A stretch of 64,000 nucleotides of DNA. Source: Escherichia coli (lineage in GTDB: Bacteria; Pseudomonadota; Gammaproteobacteria; Enterobacterales; Enterobacteriaceae). How positions within the stretch are numbered: position 1 is the stretch's first letter; each line of letters starts with the position of its first letter. A program made the position numbers and the translations under genes. Shown piece after piece: positions 1-64,000 of this stretch. The notes beneath the pieces were generated by a model. That model had not been told where the DNA came from, did no database searches, and was given only the letters and a program-made list of their open reading frames with translations. The stretch lies in NCBI RefSeq assembly GCF_046105845.1, contig NZ_CP151004.1. The stretch is one strand, 5' to 3'.

Positions 1-1201
1 CATCAACGAACTGGGCGACAAGAAAAACAACGTCGTTCCGATTGGTCCGCTGCACGTCACTTCTGACGAACCGGGCCACTTCCGTCTGTTCGTCGATGGC
101 GAAAACATTATCGACGCCGACTACCGCCTGTTCTATGTCCATCGCGGCATGGAAAAACTGGCGGAAACCCGCATGGGTTACAACGAAGTGACCTTCCTCT
201 CTGACCGTGTGTGCGGGATCTGCGGCTTTGCTCACAGCACCGCCTACACCACGTCGGTGGAAAACGCGATGGGTATTCAGGTGCCAGAACGTGCGCAGAT
301 GATCCGCGCCATTCTGCTGGAGGTAGAACGCCTGCACTCGCATCTGCTCAACCTCGGCCTCGCCTGTCACTTTACCGGCTTCGACTCCGGCTTTATGCAG
401 TTCTTCCGCGTGCGTGAAACCTCCATGAAAATGGCAGAGATCCTTACCGGTGCGCGTAAAACCTACGGCCTGAACCTGATCGGCGGGATTCGTCGCGATC
501 TGCTGAAAGATGACATGATCCAGACCCGTCAACTGGCACAGCAGATGCGTCGTGAAGTGCAGGAGCTGGTGGATGTGCTGCTGAGCACACCGAACATGGA
601 ACAGCGCACCGTCGGTATTGGTCGTCTGGACCCGGAAATCGCTCGCGACTTCAGTAACGTTGGCCCGATGGTCCGTGCCAGCGGTCACGCCCGTGATACC
701 CGTGCCGATCACCCGTTTGTTGGTTATGGCCTGCTGCCAATGGAAGTCCACAGCGAGCAGGGCTGCGACGTTATTTCCCGTCTGAAAGTGCGAATCAACG
801 AGGTCTATACCGCGCTGAACATGATCGACTACGGTCTGGATAACCTGCCGGGCGGTCCGCTGATGGTGGAAGGCTTTACCTACATTCCGCACCGTTTCGC
901 GCTGGGCTTTGCCGAAGCGCCGCGCGGCGACGATATCCACTGGAGCATGACCGGCGACAACCAGAAGCTGTACCGCTGGCGCTGCCGTGCGGCGACCTAC
1001 GCGAACTGGCCGACCCTGCGCTACATGCTGCGTGGCAATACCGTTTCCGATGCGCCGCTGATTATCGGTAGCCTGGACCCTTGCTACTCCTGTACCGACC
1101 GCATGACGGTGGTCGATGTACGTAAGAAGAAGAGCAAAGTGGTGCCGTACAAAGAACTCGAGCGCTACAGCATTGAGCGTAAAAACTCGCCGCTGAAATA
1201 A
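1..1201 (+). CDS. hycE: Formate hydrogenlyase hydrogenase-3 large subunit, 5'-truncated at window edge (C-terminal ~400 aa)
   Basis: ORF is open from position 2 in the frame of ORF 149..1201; the translation carries a NiFe-hydrogenase large-subunit C-terminal DPCxxC-type motif (LDPCYSCTDR) and is followed by hycFGHI. Confidence 0.9.
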   Translation, partial: INELGDKKNNVVPIGPLHVTSDEPGHFRLFVDGENIIDADYRLFYVHRGMEKLAETRMGYNEVTFLSDRVCGICGFAHSTAYTTSVENAMGIQVPERAQMIRAILLEVERLHSHLLNLGLACHFTGFDSGFMQFFRVRETSMKMAEILTGARKTYGLNLIGGIRRDLLKDDMIQTRQLAQQMRREVQELVDVLLSTPNMEQRTVGIGRLDPEIARDFSNVGPMVRASGHARDTRADHPFVGYGLLPMEVHSEQGCDVISRLKVRINEVYTALNMIDYGLDNLPGGPLMVEGFTYIPHRFALGFAEAPRGDDIHWSMTGDNQKLYRWRCRAATYANWPTLRYMLRGNTVSDAPLIIGSLDPCYSCTDRMTVVDVRKKKSKVVPYKELERYSIERKNSPLK

Positions 1202-1210
1202 GGAATCGCC

Positions 1211-1753
1211 ATGTTTACCTTTATCAAAAAAGTTATCAAAACCGGCACGGCGACCTCGTCTTATCCGCTGGAGCCGATTGCGGTTGATAAAAACTTCCGT
1301 GGTAAGCCAGAGCAGAACCCGCAGCAGTGCATCGGCTGCGCGGCCTGCGTCAATGCCTGCCCGTCAAACGCCTTAACGGTTGAAACCGACCTCGCCACAG
1401 GAGAGCTTGCCTGGGAGTTTAATCTCGGGCGCTGCATCTTCTGTGGACGCTGCGAAGAAGTTTGCCCGACGGCGGCGATCAAACTGTCGCAAGAGTACGA
1501 ACTGGCGGTGTGGAAGAAAGAAGACTTCCTGCAACAGTCCCGCTTCGCGCTGTGCAACTGTCGCGTCTGCAATCGTCCTTTCGCCGTCCAGAAAGAGATC
1601 GACTACGCCATTGCGCTGCTTAAGCACAATGGTGACAGCCGCGCGGAAAACCACCGCGAAAGCTTTGAGACTTGCCCGGAATGTAAGCGCCAGAAATGCC
1701 TGGTGCCGTCCGACCGTATTGAACTGACTCGCCATATGAAAGAGGCCATCTGA
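1211..1753 (+). CDS. hycF: Formate hydrogenlyase 4Fe-4S ferredoxin-type subunit
   Basis: 180 aa with two CxxCxxCxxxCP motifs ([24 protein letters not shown]); operon context. Confidence 0.92.
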
Positions 1754-2520
1754 TGAGCAATTTATTAGGCCCCCGTGACGCCAACGGCATTCCGGTCCCG
1801 ATGACGGTGGATGAATCCATCGCCAGCATGAAGGCGTCGTTACTGAAAAAAATCAAACGTTCTGCCTACGTTTACCGCGTGGACTGCGGCGGCTGCAACG
1901 GCTGCGAAATCGAAATTTTCGCCACGCTTTCGCCGCTGTTTGATGCAGAACGCTTCGGCATTAAAGTCGTTCCTTCACCGCGTCATGCGGATATTTTACT
2001 GTTTACCGGCGCGGTCACCCGTGCAATGCGATCCCCTGCGCTGCGTGCGTGGCAGTCCGCGCCGGACCCGAAAATCTGTATCTCCTACGGTGCCTGCGGT
2101 AACAGTGGCGGGATCTTCCATGATCTCTACTGCGTGTGGGGCGGTACGGATAAAATCGTCCCGGTGGATGTTTATATCCCTGGCTGCCCGCCAACGCCTG
2201 CCGCCACGCTGTACGGCTTCGCGATGGCGCTCGGCCTGCTGGAGCAGAAAATCCACGCTCGTGGGCCGGGTGAACTGGATGAACAACCGGCGGAGATCCT
2301 GCATGGCGATATGGTGCAGGCGCTGCGTGTGAAAGTAGATCGCGAAGCACGCCGACTGGCGGGTTATCGTTACGGTCGTCAGATTGCCGATGACTTCCTG
2401 ACACAGTTAGGGCAGGGCGAAGAACAGGTTGCACGCTGGCTGGAAGCGGAAAACGATCCGCGTCTGAACGAGATTGTCAGCCATCTGAATCATGTTGTTG
2501 AAGAGGCGCGTATCCGATGA
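1753..2520 (+). CDS. hycG: Hydrogenase-3 small subunit
   Basis: 255 aa; 1-nt TGATG overlap with hycF; Cys-rich small-subunit motifs (CGGCNGC, GCPP). Confidence 0.92.
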
Positions 2521-2927
2521 GTGAAAAGGTGGTGTTCAGTCAACTGAGCCGTAAATTTATTGATGAGAACGATGCCACGCCCGCCGAGGCGCAGCAGGTG
2601 GTCTATTACAGCCTGGCGATTGGTCACCACCTTGGGGTTATCGATTGCCTGGAAGCGGCGCTCACCTGTCCGTGGGATGAATATCTGGCATGGATTGCCA
2701 CTCTGGAGGCGGGCAGCGAAGCCCGCCGCAAAATGGAAGGCGTGCCGAAATATGGTGAGATCGTCATCGACATTAACCATGTGCCGATGCTGGCCAACGC
2801 ATTCGATAAAGCCCGGGCAGCGCAAACTTCGCAGCAGAAGGAATGGAGTACAATGCTGTTAAGTATGCTGCATGATATTTATCAGGAAAACGCCATCTAT
2901 TTGATGGTGAGGAGATTGCGTGACTGA
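2517..2927 (+). CDS. hycH: Formate hydrogenlyase maturation protein
   Basis: 136 aa; ATGA overlap with hycG; operon position. Confidence 0.9.
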
Positions 2928-3390
2928 CGTTTTACTCTGTGTTGGCAATAGCATGATGGGCGATGATGGCGCAGGCCCGCTACTGGCGGAAAAGTGCGCC
3001 GCCGCGCCGAAAGGTCACTGGGTGGTGATTGACGGCGGTAGTGCACCGGAAAACGACATTGTCGCTATTCGCGAACTGCGCCCTACGCGACTGCTGATTG
3101 TCGACGCCACTGATATGGGGCTAAACCCCGGCGAGATCCGCATCATCGACCCGGATGACATCGCCGAGATGTTTATGATGACTACCCATAACATGCCGTT
3201 GAACTACCTTATCGACCAGTTGAAAGAAGATATTGGCGAAGTGATTTTCCTCGGCATCCAGCCGGATATCGTCGGCTTTTACTACCCGATGACCCAGCCG
3301 ATTAAAGATGCGGTGGAAACCGTTTATCAACGACTGGAAGGCTGGGAAGGGAATGGCGGATTCGCGCAGTTAGCGGTGGAAGAAGAGTAG
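2920..3390 (+). CDS. hycI: Hydrogenase-3 maturation endopeptidase
   Basis: 156 aa, N-terminus [22 protein letters not shown]; overlaps hycH end by 8 nt. Confidence 0.92.
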   Translation: MTDVLLCVGNSMMGDDGAGPLLAEKCAAAPKGHWVVIDGGSAPENDIVAIRELRPTRLLIVDATDMGLNPGEIRIIDPDDIAEMFMMTTHNMPLNYLIDQLKEDIGEVIFLGIQPDIVGFYYPMTQPIKDAVETVYQRLEGWEGNGGFAQLAVEEE

Positions 3391-3448
3391 TTCGTAGACA
3401 AACATGTTCACGTTTTGGAATTTGGACGTGCAATTGTGACGTGTAGAC

Positions 3449-3473
3449 GGGTGTTTACATATTGTGAACACCC
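3449..3473. promoter_or_regulatory. Inverted repeat GGGTGTT-N11-AACACCC upstream of the toxin gene; candidate antitoxin operator
   Basis: Perfect 7-bp inverted arms read directly in the sequence; a second related pair (tgttcac near 3406 / gtgaaca near 3464) lies nearby; about 85 bp upstream of the ATG at 3557. Confidence 0.35.
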
Positions 3474-3556
3474 GTGTGATCAACTACTATAGAAAAATAA
3501 ATCCGAAGGAATGGTAGTCCAGGTTTAGTCATTCAGGCGCTAATAAGGAAGTTAAA

Positions 3557-3868
3557 ATGCACATCATTTCTAAAGCGCCATTTGAAGAGTGTGCGCGCAA
3601 ATATCCTAACGACGCTCTGGCTCTACACTCATTGTATCGGGTTATTAAGGAAACGGATTTTTCTACACCAGAAGAAATGCGAACGGCGTTTCCCAACCTC
3701 GACAATTTTAGATATCGCAACAAATGGTACGTTCTGGATGTCGGCGGGAACAATCTTAGGGTTATTGCCTACATAAACTTTGTTAATAAGCGGTTCTTTG
3801 TGAAGCACATAACGAATCACGCAGAGTATGACAAACTGACACGTTACTACAGAGAGAACAAAGAATGA
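3557..3868 (+). CDS. HigB-family (RelE/ParE superfamily) mRNA-interferase toxin
   Basis: 103 aa; recognisable similarity to E. coli HigB (FPNLDNFRY...YVLDVGGNNLRVIA); SD aaggaag upstream; toxin-first order typical of higBA. Confidence 0.75.
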   Translation: MHIISKAPFEECARKYPNDALALHSLYRVIKETDFSTPEEMRTAFPNLDNFRYRNKWYVLDVGGNNLRVIAYINFVNKRFFVKHITNHAEYDKLTRYYRENKE

Positions 3869-4284
3869 CTGCTAATGCTGCACGCGCTGTTAAAGCAACA
3901 AGAGAACTGGTCAATGCAGTCCCCTTTCTGGGAGGTAGTGACTCAGAAGATGATTATCGTGAAGCACTGGAACTGGTCGAATATTTGATTGAAGAAGATG
4001 ACACCAATCCACTTATCGACTTTCTGGCGAGCCGCATTGCAGAATATGAAAACAACAACGAAAAGTTTGCCGAGTTCGACAAAGCCGTTGCAGCAATGCC
4101 GGTTGGCGTGGCGTTACTTCGTACGCTGATTGATCAACATAATCTGACCTATGCGGATTTGAAGAACGAAATCGGCTCTAAATCCCTGGTCAGTCAGATT
4201 TTGTCTGGACAACGATCCCTGACGATATCCCATATTAAGGCACTTTCAGCCCGATTTGGCGTTAAGCCGGAATGGTTTCTTTGA
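3865..4284 (+). CDS. HigA-family HTH (XRE-type) antitoxin
   Basis: 139 aa; start overlaps toxin stop (ATGA); C-terminal HTH-like segment (GSKSLVSQILSGQRSLTISHIKALSARFG) resembling HigA. Confidence 0.75.
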   Translation: MTANAARAVKATRELVNAVPFLGGSDSEDDYREALELVEYLIEEDDTNPLIDFLASRIAEYENNNEKFAEFDKAVAAMPVGVALLRTLIDQHNLTYADLKNEIGSKSLVSQILSGQRSLTISHIKALSARFGVKPEWFL

Positions 4285-4310
4285 TTTTGACTGATGCCAA
4301 ACGCCAGATT

Positions 4311-4335
4311 GCCCGATGCGCAACGCTTATCGGGC
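4311..4335. repeat. REP-like palindromic element
   Basis: gcccgatgcgcaacgcttatcgggc resembles the REP consensus; lies between the antitoxin gene and the ascB 3' end. Confidence 0.4.
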
Positions 4336-4362
4336 TTTCCTGGTTAGTGCGACAGTAGTTAC

Positions 4363-7253
<2,891 letters not shown>

Positions 7254-7512
7254 CGGATTTTATCCTGTTATCAGTAGGGTAGATGTAGTTGTTATCAGTC
7301 GACGTGACGGAAAAATGCCGATGCTGAAACGGAATTAGGAAACCGGTTTCACAAAATCATGAATAGTTGTCACTAAATAAGCAAGAGAGTTAATTGTTCA
7401 TTTTTTATATTTGTGAAACCGGTCACCTGAATATTTTTCCCGCCGATTGCGCAAGGACAATCGGCAAACGGTGCAGTACACTGCGTTGATTGCGTGTAAA
7501 GGGATGAAAATG

Positions 7513-8523
7513 ATGACGACGATGCTGGAAGTGGCGAAGCGCGCCGGGGTTTCAAAAGCGACCGTTTCCCGCGTGCTTTCAGGTAATGGCTACGTCAGCC
7601 AGGAGACTAAAGATCGCGTGTTTCAGGCGGTAGAAGAGAGCGGTTACCGTCCAAACTTGCTGGCGCGCAATCTGTCGGCGAAGAGTACTCAGACGCTGGG
7701 GCTGGTCGTGACCAACACACTTTACCACGGCATTTATTTTAGTGAATTACTCTTTCATGCCGCGCGAATGGCGGAAGAGAAAGGGCGACAGTTGCTATTG
7801 GCAGATGGTAAACACAGCGCCGAAGAAGAGCGCCAGGCGATTCAGTATCTGCTGGATTTGCGCTGCGACGCCATTATGATTTACCCGCGTTTTTTAAGTG
7901 TGGATGAGATCGATGACATCATTGACGCGCACAGTCAGCCGATAATGGTGCTTAATCGCCGCCTGCGCAAAAACAGCAGCCATAGCGTCTGGTGCGATCA
8001 TAAACAGACCAGCTTTAACGCCGTGGCAGAGTTGATAAACGCCGGACATCAGGAGATTGCTTTCCTTACCGGCTCGATGGATTCCCCCACCAGCGTTGAA
8101 CGTCTTGCCGGGTATAAAGACGCGCTGGCGCAGCATGGTATTGCGCTCAATGAAAAACTTATCGCTAACGGTAAATGGACGCCTGCCAGCGGGGCCGAAG
8201 GGGTAGAAACGTTGCTCGAACGTGGGGCTAAATTTAGCGCGTTAGTTGCCAGTAACGACGATATGGCGATAGGTGCGATGAAAGCGTTGCACGAGCGCGG
8301 CGTAGCGGTGCCAGAGCAGGTGTCAGTTATCGGATTCGATGATATCGCTATTGCCCCCTACACCGTTCCGGCGCTCTCCAGCGTAAAAATTCCGGTGACT
8401 GAGATGATTCAGGAAATTATTGGACGGCTGATTTTTATGCTCGATGGCGGGGATTTCTCACCGCCGAAAACCTTCAGCGGAAAACTGATCCGCCGCGGCT
8501 CCCTCATTGCTCTTTCGCAATAA
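7513..8523 (+). CDS. ascG: LacI/GalR-family repressor of the asc operon
   Basis: N-terminal HTH MTTMLEVAKRAGVSKATVSRVL; start set at MTTM (ORF-track start 7447 judged an upstream extension). Confidence 0.9.
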   Translation: MTTMLEVAKRAGVSKATVSRVLSGNGYVSQETKDRVFQAVEESGYRPNLLARNLSAKSTQTLGLVVTNTLYHGIYFSELLFHAARMAEEKGRQLLLADGKHSAEEERQAIQYLLDLRCDAIMIYPRFLSVDEIDDIIDAHSQPIMVLNRRLRKNSSHSVWCDHKQTSFNAVAELINAGHQEIAFLTGSMDSPTSVERLAGYKDALAQHGIALNEKLIANGKWTPASGAEGVETLLERGAKFSALVASNDDMAIGAMKALHERGVAVPEQVSVIGFDDIAIAPYTVPALSSVKIPVTEMIQEIIGRLIFMLDGGDFSPPKTFSGKLIRRGSLIALSQ

Positions 8524-8671
8524 ACATTGTCATCACATGTCATCGTCACTAGTGTCGATGACATCGTTTTTCCTGCATTACAGAATTTAATTTCTTTAAA
8601 TAACAGTAAATTAAAAACTGGCATGATTTGTGAATGTATCGGCGCATTAACTGTCATTGCTGGAGAATTTG

Positions 8672-9199
8672 ATGAACCGTTTCATCATTGCTGACGCGAG
8701 TAAATGTATTGGTTGCCGTACCTGTGAAGTGGCGTGCGTGGTTTCTCATCAGGAGAATCAGGACTGTGCATCGCTGACCCCGGAAACTTTTTTACCGCGA
8801 ATCCATGTCATTAAAGGTGTGAACATTTCCACGGCAACAGTCTGCCGTCAGTGTGAAGATGCACCGTGCGCTAACGTCTGCCCGAATGGTGCTATCAGTC
8901 GTGATAAAGGGTTTGTTCATGTGATGCAGGAACGTTGTATTGGTTGCAAAACCTGCGTTGTGGCTTGCCCGTATGGCGCGATGGAAGTGGTGGTACGTCC
9001 GGTGATTCGCAACAGCGGCGCGGGGCTGAATGTACGGGCTGACAAAGCCGAAGCCAATAAATGCGACCTCTGTAACCATCGTGAAGACGGCCCGGCGTGT
9101 ATGGCGGCTTGCCCGACTCATGCGCTGATTTGTGTCGATCGTAATAAACTTGAACAACTGAGCGCAGAAAAACGCCGCCGTACGGCGCTGATGTTCTAA
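8672..9199 (+). CDS. hydN: 4Fe-4S ferredoxin-type electron transport protein
   Basis: Multiple CxxCxxCxxxCP motifs; start at MNRFIIAD. Confidence 0.9.
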
Positions 9200-9351
9200 A
9201 AATCTTACAGAACTGTTCTGGCATCAAAGGAATTCCCGGAAATATTCGTAGAATACGGAGCGGGCGGTATCGCCGACCTGTGACTGCCGGATGCGACGCT
9301 GTCGTGTCCGGCTGGGCGGGTTACGCAATTCATGATGGCGGGAATAACTCA

Positions 9352-11592
9352 ATGGCAAAAAACATATCTTGCGGTGTCCAACTGCGTATTCGTGGCAAAG
9401 TGCAGGGCGTCGGTTTTCGTCCGTTTGTCTGGCAGCTGGCACAGCAATTAAATCTTCACGGCGATGTCTGTAATGACGGCGATGGCGTAGAAGTCCGGCT
9501 GCTGGAAGACCCGGAAACGTTTCTTGTGCAGTTGCATCAGCACTGCCCGCCGCTGGCGCGTATTGATAGCGTCGAGCGTGAGCCGTTTATCTGGTCACAA
9601 CTGCCCACTGAGTTCACTATCCGCCAGAGCACAGGCGGCACCATGAATACGCAAATTGTCCCGGATGCCGCCACTTGCCCTGCTTGCCTTGCCGAAATGA
9701 ATACCCCGGGCGAGCGGCGTTATCGTTATCCGTTTATCAACTGTACCCACTGCGGCCCACGTTTCACCATTATTCGCGCGATGCCTTACGACCGCCCGTT
9801 TACCGTGATGGCGGCGTTTCCGCTGTGTCCGGCCTGTGACAAAGAATATCGCGACCCGCTCGATCGTCGCTTCCACGCCCAGCCGGTGGCCTGCCCGGAG
9901 TGTGGCCCACATCTTGAATGGGTAAGTCATGGTGAACATGCAGAACAAGAGGCGGCATTACAGGCAGCTATCGCACAGTTAAAAATGGGCAACATTGTCG
10001 CCATCAAAGGGATTGGCGGATTTCATCTCGCCTGCGATGCGCGTAACAGTAACGCGGTGGCGACACTGCGGGCGCGCAAACATCGCCCGGCGAAACCGCT
10101 GGCGGTTATGTTGCCAGTGGCAGAAGGTTTACCAGACGCTGCCCGTCAGTTGCTTACCACACCCGCCGCGCCGATTGTGCTGGTGGATAAAAAATACGTT
10201 CCTGAGCTTTGTGATGATATCGCCCCTGGCCTTAACGAAGTTGGGGTGATGTTGCCTGCGAATCCGCTTCAGCATTTGCTGTTACAGGAACTGCAATGTC
10301 CGCTGGTGATGACCTCCGGCAACCTGAGCGGTAAACCACCGGCTATCAGCAACGAACAGGCGCTGGCGGATTTGCAGGGCATTGCCGACGGATTCTTGAT
10401 ACATAACCGCGACATCGTGCAGCGGATGGATGATTCGGTGGTGCGTGAAAGCGGCGAAATGCTGCGCCGTTCGCGGGGGTATGTGCCGGATGCGCTGGCT
10501 TTGCCTCCGGGCTTTAAAAATGTTCCGCCTGTGCTGTGTCTCGGCGCGGATCTGAAAAATACCTTCTGCCTGGTGCGCGGTGAACAAGCAGTGTTGAGTC
10601 AGCATCTGGGCGATTTAAGTGACGATGGCATCCAGATGCAGTGGCGCGAAGCGTTACGCCTGATGCAAAACATCTACGATTTTACCCCGCAATACGTTGT
10701 GCATGACGCACATCCGGGCTATGTCTCCAGCCAGTGGGCGCGCGAAATGAATCTGCCGACGCAAACGGTGCTGCATCATCATGCTCATGCGGCGGCGTGT
10801 CTGGCAGAACATCACTGGCCGCTGGATGGCGGTGATGTCATTGCGTTGACGCTCGACGGTATCGGTATGGGGGAGAACGGCGCTTTATGGGGCGGCGAGT
10901 GCCTGCGGGTGAACTATCGCGAATGCCAGCACCTGGGCGGCTTGCCAGCGGTGGCGCTTCCGGGGGGCGATTTGGCTGCAAAGCAGCCGTGGCGTAACCT
11001 GCTGGCGCAGTGCCTGCGCTTTGTGCCGGAGTGGCAGAATTACCCTGAAACGACAAGTGTGCAACAGCAAAACTGGAGCGTGCTGGCGCGGGCCATTGAG
11101 CGTGGAATTAACGCGCCGCTGGCGTCATCGTGTGGGCGTTTGTTCGATGCTGTGGCGGCGGCGCTGGGCTGTGCGCCAGCCACGTTAAGTTATGAAGGTG
11201 AAGCAGCTTGTGCTCTGGAGGCGCTCGCAGCTTCGTGCGACGGAGTGACGCATCCGGTGACGATGCCGCTGGTGGACAATCAACTGGATCTCGCCACTTT
11301 CTGGCAGCAGTGGCTGAACTGGCAGGCACCGGTTAATCAACGCGCGTGGGCGTTTCATGATGCGCTGGCGCAGGGTTTTGCCGCGTTGATGCGTGAGCAG
11401 GCCACGATGCGCGGTATCACTACGCTGGTATTTAGCGGTGGGGTTATTCATAACCGATTGCTGCGTACACGCCTGGCGCATTATCTCGCTGATTTCACAT
11501 TGCTCTTTCCGCAGAGTTTACCGGCGGGTGATGGCGGCTTGTCTCTGGGGCAGGGGGTTATTGCTGCGGCGCGCATCCTGCATACTGCATAG
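9352..11592 (+). CDS. hypF: Carbamoyltransferase HypF (hydrogenase maturation)
   Basis: Acylphosphatase-like N-terminus, two CxxC...C zinc-finger pairs, YrdC and Kae1-like regions; start at [11 protein letters not shown]. Confidence 0.9.
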
Positions 11593-11669
11593 TGGCGGAT
11601 GTGGCGTAACTAAGCGTAAATAGAGCGCGGACAGTCCCCTCGCCCTTTGGGCGAGGGAGAAAAACATGC

Positions 11670-12803
11670 CTATACCGGCAACGTTTTCAACAATCCAAAT
11701 GCCTCTTTCATCCTATCCTCACTGACCACAAAGGCGCGAAGCTGGTCAGCATCGTCAACGCCGCGCGCCACCATTCCCTGGCGTTCGGTATTAATTTGCC
11801 AGCGTAAATCCTGACGCTGGGTTTCGCCTGCCAGATGCAGCGGTAATTCCGGCGTTTTGATTTTCACCAGCATCGCCGGGAGTTTCAGCGGCGTGTTATT
11901 GCCGAGAAGATTTTTTGCCAGCACCATCGCGCTAAGTTGAATCGGCTGGAGGAACGGCAATACCTGACCGTTAATTTCCGCGCAATCGCCCAGCGCATAA
12001 ATATCGGCATTACTGGTTTGCAGATAACTATCGACGCAAACGCCGCGATTAATCGTCAGCCCGGCGCGTCGTGCCAGGGCGGTTTCCGGGCGCAGCCCGG
12101 TGGCGGCAATTATCGCATCCACTTCGATGCAACGCTGGCGGTCCAGCGTTGCCAGAATGCCAGAATCCGTTTTTTCCAGCCCCTGCAACTGAGATTTTAA
12201 CAGCAGATGAACGCCCATCTCCGTCAACCGATGCTGTAAGCGGCTGCTTACTTCCGGTGGCATTAACGATGCCAGAATACTGGCAGCGTTGTCGATTAGC
12301 GTGACCGCTTTGCCTGCACGACAAAAATCCATCGCCAGTTCGCTACCAATCAAACCACCGCCGACAATCAACACGCGTCGGGCATCCCGCAGTTGCGTTT
12401 CACAGGCGCGATACTCTTGCTGACTATTTAACGTCAGCATTAACTCACGCCCGGGCACTGGCGGGACAAAGGCGCTGGCACCGGTTGCCAGCACTAACTT
12501 GTCGTATTGCCACTGATTATTCTGACTTTTCACCACATGGGCTTCGGCATCGATATCCGTTACCCAGGTGTGCGGAAACAGGCGCAGATTAAACTGCTCG
12601 GCAAATTCACCCGCTGTCTGGCGGGTAAGGTCATCGGCACGTTGCCCATGGCTGATAACATGGCTGAGATCCGGTTTGTTGTACTCATCCATGCTGTCGG
12701 CGGCAATCAGGGTTAATGGAATACTGGCGTCCTGTTTGCGAATATTTTTCACCAGTTGGCGGGCGGCGAAGCCCGAACCAATGATCACAATGCCGTTGCT
12801 CAT
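11670..12803 (-). CDS. norW: NADH:flavorubredoxin reductase
   Basis: 377 aa FAD/NAD-binding (GSGFAARQ) protein; overlaps norV stop. Confidence 0.9.
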
Positions 12804-14239
12804 TTTGCCTCCGATGCCAGTTCGTCAAAGACGTCTTTGCCAAGGGAGCATTCCGGGCACAGGAAGTTATCCGGGACTTCACTCCACGGCGTTCCTGGTG
12901 CAACGTCCTGCATTGGCTCGCCTTTTGCCGGATCGTAAATCCACTGGCAGACGCTGCACTGCATCCGTGGGCCGAGGTCAGCCGTCGTGGTGGCAGAGGT
13001 TTCTTCTTTAACCACCGTATTCACCGTGCTCTGCGGCAGCGGCGCGAGCGCCCACTGACGGGCAATTTCACGACCGTGTTCACGGCATAACTCCAGCGCG
13101 TCCTGGTCCGGTCGCCATTTGGCTTTCAGGCTAAGCGACATTTCGAAACCTGCATCCTGCAGGCGTGTGGAAAGACGATCCACCGCACCGCCGCTCCAGC
13201 CGTGAGAGCCGAAAGCACTGGCGTGTTTGTTACGGAAGCGTAATCCGGTCATCTCCTCCACCAGCCCGGCGATTTTCGGCATCATCACGTTATTCATCGT
13301 CGAAGTGCCAACCAGCACGCCTTTTGAGCGGAAGACATTGGTCAGGATTTCGTTTTTATCGCTTCGGGCGACGTTGAAAATTTTCACCGCCACGCGTGGG
13401 TCGGTTTCCGCAATCCCCTGGGCGATAGCGTCAGCCATCATGCGGGTATTATTCGACATGGTGTCGTAGAAAATGGTGATTCTGTCTTCCTGATAATCCG
13501 CCGCCCATTTCAGGTACAGCTCGACAATTTGCGTCGGGTTATCGCGCCATACCACGCCGTGAGAGGTCGCTATCATATCGACTGGTAAGTTAAAGCCCAG
13601 GATCTCGGTAATTTTCGGCGTTACCAGACGGCTGAACGGCGTCAGGATATTGGCGTAGTAACGCTGGCACTGCTCGAAAAGCTCCGTCTGATCCACTTCA
13701 TCGTTGAACAGATGCTCGTCGCAGTAGTGCTGACCGAAAGCATCGTTACTGAACAGCACCGCGTCGCCTGTCAGGTAAGTCATCATGCTGTCCGGCCAGT
13801 GCAGCATTGGCGTTTCGACAAAAATGAGCTGTTTGCCGTTGCCGATATCCAGCGTGTCGCCAGTTTTCACCACATTAAAATTCCACTCCGGATGATGGTG
13901 ATGACCATTTATCGAGTCGATAGCGTTGGCAGTACAGTAGATCGGCGTATCGGGAATTTGTGCCATCAGTTCGGTCAGCGCCCCGGCGTGGTCCTCTTCT
14001 GCATGGTTAATCACGATGTAATCGATATCCGCCAGATCGATTTCATTACGCAGGTTCTGCACAAATTCGCGGCTGAATTTATGGTCGACGGTGTCGATCA
14101 GTACGTTTTTTTCTTCGCGAATGAGGTAGCTGTTGTAGCTGCTGCCGCGCAGCGTTTTATATTCCGTGCCGTGAAAATCACGCACTTCCCAGTCACGTTG
14201 ACCAACCCAATGAATGTTATTTTTCACCACAATAGACAT
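12800..14239 (-). CDS. norV: Anaerobic nitric oxide reductase flavorubredoxin
   Basis: 479 aa; C-terminal rubredoxin CxxC...CxxC ([12 protein letters not shown]). Confidence 0.92.
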
Positions 14240-14285
14240 AGCAACCTCAATTTATTCAGCGTGTTCTAAAAAGATGTCTTGCTAA

Positions 14286-14303
14286 TTGCAGATTGCGTGC
14301 CAG
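14286..14303 (-). promoter_or_regulatory. Sigma-54 (-24/-12) promoter of norVW
   Basis: Minus strand reads TGGCACGCAATCTGCA, with GG and GC at canonical spacing. Confidence 0.7.
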
Positions 14304-14357
14304 TTTTTTATCTAATTGTTTTTACTATATAAATAAAATTATGCTCATTAATGAGTA

Positions 14358-14413
14358 GTCAAAATGACTATCAATCAAATGGTCGATATGACAATATCTA
14401 TAGTCAAATTGAC
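14358..14413. promoter_or_regulatory. Three NorR enhancer sites (GT-N7-AC inverted repeats)
   Basis: gtcaaaatgac (14358..14368), gtcgatatgac (14382..14392), gtcaaattgac (14403..14413) upstream of the sigma-54 promoter. Confidence 0.7.
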
Positions 14414-14425
14414 AGTGAGGCAAAG

Positions 14426-15940
14426 ATGAGTTTTTCCGTTGATGTGCTGGCGAATATCGCCATCGAATTGCAGCGTGGGATTGGTCATCAGGATCGTTTT
14501 CAGCGCCTGATCACCACGCTGCGTCAGGTGCTGGAGTGCGATGCGTCTGCATTGCTACGTTACGACTCGCGGCAGTTTATTCCGCTTGCCATCGACGGGC
14601 TGGCAAAGGATGTACTTGGTAGACGCTTTGCGCTGGAAGGTCATCCACGGCTGGAAGCGATTGCCCGCGCCGGGGACGTGGTGCGCTTTCCCGCAGACAG
14701 CGAATTGCCCGATCCCTATGACGGTTTGATTCCCGGGCAGGAGAGTCTGAAGGTTCACGCCTGCGTTGGTCTGCCATTGTTTGCCGGGCAAAACCTGATC
14801 GGCGCATTGACGCTCGACGGGATGCAGCCCGATCAGTTCGATGTTTTCAGCGACGAAGAGTTACGCCTGATTGCCGCGCTGGCGGCGGGAGCGTTAAGCA
14901 ATGCGTTGCTGATTGAGCAACTGGAAAGCCAGAATATGCTGCCGGGCGATGCCGCGCCGTTTGAAGCGGTGAAACAGACGCAGATGATTGGCTTGTCGCC
15001 AGGCATGACGCAATTGAAAAAAGAGATTGAGATTGTGGCGGCGTCCGATCTCAACGTCCTGATCAGCGGTGAGACGGGAACCGGTAAGGAGCTGGTGGCG
15101 AAAGCGATTCATGAAGCCTCGCCACGGGCGGTGAATCCGCTGGTCTATCTCAACTGTGCCGCACTGCCGGAAAGTGTGGCGGAAAGTGAACTGTTCGGGC
15201 ATGTGAAAGGGGCGTTTACTGGCGCTATCAGTAACCGCAGCGGGAAGTTTGAAATGGCGGATAACGGCACACTGTTTCTCGATGAGATCGGCGAGTTGTC
15301 GTTGGCATTGCAGGCCAAGCTGCTGAGGGTGTTGCAGTATGGCGATATTCAGCGCGTTGGCGATGACCGCAGTTTGCGGGTCGATGTGCGCGTGCTGGCG
15401 GCGACTAACCGTGACTTACGGGAAGAGGTACTGGCAGGGCGATTTCGCGCCGATTTGTTTCATCGCCTGAGCGTGTTTCCACTTTCAGTGCCGCCGCTGC
15501 GTGAGCGGGGCGATGATGTCATTCTGCTGGCGGGGTATTTCTGCGAGCAGTGTCGTTTGCGGCTGGGGCTCTCCCGCGTGGTATTAAGCGCCGGAGCGCG
15601 AAATTTACTGCAACACTACAGTTTTCCGGGGAACGTGCGTGAACTGGAACATGCTATTTATCGGGCGGTAGTGCTGGCGAGAGCGACCCGCAGCGGCGAT
15701 GAAGTGATTCTTGAGGCGCAACATTTTGCTTTTCCTGAGGTGACGTTGCCGCCGCCAGAAGCGGCGGCGGTGCTCGTTGTTAAGCAAAATCTGCGTGAAG
15801 CGACAGAAGCGTTCCAGCGTGAAACCATTCGCCAGGCACTGGCACAAAATCATCACAACTGGGCTGCCTGCGCGCGAATGCTGGAAACTGACGTCGCCAA
15901 CCTGCATCGGCTGGCGAAACGTCTGGGATTGAAGGATTAA
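14426..15940 (+). CDS. norR: Sigma-54-dependent NO-responsive transcriptional activator
   Basis: GAF-AAA+ (GETGTGKE Walker A, GAFTGA)-HTH architecture; start at MSFSVDVL. Confidence 0.92.
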
Positions 15941-16902
15941 ATAATCCCGGCCTGATAGAAATCCTGCAGGTTAATTGCGCCGGTGAGTTTGCCGTTTTCA
16001 TCCACCACCGGTGCGGCAGTGATTTTGCGCTTCATCAGGATCTCTTTGGCGTCGATGGCGCGACTTTGTGCCTGTAATGTGGTGCCGCCTGTCGTCATCG
16101 CTTCATTAACTGGCGTGGTGAGTGCGCCGCCGCCAACCAGCCAGCGACGTAAATCGCCGTCGGTAAAGACGCCTTGTACCTGTTGTTGAGCGTCACATAC
16201 CGCCACCAGCCCCAGACCGGTGCGACTGAGCTCCAGCATCGCATCCATCACGCTGGCGGTTAACGCTACCTGCGGGATAGCGTCATCACGGCGCATCAGA
16301 TGATGCACTTTATTCAGCAAGCGAGCGCCCAGTGCCCCGGCTGGGTGGGAGCGGGCAAAATCTTCTTCATTAAATCCGCGCGCCTGCATGACCGCCATCG
16401 CCAGCGCGTCACCCATCATCAGGGTATTGACGGTGCTGGAGGTCGGCGCAAGGTGCATCGGGCAGGCTTCGCGTTCTACGGAGATATCCAGCACCGCTTT
16501 CGCCGCCAGGCCCAGCGGTGACGTCGGTTTGCCGGTCATCGCCAGCAGCGCGATAGATTTATCTTCCAGACGCGGAATAATCAGATCCAGTTCCTTCGCG
16601 CCACCGGAGTAAGAGATAAACAGCATCACATCGCGGCTTTCAATCATCCCCAGATCGCCGTGCAGTGCTTCTGCCGGATGGACAAAAAAAGCCGGTGTGC
16701 CAGTGCTGGCAAGCGTTGCGGCGATTTTCTTACCTATGTGGCCCGATTTGCCAATTCCCGAAACCACCACTTTGCCTTCGCAGTGCAGGATGATATTGGC
16801 GGCGCGAACAAAATCATCGCCCAGACGTTCCGGTAAACGGCTTGCTTCCTGCAACTCCAGCATTAACGTCTGACGTCCCGCGTTCAGTAGTGCTTCACTC
16901 AT
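15937..16902 (-). CDS. gutQ: Arabinose-5-phosphate isomerase (SIS + CBS domains)
   Basis: 321 aa; stop overlaps the norR stop on the opposite strand. Confidence 0.9.
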
Positions 16903-17668
16903 TGCTCTCTCCGGTTATGATCACATCGATCCCTTTCTTTTCCAGCGCCTGACGAAACGCTGGATCGATACCTGCGTCGGTAATTAGCTTATCGACGCTT
17001 TCAAGACTGCAAACTACGTTGGGGCTTTTACGGCCAAACTTTGATGAGTCCGCCATCAAAATCACTTCGCGAGCGGCATTGCACATTGCCTTACTGACGG
17101 TATAAACCTCGTTGAACGTGGTTACGCCCGCATTGAGATCGATGCCGTCGGTGCCCATAAACAATTTATCGAAGGTGAAATGCTCGAAGGCATTCTCTGC
17201 CAGTTGCCCGTGAAATGAGGCCGATTTTTTACGAAATGTTCCGCCTGGCATCAGGATAGTTTGTTCGTTATCCAGTTCGGATAGCGCATTGACGATATGC
17301 AGGCTGTTGGTCATCACTGTGATGTTATTAAAGCGCGAGAGCAGGGGAACCATCTGCAAAACGGTACTGCCAGCATCAAGAATGATCGAATCGCCATCAT
17401 GGATAAAACTAACGGCAGCTTCTGCAATCAGCTCTTTCTTGTGGGTGTTGATGAGTGTTTTATGATCGATAGGCGGATCGGATTCCTCTTTATTCAACAC
17501 CACTCCGCCATAAGTACGAATGACGGTTCCGGCATGTTCCAGAATGACCAGATCTTTGCGGATGGTTGTGCCTGTGGTGTCAAAGTATTGCGCCAATTCT
17601 TCAACCGAGCATTTACCCTGCTTTTGCAGATACTCCAGAATGGCGGCCTGACGCTGACGAGGTTTCAT
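16895..17668 (-). CDS. srlR: DeoR-family glucitol operon repressor
   Basis: 257 aa; N-terminal HTH ([24 protein letters not shown]). Confidence 0.9.
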
Positions 17669-17734
17669 GGGCGTGATTACCTGATTTAGGTTTCAAAATG
17701 ATAACTTCGCAAGCAAGTAACATTCACAACGAAA

Positions 17735-18094
17735 TTATCCACGTTTCAGTTTAAGCGCCAATGATAGAGCATTCTGTGATAGTGGATCATGGGGAAAGAT
17801 CACATCGGGCTGTAAATCACCCGCATACATACCGGTAATTGCGGGAATTTTTTGCGGTCGGGCGAAGACGGTCAGTCCTTTCATAAACAAGGTGTCGACG
17901 ATGCGTTGCTGATCGTCCAGGGCGATGGCGACCACGACCCGCGGTTTAAAGCGCCCGCTGGAACGGCCCACGCCAACCCGCCCTTGCTGGCATAGTGTGT
18001 CGAAGGCACGGTTAAAACGAGAAATTTGCCAACCGCCTAAGGCCAGTTGCGCACACCAGGCGATAACGGCGACGGTGATGAGTGCGGATACCAT
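17735..18094 (-). CDS. gutM: Glucitol operon activator
   Basis: 119 aa, position between srlD and srlR. Confidence 0.85.
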   Translation of the reverse strand: MVSALITVAVIAWCAQLALGGWQISRFNRAFDTLCQQGRVGVGRSSGRFKPRVVVAIALDDQQRIVDTLFMKGLTVFARPQKIPAITGMYAGDLQPDVIFPHDPLSQNALSLALKLKRG

Positions 18095-18127
18095 AACTTT
18101 TCCTTAATGTAGTGGCGGAAGTCCTGT

Positions 18128-18156
18128 ATGCCTGATGAGCGTAGCGCATCAGGCAT
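18128..18156. repeat. REP-like palindromic unit
   Basis: atgcctgatgagcgtagcgcatcaggcat, perfect 10-bp arms; srlD-gutM intergenic. Confidence 0.6.
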
Positions 18157-18199
18157 TCTATTAGTCGCGCGGAGATCCTTAAAAGATCTCCGCTGTTGA

Positions 18200-19354
<1,155 letters not shown>

Positions 19355-19364
19355 GTTTCAGCCT

Positions 19365-20902
<1,538 letters not shown>

Positions 20903-21139
20903 TTATTGTTTTATTACCAAACGGCAACCTAATCTAATCAGATTGAAAGATTTAAAAGTGTTATTTTGATCGCAAAATGAAAGATAAATATTTTAACTTG
21001 AAAGTTTAAATAAAAGGATAGCGAGGAGAATGAGTTGAGTTATGTAAAGTCCGTATCGGGCAGTGACTACCGCTTCCTTGTGCGGGGCGTGATGCTTTAC
21101 CATACTTGCCCCTGGTTGAATCTGTTAAATGGACCCCTC

Positions 21140-22225
21140 ATGTTCAAGCGTCGTTATGTAACATTGCTTCCCCTTTTTGTGTTGCTTGCCGCCTGTAGCA
21201 GCAAGCCAAAACCTACTGAGACTGAAACGACCACCGGAACGCCGTCTGGCGGCTTCCTGCTTGAGCCGCAGCACAATGTGATGCAGATGGGCGGCGATTT
21301 CGCTAATAACCCGAATGCCCAGCAGTTCATCGACAAAATGGTGAACAAACACGGTTTCGATCGTCAGCAGTTGCAGGAAATTCTCTCCCAGGCGAAACGT
21401 CTGGATTCGGTACTGCGGCTGATGGATAACCAGGCACCAACCACATCGGTGAAACCGCCATCAGGTCCGAACGGCGCATGGCTGCGTTATCGCAAAAAAT
21501 TTATTACGCCGGACAACGTGCAGAACGGTGTGGTTTTCTGGAATCAGTATGAAGATGCGTTGAATCGCGCGTGGCAGGTGTATGGTGTACCGCCGGAAAT
21601 TATCGTCGGGATTATCGGCGTTGAAACCCGCTGGGGGCGCGTGATGGGGAAAACTCGCATCCTCGATGCGCTGGCAACGCTGTCATTTAACTACCCACGC
21701 CGCGCGGAGTATTTTTCTGGCGAGCTGGAAACCTTCCTGCTGATGGCGCGCGACGAGCAGGACGATCCGCTCAATCTGAAAGGTTCCTTTGCCGGGGCGA
21801 TGGGCTACGGACAGTTTATGCCGTCGTCTTACAAACAATACGCGGTAGATTTCAGCGGCGACGGGCATATCAACCTGTGGGATCCGGTTGATGCCATTGG
21901 TAGTGTGGCGAACTATTTCAAAGCGCACGGCTGGGTGAAAGGTGATCAGGTTGCGGTGATGGCAAACGGTCAGGCTCCAGGCTTGCCAAATGGCTTCAAA
22001 ACCAAGTACAGCATTTCGCAGCTTGCCGCGGCAGGTTTAACGCCACAGCAGCCGCTGGGCAACCATCAACAAGCCAGCCTGCTGCGTCTGGATGTCGGTA
22101 CCGGTTACCAGTACTGGTACGGTCTGCCGAACTTCTACACCATCACCCGTTACAACCACAGTACCCATTACGCAATGGCGGTCTGGCAGTTAGGACAAGC
22201 CGTGGCGCTGGCGCGCGTGCAGTAA
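21140..22225 (+). CDS. mltB: Membrane-bound lytic murein transglycosylase B
   Basis: Lipoprotein signal MFKRRYVTLLPLFVLLAACSS; start moved from ORF-track 21035 to 21140. Confidence 0.9.
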   Translation: MFKRRYVTLLPLFVLLAACSSKPKPTETETTTGTPSGGFLLEPQHNVMQMGGDFANNPNAQQFIDKMVNKHGFDRQQLQEILSQAKRLDSVLRLMDNQAPTTSVKPPSGPNGAWLRYRKKFITPDNVQNGVVFWNQYEDALNRAWQVYGVPPEIIVGIIGVETRWGRVMGKTRILDALATLSFNYPRRAEYFSGELETFLLMARDEQDDPLNLKGSFAGAMGYGQFMPSSYKQYAVDFSGDGHINLWDPVDAIGSVANYFKAHGWVKGDQVAVMANGQAPGLPNGFKTKYSISQLAAAGLTPQQPLGNHQQASLLRLDVGTGYQYWYGLPNFYTITRYNHSTHYAMAVWQLGQAVALARVQ

Positions 22226-22369
22226 CTATTTGCAAGAGGGGAGCGTGAGCTTCCCTCTGGCTAATCAGCTTTTTTCTGAATCCTCCTCGTAAAATTGCAA
22301 CGCCAACACCATCTTCCTGACGAAAGTGCTATCTTGTCCGGCATAAATTTTTGACTGACAGAGGTTGTG

Positions 22370-22863
22370 ATGACTGACAGTGAACTGATGCAGTTAAGCG
22401 AACAGGTTGGGCAGGCGCTGAAAGCCCGTGGCGCAACCGTAACAACTGCTGAGTCTTGTACCGGTGGTTGGGTAGCGAAAGTGATTACCGATATTGCCGG
22501 CAGTTCCGCCTGGTTTGAACGCGGATTTGTCACCTACAGTAACGAAGCGAAAGCGCAAATGATCGGTGTACGCGAAGAGACGCTGGCGCAGCATGGCGCG
22601 GTGAGCGAACCTGTCGTGGTGGAAATGGCGATAGGCGCACTGAAAGCGGCTCGTGCTGATTATGCCGTGTCTATTAGTGGTATCGCCGGGCCGGATGGCG
22701 GCAGTGAAGAGAAGCCTGTCGGCACCGTCTGGTTTGCTTTTGCCACTGCCCGTGGTGAAGGCATTACCCGGCGGGAATGCTTCAGCGGTGACCGTGATGC
22801 GGTACGTCGTCAGGCTACTGCGTATGCATTGCAGACCTTGTGGCAACAATTTCTACAAAACAC

Positions 22864-22867
<4 letters not shown>
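22370..22867 (+). CDS. pncC: NMN amidohydrolase (CinA C-terminal domain family)
   Basis: 165 aa beginning MTDSELMQLSEQ; directly upstream of recA. Confidence 0.88.
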
Positions 22868-24008
<1,141 letters not shown>

Positions 24009-24027
24009 TCGTCTTGTTTGATACACA

Positions 24028-24058
24028 AGGGTCGCATCTGCGGCCCTTTTGCTTTTTT
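24028..24058 (+). terminator. Putative intrinsic terminator after recA
   Basis: Imperfect hairpin agggtcgc/gcggccct followed by a T-run. Confidence 0.55.
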
Positions 24059-24076
24059 AAGTTGTAAGGATATGCC

Positions 24077-24577
24077 ATGACAGAATCAACGTCCCGTCGC
24101 CCGGCATATGCTCGCCTGTTGGATCGTGCGGTACGCATTCTGGCGGTGCGCGATCACAGTGAGCAAGAATTGCGACGTAAACTCGCGGCACCGATCATGG
24201 GCAAAAATGGCCCGGAAGAGATTGATGCCACGGCAGAAGATTACGAGCGCGTTATCTCCTGGTGCCATGAACATGGCTATCTCGATGACAGCCGATTTGT
24301 TGCGCGCTTTATCGCCAGCCGTAGCCGCAAAGGTTATGGACCTGCGCGTATTCGTCAGGAACTGAATCAGAAAGGTATTTCCCGCGAAGCGACAGAAAAA
24401 GCGATGCGTGAATGTGACATCGACTGGTGCGCACTGGCGCGCGATCAGGCGACGCGAAAATATGGCGAACCTTTGCCAACTGTCTTTTCAGAAAAAGTTA
24501 AGATCCAGCGTTTTCTGCTCTATCGTGGCTATCTGATGGAAGATATCCAGGATATTTGGCGAAATTTTGCCGACTGA
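24077..24577 (+). CDS. recX: RecA regulator RecX
   Basis: 166 aa immediately downstream of recA. Confidence 0.92.
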
Positions 24578-24705
24578 ACGCATACGGGATTTTACTTCCC
24601 AGTCAAGAAAACTTATCTTATTCCCACTTTTCAGTTACCAGCCGGGCGGTTAACGACACGCAACGGCTGGTAGCGATATTTCGTTAGCTTGATTTCAGGA
24701 TAATT

Positions 24706-27336
24706 ATGAGCAAGAGCACCGCTGAGATCCGTCAGGCGTTTCTCGACTTTTTCCATAGTAAGGGACATCAGGTAGTTGCCAGCAGCTCCCTGGTACCCCA
24801 TAACGACCCAACTTTGTTGTTTACCAACGCCGGGATGAACCAGTTCAAGGATGTGTTCCTTGGGCTCGACAAGCGTAATTATTCCCGCGCTACCACTTCC
24901 CAACGCTGCGTGCGTGCGGGTGGTAAACACAACGACCTGGAAAACGTCGGTTACACCGCGCGTCACCATACCTTCTTCGAAATGCTGGGCAACTTCAGCT
25001 TCGGCGACTATTTCAAACACGATGCCATTCAGTTTGCATGGGAACTGCTGACCAGTGAAAAATGGTTTGCCCTGCCGAAAGAGCGTCTGTGGGTTACCGT
25101 CTATGAAAGCGACGACGAAGCCTACGAAATCTGGGAAAAAGAAGTAGGGATCCCGCGCGAACGTATTATTCGCATCGGCGATAACAAAGGTGCGCCATAC
25201 GCATCTGACAACTTCTGGCAGATGGGTGACACTGGTCCGTGCGGCCCGTGCACCGAAATCTTCTACGATCACGGCGACCACATTTGGGGTGGCCCTCCGG
25301 GAAGCCCGGAAGAAGACGGCGATCGCTACATTGAGATCTGGAACATCGTCTTCATGCAGTTCAACCGCCAGGCAGATGGCACGATGGAACCGCTGCCGAA
25401 GCCGTCTGTAGATACCGGTATGGGTCTGGAGCGTATTGCTGCGGTGCTGCAACACGTTAACTCTAACTATGACATCGACCTGTTCCGCACGCTGATCCAG
25501 GCGGTAGCGAAAGTCACTGGCGCGACCGATCTGAGCAATAAATCGCTGCGCGTAATCGCTGACCACATTCGTTCTTGTGCGTTCCTGATCGCGGATGGCG
25601 TAATGCCGTCCAACGAAAACCGTGGTTATGTACTGCGTCGTATCATTCGTCGCGCAGTGCGTCACGGTAATATGCTCGGCGCGAAAGAAACCTTCTTCTA
25701 CAAACTGGTTGGTCCGCTGATCGACGTTATGGGCTCTGCGGGCGAAGACCTGAAACGCCAGCAGGCGCAGGTTGAGCAGGTGCTGAAGACTGAAGAAGAG
25801 CAGTTTGCCCGTACTCTGGAGCGCGGTCTGGCGCTGCTGGACGAAGAGCTGGCAAAACTTTCTGGTGATACGCTGGATGGTGAAACGGCTTTCCGTCTGT
25901 ACGACACCTATGGCTTCCCGGTTGACCTGACGGCTGATGTTTGTCGTGAGCGCAACATCAAAGTTGACGAAGCTGGATTTGAAGCAGCAATGGAAGAGCA
26001 GCGTCGTCGTGCGCGCGAAGCCAGCGGCTTTGGTGCCGATTACAACGCAATGATCCGTGTTGACAGTGCATCTGAATTTAAAGGCTATGACCATCTGGAA
26101 CTGAACGGCAAAGTGACCGCGCTGTTTGTTGATGGTAAAGCGGTTGATGCCATCAATGCAGGCCAGGAAGCTGTGGTCGTGCTGGATCAAACGCCATTCT
26201 ATGCTGAATCCGGCGGTCAGGTTGGTGATAAAGGCGAACTGAAAGGCGCTAACTTCTCCTTTGCGGTGGAAGATACGCAGAAATACGGCCAGGCGATTGG
26301 TCACATCGGTAAACTTGCTGCGGGTTCTCTGAAAGTGGGCGACGCGGTGCAGGCTGATGTTGATGAAGCTCGTCGCGCCCGTATTCGTCTGAATCACTCC
26401 GCAACGCACCTGATGCACGCGGCGCTGCGCCAGGTTCTGGGTACTCATGTATCGCAGAAAGGTTCACTGGTTAACGACAAAGTGCTGCGCTTCGACTTCT
26501 CACACAACGAAGCGATGAAACCAGAAGAGATTCGTGCGGTCGAAGACCTGGTGAACGCACAGATTCGCCGTAACTTGCCGATTGAAACCAACATCATGGA
26601 TCTCGAAGCGGCGAAAGCGAAAGGTGCGATGGCGCTGTTCGGCGAGAAGTATGATGAGCGCGTACGCGTGCTGAGCATGGGCGATTTCTCCACCGAGCTG
26701 TGTGGCGGTACTCACGCCAGCCGCACTGGTGATATTGGTCTGTTCCGCATCATCTCTGAATCGGGTACTGCTGCAGGCGTTCGTCGTATCGAAGCGGTAA
26801 CCGGAGAAGGCGCTATCGCCACCGTTCATGCAGACAGCGATCGCTTAAACGAAGTCGCGCATCTGCTGAAAGGCGATAGCAATAATCTGGCTGATAAAGT
26901 GCGCTCAGTACTGGAACGTACGCGTCAGCTGGAAAAAGAGTTACAACAGCTTAAAGAACAAGCTGCCGCACAGGAGAGCGCAAATCTTTCCAGTAAGGCA
27001 ATTGATGTTAATGGTGTTAAGCTGTTGGTTAGCGAGCTTAGCGGTGTTGAGCCGAAAATGTTGCGTACCATGGTTGACGATTTAAAAAATCAGCTGGGGT
27101 CGACAATTATCGTGCTGGCAACGGTAGTCGAAGGTAAGGTTTCTCTGATTGCAGGCGTATCTAAGGACGTCACAGATCGTGTGAAAGCAGGGGAACTGAT
27201 TGGTATGGTCGCTCAGCAGGTGGGCGGCAAGGGTGGTGGACGTCCTGACATGGCGCAAGCCGGTGGTACGGATGCTGCGGCCTTACCTGCAGCGTTAGCC
27301 AGTGTGAAAGGCTGGGTCAGCGCGAAATTGCAATAA
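24706..27336 (+). CDS. alaS: Alanine--tRNA ligase
   Basis: 876 aa; class II aaRS motifs; C-terminal [15 protein letters not shown]. Confidence 0.97.
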
Positions 27337-27570
27337 TATAAGCGTCAGGCAATGCCGTGGACTCGCTTCACGGCATTCGCATTAACGCTATCGACAACGA
27401 TAAAGTCAGGTTGAAGTTGTGTATATCGGCTAAACTTAGGTTTAACAGAATGTAATGCCATGACTGCTTACATGTAATGTGTTTGTCATTGCTTACTTTT
27501 TGGCGTTATATGATGGATAATGCCGGGATACAGAGAGACCCGACTCTTTTAATCTTTCAAGGAGCAAAGA

Positions 27571-27756
27571 ATGCTGATTCTGACTCGTCGAGTTGGTGAG
27601 ACCCTCATGATTGGGGATGAGGTCACCGTGACAGTTTTAGGGGTAAAGGGCAACCAGGTACGTATTGGCGTAAATGCCCCGAAGGAAGTTTCTGTTCACC
27701 GTGAAGAGATCTACCAGCGTATCCAGGCTGAAAAATCCCAGCAGTCCAGTTACTAA
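27571..27756 (+). CDS. csrA: Carbon storage regulator (RNA-binding)
   Basis: 61 aa [48 protein letters not shown]. Confidence 0.97.
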
Positions 27757-27981
27757 TCTTTCCGCGTCTCATCTTTATCGGTGAGACGCACCCTCAAAAT
27801 TTCTTCTTCACTCCATTGTCTTTTCGCTTTACTCCCGTTCATTCAACTTAAGTCTCCATTTTTTTGCATTACTGCTATCTGACAGACCTCCGTTTTTCTG
27901 TTGATAAAACACTCTTTTTGACGTTTTTACAGACTAATTGAGCGTGAAGTGTGCAAACGATAAAAGTGTGGGAAAAATTGT

Positions 27982-28009
27982 TTGACTTATAAGTCTCAGA
28001 AAGTAATAT
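27982..28009 (+). promoter_or_regulatory. Candidate sigma-70 promoter of the serV-arg tRNA operon
   Basis: TTGACT (27982..27987), 16-nt spacer, TAATAT (28004..28009), then a GC-rich discriminator gcgccacgc. Confidence 0.5.
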
Positions 28010-28071
28010 GTGCGCCACGCAGCGACGATGAGCGATAAACAAGTTCTTCGAAGCACTCGTAAGAGGCGTGT

Positions 28072-28164
28072 GGTGAGGTGGCCGAGAGGCTGAAGGCGCT
28101 CCCCTGCTAAGGGAGTATGCGGTCAAAAGCTGCATCCGGGGTTCGAATCCCCGCCTCACCGCCA
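28072..28164 (+). tRNA. serV: tRNA-Ser (anticodon GCU)
   Basis: 93-nt cloverleaf with long variable arm, anticodon loop cuGCUaa, encoded CCA. Confidence 0.9.
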
Positions 28165-28167
28165 TTT

Positions 28168-28244
28168 GCATCCGTAGCTCAGCTGGATAGAGTACTCGGC
28201 TACGAACCGAGCGGTCGGAGGTTCGAATCCTCCCGGATGCACCA
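28168..28244 (+). tRNA. argV: tRNA-Arg (anticodon ACG), copy 1
   Basis: 77 nt gcatccgtagctcag...gatgcacca; anticodon loop cuACGaa. Confidence 0.9.
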
Positions 28245-28378
28245 TATTCTACATATTTTCAGCGATGAAGGTATGGAAGAGGTGGCGGTAATAACCGCAG
28301 GCACTAGGGAGGATAACGTTGCTTTAGCAACGGCCCGAAGGGCGAGCCGCAAGGCGAGTAATCCTCCCGGATGCACCA
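28245..28378 (+). repeat. Inter-tRNA repeat unit ending in a 19-nt copy of the tRNA-Arg 3' end
   Basis: aatcctcccggatgcacca at 28360..28378 identical to the tRNA-Arg 3' end; the unit has a paralogue at 28800..28932. Confidence 0.6.
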
Positions 28379-28442
28379 TCTCTTACTTGATACGGCTTTA
28401 GTAGCGGTATCAAAAAATCTGCAGTAAAGTAAGTTTCCCGAT

Positions 28443-28519
28443 GCATCCGTAGCTCAGCTGGATAGAGTACTCGGCTACGAACCGAGCGGTCGGAGGTTCG
28501 AATCCTCCCGGATGCACCA
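28443..28519 (+). tRNA. argY: tRNA-Arg (ACG), copy 2
   Basis: Identical 77-nt tRNA-Arg sequence. Confidence 0.88.
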
Positions 28520-28582
28520 TCTCTTACTTGATATGGCTTTAGTAGCGATATCAATATCAGCAGTAAAATAAATTTTCCCGAT

Positions 28583-28659
28583 GCATCCGTAGCTCAGCTG
28601 GATAGAGTACTCGGCTACGAACCGAGCGGTCGGAGGTTCGAATCCTCCCGGATGCACCA
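28583..28659 (+). tRNA. argZ: tRNA-Arg (ACG), copy 3
   Basis: Identical 77-nt tRNA-Arg sequence. Confidence 0.88.
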
Positions 28660-28722
28660 TCTCTTACTTGATATGGCTTTAGTAGCGATATCAATATCAG
28701 CAGTAAAATAAGTTTTCCCGAT

Positions 28723-28799
28723 GCATCCGTAGCTCAGCTGGATAGAGTACTCGGCTACGAACCGAGCGGTCGGAGGTTCGAATCCTCCCGGATGCACCA
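28723..28799 (+). tRNA. argQ: tRNA-Arg (ACG), copy 4
   Basis: Identical 77-nt tRNA-Arg sequence. Confidence 0.88.
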
Positions 28800-28932
28800 T
28801 ATTCTCCGAAATCTTCAGCAATAAAGGTATCGAAGAGGTAGCGGAATTAACCGCAGGCACCAGGGAGGATAACGTTGCGCCAGCAACGGCCCGAAGGGCG
28901 AACGCCAGTGAGTCATCCTCCCGGATGCACCA
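28800..28932 (+). repeat. Second copy of the inter-tRNA repeat unit with a tRNA-Arg 3'-end fragment
   Basis: atcctcccggatgcacca at 28915..28932; the preceding ~115 nt are paralogous to 28245..28360. Confidence 0.6.
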
Positions 28933-29079
28933 TCTTCTCCAAAAAATTTCCTTCAAAAATATCTCATTTCTAAATAACTACTTTATCCATTTCCTGAATA
29001 TTCTTCTCCTTCGCCATCAGCGACAAAATCAAGCAATTACGCTAAAGTAGCGTCATATTTTTCGACTTGCGAGAAGACC

Positions 29080-29646
29080 ATGTACGAGCGTTATGCAGGT
29101 TTAATTTTTGATATGGATGGCACCATCCTGGATACGGAGCCTACGCACCGTAAAGCGTGGCGCGAAGTATTAGGGCACTACGGTCTTCAGTACGATGTTC
29201 AGGCAATGATTGCGCTTAATGGCTCGCCCACCTGGCGTATTGCTCAGGCGATTATTGAGCTGAATCAGGCCGATCTCGACCCGCATGCGTTAGCGCGTGA
29301 AAAAACAGAAGCAGTAAGAAGTATGCTGCTGGATAGCGTCGAGCCGCTTCCTCTTGTCGAAGTGGTGAAAAGTTGGCATGGTCGTCGCCCAATGGCTGTA
29401 GGAACGGGGAGTGAAAGCGCCATCGCTGAGGCATTGCTGGCGCACCTGGGGTTACGCCATTATTTTGACGCCGTCGTCGCTGCCGATCACGTCAAACATC
29501 ATAAACCTGCGCCAGACACATTTTTGTTGTGCGCGCAGCGTATGGGCGTGCAACCGACGCAGTGTGTGGTCTTTGAAGATGCCGATTTCGGTATTCAGGC
29601 GGCCCTTGCAGCAGGCATGGACGCCGTGGATGTTCGCTTGCTGTGA
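29080..29646 (+). CDS. yqaB: HAD-family sugar phosphatase (fructose-1-phosphatase)
   Basis: HAD motif I LIFDMDGTILDTE; 188 aa. Confidence 0.88.
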   Translation: MYERYAGLIFDMDGTILDTEPTHRKAWREVLGHYGLQYDVQAMIALNGSPTWRIAQAIIELNQADLDPHALAREKTEAVRSMLLDSVEPLPLVEVVKSWHGRRPMAVGTGSESAIAEALLAHLGLRHYFDAVVAADHVKHHKPAPDTFLLCAQRMGVQPTQCVVFEDADFGIQAALAAGMDAVDVRLL

Positions 29647-30071
29647 GTGAAGCGTTATCGCTTTTCTCGTTGTTTGCCAGTAGTTTTCTCAGCGCTACAC
29701 TATTACCCGGCAACTCCGAAGTCGTGCTGGTGGCAATGTTGCTTTCCGGGATCAGTCATCCCTGGGTTTTAGTTTTAACAGCAACAATGGGTAATAGCCT
29801 TGGAGGGTTAACTAACGTTATCCTTGGGCGTTTCTTTCCATTGCGTAAAACATCGCGCTGGCAAGAGAAAGCTACCGGCTGGCTGAAACGCTATGGTGCA
29901 GTCACGCTATTATTAAGCTGGATGCCCGTGGTTGGCGATTTACTGTGTCTGTTAGCGGGATGGATGCGCATCTCGTGGGGACCGGTAATCTTTTTTTTGT
30001 GCCTTGGTAAAGCGTTACGCTATGTTGCAGTTGCAGCAGCTACCGTTCAGGGCATGATGTGGTGGCACTAA
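29643..30071 (+). CDS. yqaA: DedA/SNARE-associated family inner membrane protein
   Basis: 142 aa hydrophobic protein; ATGA overlap with yqaB. Confidence 0.85.
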   Translation: MSEALSLFSLFASSFLSATLLPGNSEVVLVAMLLSGISHPWVLVLTATMGNSLGGLTNVILGRFFPLRKTSRWQEKATGWLKRYGAVTLLLSWMPVVGDLLCLLAGWMRISWGPVIFFLCLGKALRYVAVAAATVQGMMWWH

Positions 30072-30116
30072 TTGTAGGCCTGCACATATGGTCACCATTA
30101 CAGTTATGCTAATTAA

Positions 30117-31700
<1,584 letters not shown>

Positions 31701-31708
31701 CAGAAAAG

Positions 31709-31781
31709 AAAAAGGCCACTCGTGAGTGGCCAAAATTTCATCTCTGAATTCAGGGATGATGATAACAAATGCGCGTCTTTC
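31709..31781 (-). ncRNA. micA: MicA (SraD) small regulatory RNA
   Basis: Minus strand reads gaaagacgcgcatttgttatcatcatccctgaattcagagatgaaattttggccactcacgagtggccttttt, i.e. the MicA sequence with its terminator hairpin. Confidence 0.9.
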
Positions 31782-31849
31782 ATATACTCAGACTCGCCTG
31801 GGAAGAAAGAGTTCAGAAAATTTTTAAAAAAATTACCGGAGGTGGCTAA

Positions 31850-32365
31850 ATGCCGTTGTTAGATAGCTTCACAGTCGATCATACCCGGATGGAAGCGCCT
31901 GCAGTTCGGGTGGCGAAAACAATGAACACCCCGCATGGCGACGCAATCACCGTGTTCGATCTGCGCTTCTGCGTGCCGAACAAAGAAGTGATGCCAGAAA
32001 GAGGGATCCATACCCTGGAGCACCTGTTTGCTGGTTTTATGCGTAACCATCTTAACGGTAATGGCGTAGAGATTATCGATATCTCGCCAATGGGCTGCCG
32101 CACCGGTTTTTATATGAGTTTGATTGGTACGCCAGATGAGCAGCGTGTCGCTGATGCCTGGAAAGCGGCAATGGAAGACGTGCTGAAAGTGCAGGATCAG
32201 AATCAGATCCCGGAACTGAACGTCTACCAGTGTGGCACTTACCAGATGCACTCGTTGCAGGAAGCACAGGATATTGCGCGTAGCATTCTGGAACGTGACG
32301 TGCGCATCAACAGCAACGAAGAACTGGCGCTGCCGAAAGAGAAGTTGCAGGAACTGCACATTTAG
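31850..32365 (+). CDS. luxS: S-ribosylhomocysteine lyase (AI-2 synthase)
   Basis: 171 aa; [10 protein letters not shown] metal-binding motif. Confidence 0.96.
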
Positions 32366-32381
32366 TCAGTTTAAGCAGAAG

Positions 32382-32414
32382 AGGCCGGGCTGGTGAAATC
32401 ACCGCCCGGCTTTT
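32382..32414 (+). terminator. Intrinsic terminator shared by convergent luxS and the HD-kinase gene
   Basis: gccgggc-tggtgaaatcaccg-cccggc hairpin followed by tttt; the minus-strand stop is at 32416..32418. Confidence 0.75.
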
Positions 32415-32415
32415 A

Positions 32416-33528
32416 TTACCTGTCAGTCACCCAATATTCCACACTATGTGCTTCATCAGGTTGAGGAACTTCCAGCCTTGAGGCCATCCGCATCACGACC
32501 GCTTCAGGAACTGCATACTCGCGTCTGGCATTTTGCTGCTTCCATTGCTCCCATGGCACTTCCAGATAAACGATTTTTACTCGTGCGCCGTAAGCCGTAA
32601 ACAGACTGATGAGCTGGCTACGCAGCTGGCGGGTAATGTTCGTCGCATTCCAGATGAACGGCTTTTTCTGGCGTAAAAAAACGCGCGCCTCTTCTTTTGC
32701 CTGTTGCACAATACGCCCGGTGGCGGTTTTGTCGTCCGGGCTGGCATTGATTCGCCGCCGCATATCATCAAGGCTGATAACGTCCATTCCCAGGCACAGT
32801 TCACTGATATAGCGATCTTTGCCCATACCCGGTAAGCCACACAGCAAAATAACCTCAAAAGATTCAGCCTCCCAGGGAACAAAATCAGGAGAACTTTGCT
32901 CATGAGTCAGGTAGTGCCAGCGTGCGGAATCAGACACGAACGGGCGCGCTTTTCCCCAGCATTGTTGCTCATGGCAAAACAGCTCGAACAGATCGATGCG
33001 TTCCAGCATTGATTGCTGGTCCGGGCTTTGGCGACCAAGCAGATCGGCACGAGCAAGCAAAGCGAGCAAACGCGTGTCGATGCGCATTGCAGCTGTGAGC
33101 AGCAAACGCTCCGGTTCCGGACGTTCCAGTAACCATAGCGGTAACCCATGCAGACGCACCAGCGCAACAATTTGCTCGCGTAGCACGAACGGCGTTGGGA
33201 TATCGCGCCATAAAATTTGTCGGGCCGTCAGTTCGCCCCGACGAGCATGGCCAGGCGACTGAATACGTCCGTTTTCCTGCACGGTAGTGCTGCGCTTTTC
33301 AACATCATGCAATAACGCCGCCGCCCATAAAACTTCCTGCTGTTGAGCGGGGAGTTGCTGGAATTCTGGCAGAGTAACGAGGGCGTTAAGTACCATTTCG
33401 GTATGCACGCCGACGTCGCCTTCACCATGATGCTCCGGGTCTTGTGGCGTGTGATGCATCTCCTCAACCCAACTGAAACGCTGGCGTAGCGCCGACCAGC
33501 GTTTATCGTCGGTAAGCTGCCAAATCAT
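32416..33528 (-). CDS. HD-domain phosphoesterase fused to a P-loop polynucleotide-kinase-like domain (putative end-healing enzyme)
   Basis: 370 aa; N-terminal HD signature ([11 protein letters not shown] ... AALLHDVEK ... GHARRG ... RLHGL ... ARADLLGR); C-terminal Walker-A-like [12 protein letters not shown] with Walker-B-like DVISLDD; start overlaps the upstream ligase stop (ATGA). Confidence 0.65.
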
Positions 33529-34232
33529 GATTGTTCTCCATAGGTGAACTCATGGGCCATCCGCGCCCGTTGCCAGTGGCGTTTCCAGTGTACGGTAGTT
33601 TTGACATGATTTTTGCGTACATACTTGAAGACGTTATGCGAAAAGTCAGCGACGGAAAACGCATCACGATTCCGGCTGACAATGCCTTCCAGCGTACAGG
33701 GTTGCCCGGTTTGTGTATCCCAGGGATCGAACGCGCCGCGCGCATTGGTCAGCGCCAGAAAATCACGTTGCCAGCTTTTTTCATCATTCCCCGGCTGCGG
33801 GCCGGAGATTTCGGGAACGCAGGGGAAATCAAACAGAGCGGCGTAAAACTGCACCTCTTCCCAGCTCAGCCACATATCCTGGCAGCGAACGGCAAACAGA
33901 TAAAAATCCTGCTCCAGGGCGCGATATTCAATCGAATGGACGGCATAAAGATTTTCACCAAACAACTCCAGATCGCCGAGATCGTTTTTCAGCAGTTGCC
34001 AGCGTTGGCGAATTTTATAGGTCCATGCCGACTGCGTAGGCGCGGCATGGGAACGGGCAAACACGCCGTAGCGGTTAAGGCAGTTATTTTCACCGTCGAG
34101 TTTTTCTGTGTGCACCAATTGCGTGATGGCCTGTAAATCCTGCCAGTAATCGGTGTTAATACGGTCATCGCTGGTGGTGCCAGGGGAGAAAGGATAATGC
34201 CAGGTTCTCCCGTATTTTCGTTGGGTATTCAT
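33525..34232 (-). CDS. ATP-dependent RNA ligase, Rnl2-like nucleotidyltransferase
   Basis: 235 aa; motif [10 protein letters not shown] (KxDGxN), motif III-like [11 protein letters not shown], motif IV-like EGIVSR, motif V-like FKYVRKNH. Confidence 0.65.
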
Positions 34233-34456
34233 AATAATCCATTATTTTGTGTGTAATAAATGTACGCCCGCGAGGGTGCGAGTTATGGGGTTAAAAGAAA
34301 AATGTGAGTATCACCCGCGAAAGCGAGGGCGAAGGAAAAAGAGAATTAACAACCTGAGCGAATGCTCAGAACCGGTTAATGGTGAATGGAAGAGTTTGGG
34401 GCGGCGAAAAGATACACCGAATGAGTGGATAAAACAACCGTTTGCAAAATGAGCAA

Positions 34457-34480
34457 ATAAAAAGGGAGCCGCAGCTCCCT
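34457..34480 (-). terminator. Intrinsic terminator of emrB
   Basis: Minus strand: gggagctgcggctccc hairpin followed by tttttatttg. Confidence 0.7.
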
Positions 34481-34489
34481 TTGACAACC

Positions 34490-36028
34490 TTAGTGCGCAC
34501 CACCTCCGCCGCCACCTGCGCCAAATGGCGGTTTAGCAAACCACACCAGCCCCAGCAGGACGAGGAATATCCCAGCTGACATCCAGAAGATCTCATTGGC
34601 GGAAATAATCAGCCCCTGATTGGTGATCTGCTGGGCAATCCAGCCTGATGCCTGCTGTTGCGTCATCCCAAGCCCTTCCAGTTGACTATACATCGCCTGG
34701 GCATTCGGGTTGAACGGGTTTACCGACTCAGTCAACTGCGCATGGTGCATCGACTCGCGGTTGGTCCACATGGTAGTGGTTATCGACGTGCCGATAGACC
34801 CCGCCAGCGTTCGCGTAAAGTTAGAGAGGCTCGATGCTGCCGCCAGTCGTTCCGGTGGCAAACCAGACAGCGTAATGGTGGTCAGCGGCATAAAGAAGCA
34901 GGCCACCGCAAAACCCTGGATAAACTGCGGCCAGGCCGACGCGCCAAAATCCATACCTGGTTCAAAGGTATAGGCACGCCAGTAGAAGCAGACGGCATAC
35001 ATAATAAAGCTGAAGGTTACCAGCCGCCGCATATCCAGTTTATGCGCGAAGCGGCCGATAATCGGCGACAGGATCACCGGAATAATTCCTACCGGCGCAG
35101 AGGCCAGACCTGCCCACGTTGCCGTGTAACCGTAGACCTCCTGCAACAACTGCGGCAGCAGAACAATCGCGCCGAAGTAGAGCATATACGCGAGGCTGAT
35201 ACACAAGCAGCCGATGGTGAAGTTGCGCGACTTAAACAACGACAGATCGACTATCGGGTTATCGTCGGTCAGCTCCCAGACAATCAGGAAGCAGATAGCC
35301 ACCACTGCCACCACGGTAAGGATGATAATTTCCTGTGATGAGAACCAGTCCAGCTCTTTACCGCGGTCGAGCATAATCTGCAGGCTACCGATACCAATAA
35401 CCAGCAGTGCCAGCCCCACGGCATCAATCCGCCGCCGTTCGGTGCGGGTTTCACGTCCGCGCAGGGTTTGCAGTGTCATCAACACCACCGCCACGCCAAT
35501 CGGTACGTTGATGAAGAATATCCAGCCCCAGTGGTAATTGTCACTGATATACCCGCCGAGGATCGGGCCGCAAATTGGCGCGACAATCACCGTCATCGAC
35601 CACAACGCCAGCGCGATCGAGCGTTTGGCTGGCGGGTAGTTATTCAGCAATAGACTTTGCGAAAGCGGAATTAACGGCCCGGCGACAATCCCCTGAATCA
35701 CGCGGAAGAAGATCAGCATATTCAGGCTGCTGGAGACACCACACGCCCACGACGCAATAGCAAAGGCGATGGTTGACCAGAGGAACAGTTTCACTTCCCC
35801 GACGCGCTTTGCCAGCCAGCCGGTAAGCGGGATCGAGATGGCATTCGCCACCCCGAAAGAAGTGATTACCCACGTTCCCTGGCTGAGCGATGAGCCCAGA
35901 TTCCCGGCGATAGTGGGGATCGCCACGTTAGCAATGGTGGAGTCCAGCACCTGCATGAATGTCGCCAGTGACAGCGCAATCGTCATAATGACCAGTTGCG
36001 CGCCTTCCAGCGGTTTTTGCTGTTGCAT
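34490..36028 (-). CDS. emrB: Multidrug efflux MFS permease (14-TMS DHA2)
   Basis: Start at MQQQKPLEGAQL; large hydrophobic protein downstream of emrA. Confidence 0.93.
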   Translation of the reverse strand: MQQQKPLEGAQLVIMTIALSLATFMQVLDSTIANVAIPTIAGNLGSSLSQGTWVITSFGVANAISIPLTGWLAKRVGEVKLFLWSTIAFAIASWACGVSSSLNMLIFFRVIQGIVAGPLIPLSQSLLLNNYPPAKRSIALALWSMTVIVAPICGPILGGYISDNYHWGWIFFINVPIGVAVVLMTLQTLRGRETRTERRRIDAVGLALLVIGIGSLQIMLDRGKELDWFSSQEIIILTVVAVVAICFLIVWELTDDNPIVDLSLFKSRNFTIGCLCISLAYMLYFGAIVLLPQLLQEVYGYTATWAGLASAPVGIIPVILSPIIGRFAHKLDMRRLVTFSFIMYAVCFYWRAYTFEPGMDFGASAWPQFIQGFAVACFFMPLTTITLSGLPPERLAAASSLSNFTRTLAGSIGTSITTTMWTNRESMHHAQLTESVNPFNPNAQAMYSQLEGLGMTQQQASGWIAQQITNQGLIISANEIFWMSAGIFLVLLGLVWFAKPPFGAGGGGGGAH

Positions 36029-36044
36029 CACACGCACCTCTGGA

Positions 36045-37217
36045 TTAGCCAGCGTTAGCTTTTACGATATCGTCGATCAGTTTATTGACAGGTGCCAGGC
36101 TGATTTCACGCGCGGTGCTTACCGCTACCGGTGTGGAACGTACTTTATTTGCCAGTACCTGACCGTCACGGTTAGTGGTATTGACGCTCACCAGCGTGGA
36201 TAAACCGATACGCAGCGGGTATTGCTCCAGCTGTTTTTGGTCCAGTTCGATACGAACAGGCAGACGCTGAACGACTTTGATCCAGTTACCAGTCGCATTT
36301 TGCGCCGGAAGCAGCGAGAACGCGCTACCTGTGCCCATATCCAGACCAACCACTTTACCGGTGTATTTCACATCATCGCCGTAAATATCGGTGGTGATGG
36401 TGACCGGCTGACCGATGCGCATATTGGCAATCTGCGTCTCTTTAAAGTTGGCATCCACCCACATATTGGTGGCTGGAACGACCGCCATTAGCGGCGTCGT
36501 TGGGCTAATTTGCGCCCCAGGCTGTACCGCGCGGCGGGAGACATAACCGGTCATCGGACTGACAATACGGGTACGCTCCAGCGCCAGCCAGGCGTTACGT
36601 ACTTCGGTGGCAGCCTGTTGCACGGCAGGCTGATCTTCCAGTTTAGTCCCCAGAATCATCGCCTGATTGGCATTGTATTGTTGAATAGCGACGTCCAGTT
36701 GTGCCTGGGCACTGGTAACGGCGTCGCGGGCGTGTTGCAGCTCTTCGCGACCAATCAGGTTGGCATTGCCCAGCGGCACACGGCGGTTGTAGTCGCTTTG
36801 TGCTTTCGCGAGGGCGATTTTTTGCACCTCAATATTCGCCTGCAACTGTTTGCTGTTAATCATCAGCTGGTGGGTTTGGCGAACGCTGGAAGCCAGTGCA
36901 GTTTTGGCTTTTTCAAACGCCTGGCGAGCATCTGTCGGGTCGAGAGTGACCAGAACATCGCCTTCTTTTACAAAATCGGTGTTATCGGCCCAGACTTTCG
37001 TCACGCTGCCAGACACCTGAGACATAATTTGAATCTGATTCCCTGCCACGTATGCGTCATCGGTTTCTTCGAAATGACGCAGTACCAAAAACCAATAAAT
37101 CCCTATCGCTACGGCAATAATTATAAAGAGCAAGGTGAGAAGGAGGAGCAGACGCTTACGTTTGCCGCTCTTCTTTACCGGTTGCTGCGGGGTTTGAGTC
37201 TCCGCATTTGCGCTCAT
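36045..37217 (-). CDS. emrA: Multidrug efflux membrane fusion protein
   Basis: Start at MSANAETQTPQQ; single TM then coiled-coil/lipoyl-like domains. Confidence 0.93.
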   Translation of the reverse strand: MSANAETQTPQQPVKKSGKRKRLLLLLTLLFIIIAVAIGIYWFLVLRHFEETDDAYVAGNQIQIMSQVSGSVTKVWADNTDFVKEGDVLVTLDPTDARQAFEKAKTALASSVRQTHQLMINSKQLQANIEVQKIALAKAQSDYNRRVPLGNANLIGREELQHARDAVTSAQAQLDVAIQQYNANQAMILGTKLEDQPAVQQAATEVRNAWLALERTRIVSPMTGYVSRRAVQPGAQISPTTPLMAVVPATNMWVDANFKETQIANMRIGQPVTITTDIYGDDVKYTGKVVGLDMGTGSAFSLLPAQNATGNWIKVVQRLPVRIELDQKQLEQYPLRIGLSTLVSVNTTNRDGQVLANKVRSTPVAVSTAREISLAPVNKLIDDIVKANAG

Positions 37218-37272
37218 ATTGTTCTCCACGATCTTCTTAACTCATCGGCTGAGCCGACCTGCTTGCCAAAAA

Positions 37273-37296
37273 GGCCAGCATGTTGCGATGCTGGCC
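37273..37296 (-). promoter_or_regulatory. Perfect hairpin between mprA and emrA (possible attenuator/processing site)
   Basis: ggccagcat-gttgcg-atgctggcc flanked by an A-run and a T-run. Confidence 0.45.
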
Positions 37297-37343
37297 AGTC
37301 ATTTTTTCTTTTATAAATCTGGATTTTTGAGCGAGATGACGCG

Positions 37344-37874
37344 TTAGCTCATCGCTTCGAGAACCACACCGTCTTGTTCCATCTGGTCGAGACGGGAGAG
37401 CAATTTGCGGGTGATTTGCTCGAGCTGATCTTTTTCTGTTGTGCTGAGCGCGGACCAGAGTTGATGCAGGCAGTTATGCTGCGGTGGTAAAACCTCGCGC
37501 AAAAACTCGTGACCTTTTTCCGTTAATTGCAGATGCAGGCAGCGGCGATCGTTATCGCTTTCACGACGTTCAATCCAACCGCGTTTTTCCAGTTCATCGG
37601 CAATACGCGTCGCGTTGGTACGGGATGATCCAAGAGCACAACTCAATTCAGAAGGCTGAATACTGTGGTTTTCCTGAGACTCCAGCGTAATCAACGCCAT
37701 AAACAACGTCTCGTTAATCCCCTGAGCCTTCAGCATTTTATTGCGGTTCTCCAGCAGCTTGCTTTGCATGTGCATGCAAAGACGGGTCAGAAGGATCTCC
37801 TGATAAGGAAAATCTTCGTGGCGGCTGGCGCGAAATTTTAGCATTTGTTCAATGGGCGTAAACGAACTATCCAT
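37344..37874 (-). CDS. mprA: MarR-family repressor of emrAB
   Basis: 176 aa with MarR winged-HTH region. Confidence 0.93.
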
Positions 37875-37964
37875 TTGGGTATGACCTCATTAATTTCAGC
37901 CGATATAGTAACGACAGTGACAAATAAAGTAAATGTATTGTTTTAGAAAAATGATTCTTGTGGG

Positions 37965-38300
37965 TTATATAATCGCCATCACTTTCCAGGCGAGCCCGTA
38001 GGCCAGCGCACTAAGCAGTGTTGGGATGATAATGCTGCGTGTTTTATAGAAACTGGCACCCAGTACCGCGAAGCCGACCAGCGTGGGCACGAAACGGCGT
38101 GTATCGTGCATCACTTCTGGTGCGGTAGAGACAACCAGCAGAGCGCATATCGAGGCGATGCCAATGGTGTCGAGCAATATGCCTATCGCGCCACGTTTGG
38201 TTGGGCGGGTATTACCCACACGCAGGCGCAGCGGCAAATAGCGGAAGCAATAATTCGCCGCGCCAACCAGTAACCCAAGCAGCAGAACCTCATAGCTCAT
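37965..38300 (-). CDS. ygaH: Branched-chain amino acid (valine) exporter small subunit, AzlD-like
   Basis: 111 aa hydrophobic; overlaps ygaZ end. Confidence 0.85.
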
Positions 38301-39027
38301 CGGGCGCTCCTTGCCAGAATGCCTGGATTAACGCAGTGAGGCAGCCACAGACAATGCCTGCCAGAATGGCGACGGGAATAGAAAATAGCGTTACGCCTGC
38401 AAGGGCACCAACTAACGCTGCGGTAACGCAAAGAGATTGTTTGCGCTGGAAAGAGGCGAGCAGGAAACTCATAAAGAGTGCCGGAAGCATAAAACCTAAT
38501 GCTGCTTCAACGGCGGGATATCCTTGCAGCAAGCCGCTGCCGGAGAATGCCCCTATTACCGTACCAAATACCCACGATGACCATGAACTGAAGGCAATGC
38601 CGATCATCCAGTTCTCGCTCCAGCGGCGATTATTGCGTACCAGTTTTGCGGTTGCGGCGGCAAAAACCTCATCCGTCAGGCCAAATGCCCACAGGGCGGT
38701 TTTCGATTTTTGCAGACGCTGAATAATACGGCTACGCAGTGACGGGCCATACAAAACATGGCGAACATCCATTGCCATGACGGTCAGTGCAGCAACCCAC
38801 AAACTACTCCCGGCTGCCAGCATCGCGGTAATGACGAACTGGCTCGCGCCTGCATAAATGATGCAGGAGAAAAAAACGCTTTCGAGAGGAGAGAATCCCA
38901 GACGGGTCGCATTCAGACCGAACGCAAAGGCCACCGGAATATAACTAATAACAATCGGTAAACTGTCTTTGCATCCTTCCATGAAGGTCGCCGAACCAGG
39001 AGCAGGCTGTGGAGTAGGGCTTTCCAT
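38290..39027 (-). CDS. ygaZ: Branched-chain amino acid (valine) exporter large subunit, AzlC-like
   Basis: 245 aa polytopic membrane protein. Confidence 0.85.
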
Positions 39028-39150
39028 AGAGTGTACGCTTAACGATTGTTAATATTATAAATAGACTGAATGAATATCTTAACCTTATCAGACTGATGGG
39101 CTTCTTAACACCCTTATAAGTGTAAAGCCACGAAAACGGTTGCTGATTGC

Positions 39151-40335
39151 TTAATTTGCGGCTTCCTGACGATGAAAACCTCGCCACCAGACCAGTAAGT
39201 TAACCAGGGCAATCGTCGCGCCAGCCAGACAAACGCCAGCCCAACCGCCATGTTGCCAGGCTGAGGCTGAAATTAGCGAACCGGCGGCACCGCCAATAAA
39301 GTAGCTGGTCATGTAACCTGCGGTCAGGCGATTACGCGCATCAGGGTGTATTCGATAAATTACCGTCTGGTTAGTGATATGCACGCCCTGCACGGTGAGA
39401 TCCAGCACCAGGATGCCGATAATCAGCGCCAGTACGGAAGTGTGACCAAACCAGATCGCCAGCCATGAAAGTAACAGCAGCAGCAGACCGAAAGTTGTGG
39501 TGTGGTGCGATTTACCCTTATCGGCAAAACCGCCCGCCGGACGAGCGCCCAACGCTCCGGCAGCTCCCGCAAGTCCAAACAGACCAATGACGCCATCGCT
39601 GTAATTAAAAGGTGGAGCGGCAAGCAAAAAGGCCATTGAGGTCCAGAGAATGCTGAAGTTGGCAAAGGTCAGGCAGCCCAGCAACGCGCGGGTGCGCAGA
39701 ATTTTATCGCTGATAAACATGCTGAAAACGGAACCCAACAACTGTGGGTAGTTGAGGTGGGTTTCTGATTTCATTTGTGGCAGACCACGCCATAATGCCA
39801 GCGCCATCAGTGCCATTAACACCGAGGCAACCCAAAAGACGGTGCGCCAGCCGCCGAGGTTTGCCAGCAACCCGGCAACGGTTCGTGCCAGCAAGATCCC
39901 CAACAGCAGCCCGCTCATAATGGTGCCGACCACTTTGCCGCGTTTGTCTGGTGAAGCCAGCGTCGCTGCCAGCGGAACCAGAATTTGTGCCACGACCGAG
40001 AATAAACCGGTTAATGCCGTACCGAGGATCATCATCGCCAGCGACTGACTGCTGGCGGTAATCAACATACCGCCCGCTGCCAGTAAGGTCATCGAGACAA
40101 TCAGGCGGCGGCGTTCAAACATATCACCGAGGGGAACAAGAAACAGCAGACCTGCGGCATAGCCCAACTGCGCGGCGGTAACAATAAAGCCCGCCGAACT
40201 GGCGGAAAGGGAAAAGTTACGCGCGATGGTGTCGAGCAATGGCTGGGCGTAATAGTTGCTGGCGACCGCCAGACCGGTGGCGATAGACATCAGTACGATC
40301 AGTGCCGGGCTAAGCTCATGATTAGGTTTAGTCAT
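39151..40335 (-). CDS. ygaY: MFS transporter (intact 12-TMS-type frame)
   Basis: 394 aa uninterrupted hydrophobic ORF between ygaZ and proX. Confidence 0.8.
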   Translation of the reverse strand: MTKPNHELSPALIVLMSIATGLAVASNYYAQPLLDTIARNFSLSASSAGFIVTAAQLGYAAGLLFLVPLGDMFERRRLIVSMTLLAAGGMLITASSQSLAMMILGTALTGLFSVVAQILVPLAATLASPDKRGKVVGTIMSGLLLGILLARTVAGLLANLGGWRTVFWVASVLMALMALALWRGLPQMKSETHLNYPQLLGSVFSMFISDKILRTRALLGCLTFANFSILWTSMAFLLAAPPFNYSDGVIGLFGLAGAAGALGARPAGGFADKGKSHHTTTFGLLLLLLSWLAIWFGHTSVLALIIGILVLDLTVQGVHITNQTVIYRIHPDARNRLTAGYMTSYFIGGAAGSLISASAWQHGGWAGVCLAGATIALVNLLVWWRGFHRQEAAN

Positions 40336-40489
40336 TATTTTTGTTCATCAGATGATGATTAAGCTGGAAATCAATAATAGCGGATGTTGATGAATATGGG
40401 ATGAAAGATAGATTGTTGAAATGTGCGGTGTGGTTTGTAGGCGTGATAAGACGCGTCAGCGTCGCGCATCCCTGCGCGGTTATCAATAT

Positions 40490-41482
40490 TTACTTCTGAG
40501 CTGCCAGCGCCTCATTCACCCAGCCATCGAACTGCTGCTGGTGGGCTTTGATCCAACCATCAACGTGGCCCTGAATATCGCCTTCTGAGGCTTTGCCGTC
40601 ATGCATAATGGCGTTCTGGGCGTTAATATCTGCCACTGGCAACTGCATAATGGCAAACAGTTTCGCTGCCGCCGGATTTTTCTCGGCCCAGGCTTTATTG
40701 GCAACGATATGCATGGTGCTGACCGGGAAGCCGTAATTCGCGCCATTCGGCAGTTTGGTATCGGCATTTTTATCGCCCGGCAGTGCGGAGAACGGCACCT
40801 GCAACCAGACCACATCTTTCCCCGGTTTCAGTTCGTTACTCACCCAGTACGGCGTCCAGGTGTAGTAAAACACCGGCTTACCCTCTTTGTAACGACTGAT
40901 GGTGTCAGCCATCATCGCTGCGTAGTTCCCCTGATTATGCGTCACGGTATTGGTCAGTCCATACGCGGCAAGCTGGTGGTTGATCGCACCTTCGCAGCCC
41001 CAGCCAGGGTTACAGCCGGTTAAATCCGCTTTACCGTCGCCGTTGGTATCGAACAGTTTGGCGATCTTCGGATCTTTCAGTTGCGCGATGTTGGTGATTT
41101 TGTACTGGTCGGCAGTTTTCTTATCGATCAGGTAACCCTGTGCCGCGCCGTTAACAAATACTCCTTCACGATAAAATTTCTTATCGCCACCGGCAGCTTC
41201 GTACATGTTGTCATGCAGTGGCGTCCAGTTCACTGCGGTGAAGGTTGCATCGCCGGAAGCAAGCGAGGTGTAGCCAACGTTGTAATCCACTTCGCTGGGT
41301 TTATTGACGGTATAACCTAATTTCTCCAGCGCGCGGCTGACCAGCAGCGTCTGGAAAGTTTCTTCGGTGATGGTGCTCTGAACCGGATTAACAGTAATGC
41401 CTTTGCCCGGCAGGTCGGCAGCAAAAGTTTGTGTAGAGATAAGCGTGGCAAACGCTGTCGCAAAAAGTACGCTATGTCGCAT
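40490..41482 (-). CDS. proX: Glycine betaine/proline ABC transporter periplasmic binding protein
   Basis: Start at [21 protein letters not shown] (signal peptide); ORF-track start 41524 judged an extension. Confidence 0.92.
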
Positions 41483-41539
41483 TGTTATTCCTTTTTTTGG
41501 CAGGGTGATAATGCCCGGCGTCACCGGGCAAGTGCAGAG

Positions 41540-42604
41540 TTACTTAATGAATGGGCGGGTCAGCAGACCGACAGGGCCAGTGGTGTACCAGCGACGGTTG
41601 CCGCGACTGCGTGAGTCGCGCCCAACGGCCTGCGTCAGGCGGTCGAGGATAATGGCGAGGATCACAATCCCGACGCCGCCAACGGTGGCAAGCCCCATAT
41701 CCAGACGACCGATACCGCGAAGTACCATCTGACCCAGCCCGCCGACGGCAATCATCGAGGCGATGACCACCATAGAAAGAGCCAGCATCAGCGTCTGGTT
41801 AACGCCCGCCATAATGGTCGGCATCGCCAACGGTAACTGAACTTTGAACAGCATCTGGCGCGGGCTGGCACCGAATGAGCGCGAGGCTTCAATCAGATCC
41901 GCCGGAACCTGATTAATTCCCAGAATAGTCAGACGGATAATCGGCGGCAGAGCAAAGATGATCGTCACCACCACGCCCGGCACGTTACCAATACCAAACA
42001 GCATGACGATTGGCACCAGATAAACAAACGCTGGCGTGGTCTGCATGGCATCAAGCAGTGGACGAATAATTTTCGCCGCTCGTGGACTTCTCGCCAGCCA
42101 GATCCCCAACGGCAAACCGATGACGATACAGAACAGCAGGGCGGTTAACACCAGCGCCAGAGTAACCATTGCCTGTGACCAGGCACCGATTGCGCCGATG
42201 GCAATCAGCGAAACCAGCGTCGCCACGCCCATTCCGACACCGGAAATTTGCCAGGCGATGAGAGCGAAAACGATAATCGCCACCGGCGCAGGCATACCCA
42301 GCAGCAATTGCTGGAAACCGTTGAGGATGTAATCAACCGGAACGCGCACGCCCTGGAAGACGGGACGGAAATGGGTAACGACCCAGTCGATCCCTTCAGT
42401 GACCCAACTGTCGAGTGGGATCAGCGTTTTATGGAACGGATCGAGAATATTAAAATGCTCGACGTTTGGCGCAGGCGTACTGGTCAGCCAGTCAGCACCA
42501 CCGCCGTCAGTCGGTGCAGTCGCCGGTGTACCCCAGGCGTCTGCGGATTGTGCGGCACTGTCCGCCGCTGGCGTTGTATCCCACGGATTATTTTGATCAG
42601 CCAT
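41540..42604 (-). CDS. proW: Glycine betaine/proline ABC transporter permease
   Basis: 354 aa membrane protein; overlaps proV end. Confidence 0.93.
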
Positions 42605-43799
42605 TATTTACCCCCTCACGATCTAAAGCGCGCAGCAGCATTCCTTTCGAAATGATGCCGACATACTGTTGGTCCTCGTCGACCACGGGCACCGCACAGG
42701 GGGCCTGTCCGACATGAGAGAGCAACTCGCTAAGAGGCGTTTGTGCATCGACCGCTAACGGCGCATCAATCAGCGCCGCATCAAGACCTTGCTGCTGCGT
42801 TAACGCGGTTTTAAGCGAATCGATAGACACTGCGCCGACAAACTTATTACCGCGTTCGATGACGTAGCCATATTCGCGATCTTCATCCTGCAATAATTTC
42901 AGTGCCGAACGCGGGCCGAAGCCGGGGGTTTTACGAATTAAGCCGTTCGGTGTCCGGCGAGCAATATCTTTCGCACTGAATACCTGACTAATATCGACGC
43001 CACGGAAGAAGGTACGGACATAATCATTCGCCGGATTATTGAGAATTTCATCCGGTGTGCCGACCTGTACCACTTCACCATTTTGCATAATGGCAATTCG
43101 GTCGCCAATACGCATGGCTTCATCGAGATCGTGGGAAATAAAGACAATGGTGCGCTGATGTTTCGCCTGTAATTTTACCAGCTCATCCTGCATCTCGGTG
43201 CGAATTAATGGATCGAGTGCCGAGAAGGCTTCGTCCATTAATAATATATCCGGATTAATCGCTAACGCGCGGGCTAATCCCACACGTTGACGCATCCCGC
43301 CAGAGAGTTCATCCGGGTAGCTGTGGGCATAATTTTCCAGCCCGACCTGACGCAGTGCATCAAGGGCTTTTTCACGGCGTTCTTCGGCATTAATTCCGGC
43401 CAGTTCCATACCGAACGCAGTATTGTCCAGCACGGTCATATGCGGCATTAAGGCAAAGGACTGGAAGACCATCGCAATCTTTTTTCTGCGCACCTCACGG
43501 AGTTCGGCGTCGGATATTTTGGCAATATCCACACCATCAATCAGCACTTGCCCGCGGGTGGGTTCAATCAGGCGATTGAGAAGGCGTACCATTGTGGATT
43601 TACCCGAACCGGATAATCCCATGATGACAAATATCTCGCCTTCTTCAATGGCCAGACTGGCGTCTTTTACGCCAAGCGATAGCCCAGTTTTTTCCAGAAT
43701 TTGTTCTTTTGAAAGTCCTTGTTCGATATATTTGAAAGCTCGTTGTGGATGCTCACCAAATATTTTATAAAGATTTTTAATTTCTAATTTAATTGCCAT
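42597..43799 (-). CDS. proV: Glycine betaine/proline ABC transporter ATPase
   Basis: Walker [13 protein letters not shown] signature LSGGMRQR, C-terminal CBS domains. Confidence 0.95.
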
Positions 43800-44154
43800 G
43801 CAATAGAAAGATTCCTGTTATTTGTTTATGTCGATACATTACCCAATGGAAATAGTCACTTTTTTCTACCCTAACATACTGAGAATTTGAGGCAACCCCT
43901 GACGGCAAATGTGGCATGAATATTGATGAGAGCAAATCGCCGGAATTTCCCGTGATATAAGGGCTGAGAGCGAATCGAGAAAAGTTGATATTTTTTGTCA
44001 AAGATAGCGAAAAAACGCCTGAATATTGTGGTTTCAGGCGAATAATGCAACAGAGTGTCAGTGTAGATCACCACAAAATATTTGCGTGATAAAAAGCTAT
44101 TTGGCGGGAATTATTTCCCTGCTGCGGGTAGTGATATTTTTGAAAATAACCCCC

Positions 44155-45123
<969 letters not shown>

Positions 45124-47268
45124 TTAAAGTGCACAGGAGACGCAGCCTTCAATTTCAGTGCCTTCCAGCGCCATCTGACGCAGGCGAATGTAGTAGAGCG
45201 TTTTGATACCCTTGCGCCAGGCGTAAATCTGCGCTTTGTTGATATCGCGAGTGGTGGCGGTATCGGGGAAAAACAGCGTCAGCGACAGCCCCTGATCGAC
45301 ATGGCGAGTCGCTTCGGCGTAGGTGTCGATGATCTTTTCTGCGCCGATTTCGTAAGCGTCCTGATACAGCGCCAGATTCTCGTTAGTCATAAACGGGGCA
45401 GGGTAGTAAACGCGTCCTGTTTTGCCCTCTTTGCGTATCTCTACTTTCGCCACAATCGGATGAATACTCGACGTGGCATGGTTGATATAAGAGATGGAAC
45501 CGGTTGGCGGCACCGCCTGGAGATTCTGGTTGTAAATGCCGTAGCGCATCACGTCGTCGCGCAGCTGCGCCCACATCTCACGGGTAGGTAACGTAATACC
45601 GCTACGGGTAAACAGTTCGCCAACTTTCGCCGTTTTCGGCTGCCAATTCCCTTGCAGATATTGGCTAAAATATTCACCACTGGCATAGCGTGACTGTTTG
45701 AACCCGGCGAAGGTTTCACCGCGTTCGCGCGCCAGCAACATCGAGGTACGCAGTGCGTGCCAGGTGATGGTATAGAAATAGAGATTGGTGAAATCCAGTG
45801 CTTCCGGCGACCCATAAGCGATGCCTTCTCGCGCCAGATAACCGTGTAAATTCATCTGCCCCAGACCGATGGCGTGTGAGGCGGCATTTCCGGCTTCGAT
45901 GGACGGCACGCTGCGGATATGACTCATATCTGACACCGCCGTTAAACCGCGCACGGCAGTCTCTACCGTGCGGGCAAAGTCGGGGGAATCCATGGTGTGG
46001 GCAATATTCAACGAACCTAAATTGCAGGAAATATCATGGCCTGTGCGGGCATAGTCGAGATTCTCGTCATACTCTGAGGCGCTGTTAACCTGCAAAATTT
46101 CTGAGCAGAGATTGCTCATATTTATGCGCCCGGCGATAGGGTTAGCACGGTTAACCGTGTCTTCATACATGATGTAGGGATAGCCGGACTCAAACTGGAT
46201 TTCTGCCAGTCGCTGGAAGAAATCACGGGCGTTGATGTATTTTTTGCGGATGCGTTCATCGGCTACCAGTTCGGCATAGTGTTCGCTGATGGCGATATCG
46301 GCAAACGGCTTGCCATAAACCCGCTCAACGTCATAGGGCGAAAACAGCGCCATCTGCGCATTCTCTTTTGCCAGATGGAAAGTGATATCCGGGATCACCA
46401 CGCCCAGCGACAGTGTTTTAATGCGGATTTTTTCGTCGGCATTTTCCCGCTTTGTATCGAGAAAACGCAGAATATCGGGATGATGAGCATGTAAATAGAC
46501 TGCGCCAGCACCCTGACGCGCGCCGAGTTGGTTGGCATAGGAAAATGCGTCTTCCAGCATTTTCATCACCGGAATCACGCCAGATGATTGATTTTCAATA
46601 CGTTTAATTGGCGCGCCCGCTTCCCGCAGATTCGACAGCAAAAATGCCACGCCGCCGCCGCGTTTCGACAGTTGCAGTGCGGAATTTACTGCCCGGCCAA
46701 TCGACTCCATATTGTCTTCAATACGCAGCAGAAAACAGGAAACCAGTTCGCCGCGCTGCTGCTTACCGCAGTTGAGGAATGTTGGCGTGGCTGGCTGAAA
46801 GCGTCCTGACAGCATCTCATCAGTGAGCTGCGTCGCCAGTGTTTCATCGCCTTGTGCCAGCGTCAGCGCCACCATCGTGACGCGATCGGCAAAATCTTCC
46901 AGATAACGCTTACCGTCGAATGTCTTCAACGTATAGCTGGTGTAAAACTTCCATGCTCCGAGGAATGTCTGGAAACGAAAACCGCTGGCGTGCGCGTGGG
47001 CAAACAGCGTAATGACAAAATCGCGAGAGTAGCGATTAAGGACGCTTTCATCATAGTAACCTTCGTTAACCAGCCAGTTCAGGCGCTGCTGCTGGCTACT
47101 GAAGGCCACACTGTTCGGACGCACATGTGTCGCCATAAAGGCGTCAACGGCCTGGCTGTCTTTATCGAACTGAATGCGACCTGCGCTATCGTAAAGGTTA
47201 AGCATCGCATTCAGCGCGTGGTAATCCATCGTTTCCTGCGTCAGGCGTTCTGCGGTTGTCGTTGCCAA
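45124..47268 (-). CDS. nrdE: Class Ib ribonucleotide reductase alpha subunit
   Basis: 714 aa; C-terminal CxxC (EGCVSCAL). Confidence 0.95.
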
Positions 47269-47651
47269 AATTCGGTTACTCCTTTACGAACGTTTTCGAT
47301 ATCGCTTTGCGTACCCATGAGTTCAAAGCGGTACAGCCACGGCACGCCGCATTTCCGGGCTATCACATCTCCGGCGCGGCCATACGCCTCACCAAAGTTG
47401 CGATTACCCGAAGCAATAACGCCGCGCAGCAACGCCCGGTTGTGCTCGTCGTTTAAAAAGCGAATGACCTGTCGTGGCACTGCGCCAGCTGTACCGCCGC
47501 CGCCGTAAGAGGGCACGATCAGGATGTAAGGCTCGTCTACCTGAATCCGTTCCCGCTCATTGAGCGGGATGCGCACCGCGGGCAGTCCTAAACGTTCGAT
47601 AAAACGCTGCGTATTTTCGGAGCTGCTGGAAAAGTAGACGAGTTGGCTCAT
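47241..47651 (-). CDS. nrdI: Flavodoxin-like NrdI
   Basis: 136 aa, [14 protein letters not shown] flavodoxin-like start. Confidence 0.92.
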
Positions 47652-47893
47652 GCACTGGCCGCGTGTGGCGCTGGATGCAGACGATTGATCATGTCCGGGC
47701 GGAAACCAGACCAGCTAAGATCGCCAGCAATCACTACCGGCAACTGACGAAAGCCCTGAGCACGCAGCGCTTCCGCCGCTTCAGGAACGCGATCGACATT
47801 AATCATTTCAAAATCAAAGCCCCGGTTTTCCATCGCCCGTTTGGTGGCGTGGCACTGAACGCAATCGTTACGAGTGTAAATAGTAATGCGCAT
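47648..47893 (-). CDS. nrdH: Glutaredoxin-like NrdH
   Basis: 81 aa with CVQC redox motif. Confidence 0.93.
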
Positions 47894-48079
47894 GATTCGT
47901 ATTTCCGTTTAAAATGAAGATACGGCGCGATGATACGCGTCGGGTTGTCTCTCTGTTGATACAGAGATACTAGATGTAGTTGAAAAAAGATTCAACCACA
48001 CAATATATAGCAAATAGTGGTCGAAATTACCCTGGGTATGAGCGTGACGGGGTAGGGGGATTTTTGTGATTCACCAGGC

Positions 48080-48110
48080 AAAAAGAAACCCCGAAGCCAG
48101 GCTTCGGGGT
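48080..48110 (-). terminator. Intrinsic terminator of ygaM
   Basis: Minus strand: accccgaagc-ctg-gcttcggggt hairpin followed by ttctttt. Confidence 0.7.
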
Positions 48111-48140
48111 CAAAAACGCGTATTTATTATCATTATTGCA

Positions 48141-48470
48141 CTACGATTTGCGCATGCTTAACAGTGCGCCGATAAAAATACCAACCGCAGCTGCTGTACC
48201 CACGCTACACCAGGGTCTTTCACGAACAAAAGAATCCGCGCAGCCAACGGCATCGCGCGCGGCTTGCTGGACGCGAGTACGACCATGCATTCGCGCTCTG
48301 GTTTCTTTCAGTAGAGCCTGCGCTTTACTACGAGCGGCTTCGGCTTCCCCTTTGGCGTCGCTGCCCCAGGACTTCAATACAGATTCGAGGCTGTCAGCTA
48401 ATTGATTGACATCATTCTGGATATCCTGCACGCCATCATCGACGTCGTTGCGGTTCGGTCGGTTAAACAT
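48141..48470 (-). CDS. ygaM: ElaB/YqjD-family ribosome-associated inner membrane protein
   Basis: Start at MFNRPNRNDVDD; C-terminal TM anchor. Confidence 0.85.
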   Translation of the reverse strand: MFNRPNRNDVDDGVQDIQNDVNQLADSLESVLKSWGSDAKGEAEAARSKAQALLKETRARMHGRTRVQQAARDAVGCADSFVRERPWCSVGTAAAVGIFIGALLSMRKS

Positions 48471-48621
48471 ATGATCCCCCATTAGAATTCGATGTAATTT
48501 TCAGTGTAGACCATAATTTTCTTAACTGAGGTTCATCGCGGCTTTATGGACTTTTCTGAAAGCGTTGTGAATGCGCAATCAGGTAAGGTAGGCCCGCGGT
48601 TGATAATAACGAGGATCAAAT

Positions 48622-48966
48622 ATGTATTTACGACCAGACGAGGTGGCGCGCGTACTTGAAAAAGTCGGTTTTACTGTCGATGTGGTAACCCAGAAAGCTT
48701 ATGGTTACCGCCGTGGGGAAAATTATGTCTATGTTAATCGCGAAGCGCGAATGGGACGTACCGCCCTGGTGATTCATCCAACATTAAAAGAACGTAGTTC
48801 AACACTGGCTGAACCCGCTTCCGATATTAAAACTTGCGATCATTACCAGCAATTTCCGCTCTATTTAGCGGGTGAACGTCATGAGCATTACGGTATCCCG
48901 CATGGCTTTAGTTCGCGTGTTGCGCTTGAACGTTATTTGAATGGTTTATTTGGCGAAGCCAGTTAA
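48622..48966 (+). CDS. ygaC: Uncharacterised protein YgaC
   Basis: 114 aa ORF with SD, conserved position. Confidence 0.8.
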
Positions 48967-49002
48967 AGACGCGACTGGCGATGCCAGTCGCGAAAAGAAG
49001 GG

Positions 49003-49452
49003 TCAGGCTTTTACCTGCTGGTAACGGCTGACTTTAAACAGTCGGCGGCAATAATCGAGGAAGTAGCCATAAACCGCCCCCATCAACATCGAAACAACGA
49101 TGTTTGAACTGACCGCCGCCATAATCTGATGCCAGTCTGCGCCCACCACTAACAAGATCGCCACATACACCGGTGACTGGAACGTCACATACGCCAGGAT
49201 ATCCGCCAGATTTTTTATCCAGCCCGACGGGCTAACTTTGCGTGCTGCGCGCATAAACAGATCGCGGTACATACCGTATGGCCATGCAATTAAGATGTTC
49301 ACCGGAATCGCTACCAATCTGGAATAAAAAGACTGTTCGAAGCTCATTCCGGAGAGGAAAACTTCAATACACATGTTCACGACAGAACAGTAAACAACCA
49401 TCGCGAACGTATCTGCAACTGCATGACGCAAGCGTGACTGCGGTGAGAACAT
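49003..49452 (-). CDS. alaE: L-alanine exporter
   Basis: Start at [10 protein letters not shown] (149 aa); ORF-track start 49563 judged an extension. Confidence 0.85.
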
Positions 49453-50119
49453 GCTAATGCTCCTTAATAAAAGCGTAATGGGATGTGAATGGAGATGAAA
49501 GCAGTGGATCTCATTGCCATCTGCATTTTCGCATAGCGTATATCGCTGGCTATGACTAATCAATTAGTGAAAAATTTTTATTTAAACTGTTTTTGTAGAT
49601 AAAATATTCCGTAACGGCGCGTTTTTTGTACATTGTGGATTTTTACATGCCGATATGGTTTATTTTCAATTGAATCAATTAGATATGATCCTGCCTTTAA
49701 TTACACTAATGAAAGTTTGGGGGTGAGATAACGCTATAAGCGTAGAGAATTCGGTGTATGTCGTGACCGGGTCATTTTCAGCATTTTTTATGCCAGAAAA
49801 TGTACATTGACAGCAGAAAGCACCAGTGAGGGGTGTTTCCATTTATTCGGTTAAATTGCATTTTTATTCATTTTTGTTTTGTCAGGCTTGCGGAATTAGC
49901 GAGCAGAGAGCGCCGCTCTGCTCACAAATAACCTAAATTACTCATCAAAATGGCTAATATATAATCTTGAAATTATTCTGAGAGTTTCAGAAAATAACAG
50001 CTGAAATAATCTCGCGCAGGACTGTAAATAGATTAAATTTTGTGGAAATATAATAAGTGATCGCTTACACTACGCGACGAAATACTTTTTTGTTTTGGCG
50101 TTAAAAGGTTTTCTTTATT

Positions 50120-50524
50120 ATGTCCGTAATGTTACAAAGTTTAAATAACATTCGCACCCTCCGTGCGATGGCTCGCGAATTCTCCATTGACGTTCTTGAA
50201 GAAATGCTCGAAAAATTCAGGGTTGTCACTAAAGAAAGACGTGAAGAAGAAGAACAGCAGCAGCGTGAACTGGCAGAGCGCCAGGAAAAAATTAGTACCT
50301 GGCTGGAGCTGATGAAAGCTGACGGAATTAACCCGGAAGAGTTATTGGGTAATAGCTCTGCTGCTGCACCACGCGCTGGTAAAAAACGCCAGCCGCGTCC
50401 GGCGAAATATAAATTCACCGATGTTAACGGTGAAACTAAAACCTGGACCGGTCAGGGCCGTACACCGAAGCCAATCGCTCAGGCGCTGGCAGAAGGTAAA
50501 TCTCTCGACGATTTCCTGATCTAA
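50120..50524 (+). CDS. stpA: H-NS paralogue StpA
   Basis: 134 aa [21 protein letters not shown]...; preceded by about 560 bp of AT-rich DNA. Confidence 0.95.
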
Positions 50525-50570
50525 TTACTGAGGCCGGATGTCGCTGCTATGGCGCGTCCGGCGTCGCTTC

Positions 50571-51095
50571 TCAAGCTCGTTGGTTCCAAGGCATCTTATC
50601 TAACAACCTTGCCATCCCACAAAAACCGCTAATTCCTGCAAACAGTAACCCGGCACCAACAAAGCCGCTTAATAAGAAGAAACCGCTATTTACGGTATAA
50701 CCCAGTACAACGCCGATTAATATTAAACCACCTGCGGCGATCTGCACCTGGCGCATTAACGGCAAGGGTTGAGATTTATTTACCGCTACTGGCAATCCTG
50801 CTTTTTTCCAGCCATCAATCCCATCTTCGAGTAAAAAGATTTCTGCGGGGGCGGCAATCGCTGCTAATTTATCGGCGTTATTACTGGTGCGTTTACCTGC
50901 CTGGCAGTGGAATATAATTTGCTCGCGACGTAATTTAGGCGGAAGACCTGACTGTTCGAGCACGGATAATGGAGCCAGATCTGCTTCAGGAATATGTTCA
51001 CGAAGATATTCATCAGCGTCACGAATATCGATTAACTTTGCGCCGCGTGCGATTAATTCTTGTGCATCATGCGGCGAAATGGTTGTCAAAGCCAT
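50571..51095 (-). CDS. ygaP: Rhodanese-domain inner membrane protein
   Basis: 174 aa; rhodanese active-site Cys (HCQAGKR) and C-terminal TM segments. Confidence 0.88.
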
Positions 51096-51104
51096 AGTGA
51101 CTCC

Positions 51105-51404
51105 TTACGGACAATAGACATTTTTCAGGGTGGCGATAATGGCATTTACCGCCTCATTTTTAATGGAATATAGAATGCGTTGGGCATCCCGTTGGCTGTC
51201 GATAAGCCCTTCGTCCCGCATACGGGCGAGATGCTGTGATGTCGCAGAGGCACTCAGTCCGGTAATGCGCGTCAGCTCTCCCGCACTGGTGCCGGGGGAA
51301 CCGCTAAGCATGCACAGAATCAGCAACCGTTTAGGGTGGCTCATTGCTTTCAATAAGGCCGCTGCCTGTTCGGCACTAGCCTGTAATTGCGCGAGTTCAG
51401 TCAT
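51105..51404 (-). CDS. ygaV: ArsR/SmtB-family transcriptional regulator
   Basis: 99 aa with ArsR HTH. Confidence 0.88.
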   Translation of the reverse strand: MTELAQLQASAEQAAALLKAMSHPKRLLILCMLSGSPGTSAGELTRITGLSASATSQHLARMRDEGLIDSQRDAQRILYSIKNEAVNAIIATLKNVYCP

Positions 51405-51586
51405 AGTTATTTAAGCATTTTCTAAATTAAGCAAACTCTAAACTAAAAATATAATATATGCCAGCATCAGCAGCGTAAATGAGAGTAAAAGCGTAAGCTG
51501 AAACTGGCAGGCTCCGCTAAAATTACTACGCTTAAGAGATAAAATCTCTTTTTAAACAATGAGTAATTTTCTTATAGGGAGTACAT

Positions 51587-51745
51587 ATGGGTTTCTGGAG
51601 AATCGTCATCACCATCATTCTGCCGCCGCTCGGCGTGCTGCTCGGTAAAGGGTTCGGTTGGGCGTTCATTATTAATATTCTGCTGACACTGCTTGGGTAT
51701 ATCCCCGGTTTGATTCACGCTTTCTGGGTGCAAACCCGCGATTAA
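51587..51745 (+). CDS. yqaE: Pmp3/UPF0057-family small membrane protein (52 aa)
   Basis: Translates to MGFWRIVITIILPPLGVLLGKGFGWAFIINILLTLLGYIPGLIHAFWVQTRD; SD gggag upstream; below the ORF-track size cut-off. Confidence 0.85.
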   Translation: MGFWRIVITIILPPLGVLLGKGFGWAFIINILLTLLGYIPGLIHAFWVQTRD

Positions 51746-51828
51746 ACCTGTCCTCACCCCCGCGGCGTTAACGCGCCGCGTTCCTCTGCTACACTCTCTG
51801 AGTGTTTCCGTTAACGAATGAGGTAGCT

Positions 51829-52278
51829 ATGGGTCTGTTCAATTTTGTGAAAGATGCCGGAGAAAAACTCTGGGACGCGGTTACAGGTCAGCACGATAAA
51901 GACGATCAGGCGAAGAAGGTGCAGGAGCATCTGAACAAAACCGGTATACCTGATGCCGATAAAGTGAATATTCAAATTGCCGACGGCAAAGCGACGGTCA
52001 CGGGTGATGGCCTGAGTCAGGAGGCGAAGGAGAAAATCCTTGTTGCGGTGGGGAATATTTCCGGTATTGCCAGTGTCGATGATCAGGTGAAAACGGCGAC
52101 ACCAGCCGCTGCCAGCCAGTTTTATACCGTTAAGTCTGGCGACACTCTGAGTGCCATTTCCAAACAGGTCTACGGTAACGCCAATCTGTACAATAAAATC
52201 TTCGAAGCGAATAAACCGATGTTAAAAAGCCCGGATAAAATTTACCCGGGGCAAGTGTTGCGTATTCCTGAAGAGTAG
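51829..52278 (+). CDS. kbp: Potassium-binding protein with BON and LysM domains
   Basis: Start at [14 protein letters not shown]; C-terminal LysM ([31 protein letters not shown]). Confidence 0.9.
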
Positions 52279-52941
52279 TTAATTGCCAGCCATTGCCTGC
52301 TGGATAATGGGAATTGGCGTCAGTAAATGCTGGCGCATTAACTCACTGGCGCGCGCGGTATCTCGCGCCAGTACCGCCGCAGTCAGGGTCTGGTGCTGAT
52401 CGCGTTTATCTTCCAGCATTTCCACCGAAAGCACTGTTCGCCGCAGCCAGATAAATCGATAGCGCGCCGCCAGATCAAACAACCGTTCACGCATTTGCAG
52501 CAAATAGTGAGAACCACAGCCCGCCACAATTGCAGTATGAAACGCCTGATGACGCAGATCCCACTCATCAAGCATTTTCTCACTGGCGTCACAGGCCTCC
52601 AGCTTACTGAGCAGATGCGCTTTTGCGAGAACGTCTGCCTCCCATTCATCGCCACCGCGGGCAATCGCCAGACTGACCAGCATCGCTTCCATATTGGCGC
52701 GGGCGTCGAAAATATCGAGCAGCTCCTGCTCTGACATAGACGCCACCCGATACCCTTTTTGATTCACCACCGTGACCAGCCGTTCCGCCACCAGTTGCGA
52801 AAGCGCTTCCCGCAACGGCCCAACGCCAAGTGCATAACGCGATGTCAGCAAACTCATCCGTAATTTTTCATCCGGTTGAAAGTTTCCGCGAATAATATCG
52901 TTCTTCAGCCAGCGATAGCCATCCAGAGACGTAATGGTCAT
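52279..52941 (-). CDS. csiR: GntR-family regulator of the csiD-gab operon
   Basis: Start at MTITSLDGYRWL; GntR/FadR-type architecture. Confidence 0.88.
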   Translation of the reverse strand: MTITSLDGYRWLKNDIIRGNFQPDEKLRMSLLTSRYALGVGPLREALSQLVAERLVTVVNQKGYRVASMSEQELLDIFDARANMEAMLVSLAIARGGDEWEADVLAKAHLLSKLEACDASEKMLDEWDLRHQAFHTAIVAGCGSHYLLQMRERLFDLAARYRFIWLRRTVLSVEMLEDKRDQHQTLTAAVLARDTARASELMRQHLLTPIPIIQQAMAGN

Positions 52942-52961
52942 GGTGTGACTCCTGATCATTA

Positions 52962-64000: not shown

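Follow-up and report, generated by a model that had tools for sequence, protein, structure and literature searches.

A conserved 17-bp dyad as the likely autoregulatory operator of an accessory HigBA-type toxin-antitoxin operon between hycI and ascB in Escherichia coli

Background

Among the closest described systems is higBA (ygjN-ygjM) of Escherichia coli K-12, whose promoter has been mapped and is repressed by HigA in vivo; its inverted repeats are depicted as putative sites of binding (PMC2814082). In the K-12 genome (NC_000913.3), this promoter carries a first repeat, O1, reading CATCCGTTGCCA-ATC-TGGCAACGGATG, followed by a TATCAT −10 element and then by a second repeat, O2, reading TTGCCA-ATT-TGTCAAC. 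The K-12 O1 is also a perfect 27-bp palindrome, with arms of 12 nt that extend beyond the 7-nt half-sites (L030, 6495–6521). In the Rts1 HigB-HigA system of Proteus vulgaris, two inverted repeats, O1 and O2, overlap the −35 and −10 elements with an antitoxin dimer on each, and a single operator is enough for repression (PMC12266136). The P. vulgaris HigB-HigA proteins do not bind E. coli hig operator DNA, and Rts1 HigA is not organised like the HigA homologs of E. coli (PMC12266136). In Salmonella, SehB of the SehAB system represses its own promoter, over whose −35 and −10 elements two palindromes have been reported (PMC7160566); the original description of SehAB (PMC3868539) has been retracted.

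Here, we describe an accessory HigBA-type module found in a 64-kb stretch of E. coli DNA, referred to throughout as the window and numbered from its first base. Searches of the literature found neither a HigB module adjoining hycI nor an experimental characterisation of this HigBA paralog, for which a precise operator (17 bp, GTTYACA-N3-TGTRAAC) and a promoter model are now given.

Results

An accessory HigBA-type operon between hycI and ascB

The source of the window is E. coli, and the module sits in it between hycI and ascB in the following arrangement:

149–3390: hyc formate-hydrogenlyase genes, from hycE onward to hycI (hycI, PF01750)
3557–3868, plus strand: HigB-family toxin gene, 103 aa (PF09907, E 9e-23; 5ifg_A, E 1.8e-21)
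3865–4284, plus strand: HigA-family helix-turn-helix (HTH) antitoxin gene, 139 aa, the presumed repressor (PF01381, HTH_3; 5ifg_B, E 2.5e-35 over residues 9–138)
from 4363, strand opposite to the toxin-antitoxin genes: ascB, ascF and ascG

The toxin and antitoxin open-reading frames overlap by 4 nt, and in a PDB sequence search both matched the crystallised HigB and HigA of K-12 (5ifg_A and 5ifg_B), with an identity of 38% for the toxin and 46% for the antitoxin. RefSeq names the pair "type II toxin-antitoxin system HigB family toxin" and "helix-turn-helix domain-containing protein", and a search of NCBIfam with both proteins returned 0 matches. Between the stop codons of the antitoxin gene and of ascB is a GC-rich palindromic element of REP-like character (4296–4345), which is present also in strains that do not carry the module (L002, 750–800).

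Like K-12 higBA, the module is toxin-first and pairs a PF09907 HigB with an antitoxin of ~138 aa that has a C-terminal HTH_3 domain, but it occupies the hycI-ascB interval, whereas the K-12 operon lies between rlmG and fadH. The Rts1 hig operon shares the toxin-first order, the HTH antitoxin and the placement of operators over the promoter, whereas its operator sequences are unrelated, and the PDB search with the window antitoxin gave no match to Rts1 HigA at E ≤ 0.001. Salmonella SehAB is likewise a toxin-first HigBA homolog, but SehB is a different paralog of 142 aa. As an ortholog of the window module SehAB was rejected, since the SehB termini, as deduced from published primers, do not match those of the 139-aa proteins of the window family and the founding paper has been retracted.

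An extended palindrome in the hycI-toxin spacer

A palindrome lies directly 5′ of this toxin-first operon of HigB-family toxin and HigA-family HTH antitoxin genes. A sequence-only reading of the window had proposed the inverted repeat GGGTGTT/AACACCC, together with a related TGTTCAC/GTGAACA pair, as a candidate operator of the toxin gene. The elements concerned are these:

3405–3411: TGTTCAC heptamer, a chance-level partner of GTGAACA and at most a decayed half-site
3447–3475: extended 29-bp palindrome, with arms ACGGGTGTTTACA (3447–3459) and TGTGAACACCCGT (3463–3475)
3447–3452 and 3470–3475: outer arms ACGGGT and ACCCGT, specific to the allele of the window

GGGTGTT (3449–3455) and AACACCC (3467–3473), 11 nt apart, are present exactly where they had been placed and form the middle of a longer repeat, in which 12 of the 13 arm positions are complementary around a 3-nt spacer. 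A bare 7-nt repeat with a short gap is weak evidence alone: when the 166-nt hycI-toxin spacer was dinucleotide-shuffled, 14% of the shuffles contained a perfect one with a gap of up to 15 nt. A match of 12/13 over 13-nt arms was found in none of 500 shuffles of the spacer, and the whole window holds only 4 sites of this type, compared to ~0.65 per first-order Markov randomisation of the window. The main palindrome exists and is non-random. Its lone mismatch, T3456 opposite G3466, occupies the one half-site position at which Y/R variation is natural. Strain WL297 has two substitutions in the right arm, C3469T in the last base of the core and C3472T in the outer arm, and none in the left arm.

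The related pair fared less well. TGTTCAC (3405–3411) and GTGAACA (3464–3470) are present, 52 nt apart, but at no more than the chance level, since one or more perfect 7-nt inverted repeats, whatever the distance between the arms, arise in 53% of shuffles. TGTTCAC was rejected as a second operator arm or decayed operator copy, given this chance-level repeat, the 1.3 bits scored by the 17-mer from 3406 with the operator matrix described below, and the mutation of the heptamer to TATTCAC in strain WL297. Local similarity of the segment 3405–3427 to the operator plus its flank gave p of about 0.05–0.17.

A 17-bp core travels with the antitoxin gene

Relatives of the antitoxin with 70–82% identity were found in Salmonella, Cronobacter, Kluyvera, Pantoea, Yokenella, Mangrovibacter, Citrobacter and other genera. 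A contig scan with one genome per species gave 23 loci, and the upstream 200 nt were taken from the 16 in which an intact 103-aa toxin open-reading frame could be located; these 16 represent ~10 named genera plus metagenome-assembled genomes (MAGs), with Leclercia, Mangrovibacter, Kluyvera, Citrobacter, Phytobacter, Yokenella, Pluralibacter, Pantoea and Mixta among them. When these loci and two plasmids were compared, the only conserved upstream blocks were a 17-bp palindrome, a TATAGT-like −10 element and, mostly, a second copy of the palindrome, while the flanks and the spacer between the two copies, O1 and O2, were unrelated from one locus to another. In the window, the dyad axis of the extended palindrome is that of the conserved motif:

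3453–3469: operator O1 core, GTTTACA-TAT-TGTGAAC; family consensus GTTYACA-N3-TGTRAAC

The 17-bp motif is kept in loci L001, L003, L005–L024, L033 and L034 within differing flanks, so that among orthologs the site accompanies the antitoxin gene within otherwise divergent surroundings. This motif-anchored footprint points to the 17-bp dyad GTTYACA-N3-TGTRAAC as the operator. The HTH segment EIGSKSLVSQILSGQRSLTISHIKALS of the antitoxin is nearly invariant among orthologs, in step with the invariant operator. With a symmetrised matrix built from 25 orthologous sites, the window O1 scored 28.0 of a possible 30.7 bits; the runner-up in the 64 kb, located elsewhere, scored 8.1 bits, and the scan thus gave no second operator in the window.

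The comparison supports the proposal of a candidate operator 5′ of the toxin gene, and it redraws the extent of the site. The location was right, but the conserved bases are the inner GTTTACA and TGTGAAC, which lie mostly within the 11 nt that had been left as a spacer, and these half-sites are presumably the bases recognised by the antitoxin. Neither the other E. coli allele (L003, L001) nor any of the orthologs compared has the outer arms ACGGGT/ACCCGT. Conservation therefore lends good support to the inner 17 bp, rather than the GGGTGTT/AACACCC arms, as the functional unit, and because the outer arms are unconserved, part of the reported palindrome falls outside the operator model.

Anchoring on the motif gave the same order of elements in 11 loci: O1 as GTT[T/C]ACATATTGTAAAC, 21 nt of unrelated sequence ending in the TATAGT-like −10, O2 as GTT[T/C]ACATAATGTAAAC immediately 3′ of the −10, a further ~15–20 nt and the ATG. 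The Pantoea and Mixta loci have a site in the O2 position only. A soil MAG (L011) has a single hybrid operator ~35 nt 5′ of the toxin ATG, with an O1-like left flank and an O2-like right flank; the hybrid flanks point to a deletion that joined O1 to O2, with loss of the −10. Copies on Klebsiella and Enterobacter plasmids (L033 and L034, 320–375) encode a 78% identical antitoxin and have the full layout of O1, −10 and O2. Antitoxins of 60–80% identity are encoded on more than 500 plasmids, mostly of Klebsiella and Enterobacter, which suggests that a mobile pool was the source of the chromosomal module of E. coli.

One further locus (L004, JAIJJM010000690.1), labelled as a Collinsella sp. MAG, is a 1.6-kb contig whose antitoxin shares 99% identity with that of E. 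coli; it is probably Escherichia DNA that was mis-binned into, or contaminates, an actinobacterial MAG.

The same data bear on two rival explanations of the palindrome. It might be without function, having arisen by chance or neutrally in the rearrangement by which the neighbouring gene was lost, as would accord with the lack of conservation of the outer arms and of the upstream TGTTCAC, and with the ease with which short inverted repeats arise at random. The shuffling result for the 13-nt arms speaks against this, as does the fact that different genera and plasmids retain the inner 17 bp with the same placement relative to the −10 and the ATG, and we consider a chance origin very improbable. 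Alternatively, the site might belong to another host regulator or be a copy of a dispersed repeat, REP-like or a mobile-element end, a notion favoured by the REP-like element on the other side of the module. The motif has, however, no second occurrence in the 64 kb of the window, the spacer sequence is found at one place in each genome, and the motif moves with the toxin-antitoxin genes into unrelated contexts, all of which make such an identity exceedingly improbable. A REP/BIME-like repeat in particular was rejected, with one site in 64 kb and one place per genome for the spacer where many copies would be expected. Conservation and single-copy occurrence are thus what exclude chance and a dispersed repeat.

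Promoter architecture and proposed autoregulation

An autoregulatory operator remains the preferred reading of the 17-bp dyad, and the elements around it were predicted as follows:

3462–3467, plus strand: predicted −35, TTGTGA, within the right half-site of O1 (by homology to orthologs)
3485–3490, plus strand: predicted −10, TACTAT, 17 nt after the −35 (from the sequence and the anchored comparison)
3493–3544, plus strand: predicted 5′ leader, the O2 region of orthologs, with no operator-like site left
3545–3551, plus strand: Shine-Dalgarno AAGGAAG, 5 nt 5′ of the toxin ATG, conserved with L001 and L003

In the Klebsiella plasmid, a consensus scan called a promoter TTGTAA-17-TATAAT (10/12), and in the other E. 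coli allele (L003) it called TTGTGA-17-TATAGT (9/12), in both cases with the −35 inside the right half-site of O1; the −10 of the L033 plasmid promoter is the consensus TATAAT. The window has a CTATAG box at 3487–3492 in common with the CTATAGT −10 box of the orthologs, but it lies 3 bp further from O1, and for this reason the window promoter reaches only 8/12, below threshold, so that a strict sigma-70 scan of the plus strand of the window spacer called none. Transcription is predicted to start near 3497–3499. The orthologs' O2 beside the −10 is degenerate in L001 and L003, reading GTTCCGAACATATAAGGATAGAAC in this second E. coli allele, and is absent from the window.

We conclude that the element is very likely the operator (O1) by which an accessory HigBA-type type II toxin-antitoxin operon in the hycI-ascB interval controls its own expression. 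It is a dyad whose half-site centres are 10 bp apart, or one helical turn, and it overlaps a core promoter element, the predicted −35. A dimer of the 139-aa HTH antitoxin would bind the dyad at 3453–3469 and, alone or as a toxin-antitoxin complex, would exclude RNA polymerase, since the −35 TTGTGA lies inside the right half-site, and so repress transcription of higB-higA; loss of the antitoxin would then derepress the operon. We infer antitoxin binding, the exact promoter and start site, and repression. Because O2 is missing, repression in the window may be weaker, or otherwise organised, than in the orthologs. Its loss need not abolish control, as one operator can suffice in the unrelated Proteus HigA (PMC12266136). 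This scheme is consistent with textbook type II toxin-antitoxin autoregulation, the HigBA paralog itself being uncharacterised.

At the level of the operator, the module and K-12 higBA share a 7-3-7 geometry over the −35 and an O1 set within a longer palindrome, with arms of 12 nt in K-12 and 13 nt in the window. A second copy just past the −10 is common to K-12 and to the orthologs of the window module, whereas it has been lost from the window allele. The start-to-start distance from O1 to O2 is 29 bp in K-12 compared to 38 bp in the subfamily of the window module. The half-sites also differ at positions 4–5, with GTTGCCA in K-12 and GTTYACA in the window module family, so that the K-12 HigA recognition sequence GTTGCCA-N3-TGGCAAC and GTTYACA-N3-TGTRAAC belong to different specificity classes. 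Several HTH residues of the two antitoxins differ too (the EIGSKS... segment; SMVSRVLSGKRK versus SLVSQILSGQRS), and these differences are compatible with a changed specificity.

Alleles of the module in E. coli and the possibility of an RNA hairpin

The hycI-toxin spacer allele of the window was found in 343 of 5,426 complete E. coli genomes (~6%), with the spacer sequence in one place per genome. A second allele carries an extra hypothetical gene of 247–251 aa between hycI and the toxin gene (L003, 734–1477; L001, 1586–2341), which the window allele does not have; the full-length upstream region of this second allele is present in 748 of the complete genomes, and it is the commoner of the two. 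Overall, about 20% of complete E. coli genomes have the module. It is absent from O157 strains, and K-12 and BL21 have, beyond hycI and ascB, nothing matching it. The upstream regions of the two alleles are essentially unalignable, and the sole block that they have in common from hycI to the leader is GTGTTTACATATTGTGAAC. Some lineages (1EC213, AF6) have deleted the toxin gene, the promoter and the operator and keep an intact antitoxin gene, this orphan antitoxin (WP_000126294.1) following directly after the hypothetical gene or a truncated remnant (L031, 1190–1262; L032, 590–630).

The extended palindrome of the window allele might also act as RNA, with or instead of an operator function, as a 13-bp hairpin on read-through transcripts of hyc that would serve as a 3′-end stabiliser or as a weak terminator shielding the toxin-antitoxin operon. 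The plus-strand RNA would form a 13-bp stem with one G-U pair and a UAU loop at −21.5 kcal/mol (z = −4.6, with none of 200 shuffles as stable), placed 57 nt past the hycI stop, and no other terminator was called between hycI and the toxin gene. Only the allele without the intervening 247–251-aa gene has the outer arms, and both right-arm substitutions of WL297 would leave G-U pairs, as would ~38% of random pairs of transitions there. On the other hand, no U tract lies 3′ of the stem, which is followed by GUGUGAUCAAC, and the terminator scan was silent; a canonical intrinsic terminator of the hyc operon was accordingly rejected for want of the U tract, although the hairpin itself is stable and GC-rich. 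A known RNA family was rejected too, Rfam giving no match at E ≤ 1. Moreover, the conserved core is found where no upstream operon exists, as on plasmids, and its duplication around the −10 fits a DNA-binding site better than an RNA hairpin. We therefore regard an RNA role as unlikely and, given the missing U tract and Rfam family and the occurrence of the core without an upstream operon, as at most an addition provided by the allele-specific outer arms to the DNA operator that we favour.

Discussion

A wider reading of these data is tentative and, in our judgement, has a smaller chance of being right than wrong: the E. coli copies would record how a plasmid-type toxin-antitoxin system, once captured by the chromosome, lost its regulation step by step, the hairpin of the window could couple the module to hyc, and the half-site change could insulate HigA paralogs from one another. 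The first stage of such decay would be represented by the copies on plasmids and in other genera, with two perfect operators, O1 and O2; the second by the E. coli alleles, which keep O1 only, with O2 degenerate or gone; and the third by the other E. coli lineages, in which promoter, operator and toxin gene are missing and an orphan antitoxin gene is left. In the window allele, the surviving operator would have been extended to a 29-bp palindrome that could double as an RNA hairpin on hyc read-through, and if this were true, expression of the module would be tied to the upstream formate-hydrogenlyase operon.

Separately, the two-base half-site difference, GC in K-12 versus TA/CA at positions 4–5, could insulate the two HigA paralogs. 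Co-residence of the module with a K-12-type higBA was rejected as an argument for insulation, since the sole strain checked, KE55, does not have K-12 higBA: its hycI-ascB locus is 99.8% identical to the window, and its rlmG-fadH interval contains no K-12-type higBA (L036, 17474–17592). K-12 HigA and this paralog offer a small natural system for the study of repressor-operator specificity between paralogous antitoxins.

The "empty" hycI-ascB site of O157 (L002, 700–760) appears to keep a remnant of the 247–251-aa hypothetical gene, in which the start and the end of that gene are fused.

What the first reader, a model, noticed from the sequence alone, without database searches (positions are those of the whole stretch)
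3557..4284. HigB/HigA-like toxin-antitoxin module between hycI and ascB
A 103-aa HigB-like toxin and a 139-aa HTH antitoxin with overlapping stop/start occupy a gap that, as I recall, holds only a short intergenic region in K-12. Both proteins resemble the known E. coli HigB/HigA (YgjN/YgjM) pair found at a different locus, so this is a paralogous accessory module.
Basis: partly seen in the sequence, partly recalled or inferred. Interest (0 to 1): 0.55.

Follow-up and report, generated by a model that had tools for sequence, protein, structure and literature searches.

The report
HigB/SehA-family toxin-antitoxin pair, E. coli
This is a real but ordinary two-gene toxin-antitoxin module that about a fifth of E. 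coli strains carry between hycI and ascB; its closest studied relative is Salmonella SehAB rather than E. coli K-12 HigBA.

Summary
ORFs 3557..3868 (103 aa) and 3865..4284 (139 aa) overlap by ATGA and lie between hycI and ascB, where K-12 has only 158 bp.

The first protein matches Pfam HigB_toxin PF09907 (E 1e-22). The second is a HigA-type antitoxin with a C-terminal HTH. Both match the solved K-12 HigBA complex 5IFG (E 2e-21 and 3e-35). RefSeq already annotates the pair.

- **Closest relative.** The toxin is nearer to Salmonella SehA (57% identity) than to K-12 HigB (38%). It keeps all eight residues required for SehA toxicity; K-12 HigB lacks four. SehA is reported to inhibit RNase III rather than cut mRNA.
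- **Operator.** The family motif GTTNNCA-N3-TGNNAAC occurs once in the 64 kb, at 3453-3469, over the likely -35.
- **Population pattern.** Of 5426 complete E. coli genomes, 1091 carry toxin plus antitoxin, 1417 carry the antitoxin alone, and none carries the toxin alone.
- **Mobility.** Homologues at 60-80% identity are common on enterobacterial plasmids.

Verdict: a correctly identified, uncharacterised member of a known family. Interest is modest.

The parts
3391..3556 (+). Upstream region specific to this structural variant ('variant A'). It runs from the hycI stop codon to the toxin ATG and holds the promoter, the operator and a leader of about 60 nt.
   Evidence: Found in 343 of 5426 genomes, always single-copy and chromosomal. 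It has no megablast similarity to the corresponding region of the commoner variant B. It is not on any true plasmid.
3447..3475 (.). Palindrome ACGGGTGTTTACA-TAT-TGTGAACACCCGT, the predicted antitoxin operator. The family motif GTTTACATATTGTGAAC lies at 3453-3469.
   Evidence: The inverted repeat has 13-nt arms, 92% complementarity and a 3-nt spacer. GTTNNCA-N3-TGNNAAC has one exact hit in the whole 64-kb window, at this position. The same motif lies upstream of the toxin gene in K-12 higBA, in Salmonella sehAB and in at least 25 related loci of other genera.
3462..3490 (+). Putative sigma-70 promoter: -35 TTGTGA (3462-3467), 17-nt spacer, -10 TACTAT (3485-3490).
   Evidence: Read from the sequence. 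It is positionally homologous to TTGTAA-N17-TATAGT in relatives, where the first operator also overlaps the -35. It matches only 8 of 12 consensus positions and the consensus scan did not call it. This is an inference.
3545..3551 (+). Shine-Dalgarno-like AAGGAAG, 5 nt before the toxin ATG.
   Evidence: Read from the sequence.
3557..3868 (+). Toxin gene, 103 aa, HigB_toxin (PF09907) family, SehA-like subgroup.
   Evidence: RefSeq WP_000547557 is named 'type II toxin-antitoxin system HigB family toxin'.
3865..4284 (+). Antitoxin gene, 139 aa. The N-terminal domain is HigA-type and binds the toxin and dimerises; the C-terminal domain is an XRE/HTH_3 DNA-binding domain (residues 85-138).
   Evidence: RefSeq WP_000126294. 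All eight residues mutated in SehB are conserved.
4290..4294 (.). ACTGA, the right-hand copy of the 5-bp direct repeat that flanks the module in variant B and is single at empty sites.
   Evidence: Junction comparison of occupied and empty sites.
4311..4335 (.). Hairpin GCCCGAT-N11-ATCGGGC followed by TTTCC. It is shared with the empty K-12 spacer and is the probable terminator for the convergent TA and ascB transcripts.
   Evidence: The sequence and its alignment to the K-12 and O55:H7 spacers. The terminator scan did not call it because the loop exceeds 8 nt. This is an inference.

Best explanation
This is an intact, chromosomally fixed type II toxin-antitoxin operon of the HigB_toxin (PF09907)/HigA-HTH family. 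It belongs to the subgroup that includes Salmonella SehAB.

One promoter (about 3462-3490) transcribes the toxin gene first and then the antitoxin gene, translationally coupled through ATGA. The antitoxin dimerises and binds the toxin through its N-terminal domain. Through its C-terminal HTH it binds the single palindromic operator at 3453-3469, which overlaps the -35, and so represses the operon. When the labile antitoxin is depleted, free toxin slows growth by shutting down translation.

[quoted passage not shown] The K-12 HigB mechanism, ribosome-dependent mRNA cleavage, gets about 0.4.

Shown here: gene anatomy, family membership, conservation of functionally tested residues, the operator motif and its comparative support, and the population pattern. 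Inferred: toxicity, neutralisation, autorepression, promoter position and target.
For: - **Family.** Pfam PF09907 at E 1.2e-22; HTH_3 at residues 85-138; full-length matches to the solved HigB-(HigA)2-HigB complexes 5IFG, 6KML and 5YCL.
- **Subgroup.** 57% identity to SehA against 38% to K-12 HigB. The residues required for SehA toxicity (Y53 D61 H88 Y91 K93 T95 Y97 Y98; PMC12817084) read YDHYKTYY in the window toxin and YNHYFTVH in K-12 HigB.
- **Antitoxin.** All eight SehB residues needed for repression and dimerisation (Y32 L42 L52 I60 S107 L121 L129 F140; PMC7160566) are conserved.
- **Operator.** There is a unique exact hit to GTTNNCA-N3-TGNNAAC in 64 kb. The motif lies upstream of the toxin in K-12, in Salmonella and in at least 25 other loci, and almost nowhere else in those 8-kb loci. 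Its central bases co-vary with toxin clade and with the HTH recognition helix.
- **Population logic.** The toxin gene is in 1091 genomes, and those same 1091 carry the antitoxin. The antitoxin is in 2508. That gives 1417 orphan antitoxins and 0 orphan toxins. At least two independent deletions remove the promoter and the toxin but spare the antitoxin.
- **K-12 HigBA precedent.** Autorepression by the antitoxin, Lon dependence and translation-dependent cleavage (PMC2814082).
Against: - No experiment on this locus was found in the searched literature.
- NCBIfam has no model that hits the toxin.
- The promoter matches only 8 of 12 consensus positions and the scan did not call it.
- The E. coli module has one operator and a leader of about 60 nt, where most relatives, SehAB and K-12 have two operators 38 nt apart or less. 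Regulation may therefore differ.
- The antitoxin is no closer to SehB (45%) than to K-12 HigA (46%).
- The RNase III mechanism rests on one 2026 paper. The founding SehAB paper (PMC3868539) is marked retracted and is not relied on here.
- The residues that mark 'SehA-likeness' could equally be catalytic residues of an undetected RNase activity.
Confidence: 0.8

Rival explanations
1. The architecture is the same TA operon, but the toxin is a ribosome-dependent mRNA interferase like K-12 HigB (YgjN), cutting translated mRNAs in the A site. It is not an RNase III inhibitor.
For: It has the same Pfam family and fold as K-12 HigB, and K-12 HigB cleaved only translated mRNA in vivo (PMC2814082). H88, Y91, T95 and Y53 are shared by all three proteins. 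PGAP and JGI name the relatives 'mRNA interferase HigB'.
Against: The toxin is only 38% identical to K-12 HigB against 57% to SehA. Four of the eight SehA-critical residues (D61, K93, Y97, Y98) are present here but absent from K-12 HigB. SehA showed no endoribonuclease activity (PMC12817084).
Confidence: 0.35
2. The module's selected function is phage defence by abortive infection, like the HigB-containing system PD-lambda-2. It is not stress or persistence control.
For: PADLOC profiles PD-Lambda-2_A (E 1.9e-15, full length) and PD-Lambda-2_B (E 2.4e-14) hit the two proteins. PD-lambda-2 protects E. coli against lambda-vir by abortive infection (PMC9519451). A 76%-identical toxin is encoded in Cronobacter phage JK004. 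The distribution in E. coli is patchy and accessory.
Against: The match to PD-Lambda-2_B covers only profile positions 9-115 of 402. [quoted passage not shown] In PD-lambda-2 it is component B, not the HigB-like A, that is toxic. The locus is not in a defence island; it sits among core genes.
Confidence: 0.15
3. The module is a selfish plasmid-derived addiction cassette that landed in the chromosome and is now decaying, with no host-level function. The many orphan antitoxins are simply the only viable decay intermediates, or they act as anti-addiction immunity against plasmid-borne homologues.
For: 1040 plasmid records encode a homologue, 523 of them at 60-80% identity, in Klebsiella, Leclercia, Enterobacter, Serratia and others. 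The module is flanked by a 5-bp ACTGA repeat at occupied sites, with a single copy at empty sites. Losses are frequent and independent, and always remove the toxin first. The antitoxin protein WP_000126294 is identical in the paired and orphan states.
Against: This concerns ultimate function and is compatible with the mechanism above, not exclusive of it. The toxin gene is full length in all 1091 carriers at the DNA-coverage level and at least 95% identical in 1087 of them, which does not look like free decay.
Confidence: 0.3
4. The pair is an inactive relic: open reading frames are retained but the toxin is no longer toxic.
For: There is a single, displaced operator and a weak promoter. No experimental data exist for this locus.
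Against: Both ORFs are full length. All eight toxin residues and all eight antitoxin residues tested experimentally are conserved. Among 5426 genomes none has the toxin without the antitoxin, while 1417 have the antitoxin alone. Under neutrality both kinds of orphan would be expected.
Confidence: 0.07

Closest known systems
SehA/SehB of Salmonella enterica serovar Typhimurium (STM4031/STM4030.S)
   Same: The toxin is first and is 103 aa, with the same Pfam family. It is 57% identical and 75% similar with no gaps. All eight residues required for SehA toxicity sit at identical positions. All eight SehB residues required for repression and dimerisation are conserved. The stop and start overlap. 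The operators share the architecture GTTnnCA-N3-TGnnAAC over the -35.
   Different: The antitoxin is only 45% identical. The operator core is GTTTACA..TGTGAAC rather than GTTTTCA..TGAAAAC, and there is one copy rather than two. The chromosomal site differs: hycI-ascB here against fdhE-yiiD next to sehCD. The window pair belongs to a sister clade, 60-79% identical, with members in Leclercia, Yokenella, Pantoea, Kluyvera, Photorhabdus and on plasmids. Binding to RNase III is untested.
HigB/HigA (YgjN/YgjM) of E. coli K-12, structures 5IFG, 6KML and 5YCL
   Same: It has the same Pfam family, gene order and protein lengths (103/139 aa against 104/138 aa). The alignments are full length (E 1.8e-21 and 2.5e-35). 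The antitoxin has an N-terminal toxin-binding and dimerisation domain and a C-terminal HTH. The operator is a palindrome with a 3-nt spacer over the -35.
   Different: Identity is only 38% for the toxin and 46% for the antitoxin. K-12 HigB lacks D61, K93, Y97 and Y98. The operator core is GTTGCCA..TGGCAAC. The locus is fadH-rlmG.
PD-lambda-2 anti-phage system (Vassallo et al. 2022)
   Same: Component A is a HigB_toxin-family protein. The N-terminal part of component B is HigA-like. Both profiles hit the window proteins.
   Different: PD-lambda-2 B is about 400 aa with a C-terminal ImmA/IrrE-type peptidase and is itself the toxic part. A third gene is required for defence. The window pair has neither the peptidase domain nor a third gene.
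Plasmid Rts1 HigB/HigA of Proteus vulgaris (Pfam PF05015)
   Same: It shares the name, the toxin-first gene order and an HTH antitoxin.
   Different: It is a different Pfam family. The window toxin hits only PF09907 in Pfam-A. The P. vulgaris antitoxin has its HTH at the N terminus (PMC7160566). SehA is only 25% identical to it.

Membership tests
Type II toxin-antitoxin operon (generic) | Two small, adjacent, co-oriented genes that are translationally coupled or overlapping | tested here: met
   3557..3868 and 3865..4284, both on the + strand, overlap as ATGA.
Type II toxin-antitoxin operon (generic) | The antitoxin carries a DNA-binding domain, and a palindromic operator lies in its own promoter | tested here: met
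   HTH_3 at residues 85-138. The palindrome at 3447-3475 contains the family operator motif, which is unique in the window and is conserved upstream of homologues. Binding itself was not tested.
Type II toxin-antitoxin operon (generic) | The toxin inhibits growth and the cognate antitoxin neutralises it | not testable with these tools
   Only indirect support is available: 0 orphan toxins against 1417 orphan antitoxins in 5426 genomes.
HigB_toxin (PF09907) / K-12 HigBA type | The toxin matches the PF09907 profile | tested here: met
   E 1.2e-22, model positions 4-73 of 74. 5IFG chain A matches at E 1.8e-21 over residues 1-100.
HigB_toxin (PF09907) / K-12 HigBA type | The toxin gene lies upstream of the antitoxin gene, and the antitoxin has an N-terminal toxin-binding domain and a C-terminal HTH | tested here: met
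   Gene order. Alignment to 5IFG chain B over residues 9-138. Identity by domain is 39% for the N-terminal domain and 57% for the C-terminal domain.
HigB_toxin (PF09907) / K-12 HigBA type | Ribosome-dependent cleavage of translated mRNA | not testable with these tools
   Shown for K-12 HigB only (PMC2814082). It is disputed for the SehA subgroup (PMC12817084).
SehAB subgroup | The eight residues required for SehA toxicity (Y53 D61 H88 Y91 K93 T95 Y97 Y98) | tested here: met
   The window toxin reads YDHYKTYY at those positions and K-12 HigB reads YNHYFTVH.
SehAB subgroup | The SehB residues needed for repression and dimerisation (Y32 L42 L52 I60 S107 L121 L129 F140) | tested here: met
   All eight align to identical residues: Y31 L41 L50 I58 S105 L119 L127 F138.
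SehAB subgroup | Two GTTTTCA-N3-TGAAAAC operators 38 nt apart over the -35 and -10 | tested here: not met
   The window has one operator with the core GTTTACA..TGTGAAC, at -104 from the ATG. SehA-clade loci in Citrobacter and relatives keep the Salmonella type.
SehAB subgroup | Orthologous chromosomal position (fdhE ... yiiD, next to sehCD) | tested here: not met
   Compare the Salmonella locus L039 with hycI-ascB here.
SehAB subgroup | [quoted passage not shown] | not testable with these tools
   Reported for SehA only (PMC12817084).
PD-lambda-2 defence system | Component B is a HigA-like HTH fused to a C-terminal peptidase (about 400 aa) | tested here: not met
   The window antitoxin is 139 aa and matches only positions 9-115 of the 402-position profile.
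PD-lambda-2 defence system | A third gene (related to a P4 antitoxin) that is required for defence | tested here: not met
   The next gene downstream is the convergent ascB. The requirement for the third gene is from PMC9519451.
Proteus/Rts1-type HigB (PF05015) | The toxin matches PF05015 (HigB-like_toxin/RelE) | tested here: not met
   PF09907 is the only Pfam-A hit with independent E at or below 10.

The most novel reading that the evidence does not exclude
The E. coli toxin is a second RNase III inhibitor of the SehA kind rather than an mRNA interferase. In addition, the antitoxin-only allele carried by about 26% of E. coli, including ST131 and UTI89-type B2 strains, is kept by selection as immunity against the closely related toxins of enterobacterial plasmids, or as a stand-alone regulator. 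It is not a mere decay product.
Probability: 0.25. Interest if true: 0.55.

Novelty: new member of a known kind. Interest (0 to 1): 0.3.

Why it matters
On its own the module is one more accessory type II TA pair. It is already named by RefSeq and is counted in pangenome TA surveys: HigB_toxin forms three clusters in 950 E. coli genomes (PMC10790755).

Three things give it modest value.

- **A tractable system for the mechanism question.** The toxin is the E. coli relative of SehA. It therefore offers an E. coli system in which to test whether RNase III inhibition is general to this branch of the HigB_toxin family, or whether K-12 HigB and SehA really differ in mechanism.
- **A natural specificity series.** The three operator types (GCCA, TTCA and TACA cores) co-vary with the HTH recognition helix. 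This could be used to study antitoxin-DNA insulation.
- **A clean population signature.** 1091 paired, 1417 antitoxin-only and 0 toxin-only genomes is a clear signature of addiction logic, and it raises the question of what the orphan antitoxin does in pandemic B2 lineages.

Tried and rejected
- **NCBIfam.** No model hit the toxin. The only antitoxin hit was a spurious 16.9-bit match to an antiporter subunit, far below its 156-bit cutoff.
- **Consensus promoter and terminator scan.** It called nothing relevant on the + strand. The promoter and terminator assignments therefore rest on comparison with relatives and with the empty site.
- **Literature.** No paper mentions the locus or the RefSeq accessions.
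- **Genome-contig scan.** It did not return Salmonella enterica, or several species known to carry homologues, so it is not exhaustive. I recovered SehA and SehB through a chimeric protein query. I verified them against published primers (PFNEAM, HIVSHAE, AYYRGNKE*), the published residue numbering, and the published 40% identity to K-12 HigB (41%).
- **Supplements.** The supplementary files of PMC12817084 are not held.
- **Retracted paper.** PMC3868539 is marked retracted. I used it only as a pointer and re-derived the sehAB palindromes from sequence.
- **PD-lambda-2 membership.** Considered and rejected because the peptidase domain and the third gene are missing.
- **Prophage origin.** Considered and found weak: only 16 phage records hit, one of them at 76% identity.
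- **Second operator.** No second operator was found in the window promoter at up to 2 mismatches.
- **Origin of the upstream 166 nt.** I checked for a source outside E. coli chromosomes. There is none on plasmids; the one 'plasmid' hit is a 4.9-Mb mislabelled chromosome.

Full report
**1. Observation**

The ORF list shows 3557..3868 (+, 103 aa, ATG) and 3865..4284 (+, 139 aa, ATG). The sequence shows the stop and start overlapping as ATGA, and AAGGAAG five bases before the first ATG. Upstream is hycI (2920..3390 +). Downstream, convergent, is ascB (4363..5787 -). The RefSeq annotation of strain KE55 is 99.9% identical over the spacer and gives the same coordinates. In K-12 MG1655 the hycI-ascB spacer is 158 bp and has no gene.

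**2. Family**

The 103-aa protein matches Pfam HigB_toxin PF09907 (E 1.2e-22) and nothing else in Pfam-A. The 139-aa protein has an HTH_3 domain at residues 85-138. Both align over their full length to the solved E. coli and Shigella HigB-HigA complexes: 5IFG, 6KML and 5YCL at E 1.8e-21 for the toxin, and 5IFG chain B at E 2.5e-35 for the antitoxin. BLASTP against K-12 YgjN and YgjM, translated from the K-12 fadH-rlmG locus, gives 38% and 46% identity. PGAP already names the toxin 'type II toxin-antitoxin system HigB family toxin' (WP_000547557). It names the partner only a helix-turn-helix protein (WP_000126294).

**3. The closest characterised relative is SehAB, not K-12 HigBA**

A 2026 paper reports that Salmonella SehA, a 'HigB-like' toxin, is not an endoribonuclease. 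[quoted passage not shown] Toxicity requires Y53, D61, H88, Y91, K93, T95, Y97 and Y98 (PMC12817084).

I recovered the SehA and SehB sequences as follows:
- A protein search gave candidate sequences.
- A Salmonella contig with the published fdhE ... sehDC ... sehAB ... yiiD context confirmed the locus.
- The sequences match published primer-encoded peptides and residue numbers.
- They reproduce the published 40% identity to K-12 HigB (41%).

The window toxin is 57% identical and 75% similar to SehA without gaps. At the eight critical positions it reads YDHYKTYY, identical to SehA, whereas K-12 HigB reads YNHYFTVH.

The window antitoxin is equidistant from SehB (45%) and K-12 HigA (46%). It nevertheless conserves all eight SehB residues shown to be needed for repression and dimerisation (PMC7160566).

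**4. Clade and mobility**

The closest proteins are 73-79% identical and come from Leclercia, Yokenella, Pantoea, Phytobacter, Kluyvera, Klebsiella aerogenes and Kosakonia. Those from Salmonella subspecies arizonae and diarizonae, Hafnia, Photorhabdus and Xenorhabdus are 60-68% identical.

tblastn finds a homologue on 1040 plasmid records, 523 of them at 60-80% identity. Klebsiella, Serratia, Leclercia and Enterobacter predominate. Only 16 phage records hit. The window pair thus belongs to a mobile clade that is sister to the SehA clade. Both clades are about 35-41% identical to K-12 HigB.

**5. Operator and promoter**

A 13-nt-arm palindrome lies at 3447-3475: ACGGGTGTTTACA-TAT-TGTGAACACCCGT.

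| Locus | Operator(s) |
|---|---|
| K-12 higBA promoter | GTTGCCA-ATC-TGGCAAC |
| Salmonella sehAB promoter | GTTTTCA-ACT-TGAAAAC and GTTTTCA-GGT-TGAAAAC |
| This window (3453-3469) | GTTTACA-TAT-TGTGAAC |

The positions shared by the two known systems define GTTNNCA-N3-TGNNAAC. I fixed this form after seeing all three sequences, so it is partly post hoc. The pattern has exactly one perfect match in the 64-kb window, at 3453-3469; about 0.06 matches are expected by chance.

In 32 related loci from other genera the motif lies upstream of the toxin gene in nearly all. It is usually present as two copies 38 nt apart, at -73/-35 or -67/-29. There is only one other perfect hit anywhere in those roughly 8-kb loci.

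The central bases track the clade:
- The window's clade uses GTTYACA..TGTRAAC.
- The SehA clade uses GTTTTCA..TGAAAAC.
- K-12 uses GTTGCCA..TGGCAAC.

The HTH recognition helix differs in step: SKSLVSQILSGQRSLT, SKSNVSNILNGRRALT and SKSMVSRVLSGKRKLT respectively.

In relatives the first operator overlaps a -35 TTGTAA, 17 nt before a -10 TATAGT, and the second operator covers the start site. The window keeps the homologous TTGTGA (3462-3467)-N17-TACTAT (3485-3490). It has no second operator at up to 2 mismatches and has a leader of about 60 nt in its place. The promoter matches 8 of 12 consensus positions and the scan did not call it, so it is an inference.

**6. The locus across E. coli**

Among 5426 complete genomes:
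- The toxin gene is in 1091 (20.1%), always single-copy, chromosomal and full length.
- Exactly 1091 genomes cover at least 80% of the query spanning toxin plus antitoxin. That coverage is impossible without both genes.
- The antitoxin gene is in 2508 (46.2%).

This gives 1091 pairs, 1417 orphan antitoxins, 0 orphan toxins and 2918 genomes with neither gene.

| State | Content between hycI and ascB | Frequency or example |
|---|---|---|
| A (this window) | Module directly after hycI | 343 genomes |
| B | A 253-aa hypothetical ORF, then the module | about 748 genomes |
| C | N-terminal stub of that ORF fused to the last ~35 nt of the toxin gene, then the antitoxin | UTI89, ST131 |
| E | The full ORF, then the antitoxin | LR-25 |
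| ORF only | The ORF alone | MMC-J-0091 |
| D | Empty | K-12, O157/O55:H7 |

The C and E deletions have different junction sequences, so the toxin was lost at least twice independently. Each loss also took the promoter.

At occupied B sites the roughly 895-bp module is flanked by ACTGA. Empty sites have one copy. The K-12 spacer still carries the fused start and end of the 253-aa ORF (ATGT|TCTTGATGGGGTGA), so it is a deletion scar.

State A differs from B in the whole 166-nt upstream region: there is no megablast similarity. From 3 nt before the ATG onward the two are 97.6% identical. This points to recombination at or near the start codon.

The antitoxin protein is identical (WP_000126294) in states A, B, C and E.

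**7. Mechanism**

What is shown:
- An intact toxin-first, overlapping two-gene operon of the PF09907/HigA family.
- Conservation of every residue tested experimentally in the closest characterised system.
- A family-specific operator over the likely -35.
- A population pattern in which the toxin never occurs without the antitoxin.

What I infer: the antitoxin neutralises the toxin through its N-terminal domain and represses the operon through the operator, and loss of antitoxin frees a toxin that shuts down translation.

For the target I put about 0.5 on RNase III inhibition, as in SehA, and about 0.4 on ribosome-dependent mRNA cleavage, as shown for K-12 HigB (PMC2814082). The RNase III mechanism rests on one paper. 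The original SehAB paper is retracted and I did not rely on it.

**8. Other readings**

PADLOC profiles of the PD-lambda-2 defence system hit both proteins. However, that system's B component carries a peptidase domain and is itself the toxic part, and a third gene is needed for defence (PMC9519451). Neither the domain nor the third gene is present here, so membership is rejected. A defence role is not excluded.

A purely selfish, plasmid-derived cassette in decay fits the plasmid distribution and the toxin-first losses. An anti-addiction or regulatory role for the orphan antitoxin is possible but untested. An inactive relic is unlikely, given the residue conservation and the absence of orphan toxins.

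**9. Verdict**

The finding is real and correctly interpreted at family level. The module is already annotated in RefSeq and is counted in pangenome TA surveys (PMC10790755), but I found no experimental work on it. It is a new, uncharacterised member of a known kind. Interest is modest. The interest comes mainly from the link to SehA and RNase III, from the operator-specificity series, and from the widespread orphan antitoxin.

Noticed in passing
window 32371-34488: About 2.1 kb between luxS and emrB is absent from the closest genome, KE55. It holds two overlapping minus-strand ORFs. One, 33525..34232 (235 aa), has a KxDG ('EKLDGEN') nucleotidyltransferase or RNA-ligase-like motif. The other, 32416..33528 (370 aa), has an N-terminal HD/HDIG-like region and a C-terminal P-loop region that weakly matches polynucleotide kinase-phosphatase (TIGR04075, E 4.6e-8, far below the cutoff). 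It looks like an accessory RNA-repair-type cassette. There are no PADLOC hits.
   Followed up: partly
L003 (UTI89) 1819-2449; L040 (LR-25) 543-1788: 1417 of 5426 E. coli genomes (26%), including UTI89 and ST131, keep only the antitoxin gene at hycI-ascB. Its protein is identical to the paired version. At least two independent deletions removed the promoter and the toxin but stopped about 35 nt before the antitoxin start.
   Followed up: yes
L002 569-1330; K-12 spacer L005 1916-2073: Many strains have a 253-aa hypothetical ORF between hycI and the module. It has a signal-peptide-like N terminus and no PHROG hit. The K-12 and O55:H7 spacers retain its first and last few codons fused together, so the 'short intergenic region' of K-12 is a deletion scar.
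   Followed up: partly
L006 1729-2456 (K-12 higBA): The canonical K-12 higBA is itself polymorphic. It matches in 4377 of 5426 genomes but is at least 80% complete in only 2825. A published report describes an orphan higA at fadH-rlmG in CFT073 and NRG857c (PMC7232551).
   Followed up: no
L007-L036 (related loci), positions about -75 to -20 before the toxin ATG: Across genera the operator core dinucleotides (TACA/CACA, TTCA, GCCA) co-vary with the toxin clade and with three positions of the antitoxin's HTH recognition helix. This gives a natural specificity series.
   Followed up: yes
window 28168-28799: The tRNA-Arg(ACG) array after tRNA-Ser is spaced differently from that of KE55: 275 nt between the first two copies against 141 nt. 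ARAGORN also calls an overlapping minus-strand tRNA-Arg(TCG) at 28188-28259, which is probably spurious.
   Followed up: no
window 62778-62853 and beyond: A tRNA with anticodon CAT is annotated tRNA-Ile in KE55. In KE55 it is followed by a frameshifted DUF5507 gene and a recombinase fragment, which suggests a decayed tRNA-associated island at the window's end. Upstream, KE55 annotates an intact alpha-amylase-family glycosyl hydrolase next to glaH.
   Followed up: no
window about 40428-40472: About 340 bp present in KE55, between an MFS transporter gene and proX, is missing from the window.
   Followed up: no

Follow-up and report, generated by a model that had tools for sequence, protein, structure and literature searches.

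A Decayed REP Sequence beside the higBA Module of an Escherichia coli hycI–ascB Gap Is Very Probably a Resident Relic

Introduction

Descriptions of REP sequences and BIMEs, and of their variation from strain to strain, go back to the 1980s and 1990s. REP hairpins slow 3′-to-5′ exonucleases and help end transcription between convergent genes. A documented route by which REPs become insertion targets runs through the REP-targeting ISs (IS1397 and the IS621/IS110 family), which carry a transposase and insert inside the REP or its loop. The REPs fall into the classes y, z1, and z2, with a GTAG head as a requirement, and BIME-1 is composed of a z1 and a y REP (PMC3333891, PMC3479197). In vitro, the transposase TnpA-REP (RAYT) requires a full GTAG-bearing REP in cis (PMC3333891, PMC3479197). 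It cuts the CT dinucleotide in TGCC/TGAT (iREP site I) and in GGCC/TAC (site II), the slash marking the cut, and a change of either the C or the T abolishes cleavage (PMC3333891). The structure of BIMEs has been reported to vary between strains (PMC3333891, citing Bachellier 1997), as it does at the locus described here.

That locus belongs to a chromosome segment of E. coli in which a higBA toxin–antitoxin (TA) module lies next to ascB. The original prediction, made for a window of 64 kb (the whole stretch of DNA that was analysed), described a REP-like palindrome between the antitoxin stop and the 3′ end of ascB, at the right edge of the TA insertion. It went on to propose that the palindrome, REPs being hotspots of recombination and insertion, may mark how the module entered. 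The value of the comparison reported here lies in a negative result on that proposal and in a fixed order for the REP pair, a gene of 253 amino acids, higBA, and a set of deletions; otherwise the element matters little.

Results

The Palindrome and Its Setting

The genes of the window follow one another as hycI (ending at 3390), higB, higA, ascB, ascF, ascG, and hydN. Between hycI and ascF the following features are recognized, some of them by means of an alignment of 13 alleles (alignment A3):

3393–3556, plus strand: module-specific region upstream of higB, starting 2 nt past the hycI stop; an inverted repeat was found in it, and no REP.
3557–3868, plus strand: higB, toxin of 103 aa (Pfam PF09907, HigB_toxin, E = 9.4e-23; RefSeq annotation).
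3865–4284, plus strand: higA, antitoxin of 139 aa with an HTH_3 domain (Pfam PF01381, E = 2.1e-9; RefSeq annotation of identical loci).
4285–4290, plus strand: TTTTGA, the last TA-specific bases, with the junction at 4290/4291; B2 alleles are without TTTTGA.
4291–4310, no strand assigned: left flank of the REP, CTGATGCCAAACGCCAGATT, common to module-free alleles and the first sequence collinear in all alleles (alignment A3).
4311–4335, no strand assigned: REP core palindrome, GCCCGATGCGCAACGCTTATCGGGC, z1-like and in iREP orientation on the plus strand (uniqueness, fold, z1 match, orthologues).
4336–4339, plus strand: decayed head tetranucleotide TTTC, for which orthologues have CTAC, the complement of the REP-defining GTAG (allele comparison).
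4340–4358, no strand assigned: remnant of a BIME linker, CTGGTTAGTGCGACA, ending in the GTAG (4355–4358) of a lost y REP (alignment A3).
4363–5799, minus strand: ascB, 6-phospho-beta-glucosidase, convergent with higA (ORF list, RefSeq annotation of KE55, tblastn).

The palindrome, imperfect and 25 nt long, falls inside the interval 4296–4340 and is built of an outer stem of 7 bp (GCCCGAT/ATCGGGC), an inner stem of 3 bp (GCG/CGC), a 3-nt loop, and a TT bulge. It is contained in the 78-nt gap between the stop codon of higA (4282–4284) and that of ascB (4363–4365, minus strand), where the original prediction had placed it, with 27 nt between the stem and the ascB stop codon. With three mismatches permitted it is the sole match in the 64-kb window (0.00 expected from shuffles), and it is also the only full match there to the REP pattern. 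RNA folding of the gap gave −28.1 kcal/mol on the plus strand (z −3.4, a value matched by none of 200 shuffles) and −26.1 kcal/mol on the minus strand (z −3.1), and DNA folding of the 40-nt core gave −9.8 and −9.9 kcal/mol (z about −3). The palindrome is beyond chance expectation.

Membership in the z1 Class

The z1 consensus, which we take to be TGCCTGATGCGCTACGCTTATCAGGCCTAC, has the same length as the window element, and the two are identical at 25 of 30 positions without a gap. Of the z1, z2, and y strings used here, z1 is the one whose copy number was checked: at 100% identity it occurs at 27 or more places in each E. coli genome, with a median of at least 40, a figure that is itself a lower bound (at least 40 places in 4885 records). 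The exact window variant is a low-copy sequence, with a median of three places per genome at E ≤ 10. Among its five departures from z1, T to C and A to G face each other in the stem, so that pairing is kept, and two more turn the CTAC tail into TTTC.

The element has the GC-rich palindrome expected of the z1 class, with a hairpin predicted on both strands, and this bears out the description of it as REP-like. It is also extragenic, lying in the stop-to-stop gap of higA and ascB. The GTAG expected on the 5′ side of the hairpin's foot, or CTAC when read on the other strand, is lacking: the window has TTTC at 4336–4339. Orthologous copies of the core were found in 12 other Escherichia alleles. 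The head is CTAC in alleles L009, L011, L012, L013, L014, and L015, TTTC in the window and L004, and CTTC in K-12 and O157. Because TTTC replaces a CTAC that orthologues retain, the window copy is a decayed, non-canonical member of the z1 class. Rfam covariance models gave no match at E ≤ 1 over window positions 3350–4450, the RefSeq record of MG1655 has no annotated repeat feature in the ascB–hycI gap, and a literature search for the REP strings returned mostly primers.

The Lost Partner

In the window the element does not form a BIME: the second REP is gone, and the GTAG at 4355–4358 and part of the linker are what is left of it. The pair is present in the K-12, L005, L009, L012, L013, and E. 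albertii alleles. In alignment A3 the y REP partner, GTAGGCCGGATAAGGCGTTCACGCCGCATCCGGC, is carried by K-12, L005, L008, L009, L012, L013, and E. albertii, and by strain name the carriers include E69 and E1V33. It agrees with the crystallised REP oligonucleotide of PMC3479197 at 30 of 32 positions. The window, KE55, L004, and O157 lack these 31–33 nt of y REP, whose place is between 4358 and 4359, and there GCGACAGTAG is joined to TTAC. All four combinations of TA module and partner REP, each present or absent, exist (window, L005, O157, and K-12), and the REP structure and the module are therefore unlinked.

Small rearrangements are also seen in the linker. That of L009 (1822–1850) is inverted with respect to K-12 (L001 586–616), CATGGTTCGTGCGACATG and CATGTCGCACGAACTATG agreeing at 17 of 18 positions as reverse complements, and in L008 the linker between the two REPs is missing altogether.

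As a possible substrate of TnpA-REP, the window copy has both CT dinucleotides changed and no GTAG-hairpin REP nearby. Since it departs from the published cleavage rules (CT sites, GTAG REP in cis), it would have lost its competence for the transposase, and we infer from its sequence that it is neither bound nor cut by TnpA-REP and is now an immobile orphan.

The Junction in Genomes with and without the Module

Window positions 3200–4600 served as the query against 5,426 complete genomes of E. coli, and representative alleles were fetched and compared. The flanks were found in 5,425 of these genomes and the full higBA arrangement in 932, and the 40-nt element was present at a coverage of at least 80% in 4,756. 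The element stands beside ascB with the same left flank (CTGATGCC) at module-free sites in K-12/ER1709, O157, E. coli E69, and HCM-27C-1, the last two of these hyp-only (with the 253-aa gene and without higBA). Beyond those strains, the element and its flanks occur without the module in Escherichia sp. E1V33, E. albertii, and E. whittamii. The K-12-type site reads GGGGTGAACCAGCTCTGATGCCAAATGCTAAATTGCCCGATGCGCTGCGCTTATCGGGCCTTCATGG, then a canonical y REP, then ascB (ER1709; MG1655 is identical), and the O157 site, CTGATAGCAAACCCCAGATTGCCCGATGCGCAACGCTTATCGGGCCTTCCTGGTTAGTGCGACAGTAGGTTACC, equals the window almost base for base.

All 13 of the 13 alleles in alignment A3 are collinear from window position 4291 (CTGATGCC) rightwards, and the invariant columns start there. 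What stands to the left of 4291 is the 3′ end of one of two genes, higA or the 253-aa gene; in hyp-only alleles the flank at 4291–4310 comes straight after the stop codon of the latter. The right junction thus falls at 4290/4291, where TA-specific sequence stops 20 nt to the left of the REP stem. Relative to the hyp-only allele, a 4-bp microrepeat, CTGA, is found at both ends of the insert: hyp-only alleles L008 and L012 read CAG(CT or AA)CTGATG(C or G)C, and TA alleles L005 and L009 read CAGAACTGA, then the insert (CTTTTTGCAG to TTTGATTTTGA), then CTGATGCC.

Homologues of the module on plasmids of Cronobacter, Salmonella, Klebsiella, Enterobacter, and Leclercia (70%–73% identity) align solely to query positions 162–893, that is, window 3554–4285, a stretch bounded by the start of higB and the stop of higA that leaves out the REP. 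Being absent from these homologues and present at module-free sites, the REP is not part of the mobile module. A REP-pattern search and the allele comparison found no REP at the left end of the module (3393–3556), and no IS or transposase is present at the module locus.

The placing of the palindrome at the right edge of the TA insertion agrees with where TA-specific sequence ends. There is no support for the proposal that it may record the module's way of entry: the same element, with its palindrome intact and 20 nt away from the junction, stands in its flanks at module-free sites whose junction is not rearranged, the left junction is without a REP, the locus is without an IS or transposase, and the plasmid modules end at the higA stop. 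To treat this REP as a scar of the higBA insertion, or as its vehicle, would be a misreading. Insertion assisted by mere proximity to the REP is unsupported rather than disproved, because a pre-existing REP is also what a target-site model predicts.

The left end of the module has features of its own. An inverted repeat, ACGGGTGTTTACATATTGTGAACACCCGT, lies upstream of higB at 3447–3475, with 13-bp arms (ACGGGTGTTTACA and TGTGAACACCCGT); its core, GTGTTTACATATTGTGAAC, is the only block in the higB upstream region that is conserved between the window and the alleles carrying both the 253-aa gene and higBA (hyp+higBA). This repeat is probably the operator for HigA. The window-type module abuts hycI directly, 2 nt past the stop. 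Its 164-nt higB upstream region cannot be aligned with that of the commoner hyp+higBA allele (L005 1278–1450) apart from the operator-like palindrome, and the coding parts of the two modules are about 97%–98% identical, which suggests that the left part of the window-type module has a separate recombination history. A simple loss of the 253-aa gene from the hyp+higBA allele was considered as the origin of the window allele and set aside, as the 164 nt upstream are unalignable. Many genomes have kept higA and lost higB (orphan antitoxin), with at least two distinct deletion endpoints; this type makes up about 11 of 40 rows in an evenly spaced sample of the complete-genome search (examples are L004 700–730, L009 1290–1362, and L006 2898–2925).

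Order of Events

Polarity was assessed in one genome per species with HycI, giving 80 loci, five of them from Escherichia. HigB or HigA was found at none of these 80 species-representative hycI loci, so that higBA was gained within E. coli, at a site where the REP already stood. The arrangement hycI, 253-aa gene, REP, with no higBA, occurs in E. whittamii, E. albertii, Escherichia sp. MOD1-EC7003, and E. coli E69. A remnant of the 253-aa gene like that of the O157 allele is seen in Escherichia sp. E1V33, but there the partner REP has been retained. Outside Escherichia, a pair of the form REP(CTAC)–linker–(GTAG)REP begins 8–21 nt past the hycI stop and abuts ascB in Citrobacter sp. R56 and Awk 4, Pseudocitrobacter spp., and MGYG-HGUT-00110. 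As both module-free Escherichia and Citrobacter/Pseudocitrobacter carry a REP in the hycI–ascB gap, the REP pair came first; we infer the orthology of the Citrobacter and Escherichia REPs from their position and orientation rather than from a tree.

The following succession would account for the alleles observed. An old REP pair (BIME) would have been in place between the hyc operon and the convergent ascB already when Escherichia and Citrobacter split. The 253-aa gene would then have been inserted between hycI and the REP in Escherichia. Later, and within E. coli, higBA would have been inserted between the stop codon of the 253-aa gene and the REP, at the CTGA microrepeat. The window allele, in which the 253-aa gene is absent, would in addition have lost the y REP hairpin and the CT cleavage sites, its CTAC having become TTTC. 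Various deletions, the K-12 “empty” site among them, would have come last.

The K-12 “empty” spacer (L001 491–560; L010 for MG1655) is a deletion scar in which the first codons of the 253-aa gene (5′ end, cagggATGT) are joined to its last ~30 nt (3′ end, TCTTGATGGGGTGAACCAGCTCTGA), with GATGT as microhomology. The gene itself has no Pfam match and is intact in other E. coli, in E. albertii, and in E. whittamii. In MOD1-EC7003 (L015 5268–5296) an insert of 26 nt, CTTTTCACGACGAAGAATCAGTCAGA, lies exactly between the CTGA repeats, at what is the higBA site in E. coli. It may be a remnant of higBA or unrelated; it agrees with the higBA insert in its first 5 nt (CTTTT) alone.

On the other side of the element, ascGFB is absent from B2-type E. 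coli (EC28 and a Nissle derivative), E. whittamii, and MOD1-EC7003, with the breakpoint right at the REP head (L006 3380–3440, L007 4415–4475, L011 5310–5330, L015 5310–5345, L014 5370–5430); in the two B2-type strains it is replaced by a DUF4259-like gene. E. albertii has kept both REPs and ~45 nt of the 3′ end of ascB, and because this remnant differs from the breakpoints at the REP head, asc was lost more than once.

Toxin–Antitoxin Families in the Gap

Across genera, the hycI–ascB gap or the space downstream of hycI holds four unrelated TA families (HigBA, PemIK-like, SymE, and TacAT-like). The E. coli gap (window 3391–4362) has HigB/HigA, and in two Pseudocitrobacter species a PemK/MazF-like toxin is preceded by an ORF of 90 aa. 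The SymE type I toxin is found at 17 of the 80 species-representative loci, mostly in Citrobacter, with further cases in Klebsiella spallanzanii and Intestinirhabdus, and Enterobacter sp. JUb54 carries TacA and a GNAT toxin. (The modules outside E. coli are at L025 4624–5331, L026, L027 4539–4775, L050 4549–4791, and L054 4584–5362.) It may be that addiction modules land in this gap repeatedly; a literature search for hycI/ascB together with toxin–antitoxin returned nothing relevant. Different TA families in one conserved convergent gap could interest those who study where such modules settle.

The Pseudocitrobacter cargo is trailed (L025 5330–5378) by a different, enterobacterial repeat-like hairpin, CTCCCTCTCCCTGTGGGAGAGGGCCGGGGTGAGGGG, and ahead of the cargo stands a second, diverged copy of the 3′ end of ascB. 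This suggests that the cargo was gained by exchange through flanking homology.

A Possible Role for the Hairpin

Transcripts of higBA (plus strand) and of ascFB (minus strand) would both carry the hairpin at their 3′ ends, and for these convergent transcripts it would be at most a passive 3′ barrier. To judge from what is known of REPs and from the fold predictions, it may play such a passive part. An intrinsic terminator scan of 3350–4500 did not call it, and it is followed by no T run on either strand (the tails are CTTTCCTGG on the plus and AATCTGGCG on the minus strand). Across the 13 orthologous copies no pair has changed on both sides, 96.9% of cells are paired, and shuffles do equally well; this absence of covariation is evidence neither for nor against selection on the structure, and would fit neutral decay. 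Changes that break some of the stems are found in E69, E. albertii, MOD1-EC7003, and B2.

Discussion

We conclude that the element is very probably the hycI-proximal, z1-like iREP of an old BIME: a resident relic, now an immobile orphan, that neither brought nor guided higBA.

A different role is conceivable, in which the REP was a target or hotspot that directed higBA to this place by way of a REP-specific IS, of nicks made by the RAYT, or of recombination between REPs. The junction is just 20 nt from the REP, and its AC/TGAT resembles the TnpA-REP motif TGCC/TGAT, linker sites needing C/T only (PMC3333891). Other rearrangements end at the REP edge (the loss of asc after GGGC(CTAC), the loss of the partner REP, and the inversion of the linker), and several unrelated TA modules have been captured in the gap. 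However, the REP is intact and uninterrupted, the left junction has neither a REP nor a fragment of one, no IS or transposase is at hand, and a CT dinucleotide and a 4-bp repeat are expected by chance at many junctions. Also against such targeting, in Pseudocitrobacter it is the opposite flank of the REP pair that bears the cargo, with the diverged ascB 3′ end that suggests exchange through flanking homology, and Enterobacter sp. JUb54 and most of the SymE-bearing Citrobacter are without a consensus REP pair here. On balance we hold it to be unlikely that the REP directed higBA to this site. What survives of the hotspot idea in the original prediction is that the BIME has been a focus of small rearrangements; it does not extend to the higBA event.

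It has also to be asked whether the REP pair makes the whole hyc–asc gap a capture site, in which the REP transposase nicks at loosely specified CT sites near the iREP and foreign two-gene cassettes are joined to the breaks by microhomology. If true, this would explain why four unrelated TA families are found in one gap across the Enterobacteriaceae. Cargo is seen to the left or to the right of the REP pair, or at sites with no consensus REP, and a gap that is simply permissive between convergent genes fits at least as well as REP-directed capture, which strikes us as very improbable.

The chances are very slight that the hairpin is instead specific to this locus, for example an intrinsic terminator for higBA or ascFB whose likeness to a REP is coincidental. 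The exact variant matches only about three places per genome, GTAG/CTAC is absent from it, and it is positioned at two convergent 3′ ends, all as such an origin would have it. It nevertheless matches z1 at 25 of 30 positions, ungapped and at the same length, its orthologues have a CTAC head and stand head to head with a canonical y REP, and it has neither a T tract nor a match in the terminator scan. The idea that the element arrived within the higBA module as the module's own 3′ hairpin or terminator, which would agree with its position directly downstream of higA in all TA-bearing alleles examined, has virtually no probability and was rejected, as the same flanks enclose the REP in module-free E. 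coli, E. albertii, and E. whittamii (the latter two without higBA) and the plasmid homologues stop at the higA stop and are without the REP.

Comparison with Known Systems

The element can be set against four described systems. Unlike the insertions of IS1397 and the IS621/IS110 family, the case in the window has an uninterrupted REP, and the cargo is a bare two-gene module with no IS. The likeness to REPIN/RAYT substrates lies in the ancestral pair of inverted GTAG-headed REPs, which is the unit of TnpA-REP in vitro. The window copy differs from them in having TGCC/CGAT (not TGCC/T) and GGCT/TTC (not GGCC/T), with no GTAG-hairpin REP in cis.

With the z1 REPs it shares an extragenic location and a 25-nt imperfect hairpin with arms GCCNGATGCG and CTTATCNGGC and a TT bulge, and its orthologues have the CTAC/GTAG head. 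It differs from them at stem position 4 and its partner, where the window has C-G and z1 has T-A with pairing kept, in the loop (CAA in the window, CTA in z1), and in the head (TTTC in the window, CTAC in z1). The nearest BIME type is BIME-1 (z1 + y, single copy): in K-12, L005, L009, L012, L013, and E. albertii the element stands head to head with a y REP, as a single copy. In the window, unlike BIME-1, the y partner is deleted and the structure is no longer a BIME; the linker is about 18 nt. The element is of an already known kind, an ordinary decayed copy of a common E. coli REP.

Follow-up and report, generated by a model that had tools for sequence, protein, structure and literature searches.

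NorR enhancer sites and a sigma-54 promoter in the norR-norVW intergenic region of Escherichia coli

Results

The norR-norVW locus

The stretch of E. coli DNA analyzed here (the window, 64 kb in length) is collinear with positions 2,784,616-2,845,962 of K-12 MG1655 in reverse orientation, and contains a norR-norVW locus with the same genes in the same order and orientation as in K-12 (PMC2831303), where norR, norV and norW are annotated at the corresponding positions. On the plus strand, norR (14426-15940) encodes a 504-residue enhancer-binding protein with NO-sensing GAF, AAA+ and DNA-binding regions; divergently, on the minus strand, lie norV (12800-14239), for a full-length flavorubredoxin NO reductase of 479 residues, and norW (11670-12803), the second gene of the regulated operon, for an NADH:flavorubredoxin reductase of 377 residues. 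The gap between norV and norR measures 186 bp and includes, next to norV, a predicted 5' leader (14240-14276, minus strand) that bears the ribosome-binding site GAGG and is identical to that of K-12. The norR start is the ATG at 14426, giving the 504-residue protein; the in-frame ATG upstream, at 14351, which appears in the list of open reading frames, is a wrong start.

Each gene was assigned from its identity to K-12 together with Pfam matches. All three proteins are full length and share 97-99% identity with their K-12 counterparts: 497 of 504 residues are the same in NorR, which aligns from end to end, 476 of 479 in NorV and 367 of 377 in NorW (7, 3 and 10 differences, respectively). Pfam recognizes GAF, Sigma54_activat and AAA_lid_14 domains in NorR, ODP/Lactamase_B, Flavodoxin_1 and Rubredoxin domains in NorV, and Pyr_redox_2 and Rbx_binding domains in NorW. 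The C-terminal HTH of NorR falls below the Pfam threshold, yet residues 451-504 equal those of K-12, and the GAFTGA and Walker A motifs are both present. The norV gene is free of the 204-bp type of deletion found in O157:H7 ATCC 43890; the O157 locus used for comparison has a shorter norV coding sequence.

Three NorR enhancer sites

Three 11-bp inverted repeats lie between norV and norR, each of which fits both the GT-N7-AC motif and the stricter form GTC-N5-GAC. Site 1, the promoter-proximal repeat, reads GTCAAAATGAC (14358-14368); site 2 reads GTCGATATGAC (14382-14392); and site 3, the norR-proximal repeat, reads GTCAAATTGAC (14403-14413) and stops 12 nt short of the norR ATG. The spacers between successive sites measure 13 and 10 nt, such that the site centers are 24 and 21 bp apart. 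Mapping of the mutagenic primers of Tucker 2010 onto the window placed the Site 1, Site 2 and Site 3 primers at 14349-14376, 14374-14399 and 14396-14425, where the sole mismatches are the T>G and A>C substitutions engineered into the primers (GT>GG and AC>CC) at 14359/14367, 14383/14391 and 14404/14412; in addition, the 21-bp site-1 oligonucleotide of the same study matches at 21 of 21 positions. The primers thus fall on exactly the three repeats, so that the alignment to characterized NorR sites proposed in an earlier, preliminary description of this DNA bears out its claim that three GT-N7-AC sites are readable in the norR-norV region. The interval that it had assigned to the sites and promoter, 14286-14413, brackets these features exactly.

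The properties of these repeats have been established in K-12. NorR binds each of the three sites, and mutation of any single one abolishes induction of a norV-lacZ fusion in vivo, while removing NorR protection at the mutated site only (PMC2831303); both NorR ATPase activity and open-complex formation require all three (PMC2831303). The DMS footprint of NorR extends from -137 to -84 relative to the norV start (PMC2831303), the sites are conserved across proteobacteria (PMC2831303), and genomic SELEX in K-12 recovered the norR/norVW spacer as the sole NorR-bound region (PMC8249747). Because the elements in the window are identical to the K-12 sites that were footprinted and mutated, the preliminary description was right to call the arrangement known biology, and the experiment that it had named as decisive, mutation of the repeats, already exists on identical sequence: the published K-12 mutants lose NO induction (PMC2831303).

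A fourth perfect palindrome of the form GTCA-N3-TGAC occurs at 14192-14202, inside the norV codons for G-Q-R-D. We rejected it as a NorR site: only 6 of 22 norV homologues retain it, although all encode the same peptide there, and the ends of the published reporter fragments cut through it. This palindrome is a by-product of the norV coding sequence.

The sigma-54 promoter and the start of norV

Facing norV on the minus strand is a motif match to a sigma-54 -24/-12 promoter, TGGCACGCAATCTGCA (14302-14287), with the GG of the -24 element at 14301/14300 and the GC of the -12 element at 14289/14288. It is the sole match to TGGCAC-N5-YTGCW in the 64-kb window. The -12 element reads CTGCA where the consensus has TTGCA, leaving 10 of 11 consensus positions in agreement; the element described beforehand as canonical therefore has the expected GG/GC pair, spacing and orientation toward norV, but departs from the consensus by one base. 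The same sequence, TGGCACGCAATCTGCA, is found unchanged in K-12 and in six other sampled E. coli genomes, and the TGGCA of the -24 element and the TG of the -12 element are invariant among 17 enterobacterial sequences. Consistent with its assignment, genomic SELEX with RpoN holoenzyme yields a peak in the norR/norV spacer of K-12 (PMC8743547), and norV of Salmonella belongs to the sigma-54 regulon (PMC3844500).

On either strand, 53 nt separate the outermost G of site 1 from that of site 3, in agreement with the reported footprint limits. With -137 assigned to the outermost G of site 3 and -84 to that of site 1, we infer a norV +1 at about 14274-14276 (14274 or 14276), which would place the GC of the -12 element 12-15 nt upstream of the start of transcription. 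A promoter for norR was not located by a sigma-70 scan, which returned one weak match on the minus strand, fewer than in shuffled sequences.

Weighing the motifs against chance

Matches to short motifs can cluster by accident, and one reading of the locus is that its GT-N7-AC and -24/-12 matches are such a cluster in an AT-rich intergenic region, devoid of any regulatory role. Motif counts lend this reading some footing. The bare GT-N7-AC motif occurs 220 times in the window, where two other three-site clusters fall within 56 bp (around 22098-22161 and around 24920), and at least one non-overlapping triple arose in 137 of 400 random 64-kb sequences simulated under a first-order Markov model; the sigma-54 promoter pattern, for its part, is expected 0.26 times per window and appeared at least once in 23 of 100 shuffles. 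The bare triple is too common by chance to serve as a test of significance and was discarded for that purpose. The GTC-N5-GAC form argues the other way: it occurs 13 times in the window, forms a triple at norR-norV only, and produced a triple in none of the 400 simulations.

Because motif counts alone are weak, the weight of the evidence comes from context and from identity with characterized DNA, and what lies beyond chance is the combination of position, orientation and identity to the K-12 elements. The sequence is that of sites already footprinted and mutated, and the published site mutants refute an accidental origin (PMC2831303); moreover, an array spaced in this manner, next to a norR start and a sigma-54 element, is found again in genomes ranging from Escherichia to Pseudomonas and the Comamonadaceae. 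We consider the probability of a chance cluster to be close to nil.

The AT-rich spacer between promoter and enhancer

Promoter and enhancer are separated by a 55-bp spacer (14303-14357), delimited by its A+T content (84%, vs 49% for the window), which corresponds to the IHF region of the literature: IHF binding maps between the enhancer and the start of norV (PMC2831303), and two IHF sites have been described in the native norV promoter (PMC11334186). A consensus scan of the spacer for IHF sites gave as its best result a two-mismatch match to WATCAANNNNTTR at 14309-14321, a quality of match found at background frequency; in other enteric bacteria, the position that aligns with it, immediately upstream of the -24 element, is occupied by a canonical AATCAANNNNTTA.

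The 186-bp intergenic region differs from that of K-12 at three single bases (G>A, G>T and C>T in norV orientation), all of them in this spacer, one within the N4 part of the AATCAANNNNTTA motif; the three NorR sites, the -24/-12 element, the 13- and 10-nt inter-site spacers, the 55-nt distance to the promoter and the leader are all identical. In every comparison that we made, the AT-rich spacer was the most variable segment.

Conservation and loss within E. coli

The 261-bp region containing these elements was found in 5425 of 5426 complete E. coli genomes. Of the records matching its 68-bp enhancer segment, 3608 agree at every base (100% identity) and another 1815 differ at 1-3 positions. 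Among six aligned full-length genomes, polymorphisms fall in the spacer between sites 1 and 2, in the AT-rich spacer or just downstream of the -12 element, leaving the repeats and the -24/-12 element without polymorphism.

The lowest-ranked of the 5426 matches is E. coli AF3, a blood isolate (NZ_OZ547117.1; locus L003:1531-1691, equivalent to window 14358-14413), which has a 45-bp deletion. The deletion apparently has the GTCA motifs of sites 3 and 1 as its end points, leaving one hybrid site. Since published single-site mutants lose induction, AF3 should be non-inducible for norVW.

The differences between the window and K-12 admit a second alternative, namely that the three spacer substitutions and/or the seven in NorR have quantitatively altered or disabled the switch in this lineage. 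The differences are real: NorR carries T177A, C316S, Q380L, H412Y, T443P, V446A and P450L, among them H412Y and C316S in the AAA+ and lid region. Judged from its sequence, moreover, the window derives from a less-sampled E. coli lineage, with the best complete RefSeq E. coli genome at most 98.7% identical over the 10 kb from 9000 to 19000, and AF3, with its one remaining site, demonstrates that natural loss of the enhancer exists. Yet two of the three spacer variants are found in other E. coli genomes, within a segment that varies most in any case. All three genes have intact reading frames, and public data contain proteins identical to NorR, NorV and NorW, recorded under E. coli, on 6-23 contigs (one of these contigs being 4.74 Mb long), which argues for a viable allele. 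NorR residues 1-176, comprising the GAF domain with its ligand region, the Walker A and GAFTGA motifs, and the C-terminal, DNA-binding 54 residues (451-504) are free of substitutions. An altered or disabled switch is accordingly very unlikely in our judgment, and we found no evidence that contradicts a K-12-like reading of the locus.

Conservation across species

A search of one genome per species with the pattern GTCA-N3-TGAC, N8-18, GTC-N5-GAC, N5-15, GTCA-N3-TGAC yielded at least 120 loci. Because these loci were chosen by the site pattern, conservation of the pattern bases themselves is circular; spacing, neighboring genes and promoter are independent of the choice. In 49-50 of the at least 120 loci, the gene for a NorR homologue (46-99% identity) begins at a distance of 5-104 bp from the array; these loci include Escherichia albertii, Citrobacter, Kluyvera, Enterobacter, Lelliottia, Pseudescherichia, Phytobacter, Cedecea and Morganella, as well as Shewanella, Photobacterium, many Pseudomonas, Comamonas and Diaphorobacter. 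The distance from site 3 to the norR start is 12 nt in nearly all Enterobacterales species examined, and the 13/10 inter-site spacing recurs in the Enterobacterales alignment.

A promoter of the form TGGCA[CT]-N5-YTG[C/A] faces away from norR in 40 of the 47 loci with enough flanking sequence, against a background of one such match per 12.8 kb in the same loci. Its distance from site 1 is either 41-43 nt (24 loci) or 53-56 nt (16 loci), with nothing between. The target gene in other species is norV or, judged from N-terminal sequence only, a flavohaemoglobin-like gene beginning MLSAQDRAIV... The -12 sequence CTGCA is common to Escherichia, Citrobacter and Kluyvera, and TTGAT or CTGA is found in Enterobacter, Lelliottia and most Pseudomonas.

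The two distance classes divide along taxonomic lines. The 53-56-nt class comprises enterobacterial norV loci with a -12 of CTGC (Escherichia, Citrobacter, Kluyvera) or TTGA (Enterobacter, Lelliottia and others), and the 41-43-nt class is mostly Pseudomonas and Comamonadaceae, most with a flavohaemoglobin-like target and with a -12 that is mostly CTGA or TTGA and in some cases TTGC (example loci of the two classes are L013, L035 and L076 vs L014 and L020, within the range L010-L126). One speculative and, by our estimate, rather improbable interpretation is that the classes could represent two looping geometries, for example with and without one site for a bending protein, having different induction thresholds, and that the spacer and NorR substitutions of the present strain could retune its response to NO.

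Several Pseudomonas genomes carry additional NorR-type triple arrays that have no adjacent norR within the flanking sequence covered (L041, L059, L065, L073, L098, L104, L126, L044, L074, L110, L122 and L084:8126-8181). A number of these arrays have a TGGCACG-N4-CTGA promoter 41 nt away, and the products of their neighbors, judged by N-terminal sequence only, resemble flavohaemoglobin, NnrS, a 116-residue secreted glycine-rich protein and a PhnB/VOC-like protein. These arrays probably mark further members of the NorR regulon.

Among the at least 120 matches, 43 are simple tandem repeats, mostly from Bacteroidales and Actinobacteria, and were set aside as unrelated to NorR. In metagenome-assembled genomes (MAGs) of Bacteroidales (L009, L017, L031-L033, L067-L071, L101-L102), GTCA-N3-TGAC forms tandem arrays with a period of ~23 bp and 12-nt spacers, which recur at several loci per genome and are likewise unrelated to NorR.

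Discussion

We regard it as nearly certain that the locus is the E. coli norR-norVW divergent control region, working as established for K-12; its function in the source strain is predicted from this identity. According to this model, each of the three inverted repeats, which lie about 87-134 bp upstream of the norV start, would be occupied by a NorR dimer, as happens on identical DNA in K-12; occupancy of all three sites, which in K-12 is required for the ATPase activity of NorR, would lead to assembly of the NorR hexamer. From the literature, sigma-54 RNA polymerase is expected to wait as a closed complex on TGGCAC-N5-CTGCA, and IHF to bend the 55-bp AT-rich spacer such that the NorR ring can contact the polymerase. 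Binding of NO to the ferrous iron of the NorR GAF domain would then lift repression of the AAA+ domain, and ATP hydrolysis would open the promoter, allowing norVW to be transcribed and NO to be reduced to N2O by flavorubredoxin and its reductase, again as described in the literature. With just 12 nt between the end of site 3 and the norR ATG, the bound array may also cover the norR promoter or leader, an arrangement that fits the reported regulation of norR by its own product (PMC8249747, PMC11334186) and the K-12 annotation of NorR as a 'dual regulator'.

The preliminary description had further called the architecture complete and the switch intact. The four elements are indeed in place and the reading frames are intact, but the IHF sites are unreadable by consensus, and rpoN and ihfA/ihfB are located outside the 64-kb window, so that these words reach slightly further than the sequence of the window itself, the more so as NorR differs from that of K-12 at seven residues.

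Comparison with related systems shows which features are shared. The NorR (FhpR)-type enhancers of hmp/fhp-like genes in Pseudomonas and the Comamonadaceae likewise consist of three GTC-N5-GAC repeats beside a norR homologue that is transcribed divergently, and the TGGCAC -24 element points, as here, to an NO-detoxifying gene. They differ in their inter-site spacers (14-15 and 8-9 nt vs 13 and 10 in the window), in the distance from site 1 to the promoter (41-43 nt vs 55), in the -12 element (CTGA/TTGA vs CTGC) and in the target, which is flavohaemoglobin-like rather than a flavorubredoxin. A NorR-type enhancer is also known from upstream of norA in Ralstonia eutropha. More broadly, systems of the NtrC-glnAp2 type resemble NorR in having upstream activator sites, a loop to the sigma-54 closed complex assisted by IHF or bending, and a hexameric AAA+ activator driven by ATP. 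NorR is set apart from other enhancer-binding proteins by its need for all three sites, with DNA itself as the ligand that allows the hexamer to assemble and to hydrolyze ATP, and by its signal, which is NO at the iron of the GAF domain as opposed to phosphorylation. Three dimer sites that build a hexamer are also found in the three-box arrangement of TyrR (PMC2831303).

The NorR enhancer, the IHF region and the sigma-54 norVW promoter are already known, and their presence here is neither novel nor surprising; the value of the analysis is that of correct annotation and quality control, and it advances no open question. The norV promoter is widely used as a part in NO biosensors. Unlike O157:H7 strains that have a truncated norV, or AF3 with its collapsed enhancer, the E. 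coli lineage represented by the window would appear from its sequence to keep a complete and functional NorR/NorVW defense against NO.

Other features of the window

Elsewhere, the window departs from K-12 at several places. Between luxS and emrB lies a 2.1-kb insertion (32371-34488) that holds a two-gene cassette on the minus strand, encoding a 235-residue RNA ligase (PF09414, 33525-34232) and a 370-residue protein (32416-33528) with a C-terminal AAA_33 kinase-like domain; the two genes overlap by 4 nt, and the cassette has the appearance of an RNA-repair module. Between hycI and ascB, an insertion (3393-4357) that adds about 0.8 kb net contains genes for a HigB-family toxin (3557-3868, PF09907) and an HTH_3 antitoxin (3865-4284). 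Finally, an array of tRNA-Ser(GCU) and tRNA-Arg(ACG) genes occupies 28072-28799, with a spacing unlike that of serV-argVYZQ in K-12.

Follow-up and report, generated by a model that had tools for sequence, protein, structure and literature searches.

Convergent genes that share bases between their stop codons are a described class in bacteria. Overlaps built on YTAR tetramers were named explicitly by Lillo & Krakauer (2007, PMC2174442), the convergent overlaps of E. coli have been counted as 58 and 75, and the distribution of overlap lengths jumps at 4 nt (PMC2174442; Huvet & Stumpf 2014, PMC4161906). Regarding RNA ends, transcripts that depend on Rho have their 3' ends directly behind stable stem-loops that lack a U tract, with rut sites located downstream (Dar & Sorek 2018, PMC6061677). 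Bidirectional intrinsic terminators, and programmed polymerase collisions, are described for convergent pairs with a stem-loop near the gene boundaries and overlapping transcript ends (Ju et al. 2019 as cited in Wang et al. 2022, bioRxiv 10.1101/2022.10.23.513370; Wang et al. 2022). Excludons, finally, are neighbouring opposite-strand genes with overlapping transcription, and their defining outcome is mutually exclusive expression (ExcludonFinder, PMC12288877).

The junction compared with these systems here lies between norR and gutQ in a 64,000-nt stretch of the E. coli contig NZ_CP151004.1, which was analysed as a whole and is referred to as the window (Table 1). norR encodes a 504-aa sigma-54 activator and stops with TAA at 15938-15940; its open frame can be followed upstream as far as an ATG at 14351. 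gutQ, the final gene of the srlAEBD-gutM-srlR-gutQ operon (sorbitol/gut operon), encodes a 321-aa arabinose-5-phosphate isomerase, and its TAA stop is read from 15939 to 15937. Both proteins are full length and 98.6-100% identical to the annotated K-12 and 118UI proteins. The norR frame ends in AAG GAT TAA on the + strand and the gutQ frame in GGG ATT ATT TAA on the - strand, such that 2 nt (15938-15939) are common to both stop codons and intergenic DNA is absent. The initial annotation had described this 2-nt overlap of stops on opposite strands, and the sequence, the ORFs and the RefSeq records all agree with it: the geometry is identical in K-12 MG1655 (gutQ 2829813..2830778 on the + strand, norR 2830775..2832289 on the - strand) and in strain 118UI, and the two genes are annotated under the match in 5,425 of 5,426 complete E. 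coli genomes.

Table 1. Features at and around the norR/gutQ junction (window coordinates).
Feature	Position	Strand	Basis or remark
norR CDS	14426..15940	+	ORF list; 98.6-99.2% protein identity to annotated NorR (K-12, strain 118UI)
Peak of bicyclomycin-sensitive Rho termination region, gutQ-sense	~15427	-	Transferred from K-12 2831288 (PMC7815308 supplementary file 2)
12-bp G+C-rich inverted repeat in norR linker codons (PPPEAAA)	15744..15772	.	Terminator-like scan match; fold z -3.5 (- strand)
13-bp stem-loop GACGUUUCGCCAGCC-GAUGCA-GGUUGGCGACGUC in gutQ-sense RNA	15890..15923	-	MFE -20.6 kcal/mol; single-sequence fold
Imperfect inverted repeat GGATTA-aa-TAATCC	15934..15947	.	Judged incidental
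TTAA, 4-nt overlap of the norR and gutQ CDSs	15937..15940	.	Central TA common to both stops
gutQ CDS	15937..16902	-	ORF list; annotation of matching E. coli records
Weak hairpin CGGTGAGTTTGCCG followed by TTTTCATCC	15981..16003	+	Scan match, 41 nt past norR stop, inside antisense gutQ

The overlap is an ordinary, already annotated member of the 4-nt convergent YTAR class. As in the published cases (PMC2174442, PMC4161906), two real coding genes lie on opposite strands and the central TA of [T/C]TA[A/G] belongs to both stops; there is no essential difference, and the detail added here is that the norR/gutQ overlap is held across Enterobacteriaceae genera. It is retained in 64 of 79 enterobacterial sources, and all four variants (TTAA, CTAA, TTAG and CTAG) are seen among these 64 related loci. 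The overlap stays stable because both stops need the central TA and because, in either frame, exchanging an outer base is synonymous or gives an equivalent stop: the outer T/C chooses between ATT and ATC (Ile) in gutQ and between TAA and TAG for norR, and the outer A/G between TAA and TAG for gutQ and between GAT and GAC in norR.

With no space between the genes, any terminator must sit within the opposite gene. The initial annotation had gone further and concluded that no room is left for separate terminators; the missing space is real, but to call separate termination signals impossible was too strong, since a conserved gutQ-sense stem-loop lies within the norR CDS. As judged by sequence comparison, this stem-loop, and not the palindrome described at the junction, is the conserved feature near the two stops. 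Beginning 13 nt beyond the gutQ stop, it lies on the antisense strand of norR codons 489-499, which specify the NorR DNA-recognition helix within the most conserved segment of the protein. RNAalifold recovered it unprompted in 61 sequences, with 99.2% of cells paired. Two pairs show double changes from C-G to U-A, and a U-G intermediate is also seen; this covariation is thin (two pairs, few events) because most stem positions never vary. In the RNA of 61 species, the mean folding energy was -20.2 kcal/mol in the gutQ sense versus -15.3 kcal/mol in the norR sense, where the stem is weaker because a near-fixed G.U pair turns into a C.A mismatch. Disruptive and tolerated single-base transitions in the stem were about equally frequent on the two strands, and the case for a strand preference is therefore built on three things: the near-fixed G.U pair, the difference in folding energy and the non-coding remnants described below.

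Synonymous variation in norR is suppressed over the same codons. Synonymous codon entropy was scanned over the 504 norR codons of 72 distinct sequences in 11-codon windows. The lowest window of the gene was 487-499 (mean H 0.41, compared with a gene mean of 1.05), and the dip over the stem-loop was significant in a permutation test (p=0.005). The stem codons had entropy z values of -1.3 to -2.35, whereas the loop codon His494 and the bulge codon Lys498 varied normally. A Mann-Whitney comparison of stem codons with the rest, performed after the structure had been seen, gave p=1.3e-6. The same scan of gutQ, as a search for a matching element serving norR transcripts, returned a lowest window that was not significant (p=0.15).

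The reading we favour, at a probability of roughly 0.6, is that the gut operon mRNA is terminated by Rho inside norR and then trimmed back to a protective stem-loop. With no spacer between the genes, the gut operon has its 3' signals within norR. Ribosomes would depart from the mRNA at the gutQ stop, and Rho would load onto the untranslated, C-rich RNA antisense to norR, ending gutQ-sense transcription a few hundred nt beyond the stem-loop, still within antisense norR. Exonucleases acting 3'-to-5' would then trim the transcript back to the stem-loop, which would define and protect the mature 3' end. We infer that the stem-loop marks the steady-state 3' end and acts through exonuclease protection. 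The norR transcripts presumably end diffusely within antisense gutQ, by Rho or by collision.

Published read-through data from K-12 are consistent with this proposal. Adams et al. (2021, PMC7815308) recorded gutQ-sense transcription that continues through norR on its antisense strand and increases about five-fold upon Rho inhibition. At K-12 position 2831288 (+), upstream/downstream reads were 87/25 without bicyclomycin and 130/197 with it, giving a Rho score of 5.27 (p=2.2e-12); the region was mapped in one condition and at coarse resolution (800-nt windows, hundreds of nt). Transferred to the window, it lies ~510 nt into antisense norR, and downstream of the stem-loop, starting at about +130 nt, most stretches of the RNA have C/G above 1.3. 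Against the proposal, the curated Term-seq tables from LB and M63-glucose, media in which the gut operon is poorly expressed, contain no 3' end at K-12 2830600-2831199 (PMC7815308). The SMRT-Cappable-seq supplements list neither gutQ nor norR.

The model agrees with the general finding of Dar & Sorek (2018, PMC6061677). Like the protective stems in that study, the 13-bp gutQ-sense stem lies just past a stop codon, has no uridine-rich tract behind it, and is followed by C-rich RNA and a region of Rho-sensitive read-through, the last known from the single-condition, coarse-resolution data above. It differs from them in two respects: it stands antisense to the codons of a DNA-recognition helix instead of in an untranslated spacer, and it visibly limits the synonymous sites of norR; the 3' end ascribed to it is a proposed one.

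We then consider readings in which the stem-loop acts during transcription, as an intrinsic terminator poor in uridines or as a pause site that possibly fixes the position of polymerase collisions, as has been proposed for bidirectional terminators of convergent genes. The strength of the stem and its place near the gutQ stop, with AGUUUCC behind it in E. coli, make this possible, and single-molecule work indicates that collisions between convergent genes take place at defined positions only if the nascent RNA forms a stem-loop (bioRxiv 10.1101/2022.10.23.513370). However, the tails that follow the stem (AGUUUCCA, CAUCUCCA and similar) hold only 2-4 U in their first 8 nt, with CAUCUCC in many genera; the consensus terminator scan made no call at the stem-loop; and read-through into norR is Rho-sensitive. 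There is also no A tract on the other side that would make the stem bidirectional. The locus shares a stem-loop near the gene boundaries and overlapping transcript ends with the bidirectional terminators of Wang et al. 2022 (and of Ju et al. 2019 as cited there), but the gutQ-sense stem lies wholly within norR, has strand-asymmetric stability and lacks a U tract, and the junction itself offers no intergenic hairpin, no flanking A or U tracts and only a weak repeat. Overall we regard a co-transcriptional role as possible but unlikely.

Scanning ~2 kb on each side for canonical terminators gave 8 consensus matches versus 5.1 expected. The - strand downstream of gutQ has none of them, none of the 8 is conserved, and a conserved canonical terminator is absent on either side of the junction. 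The G+C-rich repeat in the norR linker codons, although strong in E. coli, was rejected as a conserved mechanism: it is specific to Escherichia, and outside this genus the linker is variable and cannot be aligned. Past the norR stop, RNAalifold on 43 sequences found no conserved local hairpin. The T tract behind the hairpin at 15981-16003 is complementary to the codons for E-N-G in gutQ; Enterobacter, Kosakonia and Klebsiella lack it, and to judge from these sequences the hairpin may at most be a weak, lineage-restricted norR terminator. Rfam searches of the whole window at gathering thresholds returned MicA and tRNAs only, with none at the junction. A sigma-54 promoter in the stem-loop region was also considered and set aside, as gSELEX gives no sites beyond those already known at norV and srlD (PMC8743547).

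Another reading, in line with the interference suggested in the initial annotation, is that the pair behaves as an excludon: inducing the gut operon with sorbitol would reduce norR expression, or vice versa, because polymerases collide or because RNase III cuts the sense-antisense duplex. Transcripts of norR and gutQ must overlap because their CDSs overlap by 4 nt, and ExcludonFinder lists gutQ-norR among 165 convergent pairs overlapping in at least 50% of 58 MG1655 transcriptomes (PMC12288877, Table 1). The gutQ-sense reads antisense to norR, rising with bicyclomycin, point the same way. The listing, however, is based on coverage and reports no functional test of gutQ-norR; the pair shares transcript overlap with excludons, a class whose defining outcome is mutually exclusive expression. 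In untreated cells Rho limits the antisense read-through (25 reads downstream versus 87 upstream), norR is weakly expressed and autoregulated, and the sequence gives no sign of selected interference, for instance a long complementary untranslated stretch that is conserved; coding constraint alone can explain the arrangement. In the literature searched, we found no expression experiment on the norR/gutQ pair. Regulatory interference between the two genes seems rather improbable.

A further reading is that the stem-loop is conserved for reasons internal to norR and unrelated to gutQ, either the recognition-helix codons themselves or structure in the norR mRNA shortly before its stop. Its location over 11 residues of the most conserved NorR segment, the invariance of most stem positions and the ability of the norR-sense strand to form a hairpin all fit this explanation. 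Yet that hairpin is 5 kcal/mol weaker, and selection for optimal codons explains neither the retention of the rare Arg codon CGG and of GTC nor the confinement of variation to the loop and bulge codons.

Genomes in which the stem no longer overlaps norR coding sequence also argue against it. In Enterobacter sichuanensis, norR has been lost and the next gene is co-directional with gutQ, so that no gene converges on gutQ any longer; the remnant beside gutQ nevertheless retains the stem, with 6 substitutions and a folding energy of -21.1 kcal/mol, a stability reached by only 0.42% of random 6-substitution variants. The gutQ-proximal copy in Kosakonia quasisacchari carries 4 substitutions and folds at -22.4 kcal/mol (0.28% of random variants), while two middle copies are degraded. 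In both species the remnants adjoining gutQ are non-coding, with norR lost or displaced, and the retention of the stem has p ~0.003-0.004 in each. A third remnant, in Escherichia sp. L007, has a weakened stem of -14.8 kcal/mol and is not significant (p=0.14). Conversely, a 63%-identical NorR-like gene that encodes the same 12-residue motif and is followed by a normal spacer has no stem-loop and has a canonical terminator in the spacer, although the comparison is confounded by differing base composition. This gene was reached by an exhaustive search of representatives; the word-indexed homologue search returned close NorR relatives only. Taken together with the codon evidence, we consider a purely norR-internal cause doubtful.

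A more elaborate version of the collision proposal is that the stem-loop pauses polymerase 13-50 nt past the gutQ stop, over the last norR codons, and so fixes the site of head-on collisions. Induction of the gut operon by sorbitol would in that case cut norR transcripts short or silence them, and selection on both genes would maintain the element. We hold this to be very unlikely. If it were true, sugar-alcohol use in the gut would be coupled to nitric-oxide defence.

The junction repeat fares worst. The initial annotation had placed the stops inside a palindrome, but the 14-mer at 15934-15947, ggattaaataatcc, differs from its own reverse complement, GGATTATTTAATCC, and so is no true palindrome: its 6-bp arms flank a non-symmetric 'aa'. 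The repeat (12 of 14 positions matching) is centred at 15940.5 and is not concentric with the TTAA overlap, centred at 15938.5. The window contains 23 such 6+2+6 repeats, compared with 18.9 +/- 4.0 in Markov shuffles, and ~2% of its positions fall within some repeat with 6-bp arms and a spacer of 0-4 nt. Folding z values at the junction are -0.66 on the + strand and -0.29 on the - strand. Only 12 of 82 related sources keep all six arm pairs, and E. albertii keeps just three of them; in the alignment, 75% of cells are paired and 31 of 61 sequences are broken at two of five pairs. The GGATTA and TAATCC arms arise from codon choice in two frames (K-D-stop in norR, G-I-I-stop in gutQ), and from the sequences at hand we judge the repeat to be an incidental by-product of this choice, with no detectable role. 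That it terminates transcription in both directions, or binds a protein at the common stops, is extremely improbable despite its position exactly on the junction, given its chance-level frequency, its 5-bp A/U-rich stem with unremarkable folding and no flanking A or U tracts, its broken arms with no compensatory pattern, and the lack of an Rfam match at the site.

The norR/gutQ overlap itself is of little weight, being annotated in every E. coli genome and belonging to a class first described almost 20 years ago. What the locus illustrates is that, when no spacer separates two genes, the RNA signals of one can sit in the coding sequence of the other and limit its synonymous sites. The stem-loop is a modest but clean example: throughout a bacterial family, it is the codons for the NorR DNA-recognition helix that are constrained. 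If Rho termination followed by trimming to the stem-loop is confirmed, the end of the sorbitol operon mRNA would be located, and 'silent' changes at the 3' end of norR could affect gutQ expression.

The stop codons of norR and gutQ overlap by 2 nt on opposite strands, as the initial annotation had stated. This is borne out by the reading frames and by the RefSeq annotations of K-12 MG1655 (gutQ 2829813..2830778, norR 2830775..2832289) and strain 118UI, which carry the same 4-nt gene overlap. The two stops have two bases in common and the coding sequences share TTAA, with no intergenic DNA. A 1.1-kb junction query matched 5,425 of 5,426 complete E. coli genomes, every one under norR and gutQ annotations, at a best identity of only 98.5%; the region is Escherichia chromosome. 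The overlap is genuine and ordinary, and was known beforehand from public annotation. Lillo and Krakauer (PMC2174442) named exactly the tetramers TTAA, CTAA, TTAG and CTAG, with a jump at length 4 among convergent overlaps, and counted 58 such overlaps in E. coli, against 75 in Huvet and Stumpf (PMC4161906).

Coordinates of features at and around the norR/gutQ junction and in related loci
Feature	Position	Strand	Detail
norR 3' end	stop 15938-15940	+	...CTG GGA TTG AAG GAT TAA; 504-codon frame
gutQ 3' end	stop 15937-15939	-	...GCC GGG ATT ATT TAA
Shared coding sequence	15937-15940		TTAA
Junction repeat	15934-15947		ggattaaataatcc; reverse complement GGATTATTTAATCC
Stem-loop	15890-15923	- (gutQ-sense)	GACGUUUCGCCAGCC-GAUGCA-GGUUGGCGACGUC; RNA folding, 13 bp, -20.6 kcal/mol
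Small hairpin + TTTTC	15981-16003		from gutQ E-N-G codons
norR linker inverted repeat	15744-15772		CGTTGCCGCCGCC-AGAA-GCGGCGGCGGTG; 12 bp, G+C-rich
Upstream extension of norR frame	14351-14425		ATG at 14351
srlR/gutQ overlap	16895-16902		8 nt, same direction; gutQ ATG at 16902
MicA (Rfam)	31710-31781		
Five tRNAs (Rfam)	28072-28796		
One tRNA (Rfam)	62778-62850		
38-nt overlap junction	~3929-3966 (locus)		in most of the 11 loci
L048 array	3976-4286 (locus)		three in-register copies 4038-4286; fourth stem-loop copy 3976-4012
L007 spacer	3964-4130 (locus)		165 nt
L043 remnant and hairpin	3964-4040 (locus)		

Three further observations concern the window. It is at most ~98.6% identical to the best-ranked of the 5,426 genomes (stretches 15400-16500 and 20000-44000), so its lineage has no strain-level representative among them. 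Rfam identified MicA and six tRNAs. At the other end of gutQ, the start codon lies within the end of srlR, a typical case of translational coupling inside an operon.

A GutQ scan with one genome per species yielded 80 loci (Escherichia, Citrobacter, Salmonella, Enterobacter, Klebsiella, Raoultella, Kosakonia, Kluyvera and others); pooled with the window and two E. coli records, these gave 79 sources with both genes. The 4-nt overlap occurred in 64 of the 79, with all four tetramers represented. Judged from these sequences, this variation is the pattern predicted by coding constraint, since both stops depend on the central TA and changes at either outer base are silent in the frames of the two genes. 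Eleven sources (L051, L055, L057-L059, L061, L062, L064, L067, L068 and L070; Klebsiella, Raoultella and relatives) showed a 38-nt overlap: the shared stop is lost through a 7-nt deletion in the tail of norR, and the frame continues 38 nt into antisense gutQ, giving its product a different C-terminal extension. In two Enterobacter loci (L032, L039) the overlap was 8 nt, and two sources had DNA inserted between the genes (gaps of 243 and 972 nt). By this comparison, the norR/gutQ overlap is an old arrangement of a known class. At its 5' end, the open frame of norR reaches back 25 codons beyond the annotated start (529 aa in all), and a 529-aa NorR is annotated in one public record (P0001).

The "palindrome" described around the stops did not hold up. 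The 14-mer differs from its own reverse complement; 6-bp arms flank 'aa' in an inverted repeat whose centre is 2 nt off that of the TTAA overlap and whose arms lie in differing frames (norR K-D-stop, gutQ G-I-I-stop). Repeats of this form numbered 23 in the window versus 18.9 +/- 4.0 in shuffles, and ~2% of window positions lie within some 6-bp-arm repeat with a 0-4 nt spacer. Folding of the junction was no better than that of shuffled sequence (z -0.66 and -0.29). All six arm pairs were intact in only 12 of 82 related sources, E. albertii retained 3/6, and 31 of 61 aligned sequences had lost two of the five inner pairs without compensation. On frequency, folding and conservation we rejected the repeat as a functional element; it is incidental.

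A different structure emerged when the gutQ-sense RNA was folded: a strong stem-loop beginning 13 nt past the gutQ stop, which RNAalifold also found, unprompted, in 61 aligned sequences. Its pair cells were 99.2% paired, and at two stem pairs C-G had become U-A through changes on both sides, one of them with a U-G intermediate. Much of this conservation could come from constraint on the protein, because the stem is antisense to norR codons 489-499, an 11-residue segment of NorR. Synonymous codon entropy was therefore measured along norR in 72 distinct sequences. Codons 487-499 formed the gene-wide minimum among 11-codon windows (mean 0.41 bits vs a gene mean of 1.05; permutation p=0.005). The nine stem codons had z values of -1.3 to -2.35, variation was normal at loop codon His494 and bulge codon Lys498, and the rare Arg codon CGG was kept in the stem. 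The mean stem energy was -20.2 kcal/mol in gutQ-sense and -15.3 in norR-sense RNA, ~5 kcal/mol weaker because a near-fixed G.U becomes C.A.

Genomes in which norR was lost or displaced retain a remnant of its 3' end beside gutQ. In Enterobacter sichuanensis (L038), which has lost norR, gutQ is followed by a co-directional gene, so that no gene converges on it; the remnant departs from the consensus stem at 6/34 positions but still folds at -21.1 kcal/mol, a stability matched by only 0.42% of random 6-substitution variants. Kosakonia quasisacchari (L048) has an 83-nt tandem array between gutQ and norR, each copy repeating the norR 3' end with its stem-loop and TTTAA junction. Of the four stem copies, the gutQ-proximal one, with 4 substitutions, has the best energy (-22.4 kcal/mol; equalled by 0.28% of randomly substituted variants), both middle ones are degraded (-14.0 and -10.5 kcal/mol) and the final one is the coding copy, so that a strong stem is kept only in the gutQ-proximal and coding copies. 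In Escherichia sp. MOD1-EC7003 (L007), norR-norVW is absent and gutQ converges on hypF across a spacer holding ~50 nt of norR 3' remnant followed by REP/BIME-like palindromes. In the remnants of L038, L048 and L007, the wobble partner that the Asn492 codon otherwise fixes has changed from T to C, making a G-C pair; this change apart, the L007 stem is weakened and not significant. In L043, where 972 nt separate gutQ from norR, a ~26-nt norR-like remnant is followed by a canonical hairpin and T tract on the gutQ-sense strand right behind gutQ (GGCGTTC-TACTGT-GAACGC, TTTTTCTT). In a distant NorR-like gene (63% identical, same 12-residue motif), the coding hairpin is absent and a canonical terminator is located in the 59-nt spacer. 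Together, these loci argue that the stem would serve the gutQ-sense RNA, not norR.

On the norR side, no conserved structure was found beyond the stop, synonymous constraint in gutQ was not significant (p=0.15), and many genera are without the small hairpin formed by the E-N-G codons. norR transcripts probably end diffusely within antisense gutQ. Within norR itself, the linker repeat, formed by Pro/Ala codons (PPPEAAA), is strong in E. coli, and its host region is not conserved outside Escherichia.

The initial annotation had also held that the overlap leaves no room for separate terminators. This is true of intergenic space, but the coding sequence of norR itself contains a conserved 3' stem-loop for the gut operon, and Rho terminates transcription deeper inside the gene; terminators of convergent overlapping genes necessarily lie inside coding sequence (PMC2174442). 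No U-rich tail follows the stem (E. coli has AGUUUCC, many genera CAUCUCC). A consensus terminator scan turned up none on the - strand downstream of gutQ, its candidates on the + strand were all weak and unconserved, and Rfam gave no match at the junction. Adams et al. 2021 (PMC7815308) reported a Rho termination region on the gutQ-sense strand at K-12 2831288, classed as antisense to norR, with upstream/downstream reads of 87/25 without and 130/197 with bicyclomycin (Rho score 5.27, p=2.2e-12). This lies 510 nt beyond the gutQ stop (~ window 15427), and the RNA 3' of the hairpin has more C than G from ~+130 nt on. Their Term-seq tables (LB, M63-glucose) give no 3' ends within K-12 2830600-2831199, unsurprisingly, as the gut operon is poorly expressed in these media. 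A second region in that data set, K-12 2829346 (+), lies inside srlR on the sense strand (~ window 17369, - strand; Rho score 3.7, p=1.7e-18) and suggests Rho-dependent polarity inside the gut operon, upstream of gutQ, in LB.

Rho-dependent transcripts have their 3' ends just past stable stem-loops lacking U tracts, which guard the RNA from PNPase and RNase II, with rut sites downstream (Dar and Sorek 2018, PMC6061677). The predicted gutQ stem and its downstream region fit this anatomy. gutQ-norR is among 165 convergent pairs whose transcripts overlapped in 50% or more of the 58 MG1655 transcriptomes surveyed (ExcludonFinder, PMC12288877); regulatory interference between sorbitol and nitric oxide responses is possible but unsupported. 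From the comparison of related genomes, together with a single published set of Rho data, we propose that the stem-loop is a 3' element of the gut operon.

Follow-up and report, generated by a model that had tools for sequence, protein, structure and literature searches.

Two paralogous units of the Escherichia coli serV-argVYZQ operon as members of the tRNA-linked repeat family

The serV-argVYZQ operon of Escherichia coli lies within the 64,000-nt stretch of DNA analyzed here (the window) and holds the two units that are the subject of this report. A first-pass annotation of the letters alone had noted a tRNA-Arg array at this place, and our tRNA search of the region using ARAGORN and Rfam found serV plus four tRNA-Arg(ACG) genes (Table 1). 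The four tRNA-Arg genes are 77 nt each and mutually identical. They are separated by gaps of 198 nt after the first copy and 63 nt after copies 2 and 3, and a further 280 nt lie between copy 4 and yqaB. The array consists of tandem 140-nt repeats of a tRNA gene and its spacer. The stop codon of csrA lies upstream of the operon and the ATG of yqaB downstream, at 29081; csrA is found directly upstream of this tRNA operon in Escherichia, Salmonella, and Klebsiella. Over this region, identity to the closest complete E. coli genome is 99.2%.

A single promoter-like site was found between 27700 and 29150. It is upstream of serV and is presumed to be the operon promoter, and a terminator-like hairpin followed by a T run presumably ends the transcription unit in the interval between the second unit and yqaB. 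Both units lie inside this transcription unit, between the promoter-like and the terminator-like site.

Table 1. Features of the serV-argVYZQ operon and of the two units, in window coordinates.
Feature	Coordinates	Strand	Basis or remark
Promoter-like site TTGACT-16-TAATAT	27982-28009	+	upstream of serV; presumed operon promoter
tRNA-Ser(GCU), serV	28072-28164	+	ARAGORN, Rfam; name from K-12 annotation
tRNA-Arg(ACG) copy 1 (argV position)	28168-28244	+	ARAGORN, Rfam
Unit 1	28245-28378	+	134 nt; assigned as TLR, raV orthologue
Unit 1, 5' hairpin AUUUUCA-GCGA-UGAAGGU	28255-28272	+	predicted; GNRA loop
Unit 1, hairpin 2 GCGG-UAAUAA-CCGC	28285-28298	+	predicted fold
Unit 1, closing helix 5' strand GCACUAGGGAGGAU	28301-28314	+	complement of tRNA 3'-end copy
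Unit 1, family core CGUUGC-UUUA-GCAACG then GCCC-GAA-GGGC	28317-28343	+	core pattern, predicted fold
Unit 1, hairpin C GCC-GCAA-GGC	28346-28355	+	predicted fold
Unit 1, tRNA-Arg 3'-end copy	28360-28378	+	19/19 identical
Ordinary inter-tRNA spacer	28379-28442	+	64 nt; after unit 1
tRNA-Arg(ACG) copy 2	28443-28519	+	ARAGORN, Rfam
tRNA-Arg(ACG) copy 3	28583-28659	+	ARAGORN, Rfam
tRNA-Arg(ACG) copy 4	28723-28799	+	ARAGORN, Rfam
Unit 2	28800-28932	+	133 nt; assigned as TLR, raQ orthologue; in operon 3' trailer
Unit 2, family core CGUUGC-GCCA-GCAACG then GCCC-GAA-GGGC	28873-28899	+	core pattern, predicted fold
Unit 2, tRNA-Arg 3'-end copy	28914-28932	+	18/19 identical
Terminator-like hairpin (29039-29053) + T run	29039-29063	+	unit 2/yqaB interval; presumed transcription unit end

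The first-pass annotation had described the spacer after Arg copy 1 and the sequence after Arg copy 4 as paralogous units, each with a short hairpin and a copy of the tRNA-Arg 3' end. Two paralogous units are indeed present; they can be aligned end to end and are about 90% identical (mean column identity of 92%, and 88% across a 91-nt ungapped block). The first base of each unit directly adjoins the CCA of a tRNA-Arg gene. Unit 1 terminates in aatcctcccggatgcacca, which equals the tRNA-Arg 3' end at 19 of 19 nt (20 nt when the following T is included), and unit 2 terminates in c-atcctcccggatgcacca, which equals it at 18 of 19 nt. Only 134 nt of the spacer after copy 1 belong to the unit; the remaining 64 nt are ordinary inter-tRNA spacer. 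Likewise, the hairpins cgttgc-ttta-gcaacg (28317-28332, unit 1) and cgttgc-gcca-gcaacg (28873-28888, unit 2) are real, but five hairpins plus a long-range helix are predicted for each unit rather than one short hairpin. The core pattern that bears these hairpins matched twice in the window, against 0.00 matches expected from 100 shuffles.

Judged by their sequence, both units are tRNA-linked repeats (TLR, alias RtT) and orthologues of raV and raQ of E. coli K-12. The TLR family goes back to an observation by Egan and Landy in 1978, was catalogued by Rudd in 1999, and comprises 22 copies at ten loci in K-12 (PMC8144298). Its members are recognized by their location in tRNA or rRNA operons and by a 3' terminus whose last 18-19 nt repeat the 3' end of the gene upstream (PMC8144298), and the names raV, raZ, and raQ for the copies in the arg operon are taken from a strain table in the supplement of that study (Stenum et al., 2021; PMC8144298). 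Both window units are in a tRNA operon, directly behind a stable-RNA gene, and carry the 3' copy of the upstream tRNA. In K-12 MG1655, units that match those of the window follow argV, argZ, and argQ, and the RefSeq annotation of that genome has no feature at these positions. Alignment of the K-12 locus gave 3 differences in 134 nt between unit 1 and raV (98% identity) and 7 differences in 133 nt between unit 2 and raQ (95% identity), which supports the orthology. The K-12 and window units are thus alike in operon, in position (after the first and the last Arg gene), and in their 18-19-nt 3' copy; the window differs in having no middle copy, and its site after Arg copy 3, where K-12 has raZ, is empty.

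A common core pattern, CGNNGC-N3-5-GCNNCG-RCCCGRAGGG, was found in the two window units, the three arg-operon units of K-12, four units of the tyrT-tyrV operon (one of which is annotated as rttR), and one unit of rrnB, where it sits between the two terminators. The repeat family is therefore one that is already known, and the observation is a rediscovery of something on record since 1978 that by itself changes little. The first-pass annotation did not identify the units as members of this named family.

We also compared the units with the Rfam model for RtT (RF00391), which has a gathering score of 45 bits. Unit 1 scored 29.2 and 34.2 bits and unit 2 scored 20.3 bits, all below this cut-off, and an Rfam scan of the window at the gathering threshold gave no RtT match. 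A local search aligned unit 1 to model positions 46-130 (E = 1.8e-5), and the significant similarity covers the 3' half of the model with the core hairpin, CCCGAAGGG, and the tRNA 3' copy. Because the repeats linked to tRNA-Tyr and tRNA-Lys and those of Marinobacterium score above the cut-off (53-101 bits) and the Arg units below it, the Arg-linked units are a divergent subtype of the known family. This subtype is missed by the Rfam RtT model and unannotated in RefSeq, so that genome scans will keep flagging it.

The likeness to RtT RNA (rttR, in tyrT-tyrV) extends to the order of the elements, as both types share CGUUGC(C)-loop-(G)GCAACG, RCCCGAAGGG, a variable hairpin, GAGUAAUCC, and the tRNA 3' end, one after the other. 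In both, the 3' copy is predicted to pair with an upstream strand. RtT is co-transcribed with its tRNA, and the position of the Arg units inside the transcription unit likens them to it. The Arg units differ in lacking the GGTTCGA...GAGCG...GCGAGA segment and in their 5' half, which consists of the GNRA hairpin plus a second hairpin. The core hairpins are likewise shared with RrA, RrB, and RrF, the 5S-linked members between T1 and T2 of rrnA, rrnB, and rrnD, and these too copy the 3' end of the upstream stable RNA.

Folding predictions gave minimum free energies of -56.3 kcal/mol for unit 1 (z = -5.65) and -49.0 kcal/mol for unit 2 (z = -3.97), both far lower than in shuffled controls. The predicted order is a 5' hairpin with a GNRA loop, a small second hairpin, and a long-range helix that encloses three hairpins, namely CGUUGC-N4-GCAACG, GCCC-GAA-GGGC, and a variable third. 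In the long-range helix, GCAC(C/U)AGGGAGGAU would pair with AUCCUCCCGGAUGC in the copied tRNA 3' end, and ACCA would remain unpaired. The strand GCACUAGGGAGGAU contains an 8-nt exact complement of the tRNA 3' copy, a match that was equaled in 27 of 2000 shuffles. The 3' copy of unit 1 corresponds to tRNA nt 58-76, that is, the last three nucleotides of the T-loop, the 3' strand of the T-stem, the 3' strand of the acceptor, and ACCA. In the modeled structure, this copy and the internal strand would close a 13-bp stem that is similar to a tRNA minihelix. The internal strand itself resembles the 5' strand of the acceptor (GCAUCCG) joined to that of the T-stem (GGAGG), and we infer that the 3' domain resembles an acceptor/T-arm minihelix with the three-hairpin module in the place of the T-loop. 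In Arg- and Tyr-linked units, 8-10 nt of the 3' copy have an exact complement in the body; the closing-helix complement was sought in a 5S-linked unit and in the L106 unit and was absent from both.

The predicted fold is supported by covariation in its outer parts. Among 15 Arg-type units from E. coli, E. albertii, Enterobacter cloacae, and Pantoea stewartii, 96.4% of the cells were paired, compared with 89.3% in shuffles, and 11 compensatory pairs were counted. None of 500 shuffles reached this number, and sliding the partners gave 3-5. The covariation is located in the 5' hairpin, where compensatory changes occur in Enterobacter, Pantoea, and a remnant of the repeat in O157:H7; in hairpin 2, whose counterpart differs in sequence in E. 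cloacae, E. albertii, and Salmonella; and in the third hairpin, hairpin C of unit 1, in which Enterobacter and Pantoea have the two stem strands exchanged (GGC/GCC). Within the Arg type, neither the closing helix nor the two core hairpins vary, and this support is therefore confined to the peripheral hairpins. Across the family, the first core hairpin does show compensatory forms (CGUUGC/GCAACG, CGUCGC/GCGACG, and CGCCGC/GCGGCG), and in Klebsiella the GCCC/GGGC stem is kept with loops of UUA or AAA.

A protein-coding role for the units, by analogy to tpr of the tyrT repeats, was also considered and rejected. The sole long ORF (28117-28401) crosses a tRNA gene. Where unit 1 has an ATG, unit 2 and K-12 raZ and raQ all have ATC, and the units are therefore non-coding.

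We compared 13 E. coli alleles of the array (the window, K-12, and 11 others that were fetched) and found between three and five Arg genes and between zero and four TLRs. With A for a tRNA-Arg gene and T for a TLR, K-12 reads A-T-A-A-T-A-T, the window and strain 2012C-4221 (L014) read A-T-A-A-A-T, and strain 11 (L007) reads A-T-A-T-A-T. RM9245 (L008) has four tRNA-Arg genes with one TLR behind each, ATCC 25922 (L009) has five tRNA-Arg genes followed by a single TLR, and O18:H1 CFSAN067215 (L012) has five tRNA-Arg genes and zero TLRs. The O157:H7 strain (L011) and PNUSAE019785 (L010) read A-A-A-r-A-T; here r stands for a spacer of 102 nt in which the 5' hairpin is all that is left of a TLR, and this hairpin has compensatory changes. 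In P31_YH1 (L006), the terminal unit is deleted between two GCACCA words. Unit number and position thus differ widely among strains, which rules out a spacer that is invariant across the species, the outcome that would have spoken against the first-pass proposal. The locus is highly polymorphic.

At empty sites, the tRNA is joined exactly to the sequence that otherwise follows the 3' copy of the TLR, and each unit is therefore an exact indel with the 19-nt direct repeat at its boundaries. Unit 1 is a 134-nt indel relative to the empty-site strains; the 64-nt spacer behind it is identical to the spacer directly behind Arg copy 1 in L010 and L011, where unit 1 is absent. Variants of the loop and of the third hairpin (hairpin C) are reassorted among the copies, which indicates gene conversion. 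The arrangement of the window is collinear in at most 236 of 5426 complete E. coli genomes, and the K-12 arrangement was found in about 15 of 40 evenly spaced E. coli records. The terminal unit and its downstream flank are present in 4737 of the 5426 genomes.

Arg-linked TLRs were found in the same operon of Salmonella enterica subsp. houtenae, Klebsiella pneumoniae, Enterobacter cloacae, and Pantoea stewartii, and by this comparison the association of TLRs with the Arg operon is older than these genera. The conserved TLR body is also found beside tRNA-Tyr, tRNA-Lys, tRNA-Arg(CCG), and 5S rRNA genes, each time with the local gene's own 3' end.

The explanation that we favor, at a probability of roughly 85%, is that the units are members of the TLR family that are transcribed with the operon, released by tRNA processing, and spread or lost by recombination. 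Each unit would be transcribed as a segment of the tRNA precursor and excised by the enzymes that mature the neighboring tRNAs: RNase E would cut just 3' of each CCA, 3' exonucleases would trim to the CCA, and RNase P would cut at the next tRNA. In this scheme, the 3'-end copy could have two roles. It would reproduce a 3' processing signal, and it would pair with the internal strand GCACCAGGGAGGAU to form the 13-bp stem with an ACCA tail. With this stem closed, the released RNA should have a tRNA-like end that is protected from exonucleases. Gain, loss, and movement of the units would proceed by homologous recombination or gene conversion without a dedicated integrase, with the identical 77-nt tRNA genes, the similar spacers, and the 19-nt repeats as substrates.

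The first-pass annotation had suggested that the units could be processed into stable RNA. Such processing has been shown for relatives, as the tyrT operon yields rtT RNA in this way and the rrn operons yield RrA/B/F, and the repeated 3' end has been suggested as a recognition element for RNase E (Stenum et al., 2021; PMC8144298). For the two units of the window, the same fate is inferred from these relatives, and they are most likely co-transcribed passenger RNAs that tRNA processing would set free. As potentially trans-acting by-products of tRNA-operon processing, they would be comparable to 3'ETS-leuZ and other small RNAs from tRNA spacers. There is no sequence relationship between them, and 3'ETS-leuZ, a base-pairing sponge, does not carry a copied tRNA 3' end. 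Any cellular role of the units is non-essential and may be nil, because L012 has no unit in this operon and a K-12 strain deleted for all 22 TLRs has been constructed (PMC8144298, supplement).

The tRNA 3'-end copies had been read by the first-pass annotation as classic scars of site-specific integration. On such a reading, each unit would be the attL-attR remnant of an element that integrated into the 3' end of tRNA-Arg and lost its interior. Many tyrosine-integrase att cores fall in the sublocation of tRNA genes from the T-loop to the CCA, and the direct repeat here does span T-loop position 58 to the CCA end; the precise, repeat-bounded presence/absence polymorphisms would also fit. We nevertheless regard this origin as highly improbable. 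The body of about 115 nt has no credible ORF, and no integrase is nearby in the window, in K-12, or in the fetched E. coli loci, where the neighbors are csrA and yqaB. Its occurrence beside genes for tRNA-Tyr, tRNA-Lys, tRNA-Arg(CCG), and 5S rRNA would require many integrases acting on one element end, and one operon (L008) carries up to four copies. Searches of phage and plasmid collections gave essentially only mislabelled chromosomes, and the covariation of the hairpins is what selection on an RNA fold would produce. The alternative offered alongside the scar, tRNA gene conversion, has fared better: gain and loss of the units fit homologous recombination or gene conversion more closely. A simple duplication of an ordinary inter-tRNA spacer along with the tRNA genes might be suspected from the tandem 140-nt repeats of which the array is built. 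It is refuted, to the point of being negligible, by the ordinary 62-64-nt spacer, which differs in sequence and occurs besides the unit, and by the presence of the unit core in unrelated operons and other genera.

A regulatory role was also evaluated, in which the units, as small RNAs of the RrA/B/F kind that bind CsrA and/or Hfq, would couple transcription of the tRNA operon to CsrA activity. The 5S-linked RNAs bind Hfq and CsrA in vitro (PMC8144298), each Arg unit has three GGA triplets, and the operon is directly downstream of csrA in the three genera named above. RrB, which binds both proteins in vitro, has GGA in hairpin loops and is located behind a terminator; the Arg units, unlike RrB, have no internal terminator, and the predicted folds place their GGA triplets in helices or internal loops, so that neither unit exposes GGA in a hairpin loop as in CsrB or RrB. 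In addition, InvenireSRNA assigned a probability below 0.01 to all 19 TLRs of tRNA operons, and RrA/B/F were called unique in the family (PMC8144298). Together with strains such as L012 that have no unit in the operon, this makes a sponge function quite unlikely.

A different question is where the units came from, and here a tentative answer can be given that is compatible with the favored explanation. The units may descend from a tandem tRNA copy that gained the module of about 50-60 nt in its T-loop, between nt 57 and 58, and whose 5' two-thirds then decayed. TLRs linked to tRNA-Tyr, tRNA-Lys, and Marinobacterium tRNA-Arg(CCG) have the local T-stem 5' strand and TTCGA before the module (AAGGTTCGA, GCAGGTTCGA, and GGGGTTCGA) and AAT plus the T-stem 3' strand after it. 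In the Arg type, GCACCAG-GGAGG resembles an acceptor 5' strand fused to a T-stem 5' strand, and TLRs occupy multi-copy tRNA arrays, in which loss of one copy is tolerable. Against this descent, the 5' 72 nt of the units have no significant similarity to the 5' part of tRNA-Arg or to the spacer (local alignment scores fell within the shuffled range), the complementary 5' strand is absent from 5S-linked and L106 TLRs, and where such a strand exists, selection for pairing would explain it equally well. We thus consider a decayed tRNA pseudogene possible but not probable.

What is new here is the covariation in the peripheral hairpins, the predicted 13-bp minihelix-like stem, the allele polymorphism, and the Arg-linked TLRs in other genera. 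The natural alleles, with zero to four copies at defined positions, provide a ready-made series for the study of tRNA-Arg maturation, gene copy-number dynamics, and fitness. The repeats also render the major tRNA-Arg array prone to recombination, and the sampled strains have three to five genes.

To look beyond these loci, we scanned 100,044 species genomes for the core pattern. The scan returned at least 120 loci, mostly chance matches in GC-rich genomes, and its yield is to be read as examples. If the tRNA-minihelix mimics with a genuine ACCA end proposed next were real, they could engage or titrate RNase P, RNase T/PH, or the CCA-adding enzyme. The proposal, which we hold to be doubtful, is that the module of about 50 nt (the CGYYGC hairpin, the GCCC-GAA-GGGC hairpin, and a variable third) is an autonomous element that was repeatedly embedded at the T-loop position of partial tRNA copies, and that TLRs are one branch of a wider, undescribed gammaproteobacterial family of RNA modules. 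The hairpin module was also seen free-standing, with GGA-loop hairpins at its flanks and in tandem arrays, in Salinicola, Bowmanella, Stenotrophomonas, and Pseudomonas.

The core of the tRNA-linked repeat (TLR) was also found free-standing, with no adjoining tRNA, at several of the fetched comparison loci (listed in the table below), where a CGUCGC-loop-GCGACG hairpin is followed by GCCCGAAGGG. GGA-loop hairpins lie on the flanks of these cores. In Salinicola the cores form a tandem array of at least four units of 74 nt, with 14 GGA occurrences in 421 nt, and some copies have a terminator downstream. When the free-standing cores were searched against Rfam, no family scored as high as its gathering threshold. 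Their appearance suggests either intergenic repeats of a REP-like kind or sponges of the Csr/Rsm type, related to the 5S-linked TLRs.

Features located in the comparison loci and in the window
Feature	Sequence	Position	Strand	Call
Free-standing TLR core	L107 (Salinicola tamaricis)	about 1970-2220		
Free-standing TLR core	L108	6260-6480		
Free-standing TLR core	L121 (Bowmanella)			
Free-standing TLR core	L022 and L103 (Stenotrophomonas)			
Free-standing TLR core	L093 (Pseudomonas sp.)			
MicA small RNA	Window	31710-31781	minus	Rfam RF00078, 83.9 bits
tRNA, CAT anticodon	Window	62778-62853	plus	ARAGORN, tRNA-Met

A TLR-like element 3' of tRNA-Arg(ACG) in an uncultured gammaproteobacterium (L106, 2274-2359) was matched by Rfam family RF02902 (AaHKsRNA22) at 41 bits, against a gathering score of 39.8. 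This family, an Aggregatibacter small RNA, is probably a TLR under a different name. The locus resembles rrnB in its terminator-TLR-terminator order.

Within E. coli, the third inter-Arg spacer of O157:H7 (L011) and its relatives, including PNUSAE019785 (L010), is 102 nt long and holds a TLR remnant. Only the 5' hairpin is kept (AUCAUCA-GUGA-UGAUGGU), with compensatory changes relative to CCUUCA-GCAA-UGAAGG; the core has been lost, and so has the duplicated tRNA 3' end. Separately, the arg array of an E. coli Rosetta2-DE3 assembly (L013) is interrupted within a tRNA-Arg gene at about 2270 (gaaccgagcg/taagcaccc), and a DUF6531/rhs-like pseudogene and ybbP lie beyond the break. Either the genome was rearranged here, with a breakpoint inside the array, or the junction is an artefact of assembly.

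Public collections contain chromosome-sized records labelled as plasmid or phage, among them L136 (CP125156.1) and further multi-megabase "plasmid" records, as well as AGRM01000002.1 in the phage collection. Matches to such records are no evidence that the repeat is carried by mobile elements.

Other RNA calls were made in the window. ARAGORN placed a tRNA-Arg(tcg) antisense to the first tRNA-Arg(ACG) copy (28188-28259, minus strand), which we regard as a false positive, as it was called at this copy only and had no Rfam support. The CAT-anticodon tRNA has no TLR core beside it and, judged by its map position relative to K-12, may be an ileY-type tRNA-Ile2. MicA is expected in the luxS-gshA neighbourhood.

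Follow-up and report, generated by a model that had tools for sequence, protein, structure and literature searches.

The minus strand of a 64-kb stretch of Escherichia coli DNA (64,000 nucleotides, hereafter the window) carries at positions 31709-31781 a gene that is almost certainly the chromosomal micA of this strain, encoding the Hfq-dependent small RNA MicA of 72-73 nt. Two decades of study have covered the promoter, targets, structure and luxS overlap of MicA, formerly named SraD, which has been known since 2001. Judged from its sequence, the gene described here is this already known one, an ordinary MicA and indeed the K-12 allele itself, in which every defining feature that can be tested was found, from the gene, its promoter and its terminator to the structure of the RNA, its seed complementarity, its synteny and its conservation. 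The resemblance to MicA is far beyond chance and nothing in the sequence speaks against it. The features of the locus are collected in Table 1.

Table 1. Features of the micA locus in window coordinates
Feature	Position	Strand	Description and basis
gshA (glutamate-cysteine ligase)	30144..31700	+	Convergent with micA; stop codon 9-10 nt from the MicA 3' end; open reading frame list and RefSeq annotation of identical DNA
Long luxS leader (P1 transcript)	31518..31849	+	Start at G -332, in the 3' end of gshA; holds the full MicA complement, 31709-31781
Rho-independent terminator	31704..31731	-	7-bp GC-rich hairpin GGCCACU/AGUGGCC (31731-31714), then U-run (31713-31704)
micA gene (MicA small RNA, 72-73 nt)	31709..31781	-	+1 G at 31781; 3' end in the U-run (31710/31709); Rfam match and K-12 identity
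AU-rich linker AAAUUUU, MicA nt 44-50	31732..31738	-	Unpaired in the fold
Stem-loop 1, MicA nt 24-43	31739..31758	-	4 bp, C/A mismatch, 3 bp, variable loop; Rfam consensus and minimum-free-energy fold
5' seed, MicA nt 8-24	31758..31774	-	Single-stranded; complementary to ompA -21 to -6, across the GAGG Shine-Dalgarno sequence
Discriminator GTATAT, 6 nt	31782..31787	-	Between the -10 box and the +1 G at 31781
Sigma-E-type core promoter	31788..31814	-	-35 GAACTC (31814-31809), 16-nt spacer, -10 TCTGA (31792-31788)
AT-rich UP-like element TTTTTTTAAAAATTTTCT	31815..31836	-	Read directly; adjoins the Shine-Dalgarno sequence of luxS (plus strand)
luxS (S-ribosylhomocysteine lyase)	31850..32365	+	Divergent from micA; start codon 68 nt from the MicA +1; open reading frame list and annotation

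With all 4227 Rfam families searched at their gathering thresholds, the whole window gave seven matches, namely six tRNAs and one match to MicA (RF00078). The latter runs from 31781 to 31710 on the minus strand and scores 83.9 bits, where the gathering score is 41, with E = 1.4e-11; it covers positions 1-75 of the 75 of the covariance model and is full length rather than truncated. A permissive local scan of 31000-32600 recovered MicA with an E-value of 3.5e-13, and no further RNA family, for example a luxS leader element, was found besides it in this interval. In parallel, comparison with E. coli K-12 MG1655 around micA gave 171 identical columns out of 171 (100%) over 31690-31860, a segment that includes promoter, gene and terminator. 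The K-12 annotation lists micA (b4442, "small regulatory RNA MicA") as a 73-nt ncRNA at 2814802-2814874, located between luxS and gshA on the strand opposite to both, and this feature projects onto 31781-31709 of the window; the Rfam match ends one base short of it, within the terminator U-run. A preliminary description of this DNA had reported a MicA sequence at 31709-31781, on the minus strand between gshA and luxS. The sequence itself is borne out by the Rfam score and by the identity to the characterised K-12 gene, the span proved to be exact since the K-12 annotation maps to the same coordinates, and the placement agrees with both the open reading frame list and the annotation. The check with the Rfam MicA model that had been proposed at that time was run and gave a strong match, so that an objection based on the lack of an Rfam hit fails.

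Over the whole gshA-micA-luxS segment, 29 of 2222 positions distinguish the present strain from K-12, and all of them lie within the gshA and luxS coding sequences. The 149-bp spacer holding micA and its promoter shows 0 differences where about two would be expected, so this identity is not significant when taken alone. The gene is widespread in the species. Of 5426 complete E. coli genomes, 5423 were matched by a 300-bp query around micA; every match was chromosomal, with a median of one place per genome and a maximum of three, and 4686 of the matches were at least 99% identical. Among the inspected records that match 31601-31900, micA was annotated only in the curated K-12 record, and the PGAP-annotated RefSeq genomes listed only gshA and luxS under the match. 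The missing micA in PGAP records reflects annotation practice and not absence of the gene.

Across Enterobacterales, at least 120 comparison loci were found by an exact 22-nt seed pattern, a mode of retrieval that makes the invariance of nt 6-27 in the alignment a matter of construction. They come from Yersinia, Serratia, Rahnella, Pantoea, Erwinia, Tatumella, Edwardsiella, Hafnia, Citrobacter, Enterobacter and other genera, and contain at least 78 distinct MicA RNAs of 70-77 nt. Among the matches listed, MicA was divergent from luxS and convergent with gshA in all of the 112 loci with room on both sides. The remaining eight listed loci had room on one side only and showed the expected gene there; counted separately, a convergent gshA lay downstream in 115 of 115 loci with room and a divergent luxS upstream in 117 of 117. 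The gap between the MicA +1 and the luxS start codon varied from 67 to 179 nt in these listed matches, with a median of 72.

The promoter is just as characteristic. The pattern GAACTY-N15-17-TCTGA has a single match on both strands of the 64 kb, where 0.10 would be expected, and this match is the micA promoter. Wherever the upstream sequence was long enough (116 loci counted, among the matches listed), the promoter boxes were found at a fixed distance, with TCTGA, TCTTA or TCTCA as -10 box and GAAC(T/C) or GAAAC(T/C) as -35 box. The T/A-rich tract that precedes the -35 box is also kept in other micA loci among these matches. In K-12, the micA promoter was described as bearing a consensus sigma-E signature with a 16-bp spacer, a 6-bp discriminator and an invariant C in the -10 box, as well as a conserved AT-rich element upstream of the -35 box, and MicA was reported to be undetectable in an rpoE mutant (Udekwu and Wagner 2007, PMC1851643). 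The geometry in the window equals the published one, and sigma-E probably uses this promoter in the present strain. A sigma-70 match was also seen on the plus strand at 31759-31788; it is at chance level (0.7 expected) and lies off the published luxS 5' ends, and it was given no weight.

The architecture of MicA is common to the Rfam structure and to the computed fold, with an unstructured 5' region followed by a short stem-loop, an AU-rich linker and the terminator. Its minimum free energy is -20.5 kcal/mol, corresponding to a z-score of -2.7 against dinucleotide shuffles (ViennaRNA). In the 78 distinct sequences aligned among the matches listed, 95.4% of the cells were paired under the Rfam structure, versus 31-52% when the 3' partners were slid by 1-3 columns. 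The pairs of stem-loop 1 were kept in 71-78 of the 78 sequences, with one G-C to A-U change, and the linker was AU-rich in 78 of 78. In the same way, six of the seven terminator pairs were invariant, whereas the innermost one changed from A-U to U-A in 6 of the 78 sequences. Compensatory changes were thus restricted to two of the 15 pairs, this innermost terminator pair and, in one sequence, the G-C to A-U pair of stem-loop 1. Covariation is thin because the stems are almost invariant, and it was rejected as a proof of the structure, which rests mainly on conservation and invariance together with the register control. Two elements proposed by ViennaRNA were dropped, a U23-A44 pair that is unpaired in 44 of the 78 listed sequences and a weak 5' hairpin at nt 5-18 that is not in the Rfam consensus. 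Hfq binds the linker between the hairpins and the U-tail, according to the review in PMC4618604. It would be expected to bind in the present strain as well, where both the linker and the 3' U-run are present and where the RNA is identical to the K-12 RNA for which binding is described in the literature.

The terminator, which had been noticed at the outset as belonging to MicA itself, is indeed its own. Both the terminator scan and the fold show a 7-bp stem with five GC pairs (31731-31714). It is followed by TTTTTCTTTT, the minus strand reading UUUUUCUUUU after the hairpin. The last base of the U-run, 31704, lies four bases from the stop codon of gshA. In the plus-strand direction, the sequence after this hairpin is AAAATTTC, with no T-run. 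It is therefore a poor terminator for the rightward transcripts of gshA and of the luxS leader and a good one for MicA.

The 5' region of the RNA carries the signature of a regulator acting in trans. When nt 1-24 of MicA were compared with the ompA leader of K-12 (-133 to +30; ompA itself lies outside the window), the best duplex joined nt 8-24 with -21 to -6 at -21.7 kcal/mol (RNAduplex). Duplexes as good as this were obtained with 6 of 2000 shuffled seeds and with 3 of 2000 shuffled leaders (at most 0.3%). A duplex of full-length MicA with the ompA leader, of -44.5 kcal/mol, was discarded, as it contained huge interior loops, extended over 127 nt of the target and was equalled by 24 of 1000 shuffles. 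The duplex over nt 8-24 is the pairing that gel shifts and compensatory mutations have established and that was found to be Hfq-dependent, as summarised in PMC4618604. Further targets, either validated or proposed, are given in the same review and include lamB, ompX, tsx, ecnB, pal, phoPQ, fimB, htrG, yfeK and others.

Taken together, a mechanism established in K-12 and in Salmonella is likely to hold for the expression and use of MicA in the present strain; it relies on the literature for the dependence on sigma-E and on Hfq, for the repression of targets and for the processing by RNase III. Upon envelope stress or entry into stationary phase, activated sigma-E would transcribe micA from the GAACTC-N16-TCTGA promoter. 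The RNA would then adopt its fold, in which an unstructured 5' region precedes a small stem-loop, an AU-rich linker and the terminator hairpin, and Hfq would occupy the linker and the U-tail. Its 5' region would pair with the ribosome-binding sites of ompA and of the envelope-related mRNAs lamB, ompX, tsx, ecnB, phoPQ and others. Such pairing would block the initiation of translation and promote mRNA decay, leading to a reduced load of outer-membrane protein. In addition, since micA lies opposite the luxS leader, MicA would match the long luxS transcripts starting within gshA with perfect complementarity, and RNase III would cut the resulting duplexes to yield a shorter luxS mRNA.

The antisense relation to the region upstream of luxS had also been pointed out in the preliminary description and it is confirmed, as the luxS transcripts described in PMC2956633 overlap micA. 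A refinement is that the established role of MicA is in trans, by sigma-E-induced and Hfq-dependent repression of ompA and other envelope mRNAs, while the evidence for an effect on luxS in cis concerns RNA. The P1 start of luxS was mapped by 5'-RACE in K-12 to a G located 332 nt before the AUG, downstream of a sigma-S-like promoter (Udekwu 2010, PMC2956633). Position -332 corresponds to 31518 of the window, where the base is a G, and 31455-31540 is without difference from K-12. With a start at 31518, P1 transcripts contain the full MicA complement. Three luxS mRNA species were described, and the levels of P1 and P2 fell on overexpression of MicA (PMC2956633). The shortest of them, R3, overlaps MicA by about 14 nt; it accumulated with MicA and was absent from an rnc mutant, and the processing of the long luxS transcripts by RNase III was reported to be MicA-dependent (PMC2956633). 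The interaction of MicA with luxS in cis is regarded as real at the RNA level, and it may have a physiological consequence.

It could be asked whether the element acts mainly in cis, its conserved position opposite the luxS leader serving to control luxS through cleavage of duplexes by RNase III and/or through collision of the divergent and overlapping transcription units, with the trans targets being secondary. The full complementarity of MicA to the P1 transcripts from 31518 would fit such a role, as would the arrangement with luxS and gshA that is kept at a tight distance (median 72 nt) in 112 of 112 loci among the matches listed, and so would R3, whose dependence on both MicA and RNase III was observed (PMC2956633). 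Moreover, deletions upstream of luxS in Salmonella cause biofilm phenotypes through an imbalance of MicA, as reviewed in PMC4618604. Nevertheless, induction or overexpression of MicA brought no detectable change in LuxS protein in the experiments reported in PMC2956633, and the 2015 review still called the effect on luxS unclear (PMC4618604). The trans targets have been validated by compensatory mutations (PMC4618604), and the conserved synteny may be just inherited gene order. It is in the single-stranded 5' seed that MicA is most conserved and complementary to ompA, which is what a small RNA acting in trans with Hfq would show, keeping in mind that nt 6-27 were fixed by the retrieval. Seed conservation, the validation of targets in trans and the absence of a detected effect on LuxS protein therefore speak against a mainly cis-acting element, which is regarded as very unlikely compared with a MicA that acts principally in trans.

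A second alternative holds that there is no RNA gene here and that a bidirectional gshA terminator and a structured luxS 5' leader stand behind the Rfam match. The hairpin does lie 13 nt past the gshA stop codon, the plus strand folds into two hairpins with -24.5 kcal/mol, and the micA interval belongs to the luxS leader (PMC2956633). Yet a T-run is found after the hairpin on the minus strand only, the plus strand having AAAATTTC there, and the conserved sigma-E-type promoter is directed along the minus strand at a fixed distance to the +1 (116 loci counted, among the matches listed). The 5' region complementary to ompA is likewise that of the minus strand. Finally, a transcript of about 70 nt, its +1 and its strict dependence on rpoE have been published (PMC1851643, PMC4618604). 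For K-12, published northern blots and rpoE genetics have already refuted such a reading, and for the present locus its probability is practically negligible.

Next to no credence can be given to a small protein, although a 48-aa minus-strand frame (31637-31783) and a 46-aa plus-strand frame (31722-31862) both figure in the six-frame list, because the minus-strand ATG has its A and T before the mapped +1 G (31781), so that the MicA transcript lacks that start codon, because MicA ends at about nt 72 whereas this frame has its stop far beyond and extends antisense into the gshA coding sequence, and because the length differences of 1, 2, 4 and 5 nt among the RNAs of other species in the matches listed, due to indels in the loops and the linker, would break either frame.

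The surroundings of micA differ more from K-12 than its spacer does. The window is collinear with K-12 2,784,616-2,845,962 (reverse complement) in blocks of about 96.5-98.6% identity, in contrast to the identical micA spacer, and it contains three stretches without K-12 counterpart; neither these stretches nor a difference in a tRNA array bears on MicA. The best match of 27000-39000 among 5426 complete E. coli genomes reaches only 98.9% (strain 2012C-4221). Together with the identity of the K-12 blocks, this indicates an E. coli lineage that is not closely represented in complete RefSeq genomes.

The first of the three stretches is a 2.1-kb accessory insert at 32371-34488, located between luxS and emrB in place of the 63-bp spacer of K-12. 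It holds two minus-strand open reading frames, 33525-34232 and 32416-33528, which overlap by 4 nt. The first encodes a 235-aa protein of the RNA ligase family (Pfam PF09414, E = 3e-28), named 'RNA ligase family protein' by PGAP. The second encodes a 370-aa protein, an 'ATP-binding protein' for PGAP, with a C-terminal AAA_33 polynucleotide-kinase-like domain (PF13671, E = 7e-33) and no Pfam match in its N-terminal part of about 220 aa. Sequence searches of the PDB with the two proteins were uninformative, giving a weak match to a kinase domain and a hemocyanin match without a significant stretch. The ligase/kinase pair is present in 999 of the 5426 complete E. coli genomes, always single-copy and chromosomal, the best being 98.7% identical. 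It looks like an RNA end-healing and sealing (repair) pair, and it may resemble the HD-Pnk and ligase operons described from Shuman's laboratory.

The second stretch, of 965 bp (3393-4357), lies between hycI and ascB and is absent from K-12. It contains two plus-strand open reading frames, 3557-3868 (103 aa) and 3865-4284 (139 aa), listed in RefSeq/PGAP as a type II toxin-antitoxin HigB-family toxin and a helix-turn-helix protein that is presumably the antitoxin (HigA). This stretch was found at full length in 1091 complete E. coli genomes and in part in about 1900 more. The third is a 95-nt variant spacer between hypF and norW (11574-11668) for which megablast found no counterpart in K-12. 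Within it, a GC-rich inverted repeat (CCCTCGCCC...GGGCGAGGG) has the look of a REP-type or terminator element. Finally, the array made of one tRNA-Ser and four tRNA-Arg genes (serV-argVYZQ, 28072-28796) is polymorphic in the length of its spacers. The Arg copies are spaced by 275/140/140 nt here, versus 275/139/275 in K-12 and 275/274/275 in strain 720632, which suggests recombination between repeated tRNA-spacer units.

Functional analogues of MicA are RybB and MicL, of the same regulon, and VrrA of Vibrio cholerae. VrrA is a sigma-E-dependent small RNA that represses ompA by pairing at the ribosome-binding site. It is not known to share sequence homology with MicA, lies in a different genomic context and falls outside RF00078. 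The K-12 MicA (SraD, b4442) is the closest relative of the present one, with identical promoter, RNA and terminator and with the same neighbours, orientation, promoter geometry, seed and structure; the two strains are told apart around it by the differences in the gshA and luxS coding sequences and by the insert downstream of luxS. RybB and MicL are, like MicA, transcribed by sigma-E under envelope stress and Hfq-dependent, and they use a 5' seed to repress mRNAs of outer-membrane proteins or lipoproteins (PMC1804206, PMC4102768). They are unrelated to MicA in sequence, encoded at other loci and not antisense to luxS, MicL being cut from the cutC coding region. No Rfam match to either was found in the 64-kb window. 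MicA was presented as the first E. coli small RNA to act both in cis, on luxS, and in trans, on ompA and phoP (PMC2956633). Compared with dual cis/trans antisense RNAs, its cis effect was seen only in the isoforms of the luxS transcript, no effect on LuxS protein having been detected in that study (PMC2956633).

The finding shows that a small RNA can be recognised from raw sequence at its exact coordinates. In the automatic RefSeq annotation of most E. coli genomes, only gshA and luxS appear at this place, and micA is silently absent from many of them. Moreover, a deletion or tag placed in luxS or at the 3' end of gshA in the present strain would hit micA, its promoter or its terminator, and the same confounder has been documented for luxS mutants of Salmonella (PMC4618604). 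Finally, the fixed placement of micA opposite the luxS leader, kept at a narrow spacing in 112 of 112 loci among the matches listed, might be under selection, with sigma-E-driven transcription of micA and cleavage of the MicA:luxS duplex by RNase III coupling envelope stress to LuxS/AI-2 output or to the activated methyl cycle to a physiologically meaningful extent. This is rather unlikely; if it were true, the coupling to LuxS/AI-2 would have escaped detection, since it was tested only by overexpression of MicA from a plasmid. The idea of such a selection and coupling was already raised (Udekwu 2010; Van Puyvelde et al. 2015) and, if true, it would settle an open detail of the biology of MicA rather than reveal a new kind of system.

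Follow-up and report, generated by a model that had tools for sequence, protein, structure and literature searches.

A LIG/HD-Pnk gene pair has been described in Runella slithyformis. The HD-Pnk protein from this species has been characterized as having kinase and 2',3'-phosphoesterase activity; the ligase encoded beside it self-adenylylates but sealed none of the substrates tested (PMC6097658). A similar arrangement is found in Deinococcus radiodurans, where the ligase gene DR_B0100 (LigB/DdrP) comes first, followed by DR_B0099 and, in last position, the HD-Pnk gene DR_B0098. To our knowledge, 5'-OH kinase activity together with transition-metal-dependent 2',3'-phosphoesterase activity has been reported only for the HD-Pnk proteins of Runella and Deinococcus. 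The biochemistry of the family was first described in 2017, and a phenotype has been reported in Deinococcus only.

Other repair systems are built differently from the cassette described here. The T4 pathway of Pnkp and Rnl1 is phage-borne, whereas the cassette is chromosomal. T4 Pnkp has a DxDxT acyl-phosphatase where the cassette has an HD phosphatase, the order of the domains is reversed, and T4 Rnl1 has a C-terminal tRNA-binding domain that is missing from LIG, which is a bare adenylyltransferase domain. The bacterial Pnkp/Hen1 and Pnkp1-Rnl-Hen1 systems include the 2'-O-methyltransferase Hen1, which the cassette lacks; in addition, the phosphatase of the cassette is of the HD rather than the calcineurin type, and its ligase is a separate small protein. 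In the RtcB2-PrfH module, RtcB joins 3'-P or 2',3'-cyclic-P ends directly to 5'-OH ends with GTP. In contrast, the end chemistry of LIG/HD-Pnk would be the opposite one, and the pair in the locus analyzed here stands alone.

The gene pair between luxS and emrB

The window, a stretch of 64,000 nucleotides of Escherichia coli DNA, contains two minus-strand genes between luxS (31850-32365, plus strand) and emrB (34490-36037, minus strand), exactly as a first-pass annotation had claimed. The upstream gene, LIG (33525..34232, minus strand), encodes a protein of 235 aa, predicted to be a stand-alone ATP-dependent RNA-ligase adenylyltransferase domain. The downstream gene, HD-Pnk (32416..33528, minus strand), encodes a protein of 370 aa in which a putative HD phosphoesterase is fused to a T4-Pnk-type 5'-kinase. 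The two ORFs overlap by 4 nt (ATGA, 33525-33528).

We compared this pair with the one from Runella by description. The two are alike in size, in domain order with an N-terminal HD domain and a C-terminal P-loop kinase, and in the small ligase ORF directly upstream, the 3' end of which overlaps the start of HD-Pnk (PMC6097658). The E. coli locus differs in that it lacks neighbouring genes for Tpt1 or methyltransferase-HIT and lies at a conserved core-genome site. Homologues from Bacteroidota, the phylum of Runella, served as a proxy for the Runella protein; they share 52-59% identity with the E. coli HD-Pnk and include one from Dyadobacter, which belongs to the same family as Runella. We consider it likely, with a probability of about 65%, that the locus is an intact two-gene cassette for the healing and sealing of nucleic acid ends and orthologous to the Runella pair. 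Its presumed role in E. coli would be the repair of broken RNA.

The cassette is set apart from both flanking genes. An intrinsic terminator of emrB, detected in a terminator scan as a 9-bp stem followed by a T-run (34459..34482, minus strand), separates emrB from the leader of the cassette, and its sequence is kept in related genera. At the other end, where luxS and HD-Pnk converge, a GC-rich hairpin with T-runs can be read from the sequence (32383..32414, no strand assigned). This hairpin is probably a bidirectional terminator, and it is unlike the hairpin at the luxS-emrB junction of K-12.

Profile and structure checks were run on the proteins. LIG matches the Pfam family RNA_ligase (PF09414) with E=4e-28. 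Motif I is K44-L-D-G, with K44 encoded by nt 34101-34103; it is followed by motif III (E93), motif IIIa (FYLFAV), motif IV (E182-G183) and motif V (K203). Residues K44, D46, G47, E93, E182, G183 and K203 are invariant among 62 homologues, and the motifs as a whole, FYLFAV included, vary little or not at all in this set; dN/dS of LIG is 0.03-0.11. The AF2 model (pLDDT 94) has the fold of a ligase adenylyltransferase. The top Foldseek matches are Naegleria Rnl5 (NgrRnl), T4 Rnl2, archaeal Rnl3 and Trl1-LIG, and T4 Rnl1 is found as well; the matches have a probability of 1.0, a TM score of ~0.5 and 15-19% identity. In a profile alignment K44, E93 and E182 align to K170, E227 and E312 of NgrRnl. 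A search of the PDB with the single LIG sequence returned spurious multi-repeat matches to hemocyanin alone. A family profile was required to reach RNA ligases in the PDB, and its best match was the adenylyltransferase domain of Candida glabrata Trl1 (E=1e-4). The RNA-ligase nucleotidyltransferase motifs that had been noted in the upstream gene are hence found together with the fold, and on both grounds LIG is predicted to be an ATP-dependent RNA ligase.

The label 'Rnl2-like', which the first-pass annotation gave to this protein, holds at the level of the Pfam family alone. Naegleria Rnl5 and the fungal Trl1 ligase are at least as near to LIG as Rnl2 is, and the C-terminal helical domain that the T4 Rnl2 family needs for nick sealing is missing. 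Motif V lies close to the end of LIG at residue 235, and the model contains no extra domain, so that an assignment to Rnl2 is not appropriate. Assignment to the Rnl5 family (Naegleria and Deinococcus Rnl) was also rejected, because LIG does not have the N-terminal OB domain. The ~37 residues before motif I contain a short conserved segment (K6-Y-x-R-T-x-H-x-P-x-S...DD), which is not an OB fold.

HD-Pnk matches Pfam AAA_33 with E=1e-32. The Pfam match to HD is weak in this protein (E=0.013); 23 of 27 members of the family match HD at E<=0.001. The HD metal-dependent phosphoesterase domain covers residues ~1-210 (32899..33528, minus strand), and its metal ligands H34, H74-D75, H94, H127 and D162 are invariant in the 27 homologues. 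The P-loop 5'-OH polynucleotide kinase domain is encoded by 32416..32859 on the minus strand (residues 224-370 and the stop codon), with the AAA_33/Pnk match at residues 226-355. It contains the P-loop GLPGMGKD (K237, D238), D254 and R257 within SLDDMRR, then WNATN and R336. As in a T4-Pnk-type kinase site with a P-loop Lys, a general-base Asp and phosphate-binding Arg residues, K237, D254, R257 and R336 are invariant among HD-Pnk homologues. This mapping of the active site is backed by alignments to 4gp6 and T4 Pnk. Throughout the family the P-loop Lys is followed by Asp (GKD) in place of Ser/Thr. The AF2 model shows two domains (pLDDT 92). The structural neighbours of the kinase domain are polynucleotide kinases, while the nearest neighbour of the HD domain belongs to a tRNA-3'-end enzyme family; the domain also resembles the HD domain of CCA addition/repair enzymes. 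The proposed fusion of an HD domain to a P-loop kinase-like domain is supported by these neighbours and by the invariant catalytic residues. The HD-Pnk end-healing enzymes described by the Shuman laboratory are single polypeptides of ~365-370 aa, and the predicted protein agrees with them in size, domain order, HD ligands, kinase site and overlap with the ligase gene.

Predicted repair steps and operon partners

The repair could proceed as follows. A transesterifying break, made by a colicin, by a toxin-antitoxin or abortive-infection RNase or by metal/alkali cleavage, would leave RNA ends with a 2',3'-cyclic phosphate or 3'-phosphate and a 5'-OH. In the 370-aa protein, the HD domain would hydrolyse the 3'-terminal phosphate to give a 2',3'-OH end, and the P-loop domain would move the gamma-phosphate of an NTP onto the 5'-OH. 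The 235-aa ligase would react with ATP via K44 to form ligase-AMP; the 5'-phosphate would be adenylylated and then joined to the 3'-OH. For E. coli the two healing steps are proposed by analogy with the Runella orthologue, where they have been shown. Sealing by LIG we infer, since the Runella ligase is reported to self-adenylylate only.

The same result could mean that LIG is not a conventional 3'-OH/5'-PO4 sealer. It might instead need a 2'-phosphate end, in the style of fungal and plant tRNA ligases with cleanup by Tpt1/KptA, or its activity might stop at the adenylylation of an RNA or protein target. No 3'-OH/5'-PO4 substrate that was tried was sealed by the Runella ligase, and the Runella pair is clustered with Tpt1 (PMC6097658). 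The match of the LIG profile to Trl1 points in the same direction, as does the fact that LIG has none of the accessory substrate-binding domains of other RNA ligases. However, every LIG motif for ligation steps 1-3 is conserved, and Tpt1 occurred next to the pair in 0 of 80 surveyed loci, as judged by the named recurrent neighbour families, which are RtcB, PrfH and housekeeping genes. A 2'-PO4 end would, moreover, be destroyed by the phosphatase range of HD-Pnk, which according to Munir and Shuman (2017) reportedly removes 2'-, 3'- and 2',3'-cyclic phosphates. We therefore regard an unconventional ligase as rather unlikely and keep conventional sealing as the preferred reading.

Next to E. coli, other taxa provide information on the pathway to which the pair belongs. 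LIG is located directly upstream of HD-Pnk and co-oriented with it in 88 of 88 loci, including 80 species-level loci from two phyla. A co-oriented RtcB gene lies next to the pair in 24 of the 80 species-level loci, with PrfH between RtcB and LIG in 12 of these 24. In Serratia, Bacteroides and Dysgonomonas, rtcB-prfH and, immediately behind them, the pair form a single co-oriented cluster. PrfH/RtcB2 repairs ribosomes cut by colicin E3, and RtcB2-PrfH accounts for the colicin E3 resistance of strain ATCC 25922 (PMC9304027, PMC9223846). The linkage to RtcB and PrfH ties the pair to ribotoxins and the repair of ribosome RNA, and it strengthens the earlier proposal of a role in the repair of RNA breaks. 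Damaged tRNA or rRNA, as parts of the translation apparatus, would be the likely substrates, because in Serratia and Bacteroidota the pair is joined to RtcB-PrfH in operons for ribosome repair. A role of the pair in protection against tRNA anticodon nucleases, as suggested in the first-pass annotation, is hypothetical.

In E. coli rtcB and prfH are absent beside the pair, whose neighbours in the window are emrB and luxS; the window locus itself was for this reason rejected as an RtcB-PrfH ribosome repair operon. Strain ATCC 25922 is resistant to colicin E3 although its LIG gene is frameshifted, an observation that counts, like the absence of RtcB and PrfH beside the pair, against our main reading.

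It has also to be considered that DNA breaks and not RNA breaks are healed and sealed. HD-Pnk would then trim 3'-phosphates and phosphorylate 5'-OH ends, and LIG would be a minimal DNA ligase. All structural and profile neighbours of LIG are RNA ligases, with DNA ligases scoring far lower, and the protein has neither an OB domain nor another DNA-binding domain. The likeness of the HD domain to that of tRNA CCA addition/repair enzymes also argues for RNA, as do the recurrent operon partners, which are RtcB and the release-factor homologue PrfH and not DNA-repair genes. The case for DNA comes from the term 'DNA/RNA end-healing enzyme' used for HD-Pnk (PMC6097658) and from D. radiodurans: the operon from DR_B0100 to DR_B0098 is radiation-induced, resistance to ionising radiation depends on DR_B0098, and DR_B0100 has been reported to have DNA ligase activity with DR_B0098 and PprA present (PMC6300522). 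The Deinococcus operon, however, differs from the E. coli locus by its macro-domain/PARG gene and its tie to DNA-damage resistance, whereas the enterobacterial gene context suggests no such link. Together, these results indicate that it is unlikely that the cassette serves DNA repair.

Inheritance and loss of the cassette

In K-12, luxS and emrB are adjacent as expected; they are 63 bp apart with another terminator between them, and both cassette genes are missing. From this adjacency the first-pass annotation had concluded that the pair is an insertion. However, eight Enterobacteriaceae genera have the pair at one and the same site between emrB and luxS, and its dS equals that of these two genes. 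The shared site and the dS equal to that of the flanking core genes indicate that K-12 lost the pair. Judged from these comparisons the cassette is ancestral and vertically inherited at the emrB-luxS junction in Enterobacteriaceae. Its dN/dS of 0.03-0.17 indicates purifying selection. The remark that the composition does not look foreign stands, with a GC content of 0.52-0.56 that is close to that of the flanks.

These data also bear on the idea that the pair is a mobile module for anti-phage defence or counter-defence, which is of phage origin and was recently inserted in E. coli. The presence of the pair in E. coli is patchy, and both proteins have matches in PHROGs to families labelled RNA ligase and polynucleotide kinase. 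A search of phage sequences gave distant matches to the kinase domain and one full-length HD-Pnk homologue with 34% identity from an uncultured 462-kb jumbo phage. Neither protein, however, matches any family of PADLOC-DB at E<=0.01, and there are no flanking repeats and no integrase at the cassette. A plasmid search found no true plasmid copy; it returned two weak matches in Proteus records labelled plasmid, which are 4 Mb long and hence evidently chromosomes. With a single chromosomal site conserved in eight genera, a dS like that of the flanking genes and a native GC content, a recent phage origin is very improbable, and vertical inheritance is the reading that we retain.

Among 5,426 complete E. 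coli genomes, 999 (~18%) carry the pair, in each case as a single copy on the chromosome and in no case on a plasmid; the other 82% lack it. One of the genes is disrupted in four of seven sampled E. coli carriers, the window included: LIG has a frameshift in Nissle and in ATCC 25922 and a stop in VCSW7, and HD-Pnk has a stop in O145:H28 RM13516. Since several E. coli lineages have a broken copy, the function of the cassette is dispensable, and in E. coli the cassette is under ongoing loss, either by deletion, as in K-12, or by pseudogenisation. The frequent absence and the disrupted copies could be taken to mean that it is a decaying relic without current function in this species. On the other hand, both genes are intact in the window, ST131, SCPM-O-B-8794, Escherichia sp. 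MOD1 and E. albertii; all catalytic residues are retained under the low dN/dS, and the leader is ~98% identical among the five E. coli strains that were aligned. A relic is for these reasons improbable, and we continue to view the intact copies as a probably functional cassette. Such a copy in E. coli puts the question of what this minimal ligase joins into the best genetic system, with K-12 as a natural null; the natural pseudogenes in Nissle, ATCC 25922 and O145:H28 offer ready comparisons with intact carriers such as ST131.

The leader of the operon

The 5' leader/promoter region of the cassette (34233..34458, minus strand) contains conserved blocks that seven or eight Enterobacteriaceae genera have in common, even though the proteins are just 71-78% identical. 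All elements of the leader lie on the minus strand. They comprise the block GGTTGTTTTATC (34428-34439), a possible GUG-initiated ORF of 13 codons with the translation VYLFAAPNSSIHH before its stop codon (34376-34417), the hairpin CCGGTTCTGAGCATTCGCTCAGG (34353-34375), two more GC-rich hairpins (34312-34331 and 34265-34282) and the SD region AATAATGGATTATTATG (34230-34246). The fold of the leader has a z-score of -2.6. The frame and the stop position of the GUG ORF are kept in seven of eight genera with TAA, TAG or TGA as stop codon, which is TAG in ST131; no Shine-Dalgarno sequence precedes the GUG. RNAalifold gave no compensatory pairs for seven enterobacterial leaders, because the conserved blocks are invariant. 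The E. coli hairpin was considered as an intrinsic attenuator; since the U-tract is not kept between genera, an attenuator is not claimed.

A different conserved leader occurs in Morganellaceae and many Bacteroidota, where an AUG-UAA start-stop mini-ORF is found ~90-125 nt upstream of LIG. In many orthologous operons this leader is complementary to the region of the ligase start codon. In a ribosome-masking test, the ligase start site opened in leaders from Bacteroidota and Proteus and did not open in those of Xenorhabdus, Providencia and the E. coli window. The AUGUAA motif is absent from operons in which RtcB comes first. We tentatively suggest that expression of the LIG/HD-Pnk operon could be gated by a translation-sensing leader, although we consider this less likely than not. 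A ribosome stuck on the start-stop, with decoding or termination hurt by ribotoxin damage, would free the initiation site of the ligase. The repair operon would thereby be switched on by the same defect that it repairs. Should the start-stop leader indeed act as a sensor, it would add to the few bacterial cases in which an elongation-free upstream ORF controls a stress-repair operon.

The failure of ribosome masking in the E. coli window means that the start-stop mechanism is not transferable to this locus. The E. coli leader is conserved but different, and any function assigned to it is putative; it may be a diverged version of the start-stop leader, in which the 13-codon GUG ORF ends just before the conserved hairpin. 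Neither the leader in the window nor those of four orthologous loci matched Rfam, and MicA was the sole Rfam match in the whole window. A sigma-70 scan of the leader found no minus-strand promoter above threshold. Read by eye, TTGTTT-17-TATCTT is a candidate promoter in the leader.

The ligase/HD-Pnk pair and its family

Two minus-strand ORFs lie between luxS and emrB, at exactly the coordinates claimed in the first-pass annotation. The upstream ORF (33525-34232) encodes LIG, a minimal RNA-ligase domain protein of 235 aa, and the downstream ORF (32416-33528) encodes HD-Pnk, a protein of 370 aa; the two overlap by 4 nt (ATGA). The pair is flanked on the left by gshA (30144-31700) and luxS (31850-32365) and on the right by emrB (34490-36037), which is followed by emrA. 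The MicA sRNA (31710-31781, minus strand; Rfam RF00078, 83.9 bits) occupies the gshA-luxS gap, its expected place in E. coli.

LIG matches the Pfam family RNA_ligase (PF09414) from end to end (E=4e-28) and also matches RNA-ligase families in PHROGs. In an alignment of 62 homologues, with identities down to 28%, K44, D46 and G47 (motif I, KxDG), E93 (motif III), E182-G183 (motif IV) and K203 (motif V) are invariant; an N-terminal KYxRTxH...DD segment is also conserved. The catalytic residues in the family profile align to K170, E227 and E312 of the Naegleria RNA ligase, which are the positions mutated in deposited structures, and the profile also matches the adenylyltransferase domain of a fungal tRNA ligase (E=1e-4). 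The AlphaFold model of LIG (pLDDT 94) resembles the adenylyltransferase domains of Naegleria Rnl5, T4 Rnl2, archaeal Rnl3, Trl1 and T4 Rnl1, albeit with only 15-19% identity and a TM score of about 0.5; the scores of DNA ligases are much lower. Motifs and fold thus bear out the earlier reading of the upstream gene as an RNA-ligase nucleotidyltransferase. The label "Rnl2-like" holds at the Pfam level and is too specific beyond it: LIG ends shortly past motif V, and it lacks both the C-terminal domain of T4 Rnl2 and the OB domain of Rnl5. LIG thus consists of the ligase catalytic domain alone and forms a clade of its own. Much larger proteins of 650-2,357 aa (P0285, P0290, P0351 and others) contain the ligase domain too, several of them with two ligase-like repeats; in P0285 (1,408 aa) it spans residues 616-833, and a Pnk-like kinase domain follows at 1139-1274.

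The reading of the downstream gene as an HD domain fused to a P-loop kinase was also correct. The C-terminal domain of HD-Pnk matches Pfam AAA_33 (E=1e-32), and K237 of the P-loop, the general base D254, R257 and R336 are invariant across 27 homologues. The same holds for the HD ligands H34, H74-D75, H94, H127 and D162 in the N-terminal half. The Pfam HD match is weak for the window protein (E=0.013) and reaches E<=0.001 in 23 of the 27 relatives. The P-loop reads GxxGxGKD, with an Asp replacing the usual Ser/Thr after the lysine (K237-D238, 32815-32820), and this Asp is invariant in all 27 aligned family members. A full-length homologue (34% identical across 94% of the protein) is encoded by an uncultured 462-kb phage (LR756500.1, 24519-25559), the single phage record with both HD and Pnk domains.

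A cluster from Runella slithyformis, described by the Shuman laboratory, has the same gene arrangement as the window pair, going by the published description (PMC6097658). LIG is located directly upstream of HD-Pnk and co-oriented with it in all 88 loci examined, which include 80 species-level genome matches from Enterobacterales and Bacteroidota. The Bacteroidota homologues share 52-59% (HD-Pnk) and about 60-65% (LIG) identity with the E. coli proteins. The assignment of the pair to the HD-Pnk/LIG family of predicted end-healing and sealing enzymes is sound. The sealing half of the pathway stays putative for the whole family, because the Runella ligase self-adenylylates but sealed none of the substrates tried (PMC6097658). 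The window pair is a new, experimentally convenient member of this known family.

Ancestry and decay of the cassette

All 64 kb of the window align collinearly to E. coli K-12 (96.5-98.5% identity). In K-12, luxS and emrB are indeed neighbours, as the first-pass annotation stated; they are separated by 63 bp, with a terminator hairpin unlike that of the window, and the pair is missing. The first-pass annotation had on this basis called the pair an insertion. This interpretation does not hold. The order emrB-LIG-HD-Pnk facing luxS and gshA recurs in E. albertii, Escherichia sp. MOD1-EC7003, Citrobacter europaeus, Klebsiella spallanzanii, Kosakonia, Phytobacter, 'Enterobacter' sp., Superficieibacter and an Enterobacteriaceae MAG. 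Protein identity drops with taxonomic distance, from 97% within E. coli and 93% in E. albertii to 77-78% in Citrobacter, Klebsiella and Kosakonia and 71% in Superficieibacter. At synonymous sites the pair has diverged as much as the core genes on either side: in the comparison with E. albertii, dS is 0.42 and 0.24 for the two cassette genes, 0.35 for emrB and 0.28 for luxS; against Citrobacter it is 1.06 for LIG, 0.93 for emrB and 0.97 for luxS, the HD-Pnk value being saturated and giving no estimate. No repeats, integrase or tRNA were found at the cassette site, and a plasmid search returned no copy of the cassette. Together, these results indicate that the cassette is an old vertical resident of the emrB-luxS junction and that the K-12 state is a loss. 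The GC content of the pair (0.52-0.56) is like that of its surroundings, in agreement with the earlier remark that its composition is not obviously foreign.

The dN/dS values of the pair (0.03-0.17) indicate purifying selection. The cassette is carried by 999 of 5,426 complete E. coli genomes, including ST131, APEC IMT5155, LY180 and O145:H28. Both genes are intact in the window, in ST131 and in strain SCPM-O-B-8794. LIG is frameshifted in the loci from Nissle (L092) and ATCC 25922 (L095) and is interrupted by an internal stop in VCSW7 (L002), whose copy is the nearest to that of the window; in O145:H28 RM13516 (L093) it is HD-Pnk that carries an internal stop. Judged by these lesions, the four strains are natural cassette knock-outs within E. 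coli.

Gene context and the substrate question

Neighbouring genes were clustered across the 80 species-level loci. An RtcB-family ligase is co-oriented beside the pair in 24 of them, and 12 of these 24 also contain the release-factor homologue PrfH (called by TIGR03072, E=1e-92) between RtcB and LIG, with an extra small ORF between PrfH and LIG in one Dysgonomonas locus. The genes rtcB-prfH-LIG-HD-Pnk are tightly spaced or overlap, and this four-gene form occurs in Serratia (Pseudomonadota) as well as in Bacteroides and Dysgonomonas (Bacteroidota). The PrfH/RtcB2 module rescues and religates ribosomes cut by colicin E3 (PMC9304027, PMC9223846); the PrfH literature checked makes no mention of LIG/HD-Pnk neighbours. 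This recurrent linkage, a case of guilt by association, is the strongest sign that the pair may target damaged translation-apparatus RNA. At the E. coli locus, neither RtcB nor PrfH neighbours the pair. Protection against colicin E3 by RtcB2-PrfH was shown in ATCC 25922 (PMC9304027, PMC9223846); since LIG is frameshifted in this strain, that protection needs no LIG. The remaining neighbours are genus-specific housekeeping genes, e.g. dnaB-alr-tyrB in Xenorhabdus, and PADLOC has no model for LIG or HD-Pnk. The role against tRNA anticodon nucleases suggested in the first-pass annotation stays hypothetical. The gene neighbourhoods speak more for repair of translation-apparatus RNA than for repair of DNA. 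The link of the Deinococcus homologues to radiation resistance keeps DNA repair alive as an alternative.

The sole other large indel relative to K-12 within the window (3393-4357, between hycI and ascB) contains a HigB-family toxin (3557-3868, plus strand) and an HTH antitoxin (3865-4284, plus strand), a pair carried by 919 of 5,426 complete E. coli genomes. As ribosome-dependent mRNA endonucleases, HigB toxins are a possible source of RNA ends of the kind that the cassette would heal.

Leaders upstream of the operons

The emrB-LIG intergenic region of the window is 257 bp long and begins with the emrB terminator. Past this terminator the leader (34233-34458, minus strand) is strongly conserved across Enterobacteriaceae genera and is about 98% identical in five E. 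coli strains. It contains, on the minus strand, a possible 13-codon ORF, VYLFAAPNSSIHH, which opens with a GUG at 34417 and closes with a stop codon at 34376-34378 (34376-34417), with a conserved hairpin (34353-34375) directly after the stop. The frame and the stop position are held in 7 of 8 genera (as TAA, TAG or TGA; TAG in ST131) despite compensating indels. No Shine-Dalgarno sequence is present ahead of the GUG, and the same bases could alternatively be a -10 box, since TTGTTT sits 17 nt upstream; no compensatory base pairs were found in the Enterobacteriaceae leaders. On balance, the E. coli leader is conserved and probably regulatory. It has no match in Rfam.

Other lineages in which LIG heads the operon have a different, clearer element. 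The hexamer ATGTAA, mostly extended to ATGTAAT, joins a start codon directly to a stop codon. Of 63 leaders, 40 contain it, 86-124 nt ahead of LIG, with 7.5 expected from shuffles. It occurs in Morganellaceae and many Bacteroidota, among them Xenorhabdus, most Providencia, Proteus, Chitinophagaceae, Dysgonomonas and Saprospiraceae; examples are the compared loci L036 (about 6890-7004), L063 (about 6910-7000), L076 (about 6880-6990) and L085 (about 6175-6290). A TAnnTTTG promoter box can be read 35-45 nt further upstream in the Bacteroidota sequences, which implies that ATGTAA is transcribed there.

The sequence around the start-stop is complementary to that around the LIG start codon, in a manner that differs between lineages. 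When each genus was represented once, the mean duplex energy was -12.7 kcal/mol for cognate and -8.1 kcal/mol for mismatched partners, and none of 20,000 derangements reached the cognate value. When a ribosome-sized mask was placed on the start-stop, the computed cost of opening the LIG initiation region fell from 6-15 to 2-4 kcal/mol in 8 of 11 Bacteroidota and 3 of 3 Proteus leaders tested; a control mask placed elsewhere had no effect. Xenorhabdus, Providencia and the E. coli window showed no such mask effect. The start-stop leaders are not represented by any Rfam family, and no publication on them was found in the literature searched. The start-stop element is a candidate new cis-regulatory leader, and the motif excess, the cognate pairing and the mask results make translation-dependent control of LIG/HD-Pnk operons a reasonable hypothesis, which is not directly applicable to the window. 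These leader observations are the most novel by-product of the analysis.

Instead of ATGTAA, the rtcB-first operons of Serratia (rtcB-prfH-LIG-HD-Pnk) are preceded by a 16-codon ORF with a strong Shine-Dalgarno sequence (AAGGAGG...ATG). This ORF encodes MNYQALFTLCGSYPQA, is conserved between species and lies about 90-140 nt upstream of rtcB (Serratia loci L006, about 2380-2430, L007, L018 and L022). The rtcB-first operons of Bacteroides have a different conserved sequence upstream of rtcB, TTCACTTCAATGCAGTGGA...GCATTGG...CGCATATTGCA (loci L057/L060, about 4100-4240; also L071, L077, L074 and L082), which looks structured.
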